A stretch of DNA of 64,000 nt. It comes from Vulcanimicrobiota bacterium. GTDB taxonomy: Bacteria > Vulcanimicrobiota > Vulcanimicrobiia > Vulcanimicrobiales > Vulcanimicrobiaceae. Location of the stretch: assembly GCA_963833095.1 (NCBI GenBank), contig CAWHWQ010000005.1, forward strand, positions 224,001 through 288,000. The letters are read 5' to 3'. The stretch's first letter is position 1. Each line of letters opens with the position of its first letter. A program made the translations under genes and the position numbers. Positions 1-64,000 of the stretch are shown here, piece after piece. The notes under the pieces are model-generated. The model did not search any database and was not told the DNA's origin. It worked only from the letters and a program-made list of their open reading frames with translations.

Positions 1-1681
1 CGTAATCGATCTCGAATTGTCCCTCGTCGAGAGTCGGAAGAAAGTCGCTCGGCAAGCGCGCAAGCAGCGCGACGGTCACGAGCAACACGCCAAGCGAGGC
101 GGCATAAATAACGGGCCGGTGCTCGAGCGACCAACGAAGGATCGGCTCGTAGCGTTCGAGCACGCGATGAACAAAGGTCGCACTGTCGTCCATCTTCTCC
201 GATCGTATGAAGAGCTTGGCGAGAACCGGTGTAAAGAACAGCGCAAGGGCCAGCGAGACGATCAGCGACGTTGCAAGCGTCAGCGCCAGCGAACGGAAGA
301 AGAATCCGCTAACACCGGTAAGTAGAGCCAGCGGAACGAAGACGACGACCGTCGTCGCCGTCGATGCGATCATCGCCCCGCCAATCTGCGACATCGAGAG
401 CGTCACTACCTCACGCAGCGGCAGTTCCGGCTGATCGCGCCGGTTGCGCGCGATATTTTCGATCACAACGATCGCGTCGTCGATGATCAGCCCCACCGCG
501 ATGGCCAGGCCGCCGACGCTCATCAGGTTGAGCGTCTCGCCGGCGCGACCGATAGCGAAGATTGCAATCGCGATCGCGAGCGGAATCACCGCAGCGGCGA
601 CCAGCGTCATCCGCAGACTGCGCAAGAATAGATAGATAACAGCGACAGCGAGGAGCGCGCCGATCAGGATCGCGTCGCGCAATGACGCTTGGGAGTCTTT
701 CACCAGCGTCGTCTGGTCCCAGAAACGCGTGAAGACCGCGCCCATGGGGAGGGCCGCGTTGATGGCCTTCGCGCGCGCGGCTACATCCTGCGCCATACGT
801 ACGGCATCGGATCCTGGAAGCGCATAGAAACTGACGATCACGCCGTTGTGGGCGTCGAAACTCACTTGATCGGTCACGGGCGCCACGCCCAACTTCACAT
901 CACCGACCGCGCCGATCGGCACAGAACCGTGTTTGGTGAAGATCTCGACGCGCGTAAGGTCGGCAGCGGTGCGGATGCCGGCGTCAACCACAACGACACT
1001 GCGCGTGTAGTGACGCACTTGCAGCCCAACCGCAGTGACGGCCGTCGCTTCGCCGAGCGCCTGTTCGACATCGCCCGCGGTGAGACCGTACTGCGCGAGC
1101 GCGTTGGGATCGAGGTCGACGTGGTATTCGCGCGGCGGTCCACCCGCTACGCTCACTCGCGCCAGCCCCGGCGTTCCGTAGAATCGCGGCACCATCGATT
1201 GCTGCGCGAGTTCGTGCAGCAGCGTTTGCGACATAACGTTCGACGTCAGCGCGTAAGAGACGATCGGTTCGCTATTGGGATTGATGATATTGGATTGCAC
1301 GCTGACGTTTTGGGGCAAAGCGGCGCGAGCCTGCGCTATCGCCTGGTCGACATAGGTGAGGTCGCCCTGTACGGTGGTCTTCGGATCGAACTCGACGATG
1401 ATCTCGGCGTTGCCTTGGCTCGATGTCGCGAACACGCGCGTAACGGACGGCAATCCCGAAAGCGCGCGCTCGAGCGGCAATGTGACCGCGACGCGAACTT
1501 GATCCGGCGGCAGGTTACCCGCGTCAGCAACCACGTCGATCCGCGAAAACGACATCGTCGGGAAAATACTGGCCGGGATCTGTGTGTACGCCGCGACTCC
1601 GAAAATAGCCAGCGCGGCAACGAGAAAAACGATGACTTTTTCAAACCGGAGTCCGAACGCCGCAAGGTTCACACGGCGCAT
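1..1681 (-). CDS. Efflux RND transporter permease subunit (AcrB/CusA family), runs off the window start
   Basis: Manual minus-strand translation from ATG 1681 (or GTG 1672): MNLAAFGLRFEKVIVFLVAALAIFG...IFPTMSFSRIDV...LGLAIAV-like GGLAIAVGLIIDDAIVVIENI, the TM4 signature of RND pumps. Not in the ORF track because it lacks a stop in the window. Confidence 0.92.
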   Translation of the reverse strand, partial: MRRVNLAAFGLRFEKVIVFLVAALAIFGVAAYTQIPASIFPTMSFSRIDVVADAGNLPPDQVRVAVTLPLERALSGLPSVTRVFATSSQGNAEIIVEFDPKTTVQGDLTYVDQAIAQARAALPQNVSVQSNIINPNSEPIVSYALTSNVMSQTLLHELAQQSMVPRFYGTPGLARVSVAGGPPREYHVDLDPNALAQYGLTAGDVEQALGEATAVTAVGLQVRHYTRSVVVVDAGIRTAADLTRVEIFTKHGSVPIGAVGDVKLGVAPVTDQVSFDAHNGVIVSFYALPGSDAVRMAQDVAARAKAINAALPMGAVFTRFWDQTTLVKDSQASLRDAILIGALLAVAVIYLFLRSLRMTLVAAAVIPLAIAIAIFAIGRAGETLNLMSVGGLAIAVGLIIDDAIVVIENIARNRRDQPELPLREVVTLSMSQIGGAMIASTATTVVVFVPLALLTGVSGFFFRSLALTLATSLIVSLALALFFTPVLAKLFIRSEKMDDSATFVHRVLERYEPILRWSLEHRPVIYAASLGVLLVTVALLARLPSDFLPTLDEGQFEIDY

Positions 1682-1701
1682 CGTCGCACGGGGAGATGAC
1701 G

Positions 1702-3051
1702 CTAGGATGAATGGGGCATGATGACACTCACTGAGGCACCGCCGCCGGGTTGATTGGCCAGGAGCAATTCACCGCCGTGTGCCTGGACCACCGCGTCCGC
1801 GATTGCCAGGCCCAACCCCGTTCCGTCGCGTCCGCCGCGAGCACCGCGCCAAAACCGCTGCACCGCGTGAGCCAGCGCATCGCTCGAGAAGCCTGGACCG
1901 TCGTCGCGGACCGTGAACCGGACGCAGTTGCCCTCCCGCGCCGTCTCGAGCTCGGCTTGGTGAGCGGCGAACTCAATCGCATTATGAAGAATGCCGGCAA
2001 AGGCGCGTTCGAGGGCGCGGGCGTCGCCCGAAATGAGTGCCGACTCCCCCCTCACCGCGATCGACACGCCGCGCTGCGCGGCAGCCCCGGCAAAGCGCTC
2101 GGTGAGCAACGCCGCGATGGCCGCCAAATCGACCGGCTCGAAATGCAATCGCGCCGAATCCGCTCGCGCGGCCAACAGCAACGCGTCGACGATCGCGTCG
2201 ATGCGTTCGACCTCCGAGACGATCGTTTGGAGCGCAGAACGATACTGCGCGGTCGCAGGTTCACCTTCGAGCGCCGCGTCCGCTTCGGCACGGATGACTG
2301 CCAGCGGAGCGCGCAGCTCATGCGAGGCATCGGCGGTGAAACGCCGCTGCCGTGCAAATGCCGATTCCAGCCGATCGAGCATGCGATCGAAGGCCGACCC
2401 CAAACGCCCAAGCTCGTCCTCACCGCCATGGCGAACGCGTCGCGAAAGGTCATGCGCTTCGATCTCGGTGGCGAGATCGCTGAAGGCGTGCAGCGGCGCA
2501 AGCGCTCGGCGCGCCAAGGTCGCAGAAAGCACCACGACCGCACCCCCAGCGAGCGCCGCTGAAAGCGCAATCGCTAGGATCGCGTCGCGATCGACGTCGT
2601 CGATATACGCCGCGCTCTCCCACACGCAGGCATGACCGTAGATGATCGACCCGCGAGCGATCGGGCGGCAAGAGACGCGCAGGCGCTGGCCCCGGTCGAT
2701 CGCAGTTACGGGAACCGCCGCATAAACTCCACGGCGCGCAGCGCGGAGAATCTCGGCGGGAGTCGAGGCGGTCGAGGTCACGAACGGCGCTCCGTTCCGG
2801 GTGAAAACCGCACCGCTCATCGCGGGAGCAAGGGCACCGATCATCTGCTCGCGGTCCTCCGCGTCGAACAAAAGCGCGCCGTTGCGAACGTCGACCAAGG
2901 CCGCGACGGCGGAAGCCGTGGTTGCAAGCCGTGCGTCGAGCGATCCGCGCAGGGTGCGATCGATCGCGGTAAACGAAACGACGGCAACGATCGCGACAGC
3001 GATTGTTACTGCGATACCGTAGGTCCAGGCGAGCCGCGTTCGCAGCTTCAT
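1702..3051 (-). CDS. HAMP-domain sensor histidine kinase
   Basis: Two TM segments, HAMP, H-box FTADASHELRAPL, G-boxes DDGPG and GTGLGLAI. Confidence 0.93.
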   Translation of the reverse strand: MKLRTRLAWTYGIAVTIAVAIVAVVSFTAIDRTLRGSLDARLATTASAVAALVDVRNGALLFDAEDREQMIGALAPAMSGAVFTRNGAPFVTSTASTPAEILRAARRGVYAAVPVTAIDRGQRLRVSCRPIARGSIIYGHACVWESAAYIDDVDRDAILAIALSAALAGGAVVVLSATLARRALAPLHAFSDLATEIEAHDLSRRVRHGGEDELGRLGSAFDRMLDRLESAFARQRRFTADASHELRAPLAVIRAEADAALEGEPATAQYRSALQTIVSEVERIDAIVDALLLAARADSARLHFEPVDLAAIAALLTERFAGAAAQRGVSIAVRGESALISGDARALERAFAGILHNAIEFAAHQAELETAREGNCVRFTVRDDGPGFSSDALAHAVQRFWRGARGGRDGTGLGLAIADAVVQAHGGELLLANQPGGGASVSVIMPHSS

Positions 3052-3719
3052 TCCGTCCCCATGCGATAGCCCATGCCGCGAACGGTGTGTATCAGTGCGG
3101 GCTCCTGGTCGACGTCGATCTTGACGCGCAGGCGGCGCACGTAGACGTCGACGACGTTAGAGATCGTCTCGTTCGAACGGTCCCACAAGGCGTTCTCGAT
3201 CATGGGGCGCGTCAACACGCGCCCCGCGTTTCGCATGAAGTACTCGAGAAACGCGAGTTCGCGCGCGGTACACTCGATAACGCGGTCGCCCCGCGTGACG
3301 CGATGCGAAGCCAAATCATACATCAGGTTTCCCACTTGAAGGCTGTTCTCCACCGACACCGCAGGCCGGCGGAGAACAGACCGCAATCGCGCTTCGAGTT
3401 CGCGAAGGGCAAACGGCTTGCGTATGTAATCGTCGGCCCCCGCATCGAGCCCGGCGACGACGTCTTCGGTTTCATCGCGCGACGTAGCGATGAGCAGCGG
3501 TGTCGTAACGTTTCGAGCACGCAACGCGCGCAAGACATCGAGCCCGTCGCGCCCGGGCAAATTCAAGTCGAGAACGATCGCGTCAAACCCGCCTGCAACG
3601 GCCAACACCTCTCCCTCCTCGCCGTCGGAAGCGTGCTCGACGATGTGCCCGCGCTCGCGCAAACCACGTTGTAAGGCGTCGGCAAGTCGAACGTCGTCTT
3701 CGACGATGAGAATACGCAC
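3048..3719 (-). CDS. OmpR-family response regulator
   Basis: From GTG 3719: VRILIVEDD...[10 protein letters not shown]...KPF, C-terminal winged helix IHTVRGMGY; overlaps the kinase start. Confidence 0.93.
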
Positions 3720-3779
3720 CTCCAGAGGCTTTACAATGATTGCGGCAGGAACCCTCGGCAACCACCCGTAGTACGCAGA

Positions 3780-6431
3780 GTGATTCGCTCCGACGAGCGC
3801 GTTGATGGCGCGCTGTTCGACCGCTTCAACGCGAGTGTCGCGACCGCGGTCGATGCCGTACGCCAGGCGTCGGAGGCTATTGCCGCCACCGCGCAAGAGC
3901 AAACGACGCTGATGGTCGCGCTCTCCGATACGGCCGGTACCCTTGCCTCGGCCTCCCGCGAGACGGCCGAGCGGTTACAAAGCGCTCAATCCTCGGCGCG
4001 CGCGGCAGCTTCGGACCTCGGAAACTCCTTTGAAGTCGTCGAGAATTTGTTGACGTCGGTGCAGCAGCTGGCTGAACTTTCCGCCGACACCGCGACTGCG
4101 ATGGACGACTTCGGCCGGCTCATGAGTGAGATCGGCCGGATGACCGAATTCGTCGAAGACGTCAGCGATGAAACGCAGCTGCTCGCACTCAACGCGGCAA
4201 TCGAAGCCGCGCGCGCCGGACAACACGGGTTGGGCTTCGCCGTCGTCGCCGGTGAAGTCGGCCGTCTCGCAAAGACAACGAACGAATCCACCACGGCGAT
4301 CAAGACGCTCGTCGTCGAGATTCAGCGCGAAGCTGAGGCCACGATTCAAGCGGTGCGCGCTAACGCCGAGCGTTCGGCCGCGTCGACGCCGCTCGCGGAC
4401 GTTGCGCGCAGTTCGCTTGCCGAGATCGCCGAACTCGCCGCTGATCTTTCGGTAACCATTGATCGCGCCGTTATCAGCGGCCGCGATCACAGCCATGCCG
4501 CCGAGCAAATGCGCAAGTCGACTGATGGCCTTGCCAATGTTGCTGCCGCGCAGGGCCGCGAAGCGCTCGAATCCGCGTTCGCGACGCAGCGCCTCGCCTA
4601 TTACGGCGCTGAGATCGAGTACATCTCGCGTTCGCGCACGGCATCCAAGAGCGATCACACGACGATCAAGATTGCGACGCTGCTGCCGCCAGGCTATCCG
4701 CCGTCGCGGGCATGGGAGTTTGTCGCGCAACGCGCCTTGGAACTCTCAGAAGGACGCTTGCGCTTCGAGTTGGAGATTCCGTTCACCGGCGGCAATGAGA
4801 TGGAAGCACTGTTGCGCGTACGTTCCGGCGAGATCGACATGGTAAGCGTCACGACCTACGTCGCCGGCGCGCTGGTGCCGCTGGCGCAATTGCTCGACCT
4901 GCCCTTTGTTTTTCCGGATCGCGAGTCGGCGCACCGTCTGCTCGACGGCCCGCTCGGCCAGACCATCCTCGAGTCGTTCGAGTCGTTCGGCTTACATGGG
5001 CTCGCGTTTTTCGAAAACGGGATGCGGCATTTCACCAACAGCCTGCACCCGATTCGCCGGCCGTCGGATATGCGCAAGATGCGCGTGCGCATCCAGGACT
5101 CGGTCGTCTATCTCGCGCTCATGCACGCGCTTGGAGCATCCCCGAAGGTCATTCCCTTCGGCGATGTTTATCGTTCGCTCCAGAACCACGAAGTCGACGC
5201 GCAGGAAAATCCTCTCCCCAACACGCTGGGCGCGCGGCTCCATGAAGTGCAGCGTTATCTCTCGCTCACCGCTCACACCTATAACACGCAGATCGTGCTT
5301 GGGAATATCGAGCGCTGGCGTTCGCTTCCGGCGCAAGACCGCGAGATCATCCAGCAAGCCTTCAAAGAAGCAACCGACTTTCATCGCCGCGTCTCCGGCG
5401 ATGACGACCAGCACGCGCTCGCCGAACTGCGCAAACACCTCGAAGTGCATGAACTGCAGCCTGATGAACGCGAGGATTTCGTGAAGACCTCGCGCTTTGT
5501 GTGGGAGCGCATGGAACCGCTCTTTCCGACCGACGTGTTCCGCTTGCTCCTCAACCGCAACTTGGAAACCTGGCGCCCGCGCGTCAATCTCGGCGCCCAC
5601 GCGTCGACCCATGGATTTACGCTCAACGACATCGTCGAATCGATCGACCGATCGGTCAGTTCGGTGCGCGCGACCGGCGATACGATCGGCACGCAGTCGC
5701 GCTCGCAGATTGCCAGCCTCAATGCGCTTTCGCAGCAATCTATGGAGCTGAGCGGATCGAACGAGCAGCTTGCCAAGGCTTTTTTGGGGCTGGGCGACCG
5801 TTTCGAGCAGGTCGCCCCCCAGGTTCGCATCATGCGCGATACCGTCGGCGAGTTGATCGACACGATCAACGTCCTTTCGTCGATGGCGATACAAAGCCGC
5901 AATGCGCTCGATCAATTCGCCAAGTCAATGCATCAGATTTTCAACATCATCAACTTGGTGCGCTCGGTGTCGGATAAGACCAATCTACTCGCGCTCAACG
6001 CCGCGATCGAGGCGGCACGCGCGGGCGACCACGGCAAGGGCTTTAACGTCGTCGCGGGAGAGGTGCGCGGCCTGGCCGATAAGACCAAAGCGTCGACGGT
6101 GAATATTCGCAAAGTCTTGAGCGATCTCGAAGCGCGGGGCAAATCCGCGGGCGTTGCAATCGAGAACGGCGTGGCGAAAGCCGAGCATAGCGCGCGTCAG
6201 GCGCGCATGGCGCAAGAGGCATTCGGACGTATCGAGCAGTTCGCCAGCTCTGCCCAGTTTACGCTCGAGCAAGCCCAGGATGCCGCGAACGATGAAGCGC
6301 GGCGCGCGTACGCGATGTACGGTGATTACTCGCAGATGGCTGCGCTGGTTGAATCGCACGCGCAGGACAGCCGCGCTGCACTCAGCTCAACGGTCGAACT
6401 CGAACGCCAACGCCGCGCCCTGTTCCAATAG
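3780..6431 (+). CDS. Soluble chemoreceptor with two methyl-accepting signalling domains flanking a TRAP DctP-type solute-binding domain
   Basis: [14 protein letters not shown] occurs twice. The central region has DctP motifs ([39 protein letters not shown]). No TM segment or signal peptide is visible. Confidence 0.88.
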
Positions 6432-6432
6432 C

Positions 6433-6496
6433 CGTCATCCTGAGGTGCGGCCCCTGTCACCCTGAGGTGCGGCCCTTAGGGCCGCCTCGAAGGGTG
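6433..6496 (+). repeat. CGTC/TGTC-tagged REP-like palindrome: one partial plus one full copy
   Basis: CGTCATCCTGAGGTGCGGCCCC followed by TGTCACCCTGAGGTGCGGCCCTTAGGGCCGCCTCGAAGGGTG, which folds into a hairpin. Confidence 0.8.
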
Positions 6497-6668
6497 CGCC
6501 CTCGGACGTTTTGCCATTCTGCGGACTTCTCCCCAATCTCCGTTTGAAAATGCAATCTTTTTAGCGCGGCTCCAGCCTTTGAGATGCTTTTCCCAGGCAA
6601 CGGCGTCATCGAAGTTCGCAAATTCCGAAACATGCACGCATCGCAGGGGGCGTCTCTTAGACAACCCG
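6476..6668 (-). pseudogene. Truncated GIY-YIG nuclease (C-terminal half only)
   Basis: SKRRPLRCVHVSEFANFDDAVAWEKHLKGWSRAKKIAFSNGDW matches the C-terminus of small YhbQ-like GIY-YIG proteins. The N-terminal GIY/YIG motifs and a start codon are missing. Confidence 0.7.
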
Positions 6669-6673
6669 TCTCG

Positions 6674-6733
6674 CGCTTCGAGGCTCGCTTCCGCTCGCAC
6701 CTCAGGGTGACAAACGCTGGCCTCAGCGTGACA
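6674..6733 (-). repeat. REP-like palindrome, inverted relative to the 6433-6496 copies (partial plus full)
   Basis: Minus strand reads TGTCACGCTGAGG...TGTCACCCTGAGGTGCGAGCGGAAGCGAGCCTCGAAGCG. Confidence 0.78.
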
Positions 6734-6737
6734 ACAG

Positions 6738-7502
6738 CTAGTACTCGAGCACGACCGGGGTCTGTTCTTCCATGATTTGCGCGACGCTCGCGCGGAAGCG
6801 TTGTGCATCGCCGCTGGTAACATAACGCGTTGTTCCGGATCCGGCCTGCGTTTCATCGAGTGCGAGAAAATCAGCCAAACGCGTCGCTTGCACGAACGCC
6901 GGATCGATCAAATCGACCCGATCGTTAAGCGCCGCGCGAAAATGTTGTTCTAACACCGGATAGTGGGTGCAGCCGTAGACCACGGCGTCGAGATCTGGCG
7001 GAAGCGCCGCGCAGGCGCGCGCCACGGCGTCGCGAGCCGCTGGGCCGCTGTGCTGACCCGCTTCGACGAGCGGGACGAGTTCGGGCGCGGGAACCTCCCA
7101 CACTTCACTTTCGTGAATCGCGTTGCGAACGCGCCGGCCGTAGGCTCCGGAGCGCACCGTCGCCTCGGTCGCCACAATACCGATGCGCCGCGCACCCGAG
7201 CGTTGGAGCGCAATCGTCGCCGAATCGAGGAGATCGAAGACCTCGGCGCGCGTGGTGGGCCAGCCGTACACGTCCGCGATCGCGCACGAAGTGTTGCAAG
7301 CCATGACGATCGCTTCGACACCGCGTTCATCGAGCCACGCCAGATTGTTTTGTAGCAGCGCGAAGAGATCGTCGGGTGTGCGACCACCGTACGGCACGTG
7401 CGCCTGGTCGGCATAGTAGAGCAGGTCGACGTCGGGTAGACGCTCGCGTACGCGTCGAATGACGGTAAGGCCGCCCAGCCCCGAGTCAAAGAGTCCGATC
7501 AT
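6738..7502 (-). CDS. murI: Glutamate racemase
   Basis: MIGLFDSGLGGLTV, ACNTS and GCTHYP catalytic motifs; ATG overlaps the amidase stop (TAATG). Confidence 0.96.
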   Translation of the reverse strand: MIGLFDSGLGGLTVIRRVRERLPDVDLLYYADQAHVPYGGRTPDDLFALLQNNLAWLDERGVEAIVMACNTSCAIADVYGWPTTRAEVFDLLDSATIALQRSGARRIGIVATEATVRSGAYGRRVRNAIHESEVWEVPAPELVPLVEAGQHSGPAARDAVARACAALPPDLDAVVYGCTHYPVLEQHFRAALNDRVDLIDPAFVQATRLADFLALDETQAGSGTTRYVTSGDAQRFRASVAQIMEEQTPVVLEY

Positions 7503-9475
7503 TACTGCGCGCTGCCCGCGACTGGATTCTGTTGCGCGTACTTGTCGATCCCGTCGGCAATGGCTTCGGCCATCTGCTGGCGCCAATCGGACGACGCGAG
7601 CTTCGCATAGTCGGACGGGTTGGAAAGAAACGCGGTCTCGATCAGAATCGCCGGCATATTCGCATGCAAGGTCACGTACAAATGGCTCTTGACGGTACCG
7701 TCGTCCTTGACGCCTAGATCGCTCATCGCAATGTCGCGATCCATGACCTGCGCCAGCGGCTGGTCGATCGGCTTGGAGTAATAGACCGTCGCACCGTTTG
7801 GCCCGCTGTTCAAATAGGCATTGCAATGAATGCTGACAAAGAGCCGCGCACCAGCCTCGTTGGCGATGTCGTCGCGCGCTTGGAGAGCGTAGGCGTCGAC
7901 GTTGTCATGGCCGATGCCGATCGCCTCTTGCGTGCTCCGCGGGGTCGGATCGACGTCATGATCGATCGTCCGCGTCATCTTGACTTGCCAGCCGCGCGCG
8001 ATCAGAATCGCCTGCACGCGCTTTGCCATGTCGAGGGTGAGAATGGCTTCCTGCAAGTCGCCGTGCATCGAACCGCGATCGGTGCCGCCGTGCCCGGGAT
8101 CGAGCACGATCAGCTTGGGATTGGTCGGCACGTAGCCTTGCGTCCCGAATTTCCAGCTTCCTTGATCGTTGCTGCCGCTCGGCCCGTATTCATCGGCCGG
8201 CACGGGCGTCACTAGCGTCTGCGGTTCGCTCGCCGAAACAACGGCGCCGATCGAGCCGGTGCCGCTGCGCGGCGCGGTATCGGCAACCATCGCGGTGCCG
8301 ACGTTCAGCGTAATTCCCGTCGCCGCCGGAGAGACGTCGAGCGCGTTATCGCCGGCAAGCGAGACCGCGATACGAACGGTTTGCGGATCGATTTGGCGCA
8401 CGCGCAGCGCGATGAGCGGATCCGCTTCGGCTTGATCTTGGGGACCGCCGGCGAGCTGCGCGTTCTTGATGTCAATCCAAAAGCGGTTGTCGGGTGCGCG
8501 CAAACGATGCCATTCGTAGGTAGCATCGCCGGTTACCGCGATCGCGACGGTTTGGCTGCCGTCGCTTCCGGCTTGCACGCTTACCGTGCCGACCGTCGCG
8601 TTGCCGGTCGCCTGCGCCGACGGACCGGAAGAAGGCGGCGGCGTGCCATTCGTCATGTCGCCAGGCGGCGGAGGCGGCGTTGCGGCGACGGATTGCGGCG
8701 CTGCCGCCACCGATTGTTGGAGCGGTTCGACCAACGGCGGCGCGCTGCCGTTTGCGCCGAAGGCGACTTCGAACTCGCCACTGCCGGATTGCGGCGGATC
8801 GTGCCGCGTCCCGGGCAGAAGATCGATCGTCACCACCGTCTTCGGATCGCGCGCGGTTCCCGACGAAGTAATTTCGACCGAGCGGATGCCGCCGGCATTG
8901 ACCGTGCGCTGCGCCGCAAGCGTCGTGCCGACGCCATCAAATTCATAGACGACGCGATCCGGTGCGTCGGTGACCAGCCGCGGGCGAAGAATGCCGCCGC
9001 CGTGCGCGACGAGGACCGCTTGCACGCCATAGCCTTGCACGTCGAGCGAGGTGAGCAGCCGTTCGAGCACGCCGTCCTGCGCCGAGACGCCGAGCGCGTG
9101 GAGCACGTCGTCGAGCGGAAGATAGACTTCGTCCCCGTTCATATATGCCGCGAAGCGGGCTTGCGCGGTGACCGGCCCGACGCTATATTGCGCATTGCCT
9201 ACACCGAACCCGATGACTTCCGGCGCGGACGTCGTGATCAGCACCATGCGTTCGCCGGCGTGCCAGGTCAGCGTCGCGCCGAGTGCTTTGAACAGCGCGC
9301 GGAGCGCCGGATCGTTGATGCCGACGGCCATTCCGTTTGGCGTGCGCGCGATATGGGTGAAGGTTATTGAGGAGCGTTCGAATGCGTAGCTGACCGTGTC
9401 CGCGCGGACCACGGTCGTTGCGAGCAGCACGAGGATCGCAAACGCGCTACCAATCCGAGCGGCGAAGCGGTGCAT
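7502..9475 (-). CDS. N-acetylmuramoyl-L-alanine amidase (Amidase_3) with N-terminal copper-amine-oxidase-like/AMIN domains
   Basis: Signal peptide; LDPGHGG, FVSIHCN and ILIETAFLSN motifs. Confidence 0.92.
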   Translation of the reverse strand: MHRFAARIGSAFAILVLLATTVVRADTVSYAFERSSITFTHIARTPNGMAVGINDPALRALFKALGATLTWHAGERMVLITTSAPEVIGFGVGNAQYSVGPVTAQARFAAYMNGDEVYLPLDDVLHALGVSAQDGVLERLLTSLDVQGYGVQAVLVAHGGGILRPRLVTDAPDRVVYEFDGVGTTLAAQRTVNAGGIRSVEITSSGTARDPKTVVTIDLLPGTRHDPPQSGSGEFEVAFGANGSAPPLVEPLQQSVAAAPQSVAATPPPPPGDMTNGTPPPSSGPSAQATGNATVGTVSVQAGSDGSQTVAIAVTGDATYEWHRLRAPDNRFWIDIKNAQLAGGPQDQAEADPLIALRVRQIDPQTVRIAVSLAGDNALDVSPAATGITLNVGTAMVADTAPRSGTGSIGAVVSASEPQTLVTPVPADEYGPSGSNDQGSWKFGTQGYVPTNPKLIVLDPGHGGTDRGSMHGDLQEAILTLDMAKRVQAILIARGWQVKMTRTIDHDVDPTPRSTQEAIGIGHDNVDAYALQARDDIANEAGARLFVSIHCNAYLNSGPNGATVYYSKPIDQPLAQVMDRDIAMSDLGVKDDGTVKSHLYVTLHANMPAILIETAFLSNPSDYAKLASSDWRQQMAEAIADGIDKYAQQNPVAGSAQ

Positions 9476-9968
9476 CGAGCTCAAGATGTCCCCCCGGAAG
9501 GGTCCCTACAGTTTGGCCCTCGATCGTAATCTGGACCGCATTAACAGAAGGGATTCCCGTTAGCGTATACACCAGACCTTTGAACTCGGCGTTTTCTTGG
9601 AATGTACCGCCGCTCGCCGAGCCGACGTCGCGACTCAGATCGACGGTCGCTGTTGACCCGTTGACGCTGACGTCGCGCACGCGCGTGCCGGCCGGAAAGT
9701 GTACCGCGGCGATGTCGGACGGCGGGCCGGCAACCGCTTGAAGCGCCGCGTACGTGGCGAGGTCGTGCAAGCGCTGCGCGTCGCTCTCCCCTGGTTGCGC
9801 GGCCCGGAACGAAACATCCCACGTGCCAAGCGTCGTCCCGTCGAGCTTGGTGTAGTAGACCGTAACGGCCGGCCCCGAAGCCGGCGCGTGCGGTCGCGAA
9901 AAATACCAGCCCGCAGCCGCCGCGACCGCAAGGGCGACAAGGACGAAAAAGAAGCGCGGAACCCGCAC
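9447..9968 (-). CDS. GerMN domain protein
   Basis: N-terminal TM; FPAGTRVRDVSVNGSTATVDLS...LVYTLT...VQITIEG pattern. Confidence 0.85.
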   Translation of the reverse strand: MRVPRFFFVLVALAVAAAAGWYFSRPHAPASGPAVTVYYTKLDGTTLGTWDVSFRAAQPGESDAQRLHDLATYAALQAVAGPPSDIAAVHFPAGTRVRDVSVNGSTATVDLSRDVGSASGGTFQENAEFKGLVYTLTGIPSVNAVQITIEGQTVGTLPGGHLELDAPLRRSDW

Positions 9969-9969
9969 G

Positions 9970-10335
9970 CTAGAGTACTCCCGGCATTGCGATGCGCCAG
10001 CCCATGACGATGTTGAGAACGATCAACGCGATCCCAACGAGCGAGAACACCAGCGCAAGCGTCGCGCCGCCCGCCCGTTTTCCAAAGCGCATTGCCATGC
10101 CGTACGACGCCAAAATCAACACGCCGACGAGCAGGTGCAGCCAAACCTGGGGCGGGATCGTTTGATGGCTCGCGCCCATGATGCCGGCCAGCGCCAGACC
10201 GACCAGGAATTGCAGCGCAACCACGGCGTTGACGACGCGACGCCCGTTGGACGTCCAACTAAACACGACGGCGCAGAGCGCGGCCAAGAAGGCCAGCACC
10301 AAGTGGATCGTAAGAACCGCATTAAAGACTTCCAT
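9970..10335 (-). CDS. Hypothetical 4-TM membrane protein
   Basis: Four hydrophobic segments; operonic with the GerMN gene. Confidence 0.7.
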   Translation of the reverse strand: MEVFNAVLTIHLVLAFLAALCAVVFSWTSNGRRVVNAVVALQFLVGLALAGIMGASHQTIPPQVWLHLLVGVLILASYGMAMRFGKRAGGATLALVFSLVGIALIVLNIVMGWRIAMPGVL

Positions 10336-10365
10336 TACAATCCCATGTACCGAAAAGGAGAATCC

Positions 10366-11076
10366 GTGTCCTCTTCTACCGATCGCGTATCGCTGAGTGT
10401 TTCAGACGGAACCACGATGAGCGCCTATGTCTCACGTCCAAAATCCGGCACGCCTACTGCCGGTATGCTGGTCTTTCAGGAGGCCTTTGGCGTGAACGCG
10501 TATATGCGCGACGTCACGGACCGCTTCGCGGCACTCGGATTCTTGGGAATTACACCCGAGCTGTTTCACCGCACCGGCCCCGGTTTTGAGGGCAGCTATA
10601 CCGATTTCGAGGCGGTTCGTCCGCACATGGCTGCGCTGACCACCGATGGACTGCGCGCGGACATCGACGCGGCGTACACGTGGCTACGCGGACAGGGCAT
10701 CGATGCCCCGCGAATCGGTGCCATTGGATTCTGCATGGGTGGGCGAGTCGCATACATAGCAAACGAACGCGTGCAACTCGGCGCGGCGATTTCGTTCTAT
10801 GGGGGTGGCATTGTGCCGGATCTTCTTCCCCTGGCACAAGCGCAACGTGCGCCGATCCTGATGTTTTGGGGAGGCCTCGATGCGCATATACTACCCGAGC
10901 AGTACCGCGCGGTCGCCGATGCGCTCACGGCGGCGAAGGCAACTCACGAGCAAGTTGTGTTCAGCCAAGCCGATCACGGCTTCTTCTGCGACGCGCGCGC
11001 GAGCTACAACGAGATCGCCTCACGCCAGGCAATGGCGCTGGTCAACGCGTTTCTCGATGCGTACGGCTTGTTATAG
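10366..11076 (+). CDS. Dienelactone hydrolase family protein
   Basis: QEAFGVN, GFCMGG and ADHGFFCD motifs; AAGGAG RBS before GTG 10366. Confidence 0.93.
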   Translation: MSSSTDRVSLSVSDGTTMSAYVSRPKSGTPTAGMLVFQEAFGVNAYMRDVTDRFAALGFLGITPELFHRTGPGFEGSYTDFEAVRPHMAALTTDGLRADIDAAYTWLRGQGIDAPRIGAIGFCMGGRVAYIANERVQLGAAISFYGGGIVPDLLPLAQAQRAPILMFWGGLDAHILPEQYRAVADALTAAKATHEQVVFSQADHGFFCDARASYNEIASRQAMALVNAFLDAYGLL

Positions 11077-12316
11077 CGGCATGTAGCGCTTCACGAATGC
11101 GCGCGACGAACGGCCGCTTGTAGGCAAAGACGTCGCGCGCGTCCTCATCATGCACGAGCATTGCCGCATCGGCTTCAAAGACGAAAAGCTGCCCGTCGGG
11201 GAGCACCGTAGCGTCGATCCCGAAGTAATCGAGTCCCACCGCGCGTGCGATTTGCGGCATCACCCGATCCCACGACGCCATCATTCGCGCCGGCGCTTCG
11301 AGAAAGCGCCGCTCCTCGTCGCGAAGTGCGCGCGATTCGCGCATTGGACTACTTTGATAGTGCACCATCCACTGTGGCGCGATCGCAAGGTGGTACGGAT
11401 AGGCCACGCCGTCGACGAAAATCGCCCGAAACTTTCGATAAAGTCCGTCAGGGCTGCGGTAGTCAAGAAACCGTGAAACGTAATAGCGTTCGGCCGGGAA
11501 TCGCTGCACATGCCGTTGGAGGTCGGGCGCTTCGGCCACGTGCGCAAAACCATCACCCGCATGGGTATCGATCGGACGAACCAGTGCGGGCAGCTCGATC
11601 GAGCGGACTTGCGCGCTCGTAACGATCGTTGCGTCGGCCGGCACGATGCCGTCAATCCCGGCGAGCGTGCGCGCCAGTGATTCACGCGCTGTCCCGTGCA
11701 ACCGGCCCGGGTCGTTGAGCGACGATTGCGCTCCATCGAGAAAGGCGACCGCGCGGCGGGCCGCATCACGCGCGGCGTTGGCAGCACCGAACGCGCAAAA
11801 TGCAAGGGCAAAGGGTGGTAATGCCGGCTGTGCCTCGCCCTCGACGTAGTATTTGTGGACCGCGAAGCGCGAGCGATCGAGCAAAAGCTCGAGCGGAGCG
11901 TTGACGCTGTAGGGCGCATCGCGCAACAACAAGAGGATCGGCGTCCGGTTGCCGACCGGCAATGGATCGGGATAGACGCGCTGTAGCGCAAGCGCCAGCG
12001 CGCGATGCTCGTGGCTTGTCGGCGCGTCGTCGAGCACGTGCGCGATTTCGCCGCATGCCCAGTGCGCGAGCGCGGCGGACGGATCCAAATCGGCTGCAGC
12101 ACGATACGCCTCGAGCGCATCGACGTAGCGCCCGCGACGAACCAAGACGTTCCCGAGCATTGCCAAATCGTGTGAGGCGGCATCTCCGCCGGAGCAGCGC
12201 GACGAAAGCTCGCGCTGGGCTTCGTCAATACCGCGAAACGAGGTGAGCGCCGGCGGTGCAACCGAGTGCTCCACCAGTTCAGGAAACCGCAAGTCGATCA
12301 TGCTATCATGGTGCAC
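11042..12316 (-). CDS. TPR-containing protein with C-terminal ATP-grasp-like region
   Basis: N-terminal TPR-like helices (LGNVLVRRGRYVDALEAYRAA); C-terminal GLDYFGID...VFEAD. Start could be 12301. Confidence 0.65.
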   Translation of the reverse strand: MHHDSMIDLRFPELVEHSVAPPALTSFRGIDEAQRELSSRCSGGDAASHDLAMLGNVLVRRGRYVDALEAYRAAADLDPSAALAHWACGEIAHVLDDAPTSHEHRALALALQRVYPDPLPVGNRTPILLLLRDAPYSVNAPLELLLDRSRFAVHKYYVEGEAQPALPPFALAFCAFGAANAARDAARRAVAFLDGAQSSLNDPGRLHGTARESLARTLAGIDGIVPADATIVTSAQVRSIELPALVRPIDTHAGDGFAHVAEAPDLQRHVQRFPAERYYVSRFLDYRSPDGLYRKFRAIFVDGVAYPYHLAIAPQWMVHYQSSPMRESRALRDEERRFLEAPARMMASWDRVMPQIARAVGLDYFGIDATVLPDGQLFVFEADAAMLVHDEDARDVFAYKRPFVARIREALHAAITSRTHRETR

Positions 12317-12317
12317 A

Positions 12318-12704
12318 ATGCTTCTTGCGCTGTTACTTGCCCTCGTTCATCCCAGCTTGACGTCGGCGGTCGCGCAAGCAACGCCCACGCCGACAACGCT
12401 GACGTACCGAACCTACATTCGCCCGCGCTTCGAGTCGTTCGGTTACGCCGGCGAAATGCGCATCACAATCGTTGATGGTTACGTGAACGGAACGTACCGT
12501 CCCGACACGGGTGGCACGCTAACTCCGGTTCGCGGAGGAAGCCAAGGATCGGATATCTGGTTCGATATCGCGACCCTTGGCGGCGTCCACATCCAAGGAA
12601 CGGTGAAGGGTGACGGGACGATCACGGGCGTCGGCGCGCCGGCCGGCCCGTCGGGCAAGCAGTACGTGTTTACCGCGAAGCCCGAAGCGTCACCCTCGCC
12701 TTAG
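12318..12704 (+). CDS. Hypothetical secreted protein
   Basis: Signal-like N-terminus MLLALLLALVHPSL; extended -10 (TGcTATCAT) 8 nt upstream. Confidence 0.65.
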   Translation: MLLALLLALVHPSLTSAVAQATPTPTTLTYRTYIRPRFESFGYAGEMRITIVDGYVNGTYRPDTGGTLTPVRGGSQGSDIWFDIATLGGVHIQGTVKGDGTITGVGAPAGPSGKQYVFTAKPEASPSP

Positions 12705-13234
12705 ACCGGCAGGGACGGATGCGCGTCGTGCACGGCTTTCCATGACGCGTAGAAGGCCAGCGCCGCGGTCAAGATACCAGCGTAGCCGCCGAATTGGATC
12801 ATCGAGGGTACGCCGAAACCCGCACCGATCCAAAGCAGGATGAACGTGATCGACAGCACGATGAAGACCAGCTTCACCGGCAGCGCCGTATGGCGGACCG
12901 CTTCGATCGTCATGTACAGCGTGAAGATCATCCATGCGAAGAGAATGTAGGCGAGATCGTTCGGGTTCTTCGGAGTGACGAACATCGCCCAGAATCCCGT
13001 GCCCATCCAGAACGCACCATACGACGTAAAGGCTAGCGCGCCAAAGGTGTTCCCCGAGGGGAACTCCCACATGCCGGCCAGCAGCTGCGCTGCGCCGCCG
13101 TAGAAGAACGCGAATCCGAGAAACGCGTCGCCGACGGGCATTCCCGCGTTCTTTGCTGAGAGCAAGAAGGTCGTAAGTGCAAAGCCAGCGAGCCCTAACG
13201 CGGCCGGGTTCGCTATTTTCGGTGGTGATACCAT
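12701..13234 (-). CDS. satP: Acetate uptake transporter (SatP/YaaH/GPR1-FUN34 family)
   Basis: ANPAALGLAGF and GNTFGALAFTSYGAFW motifs; six TM segments. Confidence 0.9.
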   Translation of the reverse strand: MVSPPKIANPAALGLAGFALTTFLLSAKNAGMPVGDAFLGFAFFYGGAAQLLAGMWEFPSGNTFGALAFTSYGAFWMGTGFWAMFVTPKNPNDLAYILFAWMIFTLYMTIEAVRHTALPVKLVFIVLSITFILLWIGAGFGVPSMIQFGGYAGILTAALAFYASWKAVHDAHPSLPV

Positions 13235-13370
13235 ATGAAAAAGGCCTCCACGAAAAGTTGCAGTGTGTAGAATAGAGCAATATACAAAAACGCGGGCCCA
13301 CCTGCTTGGGGAATCGAGCGCCGGGGAGCGCCGCGAATAACCGCGAAGCACCTTAGACGGAGGCCGCCCG

Positions 13371-13844
13371 ATGTCGAAGCTGCGCACGCGCGATGGGCTC
13401 GCGGAACTGCAATCCGCGGTGTGGATCTTGCATGCAACGCTCGATCCGCTCGAGACGCTGGCCGGCTGTGGGCACGGAGCGCAGACACAAGACCATTTTG
13501 CGCTGCGCCTGCGCGGGGGTACGCGCGGCGCGGCAATCGAAGCGCGATTTCGCTTTATTGCGGATGGGCGCAACGCGCGTGCGCTTGCGTTCACGTGGAC
13601 GCACGACGATGACGCACCGCTGCCTTCCATGAGCGGCACGATTTCATTTCGGCGGATCGGCCCGCTGCTGATCCTCTCGGTCCACGCGCACTATGCGTGC
13701 GGGCTCGATGTCCCCGAACGGCTCTTCTTCGAAGCCGTTGGTCGCAAGCTCGCAGAGCGGACATTCGCAGGTCTGCGGCGAGCGCTCGTGTATCTGTTGC
13801 AGCATCTCCCATCGCGCTGCATGCACGAGGACCCGTCTGGCTGA
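13371..13844 (+). CDS. Hypothetical protein
   Basis: GGAGG RBS upstream; overlaps the next gene. Confidence 0.55.
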   Translation: MSKLRTRDGLAELQSAVWILHATLDPLETLAGCGHGAQTQDHFALRLRGGTRGAAIEARFRFIADGRNARALAFTWTHDDDAPLPSMSGTISFRRIGPLLILSVHAHYACGLDVPERLFFEAVGRKLAERTFAGLRRALVYLLQHLPSRCMHEDPSG

Positions 13845-16395
13845 GCTCGTCCCCCGCCCACGCGTCGAGCGGCGACTGCTCGAAGCGGTTGCACGCGCGC
13901 CGCTAACACTCGTCCAAGCGCCAATGGGCGCCGGCAAGAGTGTGGCCGCGGCGCTCGCCTTTGGGCCCGACTCCGGCACGGTATGGCTCGACGCGCGGCC
14001 GTGGCATCGCGCAGCTTTTGCAACCGCGCTGGTCGACTCCGTGCGATCGCTCCGCCCCGAATTCGGACGTCTGACACTGGGCGCGTTCGAAGCGCAAGCA
14101 TCGGCGCAGCACGTTGGCCGAACCTTTGCGTCCGAACTTGCCCACGTCAATCGTCCGCTCACGCTCATCATCGACAATGCGCAGACGCTCACCGCCGACA
14201 GTTCCTTCGCAGAATTCCTCGACGGAGCCATCGGCGAACTCCCTTCGTTCGTGCACGTCCTCGTGCTCGGACGCGCGGTTCCGGAGGTTGCTCCCGCTAC
14301 GGCGCTTGCTGCAGGGGTCGCGATCCTGGACGGGAGCTTTCTTGCACTCGACGCGGAAGAATTACGCGCGCTCGCGCGCGCCTTCGGTCGCGAACTCGAC
14401 GACGACGAACTGGAGCACACCGCGCGTCTCACTGAAGGCTGGGTGGCCGGCGCGGCGCTGGCGCTTGCCGGTTGGCGCGAACCGGAGCTCGCCAAACAGA
14501 TTCTCTCCGAGCTCGGGCCGGAGAACCTTCGTGTGCTCGAAGAACTCAGCGTGTTGCAAACGATCGACGCCGGCATGTTAGCGCGGCACGACGTCTTCGG
14601 CGGCGTTCGCCAATCGCTGACCGACATGCTTGCGCGCGGCGCACCGATCACCGAGATAGGAAACGGCAGGTACCGCGTGCATCCACTCGTGCGAGACCTG
14701 GCACGCACCCAGTTGCGCGCGCGTGACGGCGAGGCCGCTGCGCACCGTCACGCCGCCGAAGCGCATGCGGGAACGGGCCATCTCGCCGCCGCGCTGCATC
14801 ACGCCGATTCCGCGGGCGACGCGGCGACGGCGGGCGCGTTCTTGCGGCTGCACGCGCAAGCCGCGATCGCCACCGGAGACCGCGCGCGTGTGCGATCGCT
14901 TGCCATGCGGATTGACCCTTGCGGACCCGATAACGATGTACGCTGGTACACCGAAGGCTTGCTCGACAAAGCAGCGGCCTCCTCACAAGCACGGGGCGCC
15001 TTTGCGCAAGCTGCAATAGCAGCGGCCGACTCCCACGACGACGCGATTGCCTTCGACGCGCGCGCGCAGATGCTCGAATACGACATCGGCCATTTGGTCG
15101 CGATCGACGCGCGAGAACTCGACGACTTGGAACATCGCGCCGCATCGGTCGGTTCCGGGGCGCCCATCACAGTGGCAGTGTTGCGCGGCTGGGCGCGTGC
15201 CGTCGCGTTTGATTTTCGAGCGGCGCTCGACGAGCTTGCGCAGCTCGGCGACATTCCCGATGCGGCCGCGCGTTTCAATAGCGCGATTCTTCGCGCCTAC
15301 GCGCAAACGGCACTGGGCGAGATCGACGCCGCACAGGACACGCTCGACGAACTCACGCGACTGCTCGAAGATGACGACCGCGCTGTCCTTCAAACGTTAA
15401 CGCTGGTGTGGTTCGCGCGACTTGCGCTTCTGTGGGGACGTACGAATGCCGCCGCTGATTCGGCAGGGCAGGCGGCACGCCTCGCCGCCGCGCTCGATCT
15501 GCGAGCTGAGGAGGCGGCGCTCTATATCGCGCTTGCCGAGATCGCGACGCATAACGGCGATGTCGAGAGCGCAGTGCGTCATGCACAGCGAGCGCTCGAA
15601 CACGCAGATCGCGCCTGGTATGCCGCCGACGTCGCGCGCGTTCGCGCTTTTTCGGAAATAGTGCTCGCCCGCGCAGCATTTCTGGGCCACGACAATGCCA
15701 TCGCGCTCGACTTGGCGCAACGGGCCGCAAAGCATCCCGACGTTCCCGCCGTGCAACAGGCGATCGCGCTGACCGAAGCCGCATTCTACGCGTTGCTGTA
15801 CAAGCCCGAATCGGCGGCGGACCTCATCGCTCGCGCGCACGACGCAATCGCGCAAGCGCGGCCCCTCGACGCCTACGATGCGGTTGGCCTCGCGCACGCG
15901 CACGAGCTCCTGGCATTTCTTGCCGCGGCAAACGGCGAAACACCGCGTGAATCGCCGGCGGCGTGCGCGCCCTTTGCGGGACTACTGGCGCAGCGTGGCG
16001 GCCTGGTCTCGCTGGAGCTTGCCGGCGTCGCGGTCGGCAACGCGCGCCGCGGTGAAAGCCGTGGCACGACCGCGTTCGAAACTGCGCTCGATTTGCTGAC
16101 ACGCGAGGGACCGCGCTTTGAGGCGCGCCTCGCGCGCGCTTACGCTTCCACGTTTATTCGGCCCAGACGTCGCGCCGAAGTGCAACCGCACACCGTGGAC
16201 CTCACTGCGCGCGAACGCGAAATTCTTGCCTTGCTCGTGGACGGTCTCAGCAATAAGGAGATTGCGCAACGGCTAGTCGTTAGTCCGCGCACAATCGAGA
16301 CGCACGTCGAGCGCGTGCTCGGCAAGCTCGAGGTCGGGTCGCGCTCGCGCGCGATCGCCAAGGCGTTGCGCTTGGGCCTGGTGAGTTTGGAGTAG
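13837..16395 (+). CDS. MalT-like large LuxR-family transcriptional regulator
   Basis: LVPRPRV, Walker A APMGAGKS, TEGW, YRVHPL and a C-terminal LuxR HTH (LTAREREIL...GLSNKEIA). Probable CTG start at 13837 after GAGGA. Confidence 0.88.
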   Translation: MAELVPRPRVERRLLEAVARAPLTLVQAPMGAGKSVAAALAFGPDSGTVWLDARPWHRAAFATALVDSVRSLRPEFGRLTLGAFEAQASAQHVGRTFASELAHVNRPLTLIIDNAQTLTADSSFAEFLDGAIGELPSFVHVLVLGRAVPEVAPATALAAGVAILDGSFLALDAEELRALARAFGRELDDDELEHTARLTEGWVAGAALALAGWREPELAKQILSELGPENLRVLEELSVLQTIDAGMLARHDVFGGVRQSLTDMLARGAPITEIGNGRYRVHPLVRDLARTQLRARDGEAAAHRHAAEAHAGTGHLAAALHHADSAGDAATAGAFLRLHAQAAIATGDRARVRSLAMRIDPCGPDNDVRWYTEGLLDKAAASSQARGAFAQAAIAAADSHDDAIAFDARAQMLEYDIGHLVAIDARELDDLEHRAASVGSGAPITVAVLRGWARAVAFDFRAALDELAQLGDIPDAAARFNSAILRAYAQTALGEIDAAQDTLDELTRLLEDDDRAVLQTLTLVWFARLALLWGRTNAAADSAGQAARLAAALDLRAEEAALYIALAEIATHNGDVESAVRHAQRALEHADRAWYAADVARVRAFSEIVLARAAFLGHDNAIALDLAQRAAKHPDVPAVQQAIALTEAAFYALLYKPESAADLIARAHDAIAQARPLDAYDAVGLAHAHELLAFLAAANGETPRESPAACAPFAGLLAQRGGLVSLELAGVAVGNARRGESRGTTAFETALDLLTREGPRFEARLARAYASTFIRPRRRAEVQPHTVDLTAREREILALLVDGLSNKEIAQRLVVSPRTIETHVERVLGKLEVGSRSRAIAKALRLGLVSLE

Positions 16396-16396
16396 A

Positions 16397-16422
16397 CACG
16401 CCGCGGATCTCGCCGCGGCGTG
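16397..16422. terminator. Hairpin between convergent genes
   Basis: CACGCCGCGG-ATCTCG-CCGCGGCGTG, a perfect 10-bp stem; no clear U tract. Confidence 0.5.
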
Positions 16423-16432
16423 CCGTTACTCG

Positions 16433-18403
16433 CTAGTCGTCGCTGTCGTTACGTACCGGTAGTGCTTGCGCGGTCGGATCGCCCAACAGCGCTTGATGCA
16501 GATACCAGCCCGCCGTTTCGTAGCCCGGCGGAAGCGGCGCGGGCGCCGGGATCGGTGTAATCCCGAGCGTCGCGCAACTTATGCTCGGCGTGCTGCTTGG
16601 CGCGGCGATCGTCGCCATCGACGCCGGATTTGGAGCCGACGTGCCGGCGAGTTTTCCGGCGTCGAGCGCGTCGGTGAGATCCGAGGTTTGCGGATTGGCG
16701 TCTGCAGGAGCCAATCCGGCGAGATCGCCTTTGAGCGCGTCCGGCATCCAGCCGAAGCCGGGCAGTCCGAACACGGTCTCGATGAACTTCGACACTGAGC
16801 CGTGATCGGCATAGTCATGCACGACTACGCCGGTCTTGGAGAACGGCGAGATAATGAACGCGGGTAAACGCACGCCGTTACCGCACGCGTAACCCGCTTC
16901 AGGTCCGGTTTGGTCTTGCGGGCAGGTGCGTCCGAAGCTCGGCGGAGGAGCGTGGTCGTAGAAACCGCCGCTGTCGTCCCACGTGACGATGATCACTGAG
17001 TCTTTCCAGTACTTGCTCGATGCAATCGCATTGATCACTTGCGCGAGATAGGCTTCCGCGACAGCATGGTCGGAGCTGCCGCTCCCCGGATGATCGTCAT
17101 CGCCGACATAATATTGCTTGCCGGTTGAATTACTGGTGAAGATCGGGTCGGCCGGCCGTAGTCCGTACGTGTTCGCGTTGCCGCCCTTGACCCAGAAGAC
17201 GCCTTCTGGGGGCAGTGACCCGTTCTGAATATCGGAGATCAAACCACTGCTCGACGTATTGTCTCGCAACGAGCTCGTCGTTGCGTACGGCGACCCGGCG
17301 TGATTGATGTAGTCGAAGTAGAGCGGCGCGGTGTGATGCGCACTGAACCCGTTTGCGCCGGTAGCGAGGCCTTCTTCATACCAGGCCCACGAGATCGACG
17401 GGCGATAGAACGCGCTCGACTCGAGCGCAATAGAATTGCGAATGAGCCCGAGATCGTTGGCTTTGAGTGCTTGCTGATCCATCGTCGGATCGAGCAGCAC
17501 CGGCATTGTCACATAGCTCTGGTAGGTGCTGTTGTCAGGCGAGTAGGGACCCACGAACGAAAGATTCGACGCCGGCGGATTGTTATCGTTGGAGATCGGC
17601 ACGCCGTCGCTGTAACCGCCGCCCGCTACGGGGACCGAGGGCGTACCTTCGCCGGCCGCCGCTTCCGTCTGGCCGATCTGGCCTGCGAAGAGCTGAATGT
17701 TACCGGGTGTCGATTGACCAGTGTCGGCTTGGAAGTAGTGATCGAAGAGCGCGAAGTTCTTCGCATAGTACCAGAGATACGGCACGGTGTCGCAGTCGTA
17801 CACGCCTTCAATGCCGATCGCTTCGTTATGCGCTTGTATTTGCGCGGGGCTCGGCGTCGGTCCGAGCGGCGGCGTTCCCGTTTCAATATCGGAAAGAAAG
17901 CCGTCCATGCGACCGTGGTCGATGCCGGCCTCTTGGTCGTTGCGGTCGTTTGCGCCCCCGGTAATATCGGGAGCGTCCGCGACGTAGTTTGGACTCCTCG
18001 GGTTTGCCGAGATCAAGAACGGCCGTTGACAGCCGCCGGCCACCGGATCCGGTTCGCAATCATCGGCACGCGCGGTGGCGCTTGCGAGATTCTCGACCGA
18101 TTGGCCGTTGACGCCGGGAAAGAGCCCAAAGTATGAATCAAAGGTGTGATTCTCTTGAATCAGTACGAACACGTGCTTGACCTTGGCGTGCACCAAGGCC
18201 TCGATATTGGTAGATCCCCGGGGGCCGTAGCGGCCGGCGATCTGAGCCTCTTCGGCTTGCGCGCTCTGCGGTTGTGTGACCGACGCGACTCCCGCGGCGC
18301 CGCCGGTGATGCTGTTTGCAACACCGCCCGCTCCGCCGCCACCGCACCCGGTAAGTAACCACGACGACGTCAAGACGACAAGACCCGCAGCTAAACGACG
18401 CAT
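16433..18403 (-). CDS. Phospholipase C / phosphoesterase family lipoprotein
   Basis: Lipobox LTGC; VKHVFVLIQENHTFDSYFG, TWDDSGGFYDH and GVRLP-ISPFSK motifs. Confidence 0.88.
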   Translation of the reverse strand: MRRLAAGLVVLTSSWLLTGCGGGGAGGVANSITGGAAGVASVTQPQSAQAEEAQIAGRYGPRGSTNIEALVHAKVKHVFVLIQENHTFDSYFGLFPGVNGQSVENLASATARADDCEPDPVAGGCQRPFLISANPRSPNYVADAPDITGGANDRNDQEAGIDHGRMDGFLSDIETGTPPLGPTPSPAQIQAHNEAIGIEGVYDCDTVPYLWYYAKNFALFDHYFQADTGQSTPGNIQLFAGQIGQTEAAAGEGTPSVPVAGGGYSDGVPISNDNNPPASNLSFVGPYSPDNSTYQSYVTMPVLLDPTMDQQALKANDLGLIRNSIALESSAFYRPSISWAWYEEGLATGANGFSAHHTAPLYFDYINHAGSPYATTSSLRDNTSSSGLISDIQNGSLPPEGVFWVKGGNANTYGLRPADPIFTSNSTGKQYYVGDDDHPGSGSSDHAVAEAYLAQVINAIASSKYWKDSVIIVTWDDSGGFYDHAPPPSFGRTCPQDQTGPEAGYACGNGVRLPAFIISPFSKTGVVVHDYADHGSVSKFIETVFGLPGFGWMPDALKGDLAGLAPADANPQTSDLTDALDAGKLAGTSAPNPASMATIAAPSSTPSISCATLGITPIPAPAPLPPGYETAGWYLHQALLGDPTAQALPVRNDSDD

Positions 18404-18579
18404 ACTGTCGCTACCTCCAATCTGAAGCGAAACGGGTATGCGTCAAATCTAGTAAAATGCGCGGAGGGTTAGTAGTCGGACCAATAATCGCGCGTTAACG
18501 TTCGAAGCGATTGCATCACGCAAACATAATAAAGCACTCCAACGAACGACAGCGAACGAGCGAGCCCTGTTTTGCTAAA

Positions 18580-19269
18580 CTACAGACGATTGCTGAAGTT
18601 GTCGCCCGTCATCCGCGCGCTGGAGAGATCGACCGTTGACAGGTCGACGCCATGAAAGTTGCAGCCGACGAGCGCGGCGTCTTGGAGTCGTGCGCCGGCC
18701 AGCTGAGCGCCGGAAAAATTCACACCGGTGAACACCGCACCGCGCAGGTCCGCCCCGCGAAGGTTTGCTTGCGCAAAGTTCGCGCCGGTCAATTTGATAT
18801 TCGTCAGAGTACGACCGGGCAGATCCGACTGCGCAAAGTTGCAACCCGTGCAGTCGCTCATGATGGCGCGAATTTGCGCCTCGGAGACCGGCCGCAGCGT
18901 CGCGCCCGGCAGGCTGATGCCCACGCCGTGAACGCCGTCGAACGCGACATTCTCGAGCCGCGCATCGGCAAAGTCAACCCCGTAGAGCTCGGCGCCGCGC
19001 AGATCCGCGCCGCGTAAATCCGCGCCACGCAAATCGATACATTTCAAATGCGCGTTACGCAAGTTGACGTTTTGCAGATTCGCGCCGCGAAGATCGGTAT
19101 TTTCGAGGTGCTGCCCGCGCAAGTCGCGGCCGGCCCAATTCGCGTTCTGCGCATCGGTTATGACGCAATTGTGGCTCGCGTCGTCGTAATTGCCCGCGAC
19201 TGCCGCACCGTGCAACGTCCCCGCGAGACACCCGAGTAAACAAGCCAGACTCACTGCCAGAATTCGCAC
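18580..19269 (-). CDS. Secreted pentapeptide-repeat protein
   Basis: Signal peptide and many A(D/N)LRG repeats. Confidence 0.9.
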   Translation of the reverse strand: MRILAVSLACLLGCLAGTLHGAAVAGNYDDASHNCVITDAQNANWAGRDLRGQHLENTDLRGANLQNVNLRNAHLKCIDLRGADLRGADLRGAELYGVDFADARLENVAFDGVHGVGISLPGATLRPVSEAQIRAIMSDCTGCNFAQSDLPGRTLTNIKLTGANFAQANLRGADLRGAVFTGVNFSGAQLAGARLQDAALVGCNFHGVDLSTVDLSSARMTGDNFSNRL

Positions 19270-19298
19270 GGCAACCTCCGGAACTAAATTCTTAGTTG

Positions 19299-19327
19299 AT
19301 GATACCGCGCGGGGAGGGGCTTGTCAA
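19299..19327 (-). promoter_or_regulatory. Sigma70-type promoter for the pentapeptide-repeat gene
   Basis: Minus strand TTGACA (19327-19322), 17-nt spacer, TATCAT (19304-19299). Confidence 0.7.
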
Positions 19328-19348
19328 CTAATTCTTAAAGTGAGGGCG

Positions 19349-19906
19349 GTGGAAACCGGACTGCGCGTACTCGGCGTCGCCCTTGCTATTGGGCTCGACG
19401 TGCTCGCGCTCTCGATCGCAATCGGTATCAAAGAGCCTCCCTGGCGGCAGCGCGCGCGCCTCGGGGTCGCCTTCTCGTCAGCCGAGATTCTTATGCAGAT
19501 CCTCGGGCTCACGCTGGGCACGGGACTTGGGCGTCTCGTCGGCACGATTGCGACTTGGATCGGCCTGGTCGTGCTCGCGGGAATCGGCGCCTGGATTCTA
19601 CGCGAAGGATTCTCCCACGAAGCGGATCGCGAGTTCAACGTCAACACGCTCGGCGGTCTTCTTCTCGCTTCGCTATCGATCAGTCTCGATTCGCTCGGGG
19701 TCGGCTTCGCGTTACCGGCGCTGCACTTGCCGATCGTGCCACTGCTCTGCACCGTGGCCGTCTCGACGGTGTGCTTTACGCTCGCGGGCCTCGCCTTCGG
19801 CGCGATGCTGGGTCACGTCTTCGAAAAGAACGCAGAGAAAGCCGCCGGCATCGTATTGATCGCGCTTGCCGCGATCTTTGCCGCGCAGCAACTACACGGC
19901 GGCTGA
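19349..19906 (+). CDS. mntP: Manganese efflux pump MntP family protein
   Basis: Two DUF204-type repeats (IGLDVLALS, ISLDSLGVG); six TM segments. Confidence 0.8.
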   Translation: METGLRVLGVALAIGLDVLALSIAIGIKEPPWRQRARLGVAFSSAEILMQILGLTLGTGLGRLVGTIATWIGLVVLAGIGAWILREGFSHEADREFNVNTLGGLLLASLSISLDSLGVGFALPALHLPIVPLLCTVAVSTVCFTLAGLAFGAMLGHVFEKNAEKAAGIVLIALAAIFAAQQLHGG

Positions 19907-19910
19907 GGCG

Positions 19911-21692
19911 TCACCACCCAACGGCTTCACCATCTTTTCCGAAATCCGAGCCGCCTGCGTAAGCGCCGTTGGGCAGCAGCATAATCGCTTGATAGCCGCC
20001 CATCGGCCCACGATTCGTCGATTGCACCGTGTAGCCCATCGCGCGCAGTGGTTCGCCGACGAGATCGTAGAGCGGTGACTCGAGCGACAGCACGTCGGAG
20101 ATCTCGGCGTGCCGGAAACGTGCCATATCACCCGCCTGTTGCACGTTCGCGCCGAGATCGACGATGTCCACGGCGATTTGTTCGTGCCCTTGGGCCTGCA
20201 TGTCGCCGCCCATCAATCCGAGCGTCATCAGCGGGCGCCCATTCTTTGCAATAAATCCCGCCATCAACGTGTTGAACGGCCGTTTGTGCGGGGCGATCGC
20301 ATTGGGACTTTTTGGCTCGAGCGTAAAGAGGCCACCGCGATCGTGTAGGATGAAACCGTAGCCCGGCACGGTCAGACCCGATCCAAACTCATCGTAGTTG
20401 CTGTTGACCCACGACACCATGTTGCCGAAGCGATCCGCCGTGGAAAGCACGATCGTATCGCCGGCACCGGCGATACTGCCAGGTGCTGCAATCGGCGCCG
20501 CGCGATTCGGATCGATCTTCGCGCAGAGCGATTCTGCATGTTCGCGTGAGAGCAGTCGCGCAAGCGGAACGTTTTCAACGTCGGGATCGGCGTCGTAGTG
20601 GTAGAGATCAGCGTACGCGAGCTTCTTGGCTTCCACCAGCAGGTGCCAATATTGCGGATTCGCCGGCCCGAGCGAGGCGAGAGATTCACCCGGATAAACC
20701 TTCGGTGCGCACTCTTCGAGAATGCCCAGCGCTTCGTTGGTGGCAAAGCCTTGCGAAGGCGGCGGAAGTTCCAGGACATGGGAGCCGTGATACACCGTAT
20801 CGACAGGCTGCATCCATTCGCCGCTGTAGCTCGCGAGGTCGTCGAGCGTCATCGTGCCGCCCAATGCGCGCGACTTCGCAACGATCGCGCGTGCGATTTC
20901 GCCGCGGTAAAATACCTCGCGCCCGTACTTCTGTAACAGCCGGAACGAGTGTGCCAGGTCCGGATTGCGGAAGATTTGCCCCGTTTTCGGAGCAGCGCCG
21001 CCCGGATACCAGGTGCGCACCGAATCAGGATCGAGTTGCGTACAGCATCCACGCAACGGGAGCGCATTGGGGAGTCTCCAGTCGTGCGCGATGCGCTCGG
21101 AAACTGGATAGCCGTTTTGCGCGTAGTCGATCGCCGGCGCAAGCACGCGGTCGAACTTCATCGTGCCGAAGCGCCGTAGCGCTTCGGACCATCCCCACAC
21201 CGAACCCGGAACCGTCACATCGAGGATGCCGCCGTGCGGCATACCGGAACCGGGACCCCAATTTTTGGAGTCAGCGTGGTAGCCTAGGGCATTGAAACGC
21301 GCAATCGTCGCACCGCTCGGCGCTTTACCGCTAGCATTGAGCACGTAGTAGCGGTGATCTTTGGCGATATAAATGATGGCAAACACGTCGCCGCCCATAC
21401 CGACCATCATCGGCTCGACCACGTTGAGCGTCGCGACGGTGGCAACGGCGGCATCGATAGCGTTGCCGCCTTGCATCAAGATACGCAATCCCGCTTGCGC
21501 CGCCAGCGGCTGACTCGTTACGACCATGCCGTTGCGCGCGAGCACCGGGGAGCGGCTTTGAGGGAGCCACCCCTCGGCGCGATCGCCGCGCACGGCCTTA
21601 TCTGCTGGCGTGGTTTTCGGCGCATCCCCAGCGTGAGCTGTGCTCGACAGCGTGAACGCGACGAGCAAGGATGCGACGACGTTCCTCGTCAT
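19911..21692 (-). CDS. ggt: Gamma-glutamyltransferase family protein
   Basis: GGNAIDAAVA, GDTIVLSTADRFGNMVS, KRPFNTL and GLMGGDMQAQG motifs; signal peptide. Confidence 0.92.
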   Translation of the reverse strand: MTRNVVASLLVAFTLSSTAHAGDAPKTTPADKAVRGDRAEGWLPQSRSPVLARNGMVVTSQPLAAQAGLRILMQGGNAIDAAVATVATLNVVEPMMVGMGGDVFAIIYIAKDHRYYVLNASGKAPSGATIARFNALGYHADSKNWGPGSGMPHGGILDVTVPGSVWGWSEALRRFGTMKFDRVLAPAIDYAQNGYPVSERIAHDWRLPNALPLRGCCTQLDPDSVRTWYPGGAAPKTGQIFRNPDLAHSFRLLQKYGREVFYRGEIARAIVAKSRALGGTMTLDDLASYSGEWMQPVDTVYHGSHVLELPPPSQGFATNEALGILEECAPKVYPGESLASLGPANPQYWHLLVEAKKLAYADLYHYDADPDVENVPLARLLSREHAESLCAKIDPNRAAPIAAPGSIAGAGDTIVLSTADRFGNMVSWVNSNYDEFGSGLTVPGYGFILHDRGGLFTLEPKSPNAIAPHKRPFNTLMAGFIAKNGRPLMTLGLMGGDMQAQGHEQIAVDIVDLGANVQQAGDMARFRHAEISDVLSLESPLYDLVGEPLRAMGYTVQSTNRGPMGGYQAIMLLPNGAYAGGSDFGKDGEAVGW

Positions 21693-21704
21693 GGGCTAAA
21701 GCGA

Positions 21705-22985
21705 TTAGAAGTGCAGACCGAGGCCAACGTACGGGCCGCCCTCGGTCACGCTGCTCGGAGCGTTGTACCTCTCGTGCCAGGCATCGCCTTTATAGCCCCC
21801 CTCGATGAAGAACGGTATGGTCGAGAACGCGTAGGTAACGCCGAGATCGTATCTTGTCACAATGTAGGCGAACTTGATCGCGTTGCCGCCCGTGAAGCTG
21901 GGATTGGTCGTGGCCGACACGTTCCCGAAGTAGCTGTAGTTCCCATACACCGAGAACGGACGGTCGAAGTCGGGCGTTAGCTCGATCCCCGAACCTTGCC
22001 CCTTCAACCATGGGTACCCGGCGTTATTGCCCACCCACAGGTAACTGATGTCGATATAGAGATGCGGCACGATCAAGTTGAGACCGAGGTGCGCATCCGC
22101 CAAATAGTTACGCGCGGTGAAGGCCGGAACTGCGGTCGAACCAGCGTCGCCGATCGTCGTCACGTAACAGTTCGGAGCATAGACTCCGCTAAAATTGCAC
22201 GTGTGCGCGTAGTTGTATTGGGTTAAGCTGCCTCCGAGTATCATCGGAATCCCGGCAAGACTAAAGGCCGCATTTCCGTGAACCGCGTACGAAAAGCCGT
22301 CTTGATTCGCGTTGGTTTGCCCTGAACTAAACTCGTTGTAGACCTTCGGCGAAAGGTAGTCGCCGGCGACGTACACCTTGAGGAACGGGGTGGGCGACGG
22401 TGCCGGTGTGGGCGTCACGACCGGCGCTGGTTCGGCAGGCGGCGGCGGAACCGGCGTGGGCGACGGCGGTGGAGTCGCAGCGATGTAGCGTACGACCACG
22501 ATCTGCTTGTCGGGAACCCATTGAACGTATGCGCCCATGCCTTCGGAGATTACGCGAATCGGCACGAGGACGTGTCCTTGGTACACCATCGGAGGTACGT
22601 CGAGGGGACGCGACTCGCCGTTGATCACCACCTCCGGCCGACCCACCGTGACCTTCACGTCGGAACCGGCCTTGCTGACGTCGACCGTCTTGCTGGCGCC
22701 GTCATAGGAAACGGTGGCACCCATCTGCTCGAACATCGACCGCAGCGGGATGAGGACGGTGCCCCCACGCACGAGCGCAGCGAGCACCCGGCCCTGCTTG
22801 AGCGTGTCCGGCTTTGCGTATACGTGGTGATCATTGAAGAGAATCGGAATCTGCCCTGACGGCGGCGAGCCAAAGGTCGCCGGCGGCGCCATCGTTGCGC
22901 CTTGCCCCTGCGCGAGCGCCACGGCAACGTTCGAAAACGCCGCCGCAAATACCAAACCAAGAATGCTTACACTCAACCGCTTCAA
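21705..22985 (-). CDS. Copper amine oxidase N-terminal (stalk) domain protein with probable C-terminal beta-barrel
   Basis: TTG start after GGGAGG; signal peptide; LIPLRSMFEQMGATV and LVPIRVISEGMGA motifs; Pro-rich linker; terminal Phe. Confidence 0.8.
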   Translation of the reverse strand: MKRLSVSILGLVFAAAFSNVAVALAQGQGATMAPPATFGSPPSGQIPILFNDHHVYAKPDTLKQGRVLAALVRGGTVLIPLRSMFEQMGATVSYDGASKTVDVSKAGSDVKVTVGRPEVVINGESRPLDVPPMVYQGHVLVPIRVISEGMGAYVQWVPDKQIVVVRYIAATPPPSPTPVPPPPAEPAPVVTPTPAPSPTPFLKVYVAGDYLSPKVYNEFSSGQTNANQDGFSYAVHGNAAFSLAGIPMILGGSLTQYNYAHTCNFSGVYAPNCYVTTIGDAGSTAVPAFTARNYLADAHLGLNLIVPHLYIDISYLWVGNNAGYPWLKGQGSGIELTPDFDRPFSVYGNYSYFGNVSATTNPSFTGGNAIKFAYIVTRYDLGVTYAFSTIPFFIEGGYKGDAWHERYNAPSSVTEGGPYVGLGLHF

Positions 22986-23056
22986 GAGATGGTCCCTCCC
23001 CCAGCTATCCAACCGTGCTTGGCGAAAGAAGCCGTAATGCCTTCGGACCTTAGACT

Positions 23057-23290
23057 CTAGCGCGCGACGTACCGAAATTGGCCGGACGACCAGCCGCACG
23101 TGCTGCCGTCGTTCATGACAAACGATTCAAAGCCGTCGACATCGGGATTGAAGTCGGTATTGAGTGCCTTGGTCGCGGGCCAATTCACCGCCGGCTCCTG
23201 ACGCGCCACTGCGCGTGCCTTGCTGTTGGAGAATTGCGGGCTCTTGACGGCCGTGTTGAGGGCTGCGGCCAGGCGCTTTGCGTCGTCCAT
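23057..23290 (-). CDS. Hypothetical protein
   Basis: 77-aa ATG ORF starting 4 nt after the SGNH gene stop. Confidence 0.5.
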   Translation of the reverse strand: MDDAKRLAAALNTAVKSPQFSNSKARAVARQEPAVNWPATKALNTDFNPDVDGFESFVMNDGSTCGWSSGQFRYVAR

Positions 23291-23294
23291 AGAG

Positions 23295-23906
23295 CTAATG
23301 GAAGTCGCTTGCGATCGCCGCGTTTCCTTCCACGTTTGGATGCAACAGATCAGCCTGGACGTAGGCGGCGCGATACATGCGCGGATCGCTGCTCAGGTCG
23401 ACGACAGGCAGGCCCGTGGCGGACAACATAGCGTTCCAGGCGTTCACGTCTTTGGCGAATTGCGGCGCCTCGGCACCGGTCATGCGTTGCCAGTGACGCA
23501 AGTTCACCAGATAGATCGTTGCGGCGGGCTCTTGGCGGTGAATCAGCGTGAGCGCGTGCACGAAGTCGCGCCGCGCCGCCTCCAGCTCCGCATCGTTTGC
23601 CGAAGCCGTGCGTTTGGTGCCGTCGGGTTTGCCCTCAGGCGTATAACCGAACCCGCCGATGTCATTGGATCCACAATTGAGGATGACGATTGACGCGCCG
23701 CGCGGCATCCTCGGAACCTGGTTGTCTACTACATCTTCACATTGAGACCCGGGAATGGCGAGGTTCGCAAGCCTGCCGTGGATACGCCGCGTGTAGCGCA
23801 CCGCATAGTTCTGCGCTGAAGGCGCGGCAAGCCCGTACCCGTACGTGATCGAATCGCCGAGCGCGACCACGAGCGGCGTCACCGCCGCGAGCAAGAAGAA
23901 CATCAC
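23295..23906 (-). CDS. SGNH/GDSL hydrolase
   Basis: LGDSITYG, GSND and DLLHPN motifs. Confidence 0.92.
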   Translation of the reverse strand: MMFFLLAAVTPLVVALGDSITYGYGLAAPSAQNYAVRYTRRIHGRLANLAIPGSQCEDVVDNQVPRMPRGASIVILNCGSNDIGGFGYTPEGKPDGTKRTASANDAELEAARRDFVHALTLIHRQEPAATIYLVNLRHWQRMTGAEAPQFAKDVNAWNAMLSATGLPVVDLSSDPRMYRAAYVQADLLHPNVEGNAAIASDFH

Positions 23907-24015
23907 TGCCGAACGTTCGCTTCAATCGTGAAAAACGCTATGCCTGGGGGGCTCATTGAGACGTACGCTTTAGGATCGGAAGCAGCCGAGCGGCCTTCAC
24001 GGGAGGGGGATACGA

Positions 24016-24450
24016 ATGGCTACGATCGTCAAGGTCTTCGCCGGGGAATACGACCTCACGCACAAGGCGCGGTTGCGGGCCGAGTTCGATGCGCTGCACG
24101 CTGAAAATCGCCTTGTCTTAGATATGAGCGCTGTAACCTATCTCGACTCAACATTTATTTCTGAACTCATACGACTTCATGAAAAACGAGCCGAACGTGT
24201 CTGCGACCGGCTGACGATCGTGCGCGCCGGGCCAATCGTCAAGAAAATCTTCGCGCTTCTCTACATCTTCACGTTCGCTCGCGTGGTTGCCACCCTCGAT
24301 GAAGCCCTTCCAAAGGACGGTACACCCGTGATCCTTGATCGTGCCTGCACCGGTGATAACCCAGCGCCGCGCCACCGCATCCGCGTGCGCAAGACGGAGT
24401 CTCCGACACCGGTGTGGATCTCCAGCGTCCTGACCGCAGCAGGCGTTTAG
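24016..24450 (+). CDS. STAS-domain protein (anti-sigma factor antagonist-like)
   Basis: GEYDL and LVLDMSAVTYLDST motifs; GGAGG RBS. Confidence 0.82.
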   Translation: MATIVKVFAGEYDLTHKARLRAEFDALHAENRLVLDMSAVTYLDSTFISELIRLHEKRAERVCDRLTIVRAGPIVKKIFALLYIFTFARVVATLDEALPKDGTPVILDRACTGDNPAPRHRIRVRKTESPTPVWISSVLTAAGV

Positions 24451-24608
24451 CGACGCGCTTCTGCGCACTAATAGTGTGCAGCTTTTCGGCAGCGCGCCTG
24501 CTATGGTGATGGCATGCATTACGATCGCCGTGGCTTTCTCGGCGCAGCTGTGGCGACGTTTGCTGCGGTTCCCTTTAGCCTCGTCGGCTGTCAAGAGAGG
24601 CGAATTCC

Positions 24609-25835
24609 ATGACACAAGTTGCACAACCCACGGGCAGCGGAACGACCGCCATCCGCCTGTTTCCAACATTGAACGTCGCGCAAGCGGAACTCGACGATCT
24701 CCGTGGGCGCATCAAAGCCACGCGGTGGCCGTCATCACGTGAACTGGTACCCGACCAATCGCAAGGTGTCCAGTTGGCGATGATGCAGGCGCTCGCGCAA
24801 TATTGGGGGTCCGATTACGATTGGCGCAAGTGCGAAGCGAAGCAAAATGCCCTACCCCAGTTCATCACCGAGATCGACGGACAGGAGATCCACTTCATTC
24901 ACGTTCGCTCTAAGAACGAACATGCGTTGCCGCTCATCATTACGCACGGGTGGCCCGGCTCGATCATCGAGCAAGAGAAAGTCATCCCGCTGCTCACCGA
25001 TCCCACCGCGCACGGCGCGAGCGCGTCGGATGCATTCGATCTCGTCATCCCGTCGTTGCCGGGACACGGCTTCTCGCCGGCGCCGACCGTGCTGGGCTGG
25101 GATCCCGTGCGCGTCGCAAAGGCTTGGGCCGTCCTCATGGACCGGCTGGGTTACGATCGCTTCGTCGCGCAAGGTGGCGATTGGGGCGCGAACGTGACGC
25201 AAGAACTGGCGTTGCTCGCGCCCGAAAAGGTGATCGCCATCCACACGAACATGCCGGGTACCGTTCCGGCAGATATTTTGGCTGCCGCGAAGTCCGGCGC
25301 CAAATCCCCGGTTCCGCTTTCGGGTGACGAGCTTCAAGCATTTAACCAGTTGAGCGATTTTTATGCCAAGCACCTCGGCTATGCAGTCGAAATGACCAAC
25401 CGCCCGCAAACGCTCTACGGCCTGAGCGACTCGCCGATTGCGCTCGTGTCCTGGATGCTCGACCACGACAAGGACAGTTACGAGATGATCCGGCCGGCGT
25501 TTTTTGGAGATCCGGGCGGGCTGTCACGCGACGACATCTTGGATAACGCCTCGCTCTACTGGTTCACGAACACGGGGATTCCCTCGGCTCGCTTCTACTG
25601 GGAGAATAAGCTTGACTTCTTCGACATCAAAGGCGTCAAGCAACCCGTCGGCGTCAGCGCGTTTCGCTACGAGCTCTACCAAGCGCCAAAGAGCTGGTCG
25701 GAAAAGGCGTATCCAAACCTCGCTTATTACAAGCGGCACGACATCGGTGGGCACTTTGCCGCCTGGGAACAACCGCAGCTTTTTAGCGAAGACATTCGTG
25801 CGACATTCAAAACAGTGCGAGCCGGGGCCGCGTGA
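24609..25835 (+). CDS. Epoxide hydrolase
   Basis: HGWPGS, PSLPGHGFS, QGGDWG and GGHFAAWEQP motifs. Confidence 0.94.
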   Translation: MTQVAQPTGSGTTAIRLFPTLNVAQAELDDLRGRIKATRWPSSRELVPDQSQGVQLAMMQALAQYWGSDYDWRKCEAKQNALPQFITEIDGQEIHFIHVRSKNEHALPLIITHGWPGSIIEQEKVIPLLTDPTAHGASASDAFDLVIPSLPGHGFSPAPTVLGWDPVRVAKAWAVLMDRLGYDRFVAQGGDWGANVTQELALLAPEKVIAIHTNMPGTVPADILAAAKSGAKSPVPLSGDELQAFNQLSDFYAKHLGYAVEMTNRPQTLYGLSDSPIALVSWMLDHDKDSYEMIRPAFFGDPGGLSRDDILDNASLYWFTNTGIPSARFYWENKLDFFDIKGVKQPVGVSAFRYELYQAPKSWSEKAYPNLAYYKRHDIGGHFAAWEQPQLFSEDIRATFKTVRAGAA

Positions 25836-25850
25836 TAAGCTAAAGGGGCT

Positions 25851-26135
25851 ATGCTGATTCAAACGATCATCTATACGTTCGCGCCCGAAGACGCCGACAA
25901 GGCCGAAGTGATCCTGCGCGAGTTACGGGATGCCTCGCGCAAAGAGGAAGGCATGATCACCTTTGACGTCGCGCGCAGCAAAGAACACCCCAATGTCTTC
26001 GCCCTCTGGGAAGAGTATCGCGATGAGGCGGCCGTGGAAGCCCACAAGGCCACCGAACACTTCGGGCGCCTCGCGCTCAATGGTGTACGGCCGCTCGCCA
26101 AGCAACGAATCGCCGAGACCGTTTTTCCGATCTAA
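25851..26135 (+). CDS. ABM-domain protein (putative quinol monooxygenase)
   Basis: SRKEEG...WEEYRDEAAVEAHKATEHF pattern. Confidence 0.85.
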   Translation: MLIQTIIYTFAPEDADKAEVILRELRDASRKEEGMITFDVARSKEHPNVFALWEEYRDEAAVEAHKATEHFGRLALNGVRPLAKQRIAETVFPI

Positions 26136-27307
26136 TGCGCGCGATCGACGCGCGCTTCATTGCCGGCGGTGCGATCGCGCTCGCGGTGGCGATGGGCGTC
26201 GGCCGTTTCGCGTATACGCCGTTGTTACCGGTCATGGAACACGACGCCGGCCTGGGTGTCTCCATGGCCGGCACTTTGGCATCCTCAAACCTCTTTGGAT
26301 ATCTCGTGGGCGCGTCGCTGGCGATGCATCCGGTTACGCATCGCAGGCGCCTGGCAATCCTGCGCTGGAGCCTTGCCGGCGTGATTGTGACGACGGCGCT
26401 GATGGCCACGGCCGCGCAGCTGTGGTTACCGCTGCGCTTCTTGACCGGCATCTGCAGCGGCTTTGTGCTGGTGTTTGCATCGAGCATCGTGCTCGAGCGC
26501 GCCGCTCACGCGCGCGCGCCCTCGTGGCCGCCGCTCTTTTTCTCGGGCGTCGGGCTCGGGATCGCATTTTCGGGGGTTGCGGTTCCAGCGTTCGTCGCGT
26601 ACGGCGGTTCGCGCGCTGCATGGGTCGGCATCGCGACCGTCAGTGGCATCGCGTTGCTCGTAAGCGCGCGATGGTTTACCGACGATGCGCCGTCGTCGAG
26701 CATTGCGCAAGCCGGCATCGATGCACCGCTACCGCGCCGCACGACTTTCGCGTGGCTCTTAGCGGTGTACACGGCAGAAGCGTTTGCCTACATCATTCCG
26801 GCTACGTTCCTGGTTGCGATCGTGGCGCGAATCCCGGAGCTCACGCGCTACGCGGCACTCTCTTGGGTATTCGTTGGTTTGGCGGCGGCATTCGCGACGT
26901 TTCCGTGGATTCACGTCGCGGCCCGAATGGGTAAGGCGCGCGCCCTCGCGGTTGCATTCGGTATTCAAGCGATCGGCATCGCGGCACCAGTATTTTCACA
27001 AAGCCCTACAGCCGTCGTCGTCGCGGCCGTTGCGCTAGGCGGAACGTTTATCGCCATCACCCTCTTCGCTGCAGGGCTCGGACGCGATATCTTCCCCCAC
27101 AAAACCAACGACGCGGTGAGCCGCCTTACCGTGTTTTACAGCGTCGGCCAAATCGTCGGCCCGATCCTTGCGACGCAACTAGCGCTGCGCTTTAACTCCT
27201 ACAACCCCGCGCTTCTGGCGGCGGCCGGCGTCGCCGCTCTCGCCTCCATCACGACCCTTATCACGATCGGCGCGCCGCGAGCCGCATCTCCGGTATCGCG
27301 AGCATAA
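26135..27307 (+). CDS. YbfB/YjiJ family MFS transporter
   Basis: AMGVGRFAYTPLLP and AYIIPATFL motifs; about 12 TM segments. Confidence 0.9.
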   Translation: MRAIDARFIAGGAIALAVAMGVGRFAYTPLLPVMEHDAGLGVSMAGTLASSNLFGYLVGASLAMHPVTHRRRLAILRWSLAGVIVTTALMATAAQLWLPLRFLTGICSGFVLVFASSIVLERAAHARAPSWPPLFFSGVGLGIAFSGVAVPAFVAYGGSRAAWVGIATVSGIALLVSARWFTDDAPSSSIAQAGIDAPLPRRTTFAWLLAVYTAEAFAYIIPATFLVAIVARIPELTRYAALSWVFVGLAAAFATFPWIHVAARMGKARALAVAFGIQAIGIAAPVFSQSPTAVVVAAVALGGTFIAITLFAAGLGRDIFPHKTNDAVSRLTVFYSVGQIVGPILATQLALRFNSYNPALLAAAGVAALASITTLITIGAPRAASPVSRA

Positions 27308-27596
27308 ACAGCGCTACCCGCTCGTCGGGGGTCAACGTCAACGCATTCGCAAGCCGGTCCAGCAGCTTCATCGAGGCGCGCACCGTCGCGCCGCTCTCGA
27401 GCAGACGATACCAGCCGCGCGTGACGCCGACCACCTCGGCGATCTCTTCCTGTGTCACGCGCCGCCCGCACCGGACCGGAAGCCGCTTGTACGGCCCAAG
27501 CGCCGTCGACTCCGGGGGGATACGTCCCCGGAGCAGCCTTAGCAGGTTACTGACCGACGATTGCCCCGCAACCCGGTCGACCGTCATCAACATCAT
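27261..27596 (-). CDS. XRE-family helix-turn-helix regulator
   Basis: VTQEEIAEVVGVTRGWYRLLESG motif. Confidence 0.82.
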   Translation of the reverse strand: MMLMTVDRVAGQSSVSNLLRLLRGRIPPESTALGPYKRLPVRCGRRVTQEEIAEVVGVTRGWYRLLESGATVRASMKLLDRLANALTLTPDERVALFMLAIPEMRLAARRS

Positions 27597-27664
27597 AGCC
27601 GCATCGTAATACGCGTCGCCCGTGAGAATCTATGAACTGAGAGTTCGTGGTACGATAAACGACC

Positions 27665-28204
27665 ATGAATGAGCGGGCACGCCAAACCGAGCTGCGGTCG
27701 TTTCTGGCCACCGCCCGAGCACGCTTGCGGCCCAGGGATGTTGGGCTTCCGATCCTTGGGCATCGGCGCCTTCCGGGTTTGCGCCGCGAAGAGGTCGCCG
27801 AACTCGTCGGAGTATCGCCGCGATGGTACGCATCATTCGAGGCCGGTGACGGGCGGCGTCGCTTCTCGACAGCCTTCGTGCAGCGCGTCGCGGACGTCTT
27901 GCGCCTTTCCGATCCCGAGCGCATGCGGCTCTTCGAGCTGGCACTTCCCGAGGCGGCCGCGGTGGCGCGGCACGTCCACGCAGCCGCCGGGCGGGCCATC
28001 TCTTCGGCGATCTACCGCCAACTCGTCGCGCAAGAACGGCTTCGCGAGGCGCAGGAGCAACTTCGCTTCGCTCAGGCCTCCGCGGGGCGCGCGCTTGCGA
28101 CGGCCATTTATCTCACCTTGCTGGAAAAGGCGGCCCCCAAACCGCCCCGCAGCCGCCATCTAAGTATGGCGCGAAAGCGCGATGCGAAACCAGCTGACGC
28201 CTGA
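27665..28204 (+). CDS. XRE/MmyB-like HTH regulator with atypical C-terminus
   Basis: LRSFL..RARLRPRDVGL...PGLRREEVAELVGVSPRWY motif. Confidence 0.82.
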   Translation: MNERARQTELRSFLATARARLRPRDVGLPILGHRRLPGLRREEVAELVGVSPRWYASFEAGDGRRRFSTAFVQRVADVLRLSDPERMRLFELALPEAAAVARHVHAAAGRAISSAIYRQLVAQERLREAQEQLRFAQASAGRALATAIYLTLLEKAAPKPPRSRHLSMARKRDAKPADA

Positions 28205-28610
28205 GGAATGCCGGCTCGTTCAAGCGAGCTTCGCGCAGATCGATCCGGTGGCCAGTCGCGTCGCCGCGCTGTTTTATCAGCGGCTCTTCGAGCTGGACCC
28301 GACGCTCGCGCCGCTGTTCAAAGTCGATATGACCACCCAAGGCGCGCGTTTTATGGAAAAGCTCGCCATTGCCGTAAAGGGGCTCGAAGATCTCGACGAG
28401 ATCGCGCCGTTCGTCGAGACACTTGGCCGACGACATGGGGGCTACGGCGTCAAAACAAAAGATTACGATACCGTTTGCGATGCGCTGCTTTGGTCTTTAG
28501 AACAGCACCTGGGGCCGGCGTTCGCAGAGGACGTCAAGGCCGCGTGGTCGGCTGCATACGAAGCGCTTTCGACGAGGATGATCGCGGCTGCGGCAGCGCA
28601 GGCTTCGTAA
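28182..28610 (+). CDS. Single-domain bacterial globin
   Basis: FYQRLFELDPTLAPLF, LGRRHGGYGV (proximal His) and AWSAAY motifs. Confidence 0.92.
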   Translation: MRNQLTPEECRLVQASFAQIDPVASRVAALFYQRLFELDPTLAPLFKVDMTTQGARFMEKLAIAVKGLEDLDEIAPFVETLGRRHGGYGVKTKDYDTVCDALLWSLEQHLGPAFAEDVKAAWSAAYEALSTRMIAAAAAQAS

Positions 28611-28619
28611 AACACCTCG

Positions 28620-29468
28620 CTAGAAAATTCGAACGGCGAGCGCAGCGATGTCGTCGCGTAGCCGGCCGTCGCAAAAGCGGTTTACGTCGGCGAGGACGTG
28701 CTCGACGAGGCTCACCATAGACGGTGCAGCGCGCACCGCCATCGACACCGACGCGACAAGCCGCTCAATGCCGTACAGATCGCCGTCCGGCGATCGCGCT
28801 TCGGTGACGCCGTCCGTCGTCGCGACGAGAATCGTTCCCGGGGTGATGTCGACATGGCGCTGTTTGAAGAGATGGTGCTGGTCGTCGAATACGCCGATGA
28901 TGGGAGCGGTCGGTTCAAGGACCTCCACGCCCGCTCCGGGTCTGTACAAGATCACTGGTTCGTGTCCGGCGGAAGCATAGTTCATGGAGCGCCGGTCGTG
29001 GTCGAGAATTCCCATGAAGAGGCTTGCGAACGACTCGGTTCGTTCGAACGCGTTGTTTTCGATGTAGGCGCGGTCGAGCGATCGGATCACACGTTCGGCC
29101 GTCAGACCCTCCGATGCGTAACAGCGCAGTCCATACTTGACCAGCGCCGCGTGAATCGCTGCGGAAGCGCCTTTGCCGGAGATGTCGGCAATGGAAAGTG
29201 CAACGTTGCCATTGTCGAAATGATAGACATCGACGATATCGCCGCCGATCGCGCGCTCGGCGAGCACGTAGGCCACGTGGTATTCGATGCCGTCGATTTC
29301 ATGCTCGGACGGAGCGAACAGGTGCCGCATGAGCACCTCGGCAGATGCCCGATCCTCGCGCGCCAGATGGCCGTTGGCCGGGGGCTCCTGCGCTGCCAAC
29401 TCTTCCACGGGCGAGGGCTCCGGCTGCGTAACAACCGGCTCTACGTGGACGCGTTCGTCGAATGTCAT
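28620..29468 (-). CDS. PP2C/SpoIIE-type serine phosphatase
   Basis: IGGDIVD, ADISGKG, SAGH, TDGVTEA and DDIA motifs. Confidence 0.92.
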   Translation of the reverse strand: MTFDERVHVEPVVTQPEPSPVEELAAQEPPANGHLAREDRASAEVLMRHLFAPSEHEIDGIEYHVAYVLAERAIGGDIVDVYHFDNGNVALSIADISGKGASAAIHAALVKYGLRCYASEGLTAERVIRSLDRAYIENNAFERTESFASLFMGILDHDRRSMNYASAGHEPVILYRPGAGVEVLEPTAPIIGVFDDQHHLFKQRHVDITPGTILVATTDGVTEARSPDGDLYGIERLVASVSMAVRAAPSMVSLVEHVLADVNRFCDGRLRDDIAALAVRIF

Positions 29469-29668
29469 GGGTAATCCGAGGGAAGCGCGACAACCAAAGA
29501 GTTGACGCTGGTCGTTGGATTGTCGTAGGAGAGCCGAAATCATGCCGACCGGGCCCTTGCCGCATGATATTGTCCTTTTGTCCAGTTGAAACGAACGAAG
29601 TCACACCATCGGAGACGGGTGCTGGGGCGAACGCGCTGAACCATTGCGCCTATCGTCAGGAGGTACCA

Positions 29669-30966
29669 ATGAGCGACGGACATCGTCATGAGTGCGGGAG
29701 CTTTTTCGGTTGTGGTGAGGAGCAGGGCCAGGGCGTGCTGCGCCAAGACCTGGTGGAGCGCTCGTACGACGCGCGGGCCGCGGACCGTCTCACCCATATG
29801 GACGAGATCGATCGCGGAACGTTCGACGGTTATTTGACGGCGCGGGGACGCTCGCGGCGCGACCTTTTGAAATCGAGCGCATTCATGGGGGTGCTCGCGG
29901 CGATCGGACCCTGGTTTGCGCGGCCGGCGATTGCCGCCGACGGGGGCGGCCCCCGTCGCGGCGCGTAGCCGAAGGCGACGGCCGCGTGCACGTGGTCGAA
30001 TGCACCGATGAAACGACCAAACTCGGGATCTACGATACGACCTTGCCGCCGATCCTCAAAATCGATTCCGGGGACGTCGTCAGTTACCGCAATACGTGGT
30101 CGCATTTCCTCAATCAATTGCAACCCGGTGTGCCGATCGAGAAACTCGCCGCGATTCGCGTCGCCAATCCAGGGCACGGTCCGCACTCCATCATCGGACC
30201 GATCTGGGTGAACGACGCGCAGCCCGGCGACGTGCTCGAGATCCGCTACCAGCGATTCGAGCCGAACAGCTGGGCCGCCGTCTTCAATAATCCAGGGGCA
30301 CTCGGGACGGGACTCCTGCCCACCGATTTCCCGCAAGGTCAAGTCAAATACGTCGATCTAGATTTGACGAACATGCGCACCGAGTTTCTCCCCAACATTC
30401 ACGTGCCTCTCAAACCCTTTCAGGGGACGCTCGGGGTCGCGCCACCCGACGGATATTTTCCACCGCTGCGACCCGGGGTCACGAATTCGGTGCCGCCCGG
30501 ACCGCACGGCGGGAACACCGACCTCAACGAGATGTCGGAAGGCTCGATCATGTACATCCCGGTGTGGAAACCGGGCGCCCTCATCTTCACCGGCGACTCG
30601 CACGCGGTGCAAGGCGACGGCGAAATCAATCTGAGCGCGCTGGAAACGGGGATGAAGGAAATGCGCATTCAGGTGGTGCTGCACAAGAATAAGAACTTCG
30701 CATGGCCGATCGCCGAAACGTCGACGCACTGGATGATCCTCGGGTTGGATAAGGATCTCAACGTGGCGATGGCCTCGGCTGCGCGCAACGCGATCAAGTT
30801 CCTCTCAACGCGCGCGAACATGACCGAGCTCGATGCTTATGCGTTGCTCAGCATCGCAGGTAACTTCCGCGTCACGCAAGTGGTCGACATCGTGCGCGGC
30901 GTGCACGCGATGATTCCGAAGAGCCTGTTTGCAGCCGACTTTAAGCCGCACATCACCGTGGTGTAG
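29669..30966 (+). CDS. Acetamidase/formamidase family protein with twin-arginine-like signal; one frameshift near 29941-29960
   Basis: AGGAGG RBS before ATG 29669; SRRDLLK motif. The second frame has GPH-IIGPI, PGDVLEI, GGNTD and GDSHAVQGDGEI. Confidence 0.85.
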
Positions 30967-30982
30967 TTCGATCGATATTTTG

Positions 30983-31375
30983 ATGATGCTCGCGCACTAT
31001 CTCGTCGGGACGTGGAATTGCACGTATCGCGCGGGAGCAGCACACTTGACCTACACTGCCATCTACGCGCACGATCGCGGCGGTCACACCTTGCGGGAGA
31101 CGGCTTCCTGGACGGGCGGCGGCGACGAAGAGTTACTGGCGTATGATGCGCGCCACCATGCCTGGACGGCGGTCGTGTTCGAAGACCAAGGAACGACCAC
31201 GATCCTGCGCGCGAGCGGCAGCAATCCAAACAAGATCGCCTACCGCAGCATCTACCCCGACAAGAGCCTCGCCGTAACGTTCGATCGCGTCTCGGCGAGG
31301 GAGTACACGCTGCACGCAACGGTACGCTCAGGTAGCAAGACGATCACGTCCATCGATACTTGTTCGCGCCGCTAG
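30983..31375 (+). CDS. Hypothetical protein (beta-rich; LVGTWNC...C pair)
   Basis: ORF directly downstream of the acetamidase with plausible composition. Confidence 0.55.
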   Translation: MMLAHYLVGTWNCTYRAGAAHLTYTAIYAHDRGGHTLRETASWTGGGDEELLAYDARHHAWTAVVFEDQGTTTILRASGSNPNKIAYRSIYPDKSLAVTFDRVSAREYTLHATVRSGSKTITSIDTCSRR

Positions 31376-32247
31376 CCGCCAAAAAACTCGATGAAGTGAC
31401 GCGCCACGTCGGCCGGCTTCTCTTCGGGTAAGAAGTGGCCGCAGTCGAGTGCTTCGCCCCGCACGTCGTCGGCCCAGCCGCGCCAGATTTCGAGGAAATC
31501 CCAGGGCTTTCGCAGCCGGGATGTCCCCCAAAGGGTGAGCAGCGGAGCCGCAATTTTGCGCGTCCCGCGGTCGGCGAGATCGTTTTCCGAATCGATCGTT
31601 GCGCCGGCGCGATAGTCGGCGCAGGTCGCGGCAATTACGGCGGGATCGTGAAATGCGCGCCGGTATTCGGCCATCGCTTCGGCATTGAACGCAACGTTCG
31701 GTCCAGCCCAAGCCGGCGCCATCCGATCGAGCCACAGGTCCGGATCGGCGGCAATCATACGCGCGGGCAAATCCGAGGCCAGCGCGAGAAAGAACCAATG
31801 AAACGATCCAACGCCACTTTGACGGTCGAGCCGCTCGAAGGTCTCAATCGTCGGCACGATATCGAGCACCGCAATTTTGGTTACGCGCTGCGGATGATCG
31901 AGCGCCATACGATACGCAGCGCGTCCGCCGCGATCGTGCCCCGCCACGGCGAATCGTTCGAATCCAAGCGATGACATCGCACTGACGATCGCAGCGGCCA
32001 TCGCGCGCTTCGTATACGGTTGCAGCGACGCATCCGCGGGAGGCTTGCCGCTTGCGCCATAGCCTGGCAGATCGAAGGCGATAACCGTAAAGTGCCGCGC
32101 GAGATCCGCGACAACGGCGTGCCAGCAGAGATGCGTCTGCGGGTACCCATGCAACAGCACCAGCGGCGGTCCCGAGCCACCGATTGCGGCGAAAAGGTTA
32201 CCAAAAGGCACCCGGACAGTGCGTCTCTCAAAGCCCTCGAACAACAC
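31372..32247 (-). CDS. Alpha/beta hydrolase, haloacetate dehalogenase-like
   Basis: LLHGYPQTH, GHDRGGR and CGHFLPEE motifs; AAGGAG RBS before GTG 32247. Confidence 0.9.
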   Translation of the reverse strand: MLFEGFERRTVRVPFGNLFAAIGGSGPPLVLLHGYPQTHLCWHAVVADLARHFTVIAFDLPGYGASGKPPADASLQPYTKRAMAAAIVSAMSSLGFERFAVAGHDRGGRAAYRMALDHPQRVTKIAVLDIVPTIETFERLDRQSGVGSFHWFFLALASDLPARMIAADPDLWLDRMAPAWAGPNVAFNAEAMAEYRRAFHDPAVIAATCADYRAGATIDSENDLADRGTRKIAAPLLTLWGTSRLRKPWDFLEIWRGWADDVRGEALDCGHFLPEEKPADVARHFIEFFGG

Positions 32248-32321
32248 GATGTTCTCCTTTGCCAGGAAGCCCACGCGGATGTACGCAAACACGAAACGAC
32301 GGAAGGGAGAGTACCGAATAT

Positions 32322-32696
32322 ATGAGACACTTTGCACTAACAGTGTTGGCTTGCCTTTTCATCGTCGCAAGCACCAACGTTACTCTCGCCCAAACCCCCA
32401 GGTACACGTTCACTGTTTTTAATTACACCAACGACGCCTGGGCCTGGGTAACGATATACACGAACGGCAGCAGTGGCATCGCCGAGCATTTTTGCGTAAA
32501 TCCGGGGCAGCGGTGGAACGGTATGGTCACGAATGGCAAGCAGGCGAGGCAGCGCTTTGAGGTGACCGCGAACGCGGGCTGCCGCCATCCCGTGCTGGCC
32601 GATTTTTGGAAAAACGCTGCGGATAGAGCCTGGATTTGCGGCAATCGAAAAAACGGCTACTCCATCATCCAACACGGCTCGAATTGTAATCGCTGA
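32322..32696 (+). CDS. Hypothetical secreted Cys-containing protein
   Basis: Signal peptide MRHFALTVLACLFIV; four Cys in the mature part; lower GC. Confidence 0.65.
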   Translation: MRHFALTVLACLFIVASTNVTLAQTPRYTFTVFNYTNDAWAWVTIYTNGSSGIAEHFCVNPGQRWNGMVTNGKQARQRFEVTANAGCRHPVLADFWKNAADRAWICGNRKNGYSIIQHGSNCNR

Positions 32697-32720
32697 CGTT
32701 GACAGGGCGCCTATCGACGA

Positions 32721-32750
32721 AAACGCTCCACCCGTAGGGGTGGAGCGTTT
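32721..32750. terminator. Bidirectional intrinsic terminator downstream of tmRNA
   Basis: AAACGCTCCACCC-GTAG-GGGTGGAGCGTTT, a perfect stem with A/T ends. Confidence 0.85.
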
Positions 32751-32755
32751 GTAAT

Positions 32756-33109
32756 TGGTGGAGCTGTCGGGGTACTGCCCCCCGAGTCCGAAAAGCCTAA
32801 CCGGCGCATTCTCCAAGCTCAGCTTTGACTTTGACTTACTCGGACGGACGTCTCAAAGCGGGACTTACCGTACGCAGCAGATCCTTGATCTCGTACGTGC
32901 GTCGAATCACGCGCATGTACCAGCCCGAGTTTATGGCCGGAGTGCAGAGCGGTTCGGGCCGACTCTCTGCGTCCGGTAGCTAACTTAGATTAAGCAGCTA
33001 GTGCGTATTCGTTGTTGGCAGTTAAGCCGTTGCGATCGTTTTAGGAGAGCTCGCAACTCCGCTTGCTAACGCCGACCACGGATCTCCTCGTCGAGCCTAG
33101 TTCAGCCCC
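32756..33109 (-). ncRNA. ssrA: tmRNA; tag peptide ANNEYALAA encoded at 33019-32990
   Basis: 5' GGGGCTGAA...CTCGAC, 3' ...CAGCTCCACCA acceptor stem; TAACT-GCC resume context; 354 nt. Confidence 0.96.
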
Positions 33110-33135
33110 TCGATTTCGGCCGTGACCGAACACCC

Positions 33136-33144
33136 ACTATAACA
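33136..33144 (-). promoter_or_regulatory. Extended -10 promoter for ssrA
   Basis: TGtTATAGT on the minus strand, about 27 nt upstream of the mature 5' end. Confidence 0.55.
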
Positions 33145-33163
33145 CAGCTGGCAAGAGGCTCGG

Positions 33164-33925
33164 TTACATGCTCTGGCGCAAGCGCGCGAGCGTGGCGTCG
33201 TCGGTCCGATCGATCGTGATCGGCGTGACGCTGGCGTAGCCATCGCGGAGGGCGGCCAAATCGCTGCCCTCTTCGATCTTGTCGGCGTTGTGGCTGCCCC
33301 AAATCCAGACGTAGGTCTCGCCGCGCGGATCGAGGCGGCGATCGGTGCGGTCGCGATAGCGCTTGCGCGCCTGCGAGGTGAACGTCACGCCGCGCAAGAG
33401 AGCCGGCTCGACGTTGGGCACATTGAGATTGAGCAGCGTGGTCGCGGGCAAGTTGAAGCTGTGCGCTTTTGCGGCGAGTTCGACGGCGCAGCGCGCGGCG
33501 GTCTGCCACTGCGGCTCGTCATCGGAAATCGGCCAAGAAATCGCCAGCGAAACCGCGATCGCCGGCACGCCGACGAGAAGCGACTCATTGGCTGCCGCGA
33601 TCGTTCCCGAATAGGTGATGTCGTCGCCCGCGTTGGCACCGCGGTTGATGCCACTCACCACCAAGTCCGGCAGCGTCTTGAAGATCTCGTAGGATCCGAC
33701 GACGACGCAATCCGCCGGCGTTCCGAAACAGACGTAGGTCGGCACGGGACGTCCGCGCAGCTCGCGCAGGCGCACCGGAGAATGGATCGACAGCGAATGC
33801 GCGACGCCGCTACGATCGCCGTCGGGTGCAACCACGACAACGTCGCCGAGCTCGCGCAGCGCCTGCGCGAGCACGGTGATGCCCGGGCTCTCAACGCCGT
33901 CGTCGTTGGTGACCAGAATGCGCAG
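33164..33925 (-). CDS. surE: 5'/3'-nucleotidase SurE (apparent CTG start)
   Basis: LRILVTNDDG, GTPADCV, SGINRGAN and YSGT motifs. Confidence 0.94.
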   Translation of the reverse strand: MRILVTNDDGVESPGITVLAQALRELGDVVVVAPDGDRSGVAHSLSIHSPVRLRELRGRPVPTYVCFGTPADCVVVGSYEIFKTLPDLVVSGINRGANAGDDITYSGTIAAANESLLVGVPAIAVSLAISWPISDDEPQWQTAARCAVELAAKAHSFNLPATTLLNLNVPNVEPALLRGVTFTSQARKRYRDRTDRRLDPRGETYVWIWGSHNADKIEEGSDLAALRDGYASVTPITIDRTDDATLARLRQSM

Positions 33926-33926
33926 T

Positions 33927-34289
33927 TTAGGCTTCCGAGCGAGTCAACGGTGCCGTAACGAAGATCGAGATCAGCATCATCACGAGCGAACCAACCAGCG
34001 TCGATTCCCATACCGGCCACGGCACACCGGTGGCTTTGAAGCCCGGCGAGAGCCAAACCGCAAGCGCAAAGAGCCCCCAGTTGATGACGATCGAGAATAG
34101 TCCGATCGTCAAGATGGTAATCGGCAACGAGATCAGTTTGAGGATCGGGCCGATGATCGCATTGACCAGGCCGAAGATGATCGCAGCAATTAAGGCATCG
34201 ACCCACGAGTTCATGTGAAAACCCGGGACGTACATCGCGACTGCCCATAGGGCGGCTGCGGTGATCAGAAAGCGAAGCAACCAGTGCAT
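33927..34289 (-). CDS. 4-TM phage holin family (YvlD-like) membrane protein
   Basis: GLVNAIIGPILKLISLPITILTIGLF..VIN motif. Confidence 0.85.
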   Translation of the reverse strand: MHWLLRFLITAAALWAVAMYVPGFHMNSWVDALIAAIIFGLVNAIIGPILKLISLPITILTIGLFSIVINWGLFALAVWLSPGFKATGVPWPVWESTLVGSLVMMLISIFVTAPLTRSEA

Positions 34290-36282
<1,993 letters not shown>

Positions 36283-36286
<4 letters not shown>

Positions 36287-36894
36287 CGTCTCCGCGCTGA
36301 CGCATGACAATCCAGACTACCACGATCGCCGCGACGAGGGCCAGCAGCAGCGACGATCAGTCCCGCCTTATGGATGAGCGGAAGATCACGTCGAGATGGT
36401 CGCCCGAGCGCTACGCCGAGCCACACGAGCCCGCCGCAGAAGACCACCGAGCCAAGCACGTCCAAAGGTAGAAATGCATCAGATTCATCTCGCGCCATAC
36501 CCGCCGGAATCGAGATGATCCCGCGGATCACCGGGACGAAGCGGCAGACAAAGATCGCGAAGCTGCCATAGCGTTCGAAGAACCCGTGCACGCGGTCGAG
36601 TTGCTCGTGCGTGAGATGCACGTACCGCCCGAACCGGTCGACCAACGGCCGTCCGCCGAAGCGCCCGACCGCGTAACCGATCGATTCCGCCGCCGAGTTC
36701 GCCCGCCACCGCGACCACAATAGTCGAGCCAGAGGTAGGGAAGATGCCCCGTTGCGGCCAGCGCACCAGCTAGCGGCATGAGCGATCTCGGCGCCGACCG
36801 GCGCTCCGATATTCCCCAGGACCATCACGATGAAGAGTCCGCAATACCCGTAGTGATCGATCAGCGAAATGGCGATCTGCTGAAAATGCTCCAC
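36283..36894 (-). CDS. DedA family membrane protein (frameshifted)
   Basis: [17 protein letters not shown] and [15 protein letters not shown] motifs. Confidence 0.85.
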
Positions 36895-36912
36895 AGGCTC
36901 TAGTGTACCTAG

Positions 36913-37313
36913 CTACTCGCGGCGGAGTTTCGGACGCCGCTGCGCCGCAGAATCTCGGCGGCCAGGCTTCCGCCTTCGGCCCGGAGCGCTCGCAGCAGGT
37001 GCGACCGGCTCGACGTGCGGCGTCACCCGCATAGCCCTCGGCGAGGATAATGATTTTACGCACGCGCGGCGTCACCAGGATTCCTTCCCACAAGCGATCC
37101 TCGCCGGCGCCCAAGATGACGCCGCACGTCGGCGTGCAACTCGCGCACGTCGATACCATCGGCGTCAAGGTCGTGCGAGAATTGCGGGTCGCGTTCTTCG
37201 AGCAGCGCCACCATCAGGTGCTCGGCACCGACGTAATAATGGTTGTGGTTACGGCATTCTTGTTCGGCAACGCGCAAGACGCGTAGCGAGGCCTGACCGA
37301 ATCTCTCGAACAA
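36913..37313 (-). CDS. Clp protease N-terminal domain protein (frameshifted; end approximate)
   Basis: MFERF...AEQEC...HYYVGAEHLMVALL, then TPRVRKII in another frame. Confidence 0.75.
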
Positions 37314-37332
37314 CGCAAGACCTTAGTGGGAG

Positions 37333-37409
37333 TGGTCGGGGCGACTGGATTCGAACCAGCGACCTCTTCGTCCCGAACGAAGCGCTCTACCAAGCTGAGC
37401 CACGCCCCG
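37333..37409 (-). tRNA. tRNA-Pro(CGG)
   Basis: CGGGGCGTGGCTCAGCTTGGTAGAGCGCTTCG-TTCGGGA-CGAAGAGGTCGCTGGTTCGAATCCAGTCGCCCCGACCA; 77 nt with encoded CCA. Confidence 0.97.
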
Positions 37410-37514
37410 ACAAAACTCCCGTCTATTCTTACCTTCGGCCGCCCCTCCTGCTTTGGCGAGCGGGCTCCCAATCAAGGGGAAAAGCCCGCCTCTTGGGAAC
37501 GCTCTTCCTCGTCC

Positions 37515-38184
37515 ATGCGATATCTCATCGTCGGGTGCGGACGCGTCGGCTCCGCACTTGCGAAACTCCTCGATGCCGACGGCCACGAAGTGATCGTCGT
37601 CGACGAGAACCCCACCGCCTTCAAACGTCTCGGAACCAATTTCCGCGGCCATGTCGTGGTCGGTACCGGTATCGACTACGACGTGCTCAAGCGAGCGGGC
37701 GCATCCACCGCGGACGGCTTCGTCGCGGTGACCGACGGCGACAACCGCAACATCATGGCCGCGCTCATCGCGCAGCGGATGTTCAAAATCGAGCGAGTCG
37801 TCTGCCGCATCTACGATCCGCCGCGCGGTCAGATGTACCGCGAGCTTGGCATCCAGACGGTCGTTCCGACCACAGTCGGCGCCAAGATGATTCGCGACAC
37901 CTTGATGCAAGCGCCGTGGGATCCGGTTCATACCTTTGACTTCGGCAAGGTCACCTCGCTCTCGGCAACGGTTCCGCCCGAGCGAAGCCGGTAAGAGCAT
38001 TGGCGAAATCGAACGGCCCGGACGCATTCGCGTCGCCGCGATCCGCCGCGAAAGTTCCGGCGTGATGGTCGCCTCAAACGATCTGGTACTCGAAGAGGGC
38101 GATCAGATCAACGCGATCGTCGCACCCGAAGCGATCAGCGAGTTTGCAAAAATGTTTGCCGGTTGTTCACGCCGAGGCAGTTAA
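37515..38184 (+). CDS. trkA: TrkA/KtrA-family RCK protein (frameshift near 37980)
   Basis: IVGCGRVG Rossmann motif, TDGDNRN; the TrkA-C portion continues in another frame. Confidence 0.88.
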
Positions 38185-38190
38185 CGCATA

Positions 38191-38889
38191 GTGTTCATTC
38201 TCATCGTCGGCGGCGGCAAAGTCGGATCCTATCTGACCCGCGCGCTACTCCAGCAACATCACGAAGTCGTCGTCGTCGAAAAATACGACAAGAAAGCCAA
38301 ACAGCTCGACACGCTGGTCGATCGCCAAGTCACCATGCTCGGCGACGGATGCGATCCGATGGTGCTCGAAGCCGCCGGCGTCGCGCGCGCCGACGTCGTC
38401 GTCGCCGATACCGGTGATGACGAAGACAATTTGGTCGTCATCTTGCTGACCAAAAAGAAATCGAAGGCCCGCTGTATCGCGCGCGTCAACAACCCGCGTA
38501 ACAGGCAGATCTTCGAATCGCTCGATCCGGCCGATCCGGTGACCGTGATCTCCTCGACCGAGATCATCCTCGACGTGCTCAACGAACATGTCAACGCGTC
38601 GAGCTACACGGCGGCACTCGAGACGATGCACCTCTTTGGCAAAGGCAATCTGAGCCTGGTGCGCATCAGCGTGCCGGCCGGGTCACCGGTCGCCGACAAA
38701 CCGCTGTGCGATCTCAACCTGCCCCGTAACAGCGTGATCGTCGCGATCGAGCGCGACAACGACGAGAGCATCGTGATCCCCACCGGTGATACGCAGCTGC
38801 ACGCCGGCGATCGCATCGTCGCGGTCGTAAAGAACGGCGCCGCCGAGAAACTCCAAGCCGTCTTCAACGCCCCCGCAATAGCGAAGTAA
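38191..38889 (+). CDS. trkA: TrkA/KtrA-family RCK protein
   Basis: IVGGGKVG, TGDDEDNL, ARVNNP motifs and a TrkA-C domain. Confidence 0.92.
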   Translation: MFILIVGGGKVGSYLTRALLQQHHEVVVVEKYDKKAKQLDTLVDRQVTMLGDGCDPMVLEAAGVARADVVVADTGDDEDNLVVILLTKKKSKARCIARVNNPRNRQIFESLDPADPVTVISSTEIILDVLNEHVNASSYTAALETMHLFGKGNLSLVRISVPAGSPVADKPLCDLNLPRNSVIVAIERDNDESIVIPTGDTQLHAGDRIVAVVKNGAAEKLQAVFNAPAIAK

Positions 38890-38904
38890 CGCTAAGGGTG
38901 ACAA

Positions 38905-39540
38905 TCAGATAAAGCCCTTGCGTAGTGCGACGACGGCGGCTTGGGTGCGGTCGGCGGCGGAGAGTTTCTCGAGAATGTCGCGGATGTGCCCCTTCACCGT
39001 ACCGAGACCGATGTTGAGGATCGAAGCGATCTCGGTGTTGGCTTTGCCCTCAGCGATAAGGCGCAGGACGTCCGATTCGCGTGGTGTAAGCGGCGAACTC
39101 TGATTGACCGTCGCCAGGCGCGGCGAGAAGCGCGCGAGCACGACATGCGCGATCTGTGGATCGAAATATGCCCCGCCTTCGCTTGCAATGCGGACCGCGT
39201 CGATGAGCGTCGACGCCGGTGACGACTTGAGGCAGTAAGCGTCCGCACCAGCGGCGAGCGCCGCGAGCACTTCATCCTCGACATCGATCATCGTCACGAT
39301 CACCACGTGCGTTCCGGGCACGTCAGCGCGAATGCGCTGCGTGAGTGCGATCCCGTCCATACCGGGAAGGCCGAGGTCGACCACGGCGACGTCGGGCCGA
39401 TCGCGCGCCACCAGTTCGTAACCGCTGACGCCGTCGGGTGCTTCGCCTACAACGTCGAATGCCGTTTGCAACGCCGTTTTCATGCCCTCTCGCGTGAGTG
39501 CATGATCCTCAACGATCGCGACCCGTATCCGCCCGCTCAC
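38905..39540 (-). CDS. NarL/LuxR-family response regulator
   Basis: VEDH, DLGLPGMDG and the HTH LTPRE...TVKGH...DRTQAA. Confidence 0.93.
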   Translation of the reverse strand: MSGRIRVAIVEDHALTREGMKTALQTAFDVVGEAPDGVSGYELVARDRPDVAVVDLGLPGMDGIALTQRIRADVPGTHVVIVTMIDVEDEVLAALAAGADAYCLKSSPASTLIDAVRIASEGGAYFDPQIAHVVLARFSPRLATVNQSSPLTPRESDVLRLIAEGKANTEIASILNIGLGTVKGHIRDILEKLSAADRTQAAVVALRKGFI

Positions 39541-41111
39541 GTCGTGCTTCCGTGTTTTGCAAGTGGCAGCTCGACGAAGAAAAGGCTGCCGCGTTCGTCG
39601 CGCGGTTGATATCCGGCGCGGCCGCCGTATTTTTCCGCGATCCGTCTGACGATGTAGAGCCCAAGCCCCGTTCCACCGCCCGCCCGCACGCCGCCAAAGC
39701 GTTGAAAGAGCGCGTCGCGGCGCTCAAGGGGAACCCCGTAGCCGTCATCGATAACTGCGATCGTAAGCACGCCGTCGCGCACCGCAGCTTCAACCTTCAC
39801 GCGGCCCTCCGCCGGGGTTGCTTCGATCGCATTGGCAACCAGATTCGTGAGGGCACGGCCAATCTCGTCTTCGTCCGCGTCGATGGCCGCATCCGCTGGA
39901 ACTGATTGCACCGTCAGCACCACCCCCTTAGCCTGAGCGACCGGTTGCAACTCCGCCGTCACTCGTTGGATCAGCGGCGCGATCTCCTCGCGCCGGGATC
40001 GGTGCGAGTCCTCGCCCGACTCATATCGCGCTACCAACAACAGCGTCTCGACCAAACGGCGCAGACTCGCCGTCGACACGCGGGTCGTCTCAAGGATGTG
40101 TTTATAGCGCTCGGGGAGATCGCCATATGCGCCATCGAGGGCTTGACTCATAGTGACATCGGCTGCCACCAGCGGCGTCCGTAAATCGTGAGCGAGCGCA
40201 TACACGATGTCGCGAATAACGTCACTGCGATCTTGCAACTCGCTACGACCGCGCAGAATCTCCTCGTTCTGCTCCGCCAGTCGGATGAATAGGCGCCCCT
40301 GCTGAAGCGCGACAGCTAGGTTGTCGGCGAAATCTTGGACCGCCTCTTGTTCGTCCGGTGACGGTGTGCGCGGGCCCCAGCCGATGACCAGCGCCACGAG
40401 GCCATTGTCGAGTTCGACGGTCGCCGCCGTCACCGATCCGCGCAACATGCTGGCCAGCGGATCGTTGACGCCAACCGTTACCGCGCGGCCGCGCGAACGC
40501 GCATTTTCGATCACCGACGCGAGTTCTGGAGCGAGCGGCTCACGTTTGAGCGTCACGTCGCCGTCTACCGCTTCGTACAAATCGGGCACGTCGAGCGAGG
40601 TCGCTCGCGTCACTAAGAGCACGCTCGATGCCGCCGTGATGCGCTTGGCCTCACGCACCGCGTTGCGCATTACGACTTCGGTATTCAAACTCGCGCGCAC
40701 TTGCTCCATCGCGCGGCGCAGAGCGCGCTCACGTTCAAATTGGCGCTCGCGCTCGGCGCTTTCACCGGCGCGTCGCGCGCTCTGCTGGGCGCGCAGCGTC
40801 AACGTTCCGACGAGCAGAAAGCTTGCCGCCAGCAGCAAGCGATCGCCGACGGCGATCGTGTCCCAATGGTGCCCCGCGACAAGACCGTTGGTGTATCCCG
40901 CGACGATGTTCGCGATTTCCGCCAGCACCACGAGCCGAATCGTGAGCGAGGGACGCAATGCAAGCGCCGAAAGCGCAATCGGTCCGTTGAGCAAAATCGC
41001 TGCGACAAAAAGCTGCGGCGTGATGAGATCGATGACCCACGCAACCAGCAAGAGCGCGTAGCAGAGAGCGACCATTCCTATGCCGCTTCGCGCAGCGGGG
41101 ACCCCGTTCAT
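39537..41111 (-). CDS. Membrane sensor histidine kinase (about 4 TM, GAF-like, HisKA, HATPase)
   Basis: LAHDLRTPL, NLVANAI, DDGYG and GTGLGLYI motifs. Start taken at ATG 41111. Confidence 0.9.
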   Translation of the reverse strand: MNGVPAARSGIGMVALCYALLLVAWVIDLITPQLFVAAILLNGPIALSALALRPSLTIRLVVLAEIANIVAGYTNGLVAGHHWDTIAVGDRLLLAASFLLVGTLTLRAQQSARRAGESAERERQFERERALRRAMEQVRASLNTEVVMRNAVREAKRITAASSVLLVTRATSLDVPDLYEAVDGDVTLKREPLAPELASVIENARSRGRAVTVGVNDPLASMLRGSVTAATVELDNGLVALVIGWGPRTPSPDEQEAVQDFADNLAVALQQGRLFIRLAEQNEEILRGRSELQDRSDVIRDIVYALAHDLRTPLVAADVTMSQALDGAYGDLPERYKHILETTRVSTASLRRLVETLLLVARYESGEDSHRSRREEIAPLIQRVTAELQPVAQAKGVVLTVQSVPADAAIDADEDEIGRALTNLVANAIEATPAEGRVKVEAAVRDGVLTIAVIDDGYGVPLERRDALFQRFGGVRAGGGTGLGLYIVRRIAEKYGGRAGYQPRDERGSLFFVELPLAKHGSTT

Positions 41112-41132
41112 TTTGACGAACCGGCCCGGTCC

Positions 41133-43285
41133 ATGGATCACTCGGCAGACGAACGCGAAGCCGCGCGGCGCCGCTCGGCGGAAGAGCTTTTGCGGGAGTT
41201 TGGCGAGCGAGCGCGCCTCGTCGTCTACGTCGCCGCGGCGCCGGGCGCCGGAAAGACACGGCGATTGCTGACCGACGCGCGCCGCTTGCAAGCGACGGGA
41301 AAGCGCGTCGCAATCGGCTGGATCGAAACCAAGGGTCGTCCCGATCTCGAACGTCTTTGCGAGGGAATCCCGCGCATTCCTCCGCGCGATGTGACGTTCG
41401 GCGCCAACCACTTCAAGGAATTCGATCTCGATGCTGCGCTCGACGCTCACCCGGATGTCATCCTCATGGACGAGCTTGCGCACGACAACCTTGGTGACGC
41501 GCGCAACGGCAAACGCTGGCAAGATGCGCTCGACCTGCGCGCGGCCGGTATTTCCGTGCTGGGCGCATTCAATATCTCGCATCTGGAGACGGTCTCGGCG
41601 ACTGCCGAACGGCTGATCGGCTATCCCGTCCGCGAGATCGTTCCGCTTTCATTCTTGAAGACCGCAGACGAAGTGATCGCACTCGACGCATCGCCCGAGA
41701 TCCTTCGCGAACGCCTGCAAAGCGGGATGATTGTTCGCGACGGAGATATCGCGCGCGCGCAAAGCGGCCTTTATAAAGAATCGACGCTGATCATGATGCG
41801 CGAGCTGCTGCTACGCACGATCGATCAGTTGACGATTCCGACCGTTTCGGCCGCGGTAACCTCGAGTGCTTTGACGATCGTTCCAAACGGTGTCGACTGC
41901 GAGCAGTTCGTTCGGCGCTGCGCGCCGCTCGCTGCCGCGCTCGATTTGGCGCTTGAACTTCTTCCCGACCCGGCGTGCGATCAAGCCGAGGTGGCTCGCG
42001 TCGGGGCCGAATTCAACGCCGAAGTGCTGCCAGCCGCTGGGCCGGAAAGCGTCGACTTTTCGAGTTATCGCGCCTCGCTGTTCATCCTGCCGCGAGGAAA
42101 GCTGGCTGCGCGCCTCGTCAATTCGCCGGTCGAGCGCGATATCGCGATTTTGGACACCGAACAGTCGTACATCGAGCGCACTGCGCTCACGACGCCGCTT
42201 TCCGGTACGCTGGGCGATCGGATGGGTGTCGGTTACGGCAAGCTCACGGTCTATCTCGGCGCGGCCGCCGGCGCGGAAAAACGTACGCGATGCTCGATCG
42301 CGGGCACCAACTGCGCAGCGAAGGCGTCGACATCGTAATCGGCTAGGTCGAAACACACAAGCGCGTCGAAACCGAAGCAATGATCGGCGACCTTCCGATC
42401 ATTCCACGCAAGGCAGTCCAGGCGGACGGCATCACCTAACCGAAATGGATCGCGAGGCGATCCTGGCGCGCAAGCCCGCGTAGTGCTGGTCGACGAACTC
42501 GCGCATACCAACGAGCCCGGCTCCCTCGCCCCCAAACGCTTCCTCGACGTGCTCGCGTTTTTGCGCGCGGGCATCGACGTGATCACGACGCTCAACATTC
42601 AGCATTTGGAGGCGCTCGAGCGACGCGGTCTATCGTTTGACCGGAACGCTCGTACGTGAAACGTTGCCCGACGGCATCCTGCCGCTGGCCGACGAGGTGA
42701 TTCTCATCGACGTTTCGCCGGAGACGTTGCGCGAACGTCTGCGCGCCGGCAAGATCTATCCGCGAGAGCGCATCGAGCCGGCGCTGGCAAATTTCTTTCG
42801 CACCGAGAACCTCGCAGCGTTGCGCGAACTCGCGATTCGCGAAGTATTGCGCGCCGAGACGCGCGAGCGCATCGCTGCGCCGTTCGAGCGCATTTTGCTC
42901 TCGGTCGTCGGACGCCGCGAAGACTTGCTGCTGCTCGAAGGCGCGCGGATGGCTGCGCGTCTCGAAGTCGATTTCGCGGTCGCTCACATCGCCGAGCGCG
43001 TGACCGGGTCGAAGAAACGATCCTAGTGGAGTTCGAGCGCGCGACGCCGTGTGCTCAACGTCGATTGGATAGACGAGCGCAACGTGGATGACGCGGCGAC
43101 GCGCCTCCTCGCGGATCGCGCGCTCGCGCTCCCGAAACCGGATCGCGATCGGTGGCACGCATCGTAAGCCCCGCTGGCCGGCACGCAACTCCTTCGCGCG
43201 CCGTTTGCTCGATGCAGGCGCGCGCGAGCTGCTCGTGCTCGCGCGTCCGAAGGCGATCGTCGAAACCCCCGCCGAAGACGCCTAA
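41133..43285 (+). CDS. kdpD: Kinase-less KdpD-like protein: two KdpD N-terminal domains plus USP-like region (frameshifts in the 3' half)
   Basis: [15 protein letters not shown]...DELAHDN...KRWQD, and a second copy [18 protein letters not shown]...DELAHTN...[14 protein letters not shown]. Confidence 0.82.
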
Positions 43286-43876
43286 TGCAGGCGTCGAGCG
43301 CCAGGTTGAGCTCGAGCACGTTGACACGGGGCTCGCCGAGAAACCCGAAGGTGCGCGACTCAACCAGGCGTGCAATCAACGCGTTCACGGTCGCGACTGG
43401 AATGTTGCGCGCCTTGGCGACCCGCGGGGCCTGATAGTATGCGCCCTCGGGCCTGATGTCGGGATCGATGCCGCTCGCGCTCGAGGTCACGAGGTCCATC
43501 GGAACGGCACCGTTTGCGTCGGGGTTGGCCTTCTTCAGCGCGGCGATCGTCGCTTTGGTCGCGTCGATCAGCTTCTTCGATGTCGGCCCGAGGTTGGGCC
43601 GCCGGTCGAGGTCGGATCGTAGCCTCTTCCCGGCGGCCGACGGCCGGCCCTGGAAGTACTGCGGTTTCGTCCAGAGTTGGCCGATGATCGCTGAGCCGAC
43701 TGACTTTCCCGTTGACGTGACCAACGAGCCGTTCGCCTGGTCGGGAAGAAGCTGCGCGATGCCGGTCATCACGAGCGGATAGATCGAGCCGAGCGCGATC
43801 ACGGTCACGATCGTGAAGATCACCGACGTGACGAGATGCTGAGCGTATTGTCTGTGATTTGCTATGCTTTTGCCAT
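43282..43876 (-). CDS. kdpC: K+-transporting ATPase subunit C (frameshifted)
   Basis: [27 protein letters not shown] and [16 protein letters not shown] motifs. Confidence 0.92.
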
Positions 43877-43887
43877 GATGCGTTACC

Positions 43888-45935
43888 TTACGTGAGATGG
43901 AGCGCCGCAGGATCATGTCGATGAGCTTGATGCCGATGAAGGGCACGATGATGCCGCCGACGCCGTAGATCAGCACGTTCTCCCGCAGGACCGCGTTCGC
44001 GCCGCGCGGCCGGTAGGCGACGCCGCGCAGGGCGAGCGGAATGAGCGCGATGATGATGAGCGCGTTGAAGATGACCGCCGAGAGGATCGCGCTCTGCGGC
44101 GTCGACGAGCCGCATGACGTTCAACGCGTTCATCGCCGGATAGGCGGTCGCGAACATCGCCGGGAGAATGGCGAAGTACTTCGCAACGTCGTTGGCGATC
44201 GAGAACGTCGTCAGCGCGCCGCGGGTCATCAGCAGCTGCTTGCCGATCTCGACGACCTCGATGAGCTTCGTCGGATCGGAATCGAGGTCGACCATGTTGC
44301 CGGCCTCTTTGGCCGCCTGCGTGCCGGAGTTCATCGCGACGCCGACGTCGGCTTGGGCGAGCGCCGGCGCGTCGTTCGTGCCGTCGCCGGTCATCGCGAC
44401 GAGCCGGCCCGAGGCCTGCTCGCGCTTGATGAGCGCCATCTTCGTCTCGGGCGTTGCCTCGGCGAGGAAGTCGTCGACGCCCGACTCGCCCGCGATCGCC
44501 GCCGCGGTCAGCGGATTGTCGCCGGTGATCATCACCGTGCGGATGCCCATCGCGCGCAAGCGGTCGAAGCGCACTTTCATGTTCGGCTTGAGGATGTCTT
44601 TGAGGTAGATGACGCCCAGGATTTGCGCGTTGCGCGCGAGCAGCAGCGGCGTGCCGCCGGCGCGCGCGATCCGTTCGACCTGCTGCGCAAGGCCGTCGAC
44701 AGGCTTGCCGCCTTGCTCGCGTACCCACGCCGGACCGCATCCGGTGCGCCTTTGCGGAATCTTGGCTCCGTCGGCGAGATCGAGCCCGCTCATGCGCGTG
44801 TACGCGCTGAACGGCACGAACGTCGCGCCGGCGGGCTCCGCGTCGTTGATACCGTTGGATTGCGCAAGCGTCACGATCGAGCGGCCCTCGGGCGTCTCGT
44901 CGGGCAGCGAGGGAGATAGGCGACGCTGTACGCGTCAAGCGACGCGACGCCGTCGGCGGCGATGAACTCGCTCGCTTGGCGGTTGCCGAGCGTGATCGTT
45001 CCGGTCTTGTCGAGCAGCAACGTATCGACATCGCCGGCGGCTTCGACCGCGCGGCCGCTCATCGCGAGCACGTTGCGTTGCATCACGCGGTCCATGCCGG
45101 CGATGCCGATCGCCGAGAGCAGTCCGCCGATCGTCGTCGGAATGAGACACACGAGCAGCGCGATCAGGACCGTAACGATGAGGTGTTGGCCCGCGTACAT
45201 GGAAAACGGCGAGAGTGTCGCCACGGCGATCAAGAAGATGATCGTCAAGCCGGCGAGCAGGATCGAGAGCGCGATTTCGTTGGGCGTCTTCTTCCGCGGC
45301 GCGCCCTCGACCAGGCCGATCATGCGATCGAGGAACGATTCGCCCGGGTTCGCCGTGATGCGAATGTCGATTTGATCCGAGAGCACGCGCGTACCGCCGG
45401 TGACCGCGCTGCGGTCGCCGCCGGCCTCGCGAATGACGGGCGCCGACTCGCCGGTGATCGCCGATTCGTCGACCATCGCGGCGCCATGCGACACGTCGCC
45501 GTCGCCCGGGATCAGCTCGCCGGCCGCTACGCGCACCACGTCGCCCTTGCGCAGATTGCTCGACGGGACGCTTTCGACGCCATCGCCGACGACCAGTTTG
45601 GCCAGCGTTTCGGTCCGCGTCTTGCGCAGCGCGTCGGCTTGCGCCTTGCCGCGCCCTTCGGCCACGGCTTCGGCGAAGTTTGCGAAGAGCACCGTGAACC
45701 ACAGCCAGATCGAAATCGCGAAATCGAATCCGGCCGGCCCGTGACTAGCAAGGTCGCGCACGAAGAAGAGCAGGGTGACGAGCGCGCCGACTTCGCAGAC
45801 GAACATGACCGGATTGCGAAACTGCCAGCGCGGATCGAGTTTCGTGAACGAGTCGACCACCGCTCGGCCGAGAATTTCTCCGTCGAACAGGGAGCGTGCT
45901 TTCGGGCGACGCTCGATCCGTCGTTGCGAGATCAT
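43888..45935 (-). CDS. kdpB: K+-transporting ATPase subunit B (frameshifted)
   Basis: TGESAPV, DKTGTIT, MITGDN and [12 protein letters not shown] motifs. Confidence 0.95.
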
Positions 45936-45936
45936 G

Positions 45937-47637
45937 TTAAAACGTTTTTCCTTGCAGATTGAGCAGATGTTCGACGATCGGTCCGAGCGCGTCGGCCGGG
46001 AAAAAGACTAGGGCTCCGACGATAAGGATCGTTCCGATCAGGAGTGCGACGAAGATCGGCGAATAGGTCGTAAACGTGCCTGCGGATTCCGCCACGGCTT
46101 TCTTTCCGGCGAGAATGCCCGCAAGAGCAAGCAGCGGCACAATTTCCGCATAACGCGAAAAGAACATATCGACACCCATCGTGAGGTTGTAGAACAAGTT
46201 GGGCCCGAGCCCGGCAAATGCGCTTCCGTTATTGCCGTTGGCGGACGAGAACGCGTACAGGATCTCGGAGAATCCATGCGGCCCCGCATTGCTCAGGGTC
46301 GCAAGACCAACCGGCGTAATCGCAGCAATAGCGGTCGGCACCAAGACCAGCACCGGTGTCACGATGATGAAGAGGATCGCGAGCTGCACTTCTTTGCGCT
46401 CGATTTTCTTGCCAAGGTATTCCGGCGTGCGGCCAACCATGAGCCCCGCAATAAACACGGTGATCACGACGAAGACCAGCTTGCCGTAGATACCGCTGCC
46501 GACACCGCCGAAGATAATCTCGCCAAGCTGCATGTTTACCATCGGAATGAGGCCACCCAGCGCCGTAAACGAGTCGTGCATGGCGTTGACCGCACCGCAC
46601 GACGTCGCCGTCGTCGACACGGCCCAGAGCGCGGAGGCCACGATGCCGAATCGCACCTCCTTGCCCTCCATGTTTCCGCCGAGCACGCCGAGCTGATGGA
46701 TGAGTGGATTTCCCGCAGCTTCGGCCCAGTAGGCGATCCACACTCCGCCGACCCACATGATCGACATCGCGACGAACAGCGCCCAGCCTTGACGTTGATC
46801 CTTGACCATCCGCCCGAACGTATACGTCAGCGCGGCGGCAATAATGATGAACAGCCACATCTCGAAGAGATCGCTCAACGGCGTGGGGTTCTCGTTCGGC
46901 GAGGACGAGTTCTGACCGACGAAGCCGCCGCCGTTGGTGCCGAGCTCTTTAATCGCTTCTTGCGAAGCCATCGGGCCGCCGGTGATCTGTTGCTTGAAGC
47001 CTTCCAGCGAGACGACGTTCTGGTAGGGGTGGAAATTCTGCGGCACACCGGTGTAGACGAGCACGAGACCCGCAACGATCGAGATCGGCAGGAGCACGTA
47101 GAGACACGCGCGTGTCAGGTCGGCCCAGAAGTTGCCCAGCGTCTTCGCACTCGTCCGCGCAAGTCCGCGAATAAAGGCGATCGCGACTGCGATGCCCAGA
47201 CCTGCGGAAATAAAGTTATGCCACGCAAGACCCATCATCTGTGAAAGGTAGCTCAGCGTGTTTTCGCCCGAATAGAACTGCCAGTTCGTGTTGGTAACGA
47301 AGCTGATCGCCGTATTGAACGCGAGATCGGGCGACATCGGACCGAAGCCTTGCGGATTGAGCGGTAGCCACTGTTGCGTGCGCAGTAAGATGTAAAGGTA
47401 CGCGAACCCGACGAAGGTGAACCCCAGCACCGCAAAGAGGTACGTATACCACGTCATCTCCGCGTTCGGGTCGATCCGGCACAGGCGATAAATCGCGTTC
47501 TCGACCGGGCCGAGGACCGGCGTAAGGAAGGTGCGCTCGCCCGCAAAGACCTTCGCCATGAATGCGCCAAGCGGCTTGACGCAGACGAGGACCAGGACAA
47601 AAAGGACAGCGATTTGCAGCCAACCGATGGCGGTCAT
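45937..47637 (-). CDS. kdpA: K+-transporting ATPase subunit A
   Basis: [17 protein letters not shown] and NNGSAFAGL motifs. Confidence 0.97.
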
Positions 47638-47646
47638 GATCTGCTC

Positions 47647-47736
47647 CTAAAACTTCTCTGGGCGAAGCATCGCATACGTGCAGTATACGAGGCCGGCAAG
47701 GGTCAAGATGAGGCCGAGGATATCGTCGAATTGCAT
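47647..47736 (-). CDS. kdpF: K+-transporting ATPase subunit F
   Basis: Manual translation MQFDDILGLILTLAGLVYCTYAMLRPEKF with the KdpF PEKF C-terminus; directly upstream of kdpA. Confidence 0.9.
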   Translation of the reverse strand: MQFDDILGLILTLAGLVYCTYAMLRPEKF

Positions 47737-47740
47737 GATT

Positions 47741-47824
47741 CTATACCTTGTCGCAGCCTATGACGTATCGATCCATCAGTACAAAACACACGATCGACAG
47801 AATAACGATTGCCGCTTCCAACAT
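47741..47824 (-). CDS. 27-aa hydrophobic peptide upstream of kdpF
   Basis: MLEAAIVILSIVCFVLMDRYVIGCDKV; its ATG overlaps the porin stop (TGATG) and its stop is 4 nt before kdpF. Confidence 0.7.
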   Translation of the reverse strand: MLEAAIVILSIVCFVLMDRYVIGCDKV

Positions 47825-48861
47825 CAGAATTGAACTCCAAGTTCGCCGAGAAACCGCGATTGATTAAACGAGCCGCTCATGAGCGAGTACTCGCCACGCG
47901 CGAAGAACGGTCCGGGGTGATATTCAGGCGTGATCGTCCAGGTCGTCGCGCGGCTTCCCGGCCCGTAGCCGACCAGATCCGCGTTGAGCGAGGTATCCGA
48001 CGCCGCACTGTGGTTGGCAAACGACTCGAAGCGCCCACCGAGTGAATAGACACCGTTAAAGGCGTAGTTGGCGAGCACGACAGCGCCTAGCGCGCTTTCG
48101 CTATTGCTGTACCCGAGCGTAGCTGATGCGGGCGATTGGATGTAGAGCACGTACGGCTCGAGCTGCAGTTTGCCAAACTCTTGCGTGAGCATAAAATCAA
48201 ACTCACGCTTGTTAGCCACAGCGGCGGTCACGTTCGGCGGCGTATTCGCACCCGGAACGATGAACGCGAACGACCAATTCGTATTAGAAGCCGGCGCCCA
48301 TCCGGCCAGACCCTCGACGGCGCGTCCGGTATCGCCAGAGTAATAGCCGTCGTCGTACTCCAGATCGCCCGAGATCTTGCCGTTGGTGTACGCCAAACGC
48401 GCGCCGCGGCTGTAGGTCGGCTCCGCGGCCCACACGAGCCCGCGTTGAATGTTGAAATTCTGGAACGTAAAGCCGTTCTCTTGACCGAGCAGCGTCGCAA
48501 GTTGACCCGCGCTGACCGTCACGTTGCCGTTTGGAACGTACGCGAGATCGTACGCCGGCACATATCCGTAAAGCGATGTGTTCGCGCTTTGCTGCGTCGT
48601 CGGCAGCAGCGTTTGACCGACCACCGGAAACGCATAGGGGCCGACCGTCACGCTGCCTTGCAACAGGCCGGTGTTCTTCGAAAACGTCAAAAGTGCATTA
48701 CTCAAATCGGTCGTACTCTTGAAGTCGCTATAGAGCGAGAAAGCGCCATGAAGTGAATAGAGCGGCGTGGGCGTCGGACGCGCTGTCGGTACTGGACTCG
48801 GGCTGACGCTAGGTGAGGGTGAGGCAGCGACGATCGTTGCCAGAACGAGGGCCTGGAACAT
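47824..48861 (-). CDS. Outer-membrane beta-barrel / putative porin heading the kdp operon
   Basis: Signal peptide, alternating aromatic beta-strands and terminal Phe (ELGVQF). Confidence 0.75.
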   Translation of the reverse strand: MFQALVLATIVAASPSPSVSPSPVPTARPTPTPLYSLHGAFSLYSDFKSTTDLSNALLTFSKNTGLLQGSVTVGPYAFPVVGQTLLPTTQQSANTSLYGYVPAYDLAYVPNGNVTVSAGQLATLLGQENGFTFQNFNIQRGLVWAAEPTYSRGARLAYTNGKISGDLEYDDGYYSGDTGRAVEGLAGWAPASNTNWSFAFIVPGANTPPNVTAAVANKREFDFMLTQEFGKLQLEPYVLYIQSPASATLGYSNSESALGAVVLANYAFNGVYSLGGRFESFANHSAASDTSLNADLVGYGPGSRATTWTITPEYHPGPFFARGEYSLMSGSFNQSRFLGELGVQF

Positions 48862-48900
48862 CGCTGGTAGCGTATCGCAGGCGAGCGGACGTGCCCAGCC

Positions 48901-48923
48901 TCCGAACGGATAGTCCGTTCGGA
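48901..48923. promoter_or_regulatory. Perfect inverted repeat upstream of the porin-kdp operon (candidate operator)
   Basis: TCCGAACGGA-TAG-TCCGTTCGGA with no U tract; a -10-like TACGCT lies 7 nt before ATG 48861. Confidence 0.5.
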
Positions 48924-48930
48924 TGAACCG

Positions 48931-50025
48931 TTACCGCCGCGAGCGCGCGGCTCGGGCCACGACGGGCGGCACGGTAAGCCCCGATGAGATGATCGTCGCA
49001 AGCGCGACGGCGAACGTTGCGGCGATGATCGTTTCGCGCTGCGGCACTTCGGGAGGCAACGCTATTGCCAGCGCGAGCGAAAGCGCTCCGCGCATCCCGG
49101 CGACGCGGATGACGTCGAGCCATTCACGCGGGTAGCCCGAAGGCAGCAGCAGGCCGGCGACCGCAAAACGCGCCACCAGGACGCCGGCCAACGTCGCGAT
49201 CACGAAGGCCGGGTCGCGAGCAATGATCGCGACGTTCAACGCCGCTCCGACGAGAAAGAAGACCAGCGCGTTGGCGACCAAAGCGGCCACGTCCCAGAAC
49301 CGGTTGACGTCGTCGGCGACACGCAGACTAATCCAGCGCCGCTCGAACGAGCGCAGCGCGATGCCGCAAGCAATCGTGGCAAAGATGCCCGAACACTCGA
49401 GCCGGTCGGCCGCAAAGTAAGAAACGTACGCGCACAAACCCGTTGCGATAATCTGCAACGTGTCGTTGCTGCGGTTTCGAATGGCGGCCGCCGCGAGAAA
49501 CGCAACCGCGATGCCGATCGCGATACCGCCTCCGACGCCCAGGATCGCGCCGGCGCTGATTCTCGCCACGCCGGCGGCGTCGACGGATCCGGCGAGCACC
49601 GCGACCAGCACTGCGCGGTAGAGAGCCACGGCGACTGCGTCATTGAAAAGTGACTCGCATTCGACGATTGTGCTGAGCAACGCCGGTACGCGCATGCGGC
49701 GGAAGATCGCGACCACCGCGATCGGGTCGGTCGCCGAAAGGATCGCGCCGGCGAGCAAGCCGGTGCGCAGTGGAACCCCCACGACGGCGAGGGCTCCGGC
49801 GATGAGCAGCGCCGTCAACAGCACGCCTGGAACGGCGAGCACGGCAATGGCGCGCCATGCGCGGATCATCGCGCGATAGCGGAGATTCCACGCCGCCTCA
49901 AACAACAACGCCGGCAGCAAGACGTAGAGCGTCGCATGCCCGAACGCGTAGGTTAGTCGTCCGGGTTCAATCTCGCCATAAGCGACACCGGCCAGCACCA
50001 GTACGACGATATGCCAGAGCTTCAA
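48931..50025 (-). CDS. CPA1-family cation:proton antiporter
   Basis: LPALLFEAA, SATDPIAV, ESLFNDA and GMRGALSLALA motifs. Confidence 0.92.
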   Translation of the reverse strand: MKLWHIVVLVLAGVAYGEIEPGRLTYAFGHATLYVLLPALLFEAAWNLRYRAMIRAWRAIAVLAVPGVLLTALLIAGALAVVGVPLRTGLLAGAILSATDPIAVVAIFRRMRVPALLSTIVECESLFNDAVAVALYRAVLVAVLAGSVDAAGVARISAGAILGVGGGIAIGIAVAFLAAAAIRNRSNDTLQIIATGLCAYVSYFAADRLECSGIFATIACGIALRSFERRWISLRVADDVNRFWDVAALVANALVFFLVGAALNVAIIARDPAFVIATLAGVLVARFAVAGLLLPSGYPREWLDVIRVAGMRGALSLALAIALPPEVPQRETIIAATFAVALATIISSGLTVPPVVARAARSRR

Positions 50026-51230
50026 TGGGTGTGGGTAAAGTTGCCGACGGCAACGTGCAGATGCCGAATCATTCCGATTGTGGCGCGCATGCCGATCGCG
50101 TTATGCGGGCGACCCACCGTATCGAAATACCACTCGGGATCGATGTTGAGCGTGCGCGTCTGAATCATCGCGACCGGCGTTTGCGCGAGGAACGCCTGCA
50201 TTGCGCTAACCTCGTCCTCGTCGTCGGTGACGCCCGGGTGCGTGAGGAGGTTCAGACTGACACGCAAACCGCGCCGCACGGCTAGACGGATCGATTCGAA
50301 GACGTCGTCGAGCGTATACCCGATCGGGCGATAGTACGCAGCATAGACGTGCGGGCGAAACGAATTGAGGCTGATCCTCACCGCCGCAAGGCCCGCGTCG
50401 ATGCAGCGCTCGAGCGCGCTTGGCATACTGCCGTTCGTATTCAGATTGATCGTGCCGTTCGGAAGCGCCTCGCGTATCCGTTCGGTCGCCGAGGCAATCG
50501 CGATCGAGCGCAGCAGTGGTTCGCCTTCGCACCCTTGTCCGAATGAGACGATGCCGTCCTCTACCCGTTCCAAATGATGGATCGCGATGCGCGCAAGCTC
50601 ATCGGCAGTGGTTTCATAGCTAATCCGTGTCTGTGGCGAAGGAAGACCCGCATCCGGTTCCTGCTCGGATATGCAGCCGACGCAGCGCGCATTGCATTTG
50701 GGTGAAACCGGAAGCGCCGCTTCGCCCCGCTCGAGAAACACATTCTGCGCGGTGAAGCAACCGTATTCGCGCGAGCAGAGGGCGACTTGTGCGAGCACTT
50801 GATTGCCCGGATCGAGGCGCATGCGCCGCTCGAGAATCACCTCCAGTTCGCCCGGGCCGAATGTGCGCGGCTGCCAGTCCTCGCTCTCATCGGTTCGCAT
50901 CGCGGCAACGTAGAGTTCATCATCCACCACGCAGGCGAACGTGTAGCCGAAGAGCGGCAGCGTCGGCGCGTCTTCTTCTCTGTCGTATGCGGGAACGAGC
51001 AGACGCGTATACCCTGCCGGCAGCATCACGGCAAGCGCGTAGCGCCCGCGCGTTGCTCCCCAAGTGCTGCGCGCACGGCGGCCGGGAAGGATCATCTGGA
51101 CCGTTCCGGGAGGCGCGGGAATCAATTCATCCCTGTGCGCTTCGCGAATAAGACCGCCGTCGGCCAGCGGCGTCCGCGTTTCGTCGTAATAGATGCGTCC
51201 GGCACGATCGCAATAGGCGAGACCGATCAT
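50022..51230 (-). CDS. Radical SAM protein of unknown function
   Basis: CNARCVGC motif, SFGQGCEGEP and NTNGS. Confidence 0.9.
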   Translation of the reverse strand: MIGLAYCDRAGRIYYDETRTPLADGGLIREAHRDELIPAPPGTVQMILPGRRARSTWGATRGRYALAVMLPAGYTRLLVPAYDREEDAPTLPLFGYTFACVVDDELYVAAMRTDESEDWQPRTFGPGELEVILERRMRLDPGNQVLAQVALCSREYGCFTAQNVFLERGEAALPVSPKCNARCVGCISEQEPDAGLPSPQTRISYETTADELARIAIHHLERVEDGIVSFGQGCEGEPLLRSIAIASATERIREALPNGTINLNTNGSMPSALERCIDAGLAAVRISLNSFRPHVYAAYYRPIGYTLDDVFESIRLAVRRGLRVSLNLLTHPGVTDDEDEVSAMQAFLAQTPVAMIQTRTLNIDPEWYFDTVGRPHNAIGMRATIGMIRHLHVAVGNFTHTH

Positions 51231-51991
51231 ATCGTCGTGTCGAAAACGTGCACCGCCGGCCCGGTCATGAACGCGTGTCCGCTTCCATCCCATTCAATCG
51301 TCAATTCACCGCCCGGAACGCGCACCGTTACCGGGCTCGAAACATCACCACGGGTGATCGCGGCGACGGCACTCGCGACCGCGCCGGTTCCGCAGGCCAT
51401 CGTCAAGCCGGCACCACGTTCGTAGTGACGCACACGCAACGCCGAAGGGCCTTCGACCTCAGCCAAGTGCACGTTGATCCCATCCGGGTACCGGCGATCG
51501 CCTTTTGTTGCTTCACCGAGCGCCCACAGGTCGAAGCTATCGATCTCCTCGCGGAACAGCACCAAGTGCCGATTTCCGGTTTCGACGATTGCACTGTTTG
51601 GCTCGCTTTCGTTCACGCTGATGACGCGCGGCCGGCCCATATTGACTCGCACGCGATACACATCGCCACGCTCGATGACGTCAGTGTGAATGATTCCGGC
51701 GAGGGTATCGACGTCGAACTGCCCACCCTCTCCCCGTTCATCGAGGTAGCGGGCCACGCAGCGTACGCCATTACCGCACATCTCGGCTTCGCTGCCGTCC
51801 GAGTTGATCACACGCATCGAGACCGGCGCGCGGTCGGACGTGCCCAACACTAGGACACCGTCGGCGCCGATTCCAGAATGGCGGTCGCACCAGCGCAACG
51901 CAAATGCGCGAACGTTGTCGACGGGTTTCGTGCGCGCATCGAGGACGATGAAGTCGTTGCGCGCTCCGTGGTACTTATTGACCGTTCTCAT
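51227..51991 (-). CDS. dapF: Diaminopimelate epimerase
   Basis: [15 protein letters not shown] and [13 protein letters not shown] motifs. Confidence 0.95.
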
Positions 51992-52199
51992 TGAACGCGA
52001 CCGGCTCCGCGGGAGAAATCGTCGAGATCGCGTGCTTGTAAATCAAATGCGTCTTCCCCTCGTATTCCAACAGCACCGTAAAGGGGTCGAAGCCTTTGAC
52101 GGTTCCACGCAATTGAAATCCGTTCATGAGGTAAACGGTTACGGCGGTACTGCCGCGTCGGCATTCCGCGAGAAAGCCGTCTTGAAGACTGCCGGGCAT
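51975..52199 (-). CDS. hfq: RNA chaperone Hfq
   Basis: LQDGFL...[13 protein letters not shown]...[10 protein letters not shown] motif. Confidence 0.96.
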
Positions 52200-52202
52200 G
52201 AC

Positions 52203-52383
52203 TAGTAAGCCTCGCCGGATATTCCGCTGTTTATGTTGCACGCATCGTGTGCGCCGGCAAGGCGCGACGAGCGGCAAAAGCAGCGCTTTGCGAGCGAGGA
52301 GCAACGATCCCGGCGCACACGACACGGCAACCCGAAGGGCTGGGCCGAAGCATAAATAGTGGAATATCGGGCGAGGCTCACTA
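52203..52383. ncRNA. Predicted ~180-nt rod-like structured element in the miaA-hfq intergenic region (6S-like RNA, hfq leader or MITE; unresolved)
   Basis: 35-bp outer stem 52203-52237/52349-52383 and a perfect 13-bp inner stem 52245-52257/52310-52322. Confidence 0.5.
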
Positions 52384-52392
52384 ATTTGCTGT

Positions 52393-53289
52393 TTACGACC
52401 AACCGAGCTTTTCCCTTGCCACGCCTTCAATGAGCGCGGGCGACACCCACGTGATGCCCGGCTCGGCGCGGAACCACGAACGCTGGCGCCGCGCATAGCG
52501 CCGCGTTGCGCGCACAAGCGACGCACGTAGCTCGCTGTGCGTGTTCCATCCACGCAGGAACGCAAGCGCTTGCGGATAGCCGACGGCATTTGCCGCGAGC
52601 GCCGCCACACCGATGCGCTCGGCTTCATCGAGCAGTCCGCCGGCGAGCATCGCGTCCGCGCGGCGCTCGATGCGCTCGTCGATCGTCGCCATTGGCACGT
52701 CGAGTGCAAGCTTGACAAAGGCAATATCGGCTGAGCGCAGCGTTACTCCAGAGGCGGCATCCGGCGCTCTCTCCGGCGCAAGCGCGATCTCGAGCGCGCG
52801 CAGCACGCGATAGCCGTCGTTCGGATCGAGAGCGGCTGCGCGCCGCGGGTCGCGTGTTGCTAGCCACTCCCACAACACCGGCGCGGGGTGCGCGCGCGAC
52901 TCGCGCACGAGCCGCTCACGTAACACGTCGTCCCGTTGCGGCGCAAGCGTTACGTCGCCGGTCAACGCGCGAAGATAGAACCCTGTTCCGCCCACCACGA
53001 TTGCTCGACGCCCGCGTGCGTGGATCGCTTCGATCGCGCGAACCGCATCATGCGCGTACCGCGCAGCCGAATACCGTTCGTGTGGGTCGAGAAACGCAAT
53101 AAGATGATGCGGTGCGGCCTCCAGCTGCGCTGGGGTCGGCGCCGCGGTGCCGATCGGCATACCGCGATAGATCTGTCGCGAATCGGCGCCGACGATCTCC
53201 GCATCGAAGCGCTGCGCAAGATCGATCGCCAGATCGGTCTTTCCCGACGCCGTCGCTCCGGCGAGAACAAGAACGCCGAGCGCACGCAT
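52393..53289 (-). CDS. miaA: tRNA dimethylallyltransferase
   Basis: [23 protein letters not shown] and TRRYARRQ motifs. Confidence 0.96.
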
Positions 53290-54980
53290 CAGATCCGTTT
53301 GAACATCTTGGCGATGTCGCTCGAAGCCAGGCGCACCATCGTCGGGCGGCCGTGCGGACAGTGCATCGGATTGGCGCACACGGCGAGCCGTTCGACCAAA
53401 CTCGTCATCTCGTCGAAGTCCAAGCGCTCCCCAGCAACGGTGACCGAGTGGCATGCCAGCGACGCCCAGATCCGCTCGCGCACGCTGCGCTGTTTTGGCT
53501 CCTCCGAAAGGTCGTCGAGAAATCCGGCCAGATCGAAGGCACGCGCCCGGTACCCGGCCGGCGTGGCAGTGATGCGGTACGCGCGCTCGCCGAACGGCTC
53601 GATGTCGAGGCCACCCTCGCGAAGCGGTTCGAGTGTCCTATGAAGCGCGACGCTCTGCTGCGCGTCGAGTTCGACCACGATCGGCACGAGCAGCGGTTCG
53701 CTCGGCGCACGTTCGCGGGCACGCTCGACGATCGATTCGTAGGCGATGCGCTCGTGTGCCGCATGCTGATCGAGCAACAAGAGTCCTTCGCCGTCACTTG
53801 CAAGGATGTACGTGCGATGCACCTGCGCAAGGACACGCATGCGATGGCCGGGGACGTCGCTTGCATCGCCAAGCGGCGCTTCGAAGAGCGCCTGCAGGTG
53901 CGGCAACGAGGTATCGATACCCTGCGGCGCGACCGAGAACGGCGTGGCTCCCGTAGAGTCGGCGAAGCGCGCCGTGGCATGATGATGGAGTGTTGCCGCT
54001 ATCGCGCGGCGCACGGCATCGAAGACCTGCGCGCCGTAACGCAACCGAACGTCACTTTTTGTCGGATGCACGTTCGGATCAACGTGTTCGGGCGGAAGAT
54101 CGAGCATCAGCACGCCATACGGTTGACGGCCGATCATCGCAAACGTCGCGTAGCCCGCGGTCCACGCGCCGGCGAGCAGCGTGCTGCGCAGCAATCGTCC
54201 GTTGACAAAAAGCAACTGCATGCGCCGATCGCCGCGGTCGTTCCCCGGCGCGCTAATGAACCCGCGCAGGCTACCGTCGAGCATGCGCGCCGCTTCCGGC
54301 TCGAGCGGAATCAAACCAGCAGCCGCTTCGCGTCCGAAGACCATGGCCAAACGTTCGCGCGGATCGCCGGTCGCAGGCAGCACCCACACGTCTCGGCCGT
54401 CGTGCCGCAGGGTGAACGTGACGTTTGGATAGGCGAGCGCGAAGGTCGAAAGCCAGCTCGAAATACGGGTAAATTCGGCGCTGGCGCCTTTGAGATATTC
54501 GCGGCGAACCGGGACGTTGGCGAAGAGTTCCGTCACGACGGCTCGCGTGCCCGGCGCTGTCGCAACCGGCTCGACCGGCCCCGCAGCCTCGGCGTGCGCG
54601 ATGATACGCGAGCCGATCTGTTCGCCCGCTGTCCGAGAGTGCAACTCCAGATGCGCGACCGCCGCGATTGACGCGAGACCCTCGCCGCGAAACCCGAGCG
54701 TCGCAACCGATTCGAGATCCTCCGCGCGCGTCAGCTTGCTGGTCGCGTGACGACGCGCGGCGAGTTCAAGGTCGCCGGAGGCAATGCCGTTCCCGTCGTC
54801 GATCACCTCGATACGCTCGGTGCCCCCGCGCTCGAGCACGACGGTCACACGCGACGCGCCGGCGTCGACCGCGTTCTCGACCAACTCTTTGACGATCGAT
54901 TGTGGCCGTTCGATAACCTCGCCGGCCGCAATCTGTCCCACCGTCACGGGATCGAGAAGATGGATCGAGGTCGCGTGCAT
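53289..54980 (-). CDS. mutL: DNA mismatch repair endonuclease MutL
   Basis: IAAGEVIERP, GFRGEGL, DQHAAHER and CPHGRP motifs. Confidence 0.97.
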   Translation of the reverse strand: MHATSIHLLDPVTVGQIAAGEVIERPQSIVKELVENAVDAGASRVTVVLERGGTERIEVIDDGNGIASGDLELAARRHATSKLTRAEDLESVATLGFRGEGLASIAAVAHLELHSRTAGEQIGSRIIAHAEAAGPVEPVATAPGTRAVVTELFANVPVRREYLKGASAEFTRISSWLSTFALAYPNVTFTLRHDGRDVWVLPATGDPRERLAMVFGREAAAGLIPLEPEAARMLDGSLRGFISAPGNDRGDRRMQLLFVNGRLLRSTLLAGAWTAGYATFAMIGRQPYGVLMLDLPPEHVDPNVHPTKSDVRLRYGAQVFDAVRRAIAATLHHHATARFADSTGATPFSVAPQGIDTSLPHLQALFEAPLGDASDVPGHRMRVLAQVHRTYILASDGEGLLLLDQHAAHERIAYESIVERARERAPSEPLLVPIVVELDAQQSVALHRTLEPLREGGLDIEPFGERAYRITATPAGYRARAFDLAGFLDDLSEEPKQRSVRERIWASLACHSVTVAGERLDFDEMTSLVERLAVCANPMHCPHGRPTMVRLASSDIAKMFKRI

Positions 54981-55022
54981 GCCGGGCGTATTCGCCCGGC
55001 ATGCCGATTTCCCGCGTGAGGC

Positions 55023-56183
55023 CTAGATCGGCCCGATCGGAAGCGGCAACCAGATCAGCCCATTCCACGTGGGCTTTTGCTGCTGGTTGAACGCTGCTTC
55101 CACGTAGATGAAGACAAAGCGCATGACGTGATAGGACGCGTCGATGTTGCCGATCTGCAGTTGATTACCCATGCCGTCATTAGTGAATTGCTTGCCGATC
55201 GAAAGCATGCCGCGCTGGCCGATGTTATCGTAGATTTCCAACGATGCGCCGTTGCTCGCGGCGGGCGGCGCACCGCTCCCGGGGTTGCCGTCGTAGGCCA
55301 TTTGATACGTCACCAAAACACCGGGGATATAATGGACCGGATCGCGCTCGACGTAAAGCGTGTTGCTGTAGTACTGATCGAAGCCGCCCTCGGCTAATGG
55401 CCAACTCCCACGTGTGCCGACGTACCCGGCTTCGAGCGGTTTTTTCGGATTCGCAAAAGCGACTTGATATTCCAGCGTCTTGTCGGTATCGCCGCTGTAG
55501 TCATTGAAGCCGGAGATATCGGCAGTCGATGTGAGATAGGCAACCTGACCGTAAAACGAGCCGCGGTCGTACACGAACTTCGAACCCCACCGGTTCGCGT
55601 CGAGTTGATAGGCGTGTTCGCCGACCGTCATCTCGGCTGGCGAGTTGATCGTAAGACCAGTCACGTCGAACCACTGGCTGTACTCCGAGGGCCCCGGTGA
55701 CTCGACTTTTCCGACGAAGAGGTGCCCCGAACGGCCGAGCAGATTGTGATATGCAACCCACGCCGTATCGAGCCCACCCGCCTGATTGCCCTCCCAGAGC
55801 CATTGTTGCACGTGGTAGCTCCAATTGGTAACACCCGGACCGATAGTTCCGTCGGCGTGAATGCCGAGATTGCCGCCTTGCCACTGCGCCGCGTTGGGCG
55901 TTTGTTCGGTATACGTCGTCGAATAGTCGACCCACAACGGGTACTCTTTTTTGAGCACGTGCGGATTGAGCGCAGCATAGCCGGTTCGCTGAATATACCG
56001 TCCGTACGCATTGAGCGCGGGTACTTGTGTGTGACAGACGGAACACTGTACGCCATACGCTTGCGCAAAATTTGGCATCGCCTGTGCCTTAGGCGTGAGC
56101 GCAACGAAAAGCACGGCCAGCGCTACGGCGGCTCGGACGACGAATCGCGCAAATCTATCCCGGAAGCGCAACGGCATATACAT
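55023..56183 (-). CDS. Cyc2-like fused monoheme cytochrome-porin
   Basis: Signal peptide, then AMPNFAQAYGVQCSVCHTQVPALNAYGRYIQRTGY, followed by an aromatic-rich beta-strand region. Confidence 0.72.
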   Translation of the reverse strand: MYMPLRFRDRFARFVVRAAVALAVLFVALTPKAQAMPNFAQAYGVQCSVCHTQVPALNAYGRYIQRTGYAALNPHVLKKEYPLWVDYSTTYTEQTPNAAQWQGGNLGIHADGTIGPGVTNWSYHVQQWLWEGNQAGGLDTAWVAYHNLLGRSGHLFVGKVESPGPSEYSQWFDVTGLTINSPAEMTVGEHAYQLDANRWGSKFVYDRGSFYGQVAYLTSTADISGFNDYSGDTDKTLEYQVAFANPKKPLEAGYVGTRGSWPLAEGGFDQYYSNTLYVERDPVHYIPGVLVTYQMAYDGNPGSGAPPAASNGASLEIYDNIGQRGMLSIGKQFTNDGMGNQLQIGNIDASYHVMRFVFIYVEAAFNQQQKPTWNGLIWLPLPIGPI

Positions 56184-56293
56184 CTCCTCGAACGTCTAGC
56201 GACCTAAAGCAAGCCTACCCGCGGCATCTTCCGCGAAGACGAAGAACTTGTGAACGATTGAAGAATACACTGGTACGAACTGAGGGTCACACG

Positions 56294-57313
56294 TTGAAAA
56301 GCCGCACCACACTGGTCGTACTCGCGGTCGGCATCTTCGCCGGCTTGACGCTCGCCAATTTTGGAACCAATGCCGCGCGAGGGCAAACCGACGGCAAGTC
56401 CGTCTATCTCGCCAAATGCTCCGCGTGCCATCAAGCAAGTGGTCAAGGCCTCGGTCCGTTTCCGCCCTTGGCCGGTAATCCCGACGTTACCAAAGCCGAC
56501 AGTTCCAATATCGTCGCGACCGTTCTGAACGGACGCACGGGACCGATCACGGTCAACGGCAAGCAGTACGGCGGAAATATGCCGGCATGGCGCGGTCAAC
56601 TCTCCAATGCGCAGATTGCTTCCGTGCTCACCTACATTCGCTCCGCGTGGAGCAATAAAGCACCGGCCGTTTCCGAAGATCAAGTCGCCGCTGCGAGCGC
56701 GCCCAAAGCCTTGAGCGGTGCCGCGTTGTTCGCAACGAAATGCGCGACGTGCCATCAAGCCGCGGGTCAAGGAACCGACGCGTTTCCGCCGCTCGCGGGC
56801 AACCCCGTCGTTACCGCCGCCGACCCCAAGCCGATGATCGCCATTATCGTCAACGGCCGTTCGGGACCACTGACCGTCAACGGTAAGACGTTCAACGGAA
56901 AAATGCCGACCTGGAAGGGGCAGCTCACCAACGCCGACATCGCTGCGGTTGCAAGCTTCGTTCGCTCCGCGTGGGGCAACAACGCTTCGCCCGTGACCGA
57001 GCAAGAAGTCGCCACCGCGGGTGCGCCCGTTTCGCAGGAAGTCGGAGCGTCGGTTTATGCAACGCACTGTGCAACCTGCCATGATGCTAGCGGCAAAGGC
57101 GGCGCGGGCCCCGCGCTCGCAGGTGACACGTTCGTTACCGCATCCGACCCAGCCGTGCTGATCAAGACGATCGAACAAGGACGCAACCTCATGCCATCGT
57201 GGCGAGGCCAGCTCTCCGCAAGCGATATCGCGGCGGTCGCAACGTACATTCGATCGGCGTGGGGTAACAAAGCGAGTCCGGTAACACCGGATGACGTAAC
57301 CGCAATCAAGTAG
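56294..57313 (+). CDS. Secreted triheme cytochrome c (three tandem class I domains)
   Basis: Signal peptide; CSACH, CATCH, CATCH, each followed by an MP axial-Met motif and (I/V)RSAW. Confidence 0.9.
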   Translation: MKSRTTLVVLAVGIFAGLTLANFGTNAARGQTDGKSVYLAKCSACHQASGQGLGPFPPLAGNPDVTKADSSNIVATVLNGRTGPITVNGKQYGGNMPAWRGQLSNAQIASVLTYIRSAWSNKAPAVSEDQVAAASAPKALSGAALFATKCATCHQAAGQGTDAFPPLAGNPVVTAADPKPMIAIIVNGRSGPLTVNGKTFNGKMPTWKGQLTNADIAAVASFVRSAWGNNASPVTEQEVATAGAPVSQEVGASVYATHCATCHDASGKGGAGPALAGDTFVTASDPAVLIKTIEQGRNLMPSWRGQLSASDIAAVATYIRSAWGNKASPVTPDDVTAIK

Positions 57314-57413
57314 TCGGCTCATCCATGGAACCAACCGTAACACCGCGCCCGCCCCCGGCGATATCGTGCTTTCCGGGGATGAAACGGCGTTGGACGTCTC
57401 CGCGGTTCTCTAC

Positions 57414-59923
57414 TTATTCAAGGTTCAGGAAGGACAATTGCTCTTCTGCCTCGCCGGCGCGGGACAGTCGGCGCCGTAGCGGGGCGGTTTGTTCGACGTC
57501 GGGTTGGCCGGAGAGGGCATCCGCGATTTCCTGGGCCCGCTCGACGACTGCCGGCGGCAATCCGGCCATGCGCGCAACCTCGATACCGAAGGAACGCGAG
57601 GAGCTCCCCGGCTGAACGCGATGCGAGAAGACCGGGGCCCCGTCGCGCGCGGTGTTCTCGACCGCGGTAATATGGTAGTTGGCGACCAGCGGCCAGTGGT
57701 CGGCCAGCGCGCACAACTCGTGGAAGTGCGTGGCGAAGAGCGCCATCGGCGCTTGCGCGTCGAGCCCGAGCAAGATACTCGCAGATCGCCTGCGCGATCG
57801 CGAGGCCGTCGATCGTGCCGGTGCCGCGGCCGACCTCATCGATGAGCAGCAGCGAGCGGCGCGTGCTGCGGCGCAAGATGTTCGCCGCTTCGGCCATCTC
57901 CATATAGAAGGTCGATTGTCCCGAAGCCAGATCGTCGCCGGCGCCGATGCGCGTGAAGATGCGGTCGACGATGCCGAGCGCGCATCGCTTTTGCCGGGAC
58001 GTAACGAACCGATCTGCGCCATGATCGTCAGCAGGCCGGCCTGCCGCAGATACGTCGACTTGCCGCCCATGTTCGGGCCGGTCAGTAGAGATGAAGCGGT
58101 GGGTCGCCGGCTCGCAGACGCAAATCGTTGGGAACGAAGTGCGCATGCAGCAGCGCCTCCATGACCGGATGGCGGCCGTCTTCGATCGCGATGGTGCTTT
58201 CGTCGACGAACTGCGGGCGCACGTACCCGCGCTCGGCGGCGCATTGCGCGAGCGCGCCAAAGACATCGAGCTGGGCCACCGCGTCGGCGGCAGCGAGCAA
58301 ATCGTCAGCGCTGGCCGCGACGCGCTCGAGCAGCTCGGCGTAGAGTCGCTCTTCCAGTCGCTGTTGGCGCGACTGCGCGGTCGAGATCGCGGGTTCGAGT
58401 TCTTTGAGCTCCGGCGTGACGTAGCGTTCGCCGTTCGTCAGCGTCTGCTTGCGCACGTAGTCGGCGGGCACGTTAGCGGCCTGCGCTTTGCTGATCTCGA
58501 TCGCGTAGCCGAACGCGCTAGCGTACTTGATCTTGCAGGGACTTGATGCCGGTGCGCTCCCGCTCGCGCTCCTCGAGCTGCCGAGAGGCTCGAGCGCGCG
58601 TCGGTGCGCAAGCGCGACGCATTCGCGCAAGTTCGGCACGGCTTCGGGCCGAATGACGCCGCCGTCGGCGAGCTGCGCCGGCGGTTCGTCGACCAGCGTT
58701 CGCTGCGAGATCGTCATGCAGGTCGCGCAGAAGTCGCCGAGCGTTCGCGACGATCGCGGCGAGCGCCGGGGGCGCGACTTGCGCGCAGGGGACGCAGCAC
58801 GTCGAGCGTGCGCCGCAGCGACGCGAGATCGCGCGGCAGACGCGCGCCGGAAGCGCACCTTCTGTGCGATGCGTTCCAAATCGAAGCATCCGGCGAGCAA
58901 CTCGCGGATCGCTTCGCGACGCGCGTGCTCGTCGAGTAACGCTGCACCGCATCCTGTCGTCCGACGATCGTCGTCGCGATCGACCAGCGGTGCTGAGGAT
59001 CCAGCGCGCCGAGCATCCGCGAGCCCATCGACGTCGCGCAGCGGTCGAGCGTCGCGAGCAGCGTCGCGCGCGGATTCTGGCCTTGTGCCCTGGTCAGTTC
59101 GAGATGCTTGCGCGTCGCGGGATCGAGCGCCAGGAAGTTGCGATGACGATAAAACTGCGGCACCGCGCGCAGGCTCTCACCGTTACCGGCGATCGCCGTA
59201 CGCTTGACGAATCCGCCGAGCGCGTCGAGCGCGCGATGCATCGCCAGCGATTCGTCCGAGTGAGAAGCCGTCGACGACAATGCCGCTCGCGTGCATCCAC
59301 CAGGCCGAGCGGCGGCGCGGCAATGCGCGCGCCACTCGCTTCGAGCGCGCCGCGACATCGCGCGCGCACGCCCGCCGGCACGTCGGCGACGATCTCCGCC
59401 GGGCCGACGCGCGCGAGTTCGGCTAGCACTTCGTCGTACGCGTCCTCGGCCCGACATCGCGGTCGCGGCGCCGTGCCCGGTCGAAACGTCGGCGTAGGCC
59501 AAGGCGAACGCGTCATCGACCGCCGCGACGGCCGCCAGGTAGTTGTGTGCTTTGCCGTCGAGCAACTGCTCTTCGATCAAGCGTGCCGGGCGTGACGATG
59601 CGCACGACGTCGCGCCGCACCAACTTGTTCGGCATCGGGGCTTCGAGCTGTTCGGCGAGCGCGACGATAAAGCGCTGCGCGACGAGCTTGTGCAGGTAGC
59701 CCGCGAGCGCGTGATGCGGCACGCCGGCCATCGCGACGCGCTGGCCGCCGCCGGCTCCTTGCTGGTCAGCGCGATCTGCAGCGCCCGCGCGATCGTCTTC
59801 GGCGTCGTCGCCGTACGCTTCGTAAAAATCGCCGACGCGCGAGAGCAGGATCGCCTCGGGATGCTTAGTTTTCATCCCGAAGTACTGCTCGAGCATCGGC
59901 GAGTACTTGATTGTGTCGGTCAT
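57414..59923 (-). CDS. mutS: DNA mismatch repair protein MutS (multiple frameshifts, likely consensus errors)
   Basis: SPMLEQY...[52 protein letters not shown] and ATHFHEL across frames. Confidence 0.94.
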
Positions 59924-61359
59924 GCCAGGCGCGCTAGCCCGCTGACGAGATCGATCACCGGCGCGGCGACGGCCGTGCCCACATCGTCGAAACGCGCGGC
60001 GCGGCGCGACGATCGTGCCGGTGCAGCCCCACACGTGCGCGCGTCTCGATCGCGATATCGAGCCACGGCTCGCGCGCGTAGAGCGTCTCGTCGTAATCCG
60101 GCGGCATAGGGGCGATCACGGTCACGTTGTCGAGCGTTTTGGCGGCGAGTTTCGCGGGATCTTTTTTCGAGGGACCTTGGATCAGCGCGCGGACGCGTCG
60201 TGCCGATCTTGCGATCGTGATACGCGCGCGTCGCCGCATTCTGCGCGTCGAGCAACCGTGCGAAGCGCGCGCGCGGACACCTCGCCTGGCACTTGCTCCC
60301 AGTGCGCGGCCGGCGTGCCGCGCCGGATGGAATAGATGAACGTGAACGCATTGGCAAACACCTCGTTGGTAACGCAACTCGAGCGTTGCCTCGAAATCGG
60401 CGTCGGTCTCGCCCGGGAACCCGACGATGATATCGGTCGTGATCGCCCAGTCCGGAAGATAGCGCCGAAACAGTGCGAGCCTTTCTTCGAACTGCGCGCG
60501 GCGTGTACTTGCGGTTCATCCGGCGCAGCATCGCGTCGCTGCCCGATTGCAGCGGCAGATGCACGCGCGGATTGAGCTGCGGCACGTGGCGCCAGATCCG
60601 CGATGATCTTTTCGGTAAAATCCTTGGGATGCGGCGAGATGAACGTCAGGCGCTCGAGCCCCGGAATGCGGCGACCGGCTTGCAGAGATCGCCGAAATCG
60701 GCGCCGGTCGCGGGATCGCTCCAGGCGTTGACGGTCTGCCCGACCAGCATGACCTCGCGCGCGCCGCTCGCGATGTGTGTCGCGCACTTCGGCGACGATC
60801 TCGCGCATCGGGCGGTGATCGAAGCGGCCGCGCACGTGCGGCACGATGCAGAACGTGCAGTAGTACGAACAGCCGCGCTGCACGGTGACGAACGCGCGCA
60901 GATGCGAGAACGCGTCGACGACGCGCGTCGGCCGTGCCGCCGATGGCCCGAAACGACGCTTCAGCGCTTCGCATCGTCTTGTTCCGGCGCATCGGCGAAG
61001 TCCGGCTGCCACGCTGCGAGCTGATCGCCGAGCTGCACCAGTTCTTTGCGTGCCGAAGACCGCGTCGACGTGTGGCGCAAGCTTCTGCATGCGATCGCGA
61101 TCTTGTTCGGCCAGGCAGCCCATCACGACCAGGCGCACCGCGGATCGCGCGTCTTTGAGCACCTTGAAGTGCTCCATCCGCCCGTAGGCGCGCCGCTCGG
61201 CGTTGTCGCGCACGGTGCACGTGTTGAGCACGAGCACGTTGGCGTCTTCCGGCCTTGGTCGCGATCTCATAGCCGGCCGAGTTGCGCGCGGTCGGCGATG
61301 TACTGCGAGTCGGCCTCATTCATCTGACAGCCGAACGTTTCGATGTAGATCCTCGCCAT
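59920..61359 (-). CDS. miaB: tRNA methylthiotransferase MiaB (multiple frameshifts)
   Basis: [33 protein letters not shown] and HLPLQSGS motifs. Confidence 0.93.
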
Positions 61360-61438
61360 ATAGGACCGCGGGGTGGGTTCTAGGGGCGTTACTCCGAATC
61401 ATGGGCCAGTGCAAGAGACTCCGACCCCGGCGGGCACC

Positions 61439-62814
61439 ATGCTCCGCCCGGCAACCGTCGCCATCGTCGGCCGTCCGAACGTCGGAAAGAGCGCCCTCTT
61501 CAACCGCTTGATCGGCCAGCGCCTCGCGATCGTCGAGGACACGCCGGGCGTTACCCGCGACCGGCTTTACGCGCTGTGCGAGTGGCGCGGGCGCACCTTC
61601 AGCATGGTCGACACGGCCGGCATCGATCCGGACGCCGATGCCGCGCACGGCGAAGTCTTCGCCGAAGCAACGCGCCGCCAAGCCGAAGCCGCGGCGCCGA
61701 AGCCGACGTAATCGTGTTCGTCGTCGATGCGCAGGGCGGATTGCATCCGCTCGACGAAGACGTCGCGCAGATTTTGCGCGCAACGCGACGCCGAATCGTA
61801 TTGGTCGCAAATAAATCCGAGTCGCCGAGCGCGCTTGCCTCGGTGCACGGCGAATTTTCGCGTCTGGGATTCGGCGAGCCGGTCGCCGTTTCGGCGATCC
61901 ACGGCGAAGGCACCGGCGATCTGCTCGATCGCGTCGTCGACCTGCTTCCGCCCGACGCGCCGAACGCCGTGCTCGGCGAGCGAGCTCGCGCTCGCGATCA
62001 TCGGCCGTCCGAACGTCGGCAAGAGCTCGCTGCTCAACGCGCTGCTCGGTGAAGAGCGCGCGATCGTCTCCGAGGTTCCCGGAACGACGCGCGACGCGAT
62101 CGACACGCTGCTCCACTGGCAACGATCGCACGATCCGGCTGATCGACACCGCCGGCGTACGCAAGAAACCCGAAGCGCACGGCGCGATCGAATACTACGC
62201 GGCGCTGCGCTCGCTCAAAGCCATCTCGCGCTGCGACATCGCGCTGCTGGTCTTCGATTCGATGGTCGGCGTTACGGCGCAAGACCGTCGTCTCGCCGGC
62301 ATCGCGATCGAAGAGCGCAAAGGCCTGATCATCGTCGGAAACAAGTGGGATCTCGCGCGCGAGCAACAGGGCGAATTCAGCCAGAACGAACTCGCCGACG
62401 TCGATTCACGATCTGATTCCGTTCGCGCGATTCGCGCCGATCACGTTTCTTTCGGCCAAGACGCAAACGCCGCTTGGGCAGCCTGATGCCGCTCGTCGAA
62501 CCGCGTCGCAGAAAATCTCGACCGCCGCATTCCGACCGCGCAGTTGAACGCGTTGATCCGCGACGCGGTGCTCGCGCATCCGCGCGCCCGCGCTCAGCGG
62601 CAAGCTGTTCAAGGTATATTACGCGACCCAGCCGGCGACGCATCCGCCGCTCTTCGTCTTCTCCTGCAACGATCCCGAACTCGTGCAGCCGTCACTACAA
62701 GCGGTTCTTGGAAAACACGATTCGCCAACAGTTCGATTTCGAGGGCGTTCCGCTCACGCTCGAATTTCGGCCGCGACGCGGAGAAGACGAGGCGACGGAC
62801 GCGAGCTACTGTGA
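61439..62814 (+). CDS. der: Ribosome biogenesis GTPase Der/EngA (multiple frameshifts; end approximate)
   Basis: Two GRPNVGKS G1 motifs, DTAG twice, and a C-terminal [19 protein letters not shown]. Confidence 0.93.
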
Positions 62815-63445
62815 TTCTCGGCGCATCATGCTGCCGATCGTCGCATTTTTGATTGGTTCGATTCCGTTCGGGTATCTGATCGGACGCTTCGTCTATCGCA
62901 CCGATATGCGCCAACACGGCTCCGGCAATATCGGTGCGATGAACGCGCTGCGCACGCTCGGCAAAAGCGGCGCCGTCGCGGTGCTGTTGCTCGATGCCGC
63001 CAAAGGCGTCGTCCGTCGCCGCGTGCGCGCATCGTACGCGGTATCACGTTCGGCGTCCACACCACGGATCTCTGCAAGCATCGCGGGTGCCTGTGCCGTG
63101 CTCGGACATTGCTTCTCACCTTGGCTGGGGTGGAAAGGCGGCAAGGGCGTTGCGACCGCGTTCGGCGCGATCTTCGCACTCTGTTGGCCGGCTGGGCTGG
63201 TCTGCGTCGGCGCCTGGCTGTTCGGCGCGCTTGTCGTTACACGCTACTCGTCGGTCGGGTCGATGCTCGCCATGATCGTCGCACCGTTCGCGCTGTACGG
63301 TTCTACACGCTCGCCGGCGCAGACGCTCTACGGCGCCTTCATTGCCCTGCTTATCCTGTTGACGCATCGCGAAAACATCGCTCGACTGCGCCCGGGGACC
63401 GAGGGGCCGATCGGCCTGTTTGAGCGCAAGGTCCCTCTCGCCTAG
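62811..63445 (+). CDS. plsY: Glycerol-3-phosphate acyltransferase PlsY (start approximate)
   Basis: GSIPFG, GSGNIGAMN, KGGKGVAT and HRENIARL motifs. Confidence 0.93.
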
Positions 63446-63480
63446 GAACCCTATGCGCGGGACCCGTATAGACGCGGGTC

Positions 63481-64000
63481 ATGATTTCCTCGAACGAACT
63501 CCGCAACGGCGTCACCATCCTCGTCGACGGCAACCTTTGGACCGTCATCGAGTTCCTCCACGTCAAGCCGGGCAAAGGCGCGGCCTTCGTGCGCACGCGC
63601 CTAAAGAACGTGAAAACCGGCACGACCCTCGAGCGCACGTTCCGCGCAGGCGAAAAACTCGAGCGCGCCACCGTGGACAACCGCCAGATGCAGATGCTCT
63701 ACAACGATGCCGACGGATTCCATTTCATGGATCAGGAGTCGTTCGAGAACATCACGATCCAGCGCGAACTGATCGGCGACCCGGCGGATTTCCTCAAAGA
63801 CGGGATGGTCGTCGACGTGCAGCATCACGACGGCGTGCCGATCGGCGTCGATCTTCCGCCGCACGTCGAACTGCGGGTCGTCGAAACCGATCCCGGGTTC
63901 AAAGGGGACACGGCGACCAACACGGGCAAGCCGGCCAAGCTCGAGACCGGCGCGACGGTCAACGTGCCGCTGTTCGTGAATCAGGACGACGTCATTAAGA
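63481..64000 (+). CDS. efp: Elongation factor P (runs off the window end)
   Basis: Manual translation MISSNELRNG...HVKPGKGAAFVRTRLKN...TDPGFKGDTA...ETGATVNVPLFV. Confidence 0.96.
   Translation, partial: MISSNELRNGVTILVDGNLWTVIEFLHVKPGKGAAFVRTRLKNVKTGTTLERTFRAGEKLERATVDNRQMQMLYNDADGFHFMDQESFENITIQRELIGDPADFLKDGMVVDVQHHDGVPIGVDLPPHVELRVVETDPGFKGDTATNTGKPAKLETGATVNVPLFVNQDDVIK

Follow-up and report, generated by a model that had tools for sequence, protein, structure and literature searches.

A soluble chemoreceptor with a DctP domain between two signalling hairpins in Vulcanimicrobiota: a probable single-chain pseudo-heterodimer

Chemoreceptors normally function as homodimers. The two subunits of such a dimer sit differently, one toward the trimer axis and the other facing the kinase, and homodimer genetics cannot easily separate their roles. 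Soluble receptors such as Aer2, TlpC and HemAT, which signal from within the cell, are also homodimers and carry other sensor folds. DosM of Vibrio cholerae (VC1403, F9 class) has a pair of MCP signalling domains within a single soluble chain (PMC7534058, PMC9321776) and bridges two baseplates (PMC7534058); its domains lie in tandem, 98% of its homologues have no sensor, and it is accompanied by a triple CheW (PMC9321776). In Tar-MBP, Tap-DppA and CtpL-PstS, a binding protein feeds a chemoreceptor (PMC10443332); these solute-binding proteins (SBPs) are separate periplasmic proteins. A literature search, in which subscription journals were thinly covered and a mention in a review or supplement may have been passed over, returned no description of an MCP-DctP-MCP protein or of a chemoreceptor-fused DctP, including the single-hairpin, membrane-anchored and ESM Atlas fusions discussed below; the accessible portions of PMC8050422, PMC9602780 and PMC3964821 hold no description of the MCP-DctP-MCP architecture.

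Such a protein is encoded in the window analysed here, a stretch of 64,000 nucleotides. The gene (3780..6431, + strand, as are all features given below) is a single open frame of 883 amino acids starting with GTG, delimited by the ORF, Pfam and related loci. The preliminary description had recognized one 883-aa ORF with an MCP hairpin at each end, which is borne out by Pfam (MCPsignal, PF00015, 179.6 bits over two stretches, above the gathering score) and by tip motifs at residues 134-147 and 736-749. The N hairpin (residues 5-287, 3792..4640) has arms of ~135-140 residues and its tip motif at 4179..4220, and the C hairpin (residues 613-883, 5616..6428), with its tip motif at 5985..6026, equals it in length and ungapped register. 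Between them lie a DctP (TRAP solute-binding) domain (residues 292-598, 4653..5573), assigned by Pfam, TIGR00787, alignment and model, and a linker to the C hairpin (5574..5615). A search with the DctP region yielded 120 proteins, 84 of which have two tips (838-903 aa, 53-97% identical to the query) and form the homologue set used throughout. Across this set, the linker is variable in sequence (mean column identity 0.43 at residues 591-612) and nearly constant in length (29-34 residues from F582 to F613 in 82/84). In the AlphaFold model of the receptor, the linker has a low pLDDT (~45 at 603-611), and the helices are placed at 5-146, 150-287, 615-748 and 752-882.

The earlier claim that the protein has neither a TM helix nor a signal peptide also holds by hydropathy, the highest 19-residue value being 1.62, within DctP. 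By the same hydropathy proxy (not SignalP), a signal-like hydrophobic N-terminus occurs in 0/84 two-hairpin homologues vs 93/108 free DctP proteins, and a motif search found no Tat motif or lipobox in the two-hairpin proteins. Judged by its sequence, the receptor consists of two full-length signalling hairpins of equal length flanking an intact DctP domain without an export signal. A promoter scan at the gene found nothing, and no RNA sample was listed among the sequencing runs that contain it.

The DctP domain is complete, as had been proposed: PF03480 matches residues 300-578 (E 3.4e-70) over profile positions 3-282 of 286, and the TIGR00787 score is 217.9 against a cutoff of 175. The RVRIQ motif (residues 435-439) had been expected to hold the carboxylate-binding arginine, and alignment to 4P47 places it at the second arginine, R437 (5088..5090), the counterpart of the salt-bridging Arg173. 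The carboxylate site of 4P47 is made up of Arg152, Arg173, Asn213, aromatic 196 and acidic 76 (PMC11668362); the equivalents R416, R437, N477, F460 and E340 are invariant in 84/84 homologues, and so are most other pocket positions. The domain is modelled in the open form, with an rmsd of 1.8 Å to 4P47, and matches 8T9T with Z 36.1 and rmsd 2.1 over 303 residues. Its nearest solved relatives (4P47, 4XEQ, 4X8R and 7BBR) are ~30-34% identical; glucuronate (4X8R) and 2-keto-3-deoxygluconate (7BBR) are among their ligands (PMC11668362), and pantoate is the ligand listed for 4XEQ. The DctP family as a whole binds very diverse ligands with no clear preference (PMC10443332). A small hydroxy-carboxylate is our prediction for the ligand, a guess to which we give somewhat less than an even chance, the best guess being a hydroxylated monocarboxylate of the pantoate, erythronate or aldonate type. 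Entry of the ligand by weak-acid diffusion is only a possibility, because the phylum's only cultured member, which is without flagellin, has a growth range of pH 4.5-8.0 (PMC9758169).

Both hairpins are strongly constrained. Their tip motifs are invariant and their tip regions ungapped in 84/84 homologues, with column identities of 0.89 and 0.84, and the tips are 598-606 residues apart. The equivalent of Tsr F396 is retained in both halves (F153 and F755), but the tips differ in their charged residues: the N tip has Q148 at the position of Tsr E391 and invariantly (84/84) L151 and G161 at those of R394 and R404, whereas the C tip has D750 and keeps K753, E761 and R763, the basic residues at the R394 and R404 positions being Lys in 76/84 and Arg in 84/84. 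In Tsr, R394 and R404 are CheW contacts in E. coli simulations (PMC6954272), and R404 has been linked to cooperativity (PMC6954272; PMC13098124). H237 and E839 (each 83/84) oppose one another at a core position that is Gln in single-hairpin relatives. An automatic register filter rejected 84/84 N hairpins, but per-position hydropathy indicates an intact register with an a-d-g core near the tip; a and d positions are hydrophobic in all six N windows and, in the C hairpin, in every window but the last of six, where a is -0.2. The arms of ~135-140 residues suggest 38-40 heptads and are ungapped to PcaY over the aligned part. Methylation sites appear to be largely lost: the strict consensus (heptad b-c) is found in none of the N hairpins and in 3/84 C hairpins, and the sole conserved candidate in the N hairpin is the loose site E40 (69/84). 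The local TM receptors, too, mostly match this consensus loosely.

Within a collection of 301 genomes of the phylum, a denominator that includes the unpublished G259, G219, G250, G166, G201 and G236 (none of them a carrier), the receptor gene is present in 42, all in one Eremiobacterota family, to which the source genome belongs; 12/12 genomes of its own genus carry the gene, and a genus with 0/66 carriers is also without a CheA match. The ESM Atlas cluster of the receptor has 249 members, with Vulcanimicrobiota the commonest phylum. There are 51 encoding loci in the genome collection. While 34 of them are titled Eremiobacterota/Vulcanimicrobiota or bear names of genera that we take to be members, 7 stand under other phylum labels and are read as mislabelled because of their 72-96% identity and shared gene order. 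A full-length ORF of 877-931 aa is found at 45/51 loci; of the remaining six, four are truncated at contig ends and two are frameshifted. Two further proteins, the chimera-like P0096 (788 aa) and the frameshift-like P0119 (808 aa), were not counted as separate classes.

DctP is found in other fusions as well. A single-hairpin MCP-DctP class (~600 aa) occurs in 12/301 genomes, and MarR-DctP proteins occur in 8/301, one of these being the unpublished G259, with the gene directly upstream of an ABC uptake operon in 6/7. Membrane-anchored TM-TM-(HAMP)-MCP-DctP proteins of ~690-725 aa come from Uliginosibacterium, Propionivibrio dicarboxylicus, Viridibacterium, Formivibrio and Holophaga, and in the ESM Atlas MCP domains are also fused to Phosphonate-bd, NMT1 or SBP_bac_3. 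A DctP tree (96 rows) unites the double-hairpin, single-hairpin and MarR-fused proteins with one of the membrane-anchored classes in a single clade (SH-aLRT 99). This clade, which is devoid of signal peptides, includes 0/38 free DctP proteins, the latter having been sampled from search matches alone; the remaining membrane-anchored fusions branch elsewhere, at two or more distinct positions. That the same DctP clade is reused with different kinds of output supports a role in sensing inside the cell. In hairpin trees, the N and C hairpins are sisters with support of 98/92, subject to a long-branch warning (SH-aLRT 86 with more outgroups), and the next branch is the single-hairpin class. The two-hairpin receptor probably descends from a single-hairpin MCP-DctP protein whose hairpin was duplicated.

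The receptor gene is an orphan. Its neighbours are an OmpR-type regulator/kinase pair, transcribed divergently, and a convergent murI, a gene found at 33/52 loci, mostly downstream and convergent. No che or dctQM genes are evident among the clustered neighbours of the receptor loci. Neighbours vary by clade and no catabolic gene is conserved alongside: in one clade, the receptor is followed by benzoyl-CoA-reductase-like genes, none of which reaches its NCBIfam cutoff, and in another it precedes an ABC operon. These neighbours were not used to deduce the ligand. The che genes had been reported absent from the window, and the CheW, CheA, CheR and CheB of this genome do lie on contig C1, the window being on C5. 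The genome, which is 80.7% complete, has cheY-cheC-cheA-cheW adjoining flhA, flagellin-family genes, and one CheW plus CheA; at this completeness it has no CheD match and no DctM match. An apparent 214-aa bare MCP in it is actually a frameshifted fragment of a 714-aa membrane receptor, and the assembly has frameshifts in other places as well.

Flagellin-family genes are present in 42/42 carriers and CheA in 39/42, the three exceptions being assemblies of 290-550 contigs. Within the family, the receptor is carried by 39/104 CheA-positive and 3/116 CheA-negative genomes, which as kin are not independent. Among the 41 other carriers, CheW-domain matches number exactly two in 34 and three or four, in separate frames, in 4, and are absent in 3 fragmented genomes; no concatenated triple CheW was seen in these or in the source genome. 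By gene content, the carriers have one flagellum-linked CheA/CheW set. A DctM match is strong in 6 carriers, weak in 1 and absent in 35, three single-contig genomes among them. The main membrane receptors of the carrier genomes have arms of ~190-220 residues, compared with ~135 in the two-hairpin receptor, and a capped single bundle would therefore fit beneath the membrane in existing arrays.

How the hairpins pair was examined with a charge score, in which heptads were assigned from the tip and charge pairs on the flanking faces were compared between N:N plus C:C and N:C plus C:N pairing, with 21 single-hairpin receptors less than 60% identical as controls (210 control pairs). The c/g face was taken as the inter-subunit face, because Tsr E385, a g position in this register, lies next to the C'-helix of the other subunit (PMC6681711). 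On this face, the N:N score of +3.62 exceeds all 21 controls (mean -1.05, maximum +3), and hetero minus homo is -8.46, which none of the 210 control pairs reach (mean +2.51, sd 3.31, minimum -6). Hetero pairing is favoured over the full length in 84/84 homologues (mean -9.0) and in both subclades (63/63 and 21/21); the hetero score is the lowest of 13 heptad slides (next -5.9), and the swap-null P on this face is 0.02, two faces having been scored and the b/e face showing no pairing preference (P about 0.5). Contributing N:C pairs include D110-R786, E131-K768, D79-R817 and R674-D222, and one c-c pair (-31/+32) opposes hetero pairing. The score is a crude one based on heptad geometry, applied to related sequences and carried by about six pairs, and it is blind to whether N:C pairing occurs within a chain or between swapped chains. 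Core volumes offer no size complementarity between N and C, as their layer volumes correlate positively (partial r +0.57 over 38 layers).

AlphaFold models the full-length monomer with pLDDT 84 and pTM 0.62. The single-chain four-helix bundle 6Z0C aligns to model residues 96-805 over 199/199 residues (rmsd 3.0, Z 16), a match that spans both hairpins, so the model packs them together in one four-helix bundle; a monomer prediction is biased toward burying hairpins on one another. The lone hairpin of the single-hairpin class is modelled with pLDDT ~55-76 from a shallower alignment (34 vs 84 rows). A complex of two N hairpins with a single C hairpin was predicted at 0.19 against a mark of 0.32 and was set aside as evidence. 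DctP occupies the best 50 structural matches listed, with no chemoreceptor chain among them.

Taken with the domain layout, these data suggest that the protein is probably a cytoplasmic chemoreceptor in the form of a single-chain pseudo-heterodimer. The N and C hairpins would fold together into the four-helix bundle that ordinary receptors build from two identical chains, with the single DctP capping the end distal to the tip. An intracellular small carboxylate would close the two DctP lobes. A short conserved junction would link lobe I with the N hairpin, and the looser linker would connect lobe II with the C hairpin; since the N-terminus of a TRAP protein belongs to lobe I and its C-terminus to lobe II (PMC11668362), closure could shear the halves, shifting the hairpins relative to each other and altering CheA activity at one shared tip. 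The receptor would take its place in the arrays of the single Che system of the cell, and the internal organic-acid level would bias flagellar swimming. The duplicated halves may have diverged into non-interchangeable partners, with only the C half retaining the two basic residues that contact CheW in the simulations. We tentatively extend this to a fuller picture, which is possible but rather less than probable, of a natural single-chain asymmetric chemoreceptor: both dimer subunits would come from one polypeptide, one Venus-flytrap sensor would pull the halves through its two lobes, and the C hairpin would face CheW/CheA and the N hairpin the trimer axis. The receptor would then be the most extreme case in a class of cytoplasmic DctP sensors that has evolved repeatedly and been overlooked, comprising soluble and membrane-anchored receptors and MarR regulators that are annotated as transporter subunits.

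The preliminary description had seen in the protein a transporter DctP repurposed for intracellular sensing in a soluble receptor, and also a possible double-ended scaffold like DosM. As a prediction, the first part is supported by the invariant pocket, the lack of an export signal, the 35/42 carriers without DctM, and the clade fused to single hairpins and MarR. The scaffold is less supported: there is no triple CheW, and charge complementarity and AlphaFold favour hairpins pairing together, which implies one tip rather than two.

A double-ended form could nevertheless arise in a swapped antiparallel dimer, in which the N hairpin of one chain would pair with the C hairpin of a second, giving a rod of ~45 nm with a tip at each end and two central DctP domains, bridging two baseplates like DosM. 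We consider this arrangement unlikely. The N:C charge complementarity fits it equally well, and the strong constraint on both tips, the flexible DctP-to-C linker and the central position of sensor domains in sandwich arrays (PMC3964821) speak for it, but pairing within one chain enjoys a concentration advantage and appears in the AlphaFold model, most carriers show neither a triple CheW nor another Che set (34/41 with exactly two matches to the CheW domain), and the length estimated from 135 residues x 1.5 Å per hairpin exceeds the reported spacings of 27-35 nm (PMC3964821).

Another reading accepts the receptor and denies that its DctP domain is an attractant sensor for a small carboxylate, making it instead the holder of a constitutive cofactor or peptide, a sensor of pH or energy state, or mainly a spacer. 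The diversity of DctP ligands (PMC10443332), the largely missing adaptation sites and the clade-dependent neighbourhood without a travelling catabolic gene are in its favour. It is nonetheless improbable, given that the whole pocket, beyond the fold, is invariant across homologues as little as 53% and up to 97% identical, and that 6/7 MarR fusions of the same DctP clade directly precede ABC uptake operons, as a metabolite sensor would.

Still less probable is a homotypic double-ended dimer, with N:N' at one end and C:C' at the other, as a direct analogue of DosM with an inserted sensor. The homodimer is the usual state of chemoreceptors, and N and C core volumes track each other as they would in self-packing hairpins; DosM itself is rod-shaped and bears signalling domains at both ends (PMC7534058). 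Such a dimer would, however, have to overcome c/g-face N:N repulsion above that of any of the 21 controls and would present an N:N' tip with L151 and G161 in place of the CheW contacts R394 and R404 (PMC6954272), and the triple CheW that marks F9 is absent. Finally, the reading that separate genes were joined in assembly, or that the protein is an exported transporter subunit, to which the frameshifts elsewhere in the assembly and one in the DctP-C linker at locus L069 might point, is refuted by the homologue set, with 84 two-tip proteins from many sources, 45/51 loci at full length, an Atlas cluster of 249, no signal peptide by the hydropathy proxy, and both domain junctions bridged with zero differences by short-read contigs (X1 record 3, 4304-5099; X4 record 28, 5102-6146) from one study that is possibly the source sample.

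If the single-chain reading is true, the receptor is a natural fused heterodimer and a ready tool for assigning subunit roles, with invariant substitutions in one half at residues linked to CheW contact and cooperativity, and it shows a new way for a four-helix bundle to be coupled to a bilobed binding protein. DctP seems to have been co-opted for sensing inside the cell on more than one occasion, and testable versions exist in cultured Betaproteobacteria. A systematic misannotation as transporter subunits is also corrected.

Among known systems, the single-hairpin and membrane-anchored MCP-DctP proteins and the ESM Atlas MCP-SBP fusions resemble the two-hairpin receptor in having the solute-binding domain C-terminal to a hairpin, and this domain is therefore cytoplasmic in them; each of their chains has a single hairpin, whose tip carries the canonical GRGF and E-x-R-K, and they are therefore read as ordinary homodimers. 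Like Tar-MBP, Tap-DppA and CtpL-PstS, the receptor would couple a binding protein to chemotactic signalling, and like Aer2, TlpC and HemAT it would signal from within the cell. It shares with DosM the presence of two signalling domains in one soluble chain, but a DctP domain of ~300 residues separates them, the hairpins appear to pair mutually, and since none of the 42 carriers shows a triple CheW, it is placed outside the F9/DosM class. With TRAP solute-binding proteins it shares the fold and the Arg/Arg/Asn/aromatic/acidic site, and it differs from them in having no signal peptide, in being fused between hairpins and in having no dctQ/dctM nearby. Databases name the two-hairpin proteins TRAP subunits. 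The two-hairpin receptor is neither a TRAP subunit nor a member of the F9/DosM class; it is an MCP with a true DctP domain.

Positions 6434-6739 of the window carry REP-like direct and inverted repeats, which have a core motif present in 31 copies across the genome and which surround a minus-strand remnant of a GIY-YIG nuclease (E 9e-4, short of the cutoff). Approximately 6 kb away from the receptor gene, a SatP/YaaH-family channel gene is encoded on the minus strand (12701-13250; PF01184, E 4e-36), and this channel is a possible entry route for monocarboxylates. In one clade of relatives (loci L079-L088), lysine 5,6-aminomutase lies 5′ of the receptor gene, and 3′ of it come genes for PAS-LuxR and TetR regulators together with benzoyl-CoA-reductase/Had/Oah-like genes, every one of the latter calls being under the NCBIfam cutoffs.

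Frameshifts or fragmented ORFs were found in several regions of the receptor's own genome (contig C3, 48.0-50.2 kb; contig C1, 154-170 kb and 186-188 kb). Since a 714-aa membrane receptor and cheB are frameshifted and flagellar ORFs are fragmented, these sequences point to indel errors in the assembly. Among the relatives, a frameshift within the linker between DctP and the C-terminal hairpin was observed in one case only (L069:7760-7794); if true, it would divide the protein into an MCP-DctP protein and a free hairpin, but it is probably an error.

With regard to other membrane chemoreceptors, a region of contig C2 of the same genome (L013:4651-8987) encodes a 560-aa membrane MCP with no recognised sensor, flanked by two Cache-domain proteins without an MCP domain, and the three may represent one receptor divided into separate sensor and signalling chains. 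In the conserved membrane receptors of the receptor-carrying family (L106-L132), the signalling arms are unusually long (~200-220 residues).

DctP is also found in other signalling proteins. MarR-DctP one-component regulators (P0271, P0272, P0274 and P0280; loci L145 and L147-L152) are ~450-490 aa long, and in six of the seven loci read, an operon that by eye resembles one for branched-chain-type ABC uptake lies directly downstream. Membrane-anchored MCP-DctP receptors (P0250-P0282 and P0403-P0466; ~690-725 aa), whose existing annotation is TRAP subunit, possess two TM helices with a small or absent outer domain, a HAMP domain, one hairpin and a C-terminal DctP; named sources include Uliginosibacterium, Propionivibrio, Viridibacterium, Formivibrio and Holophaga. 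DctP was recruited into such receptors more than once. Soluble single-hairpin MCP-DctP receptors (P0091-P0118, loci L133-L144; ~600 aa), some of which have altered pocket residues, are likely a sister class of the two-hairpin receptor.
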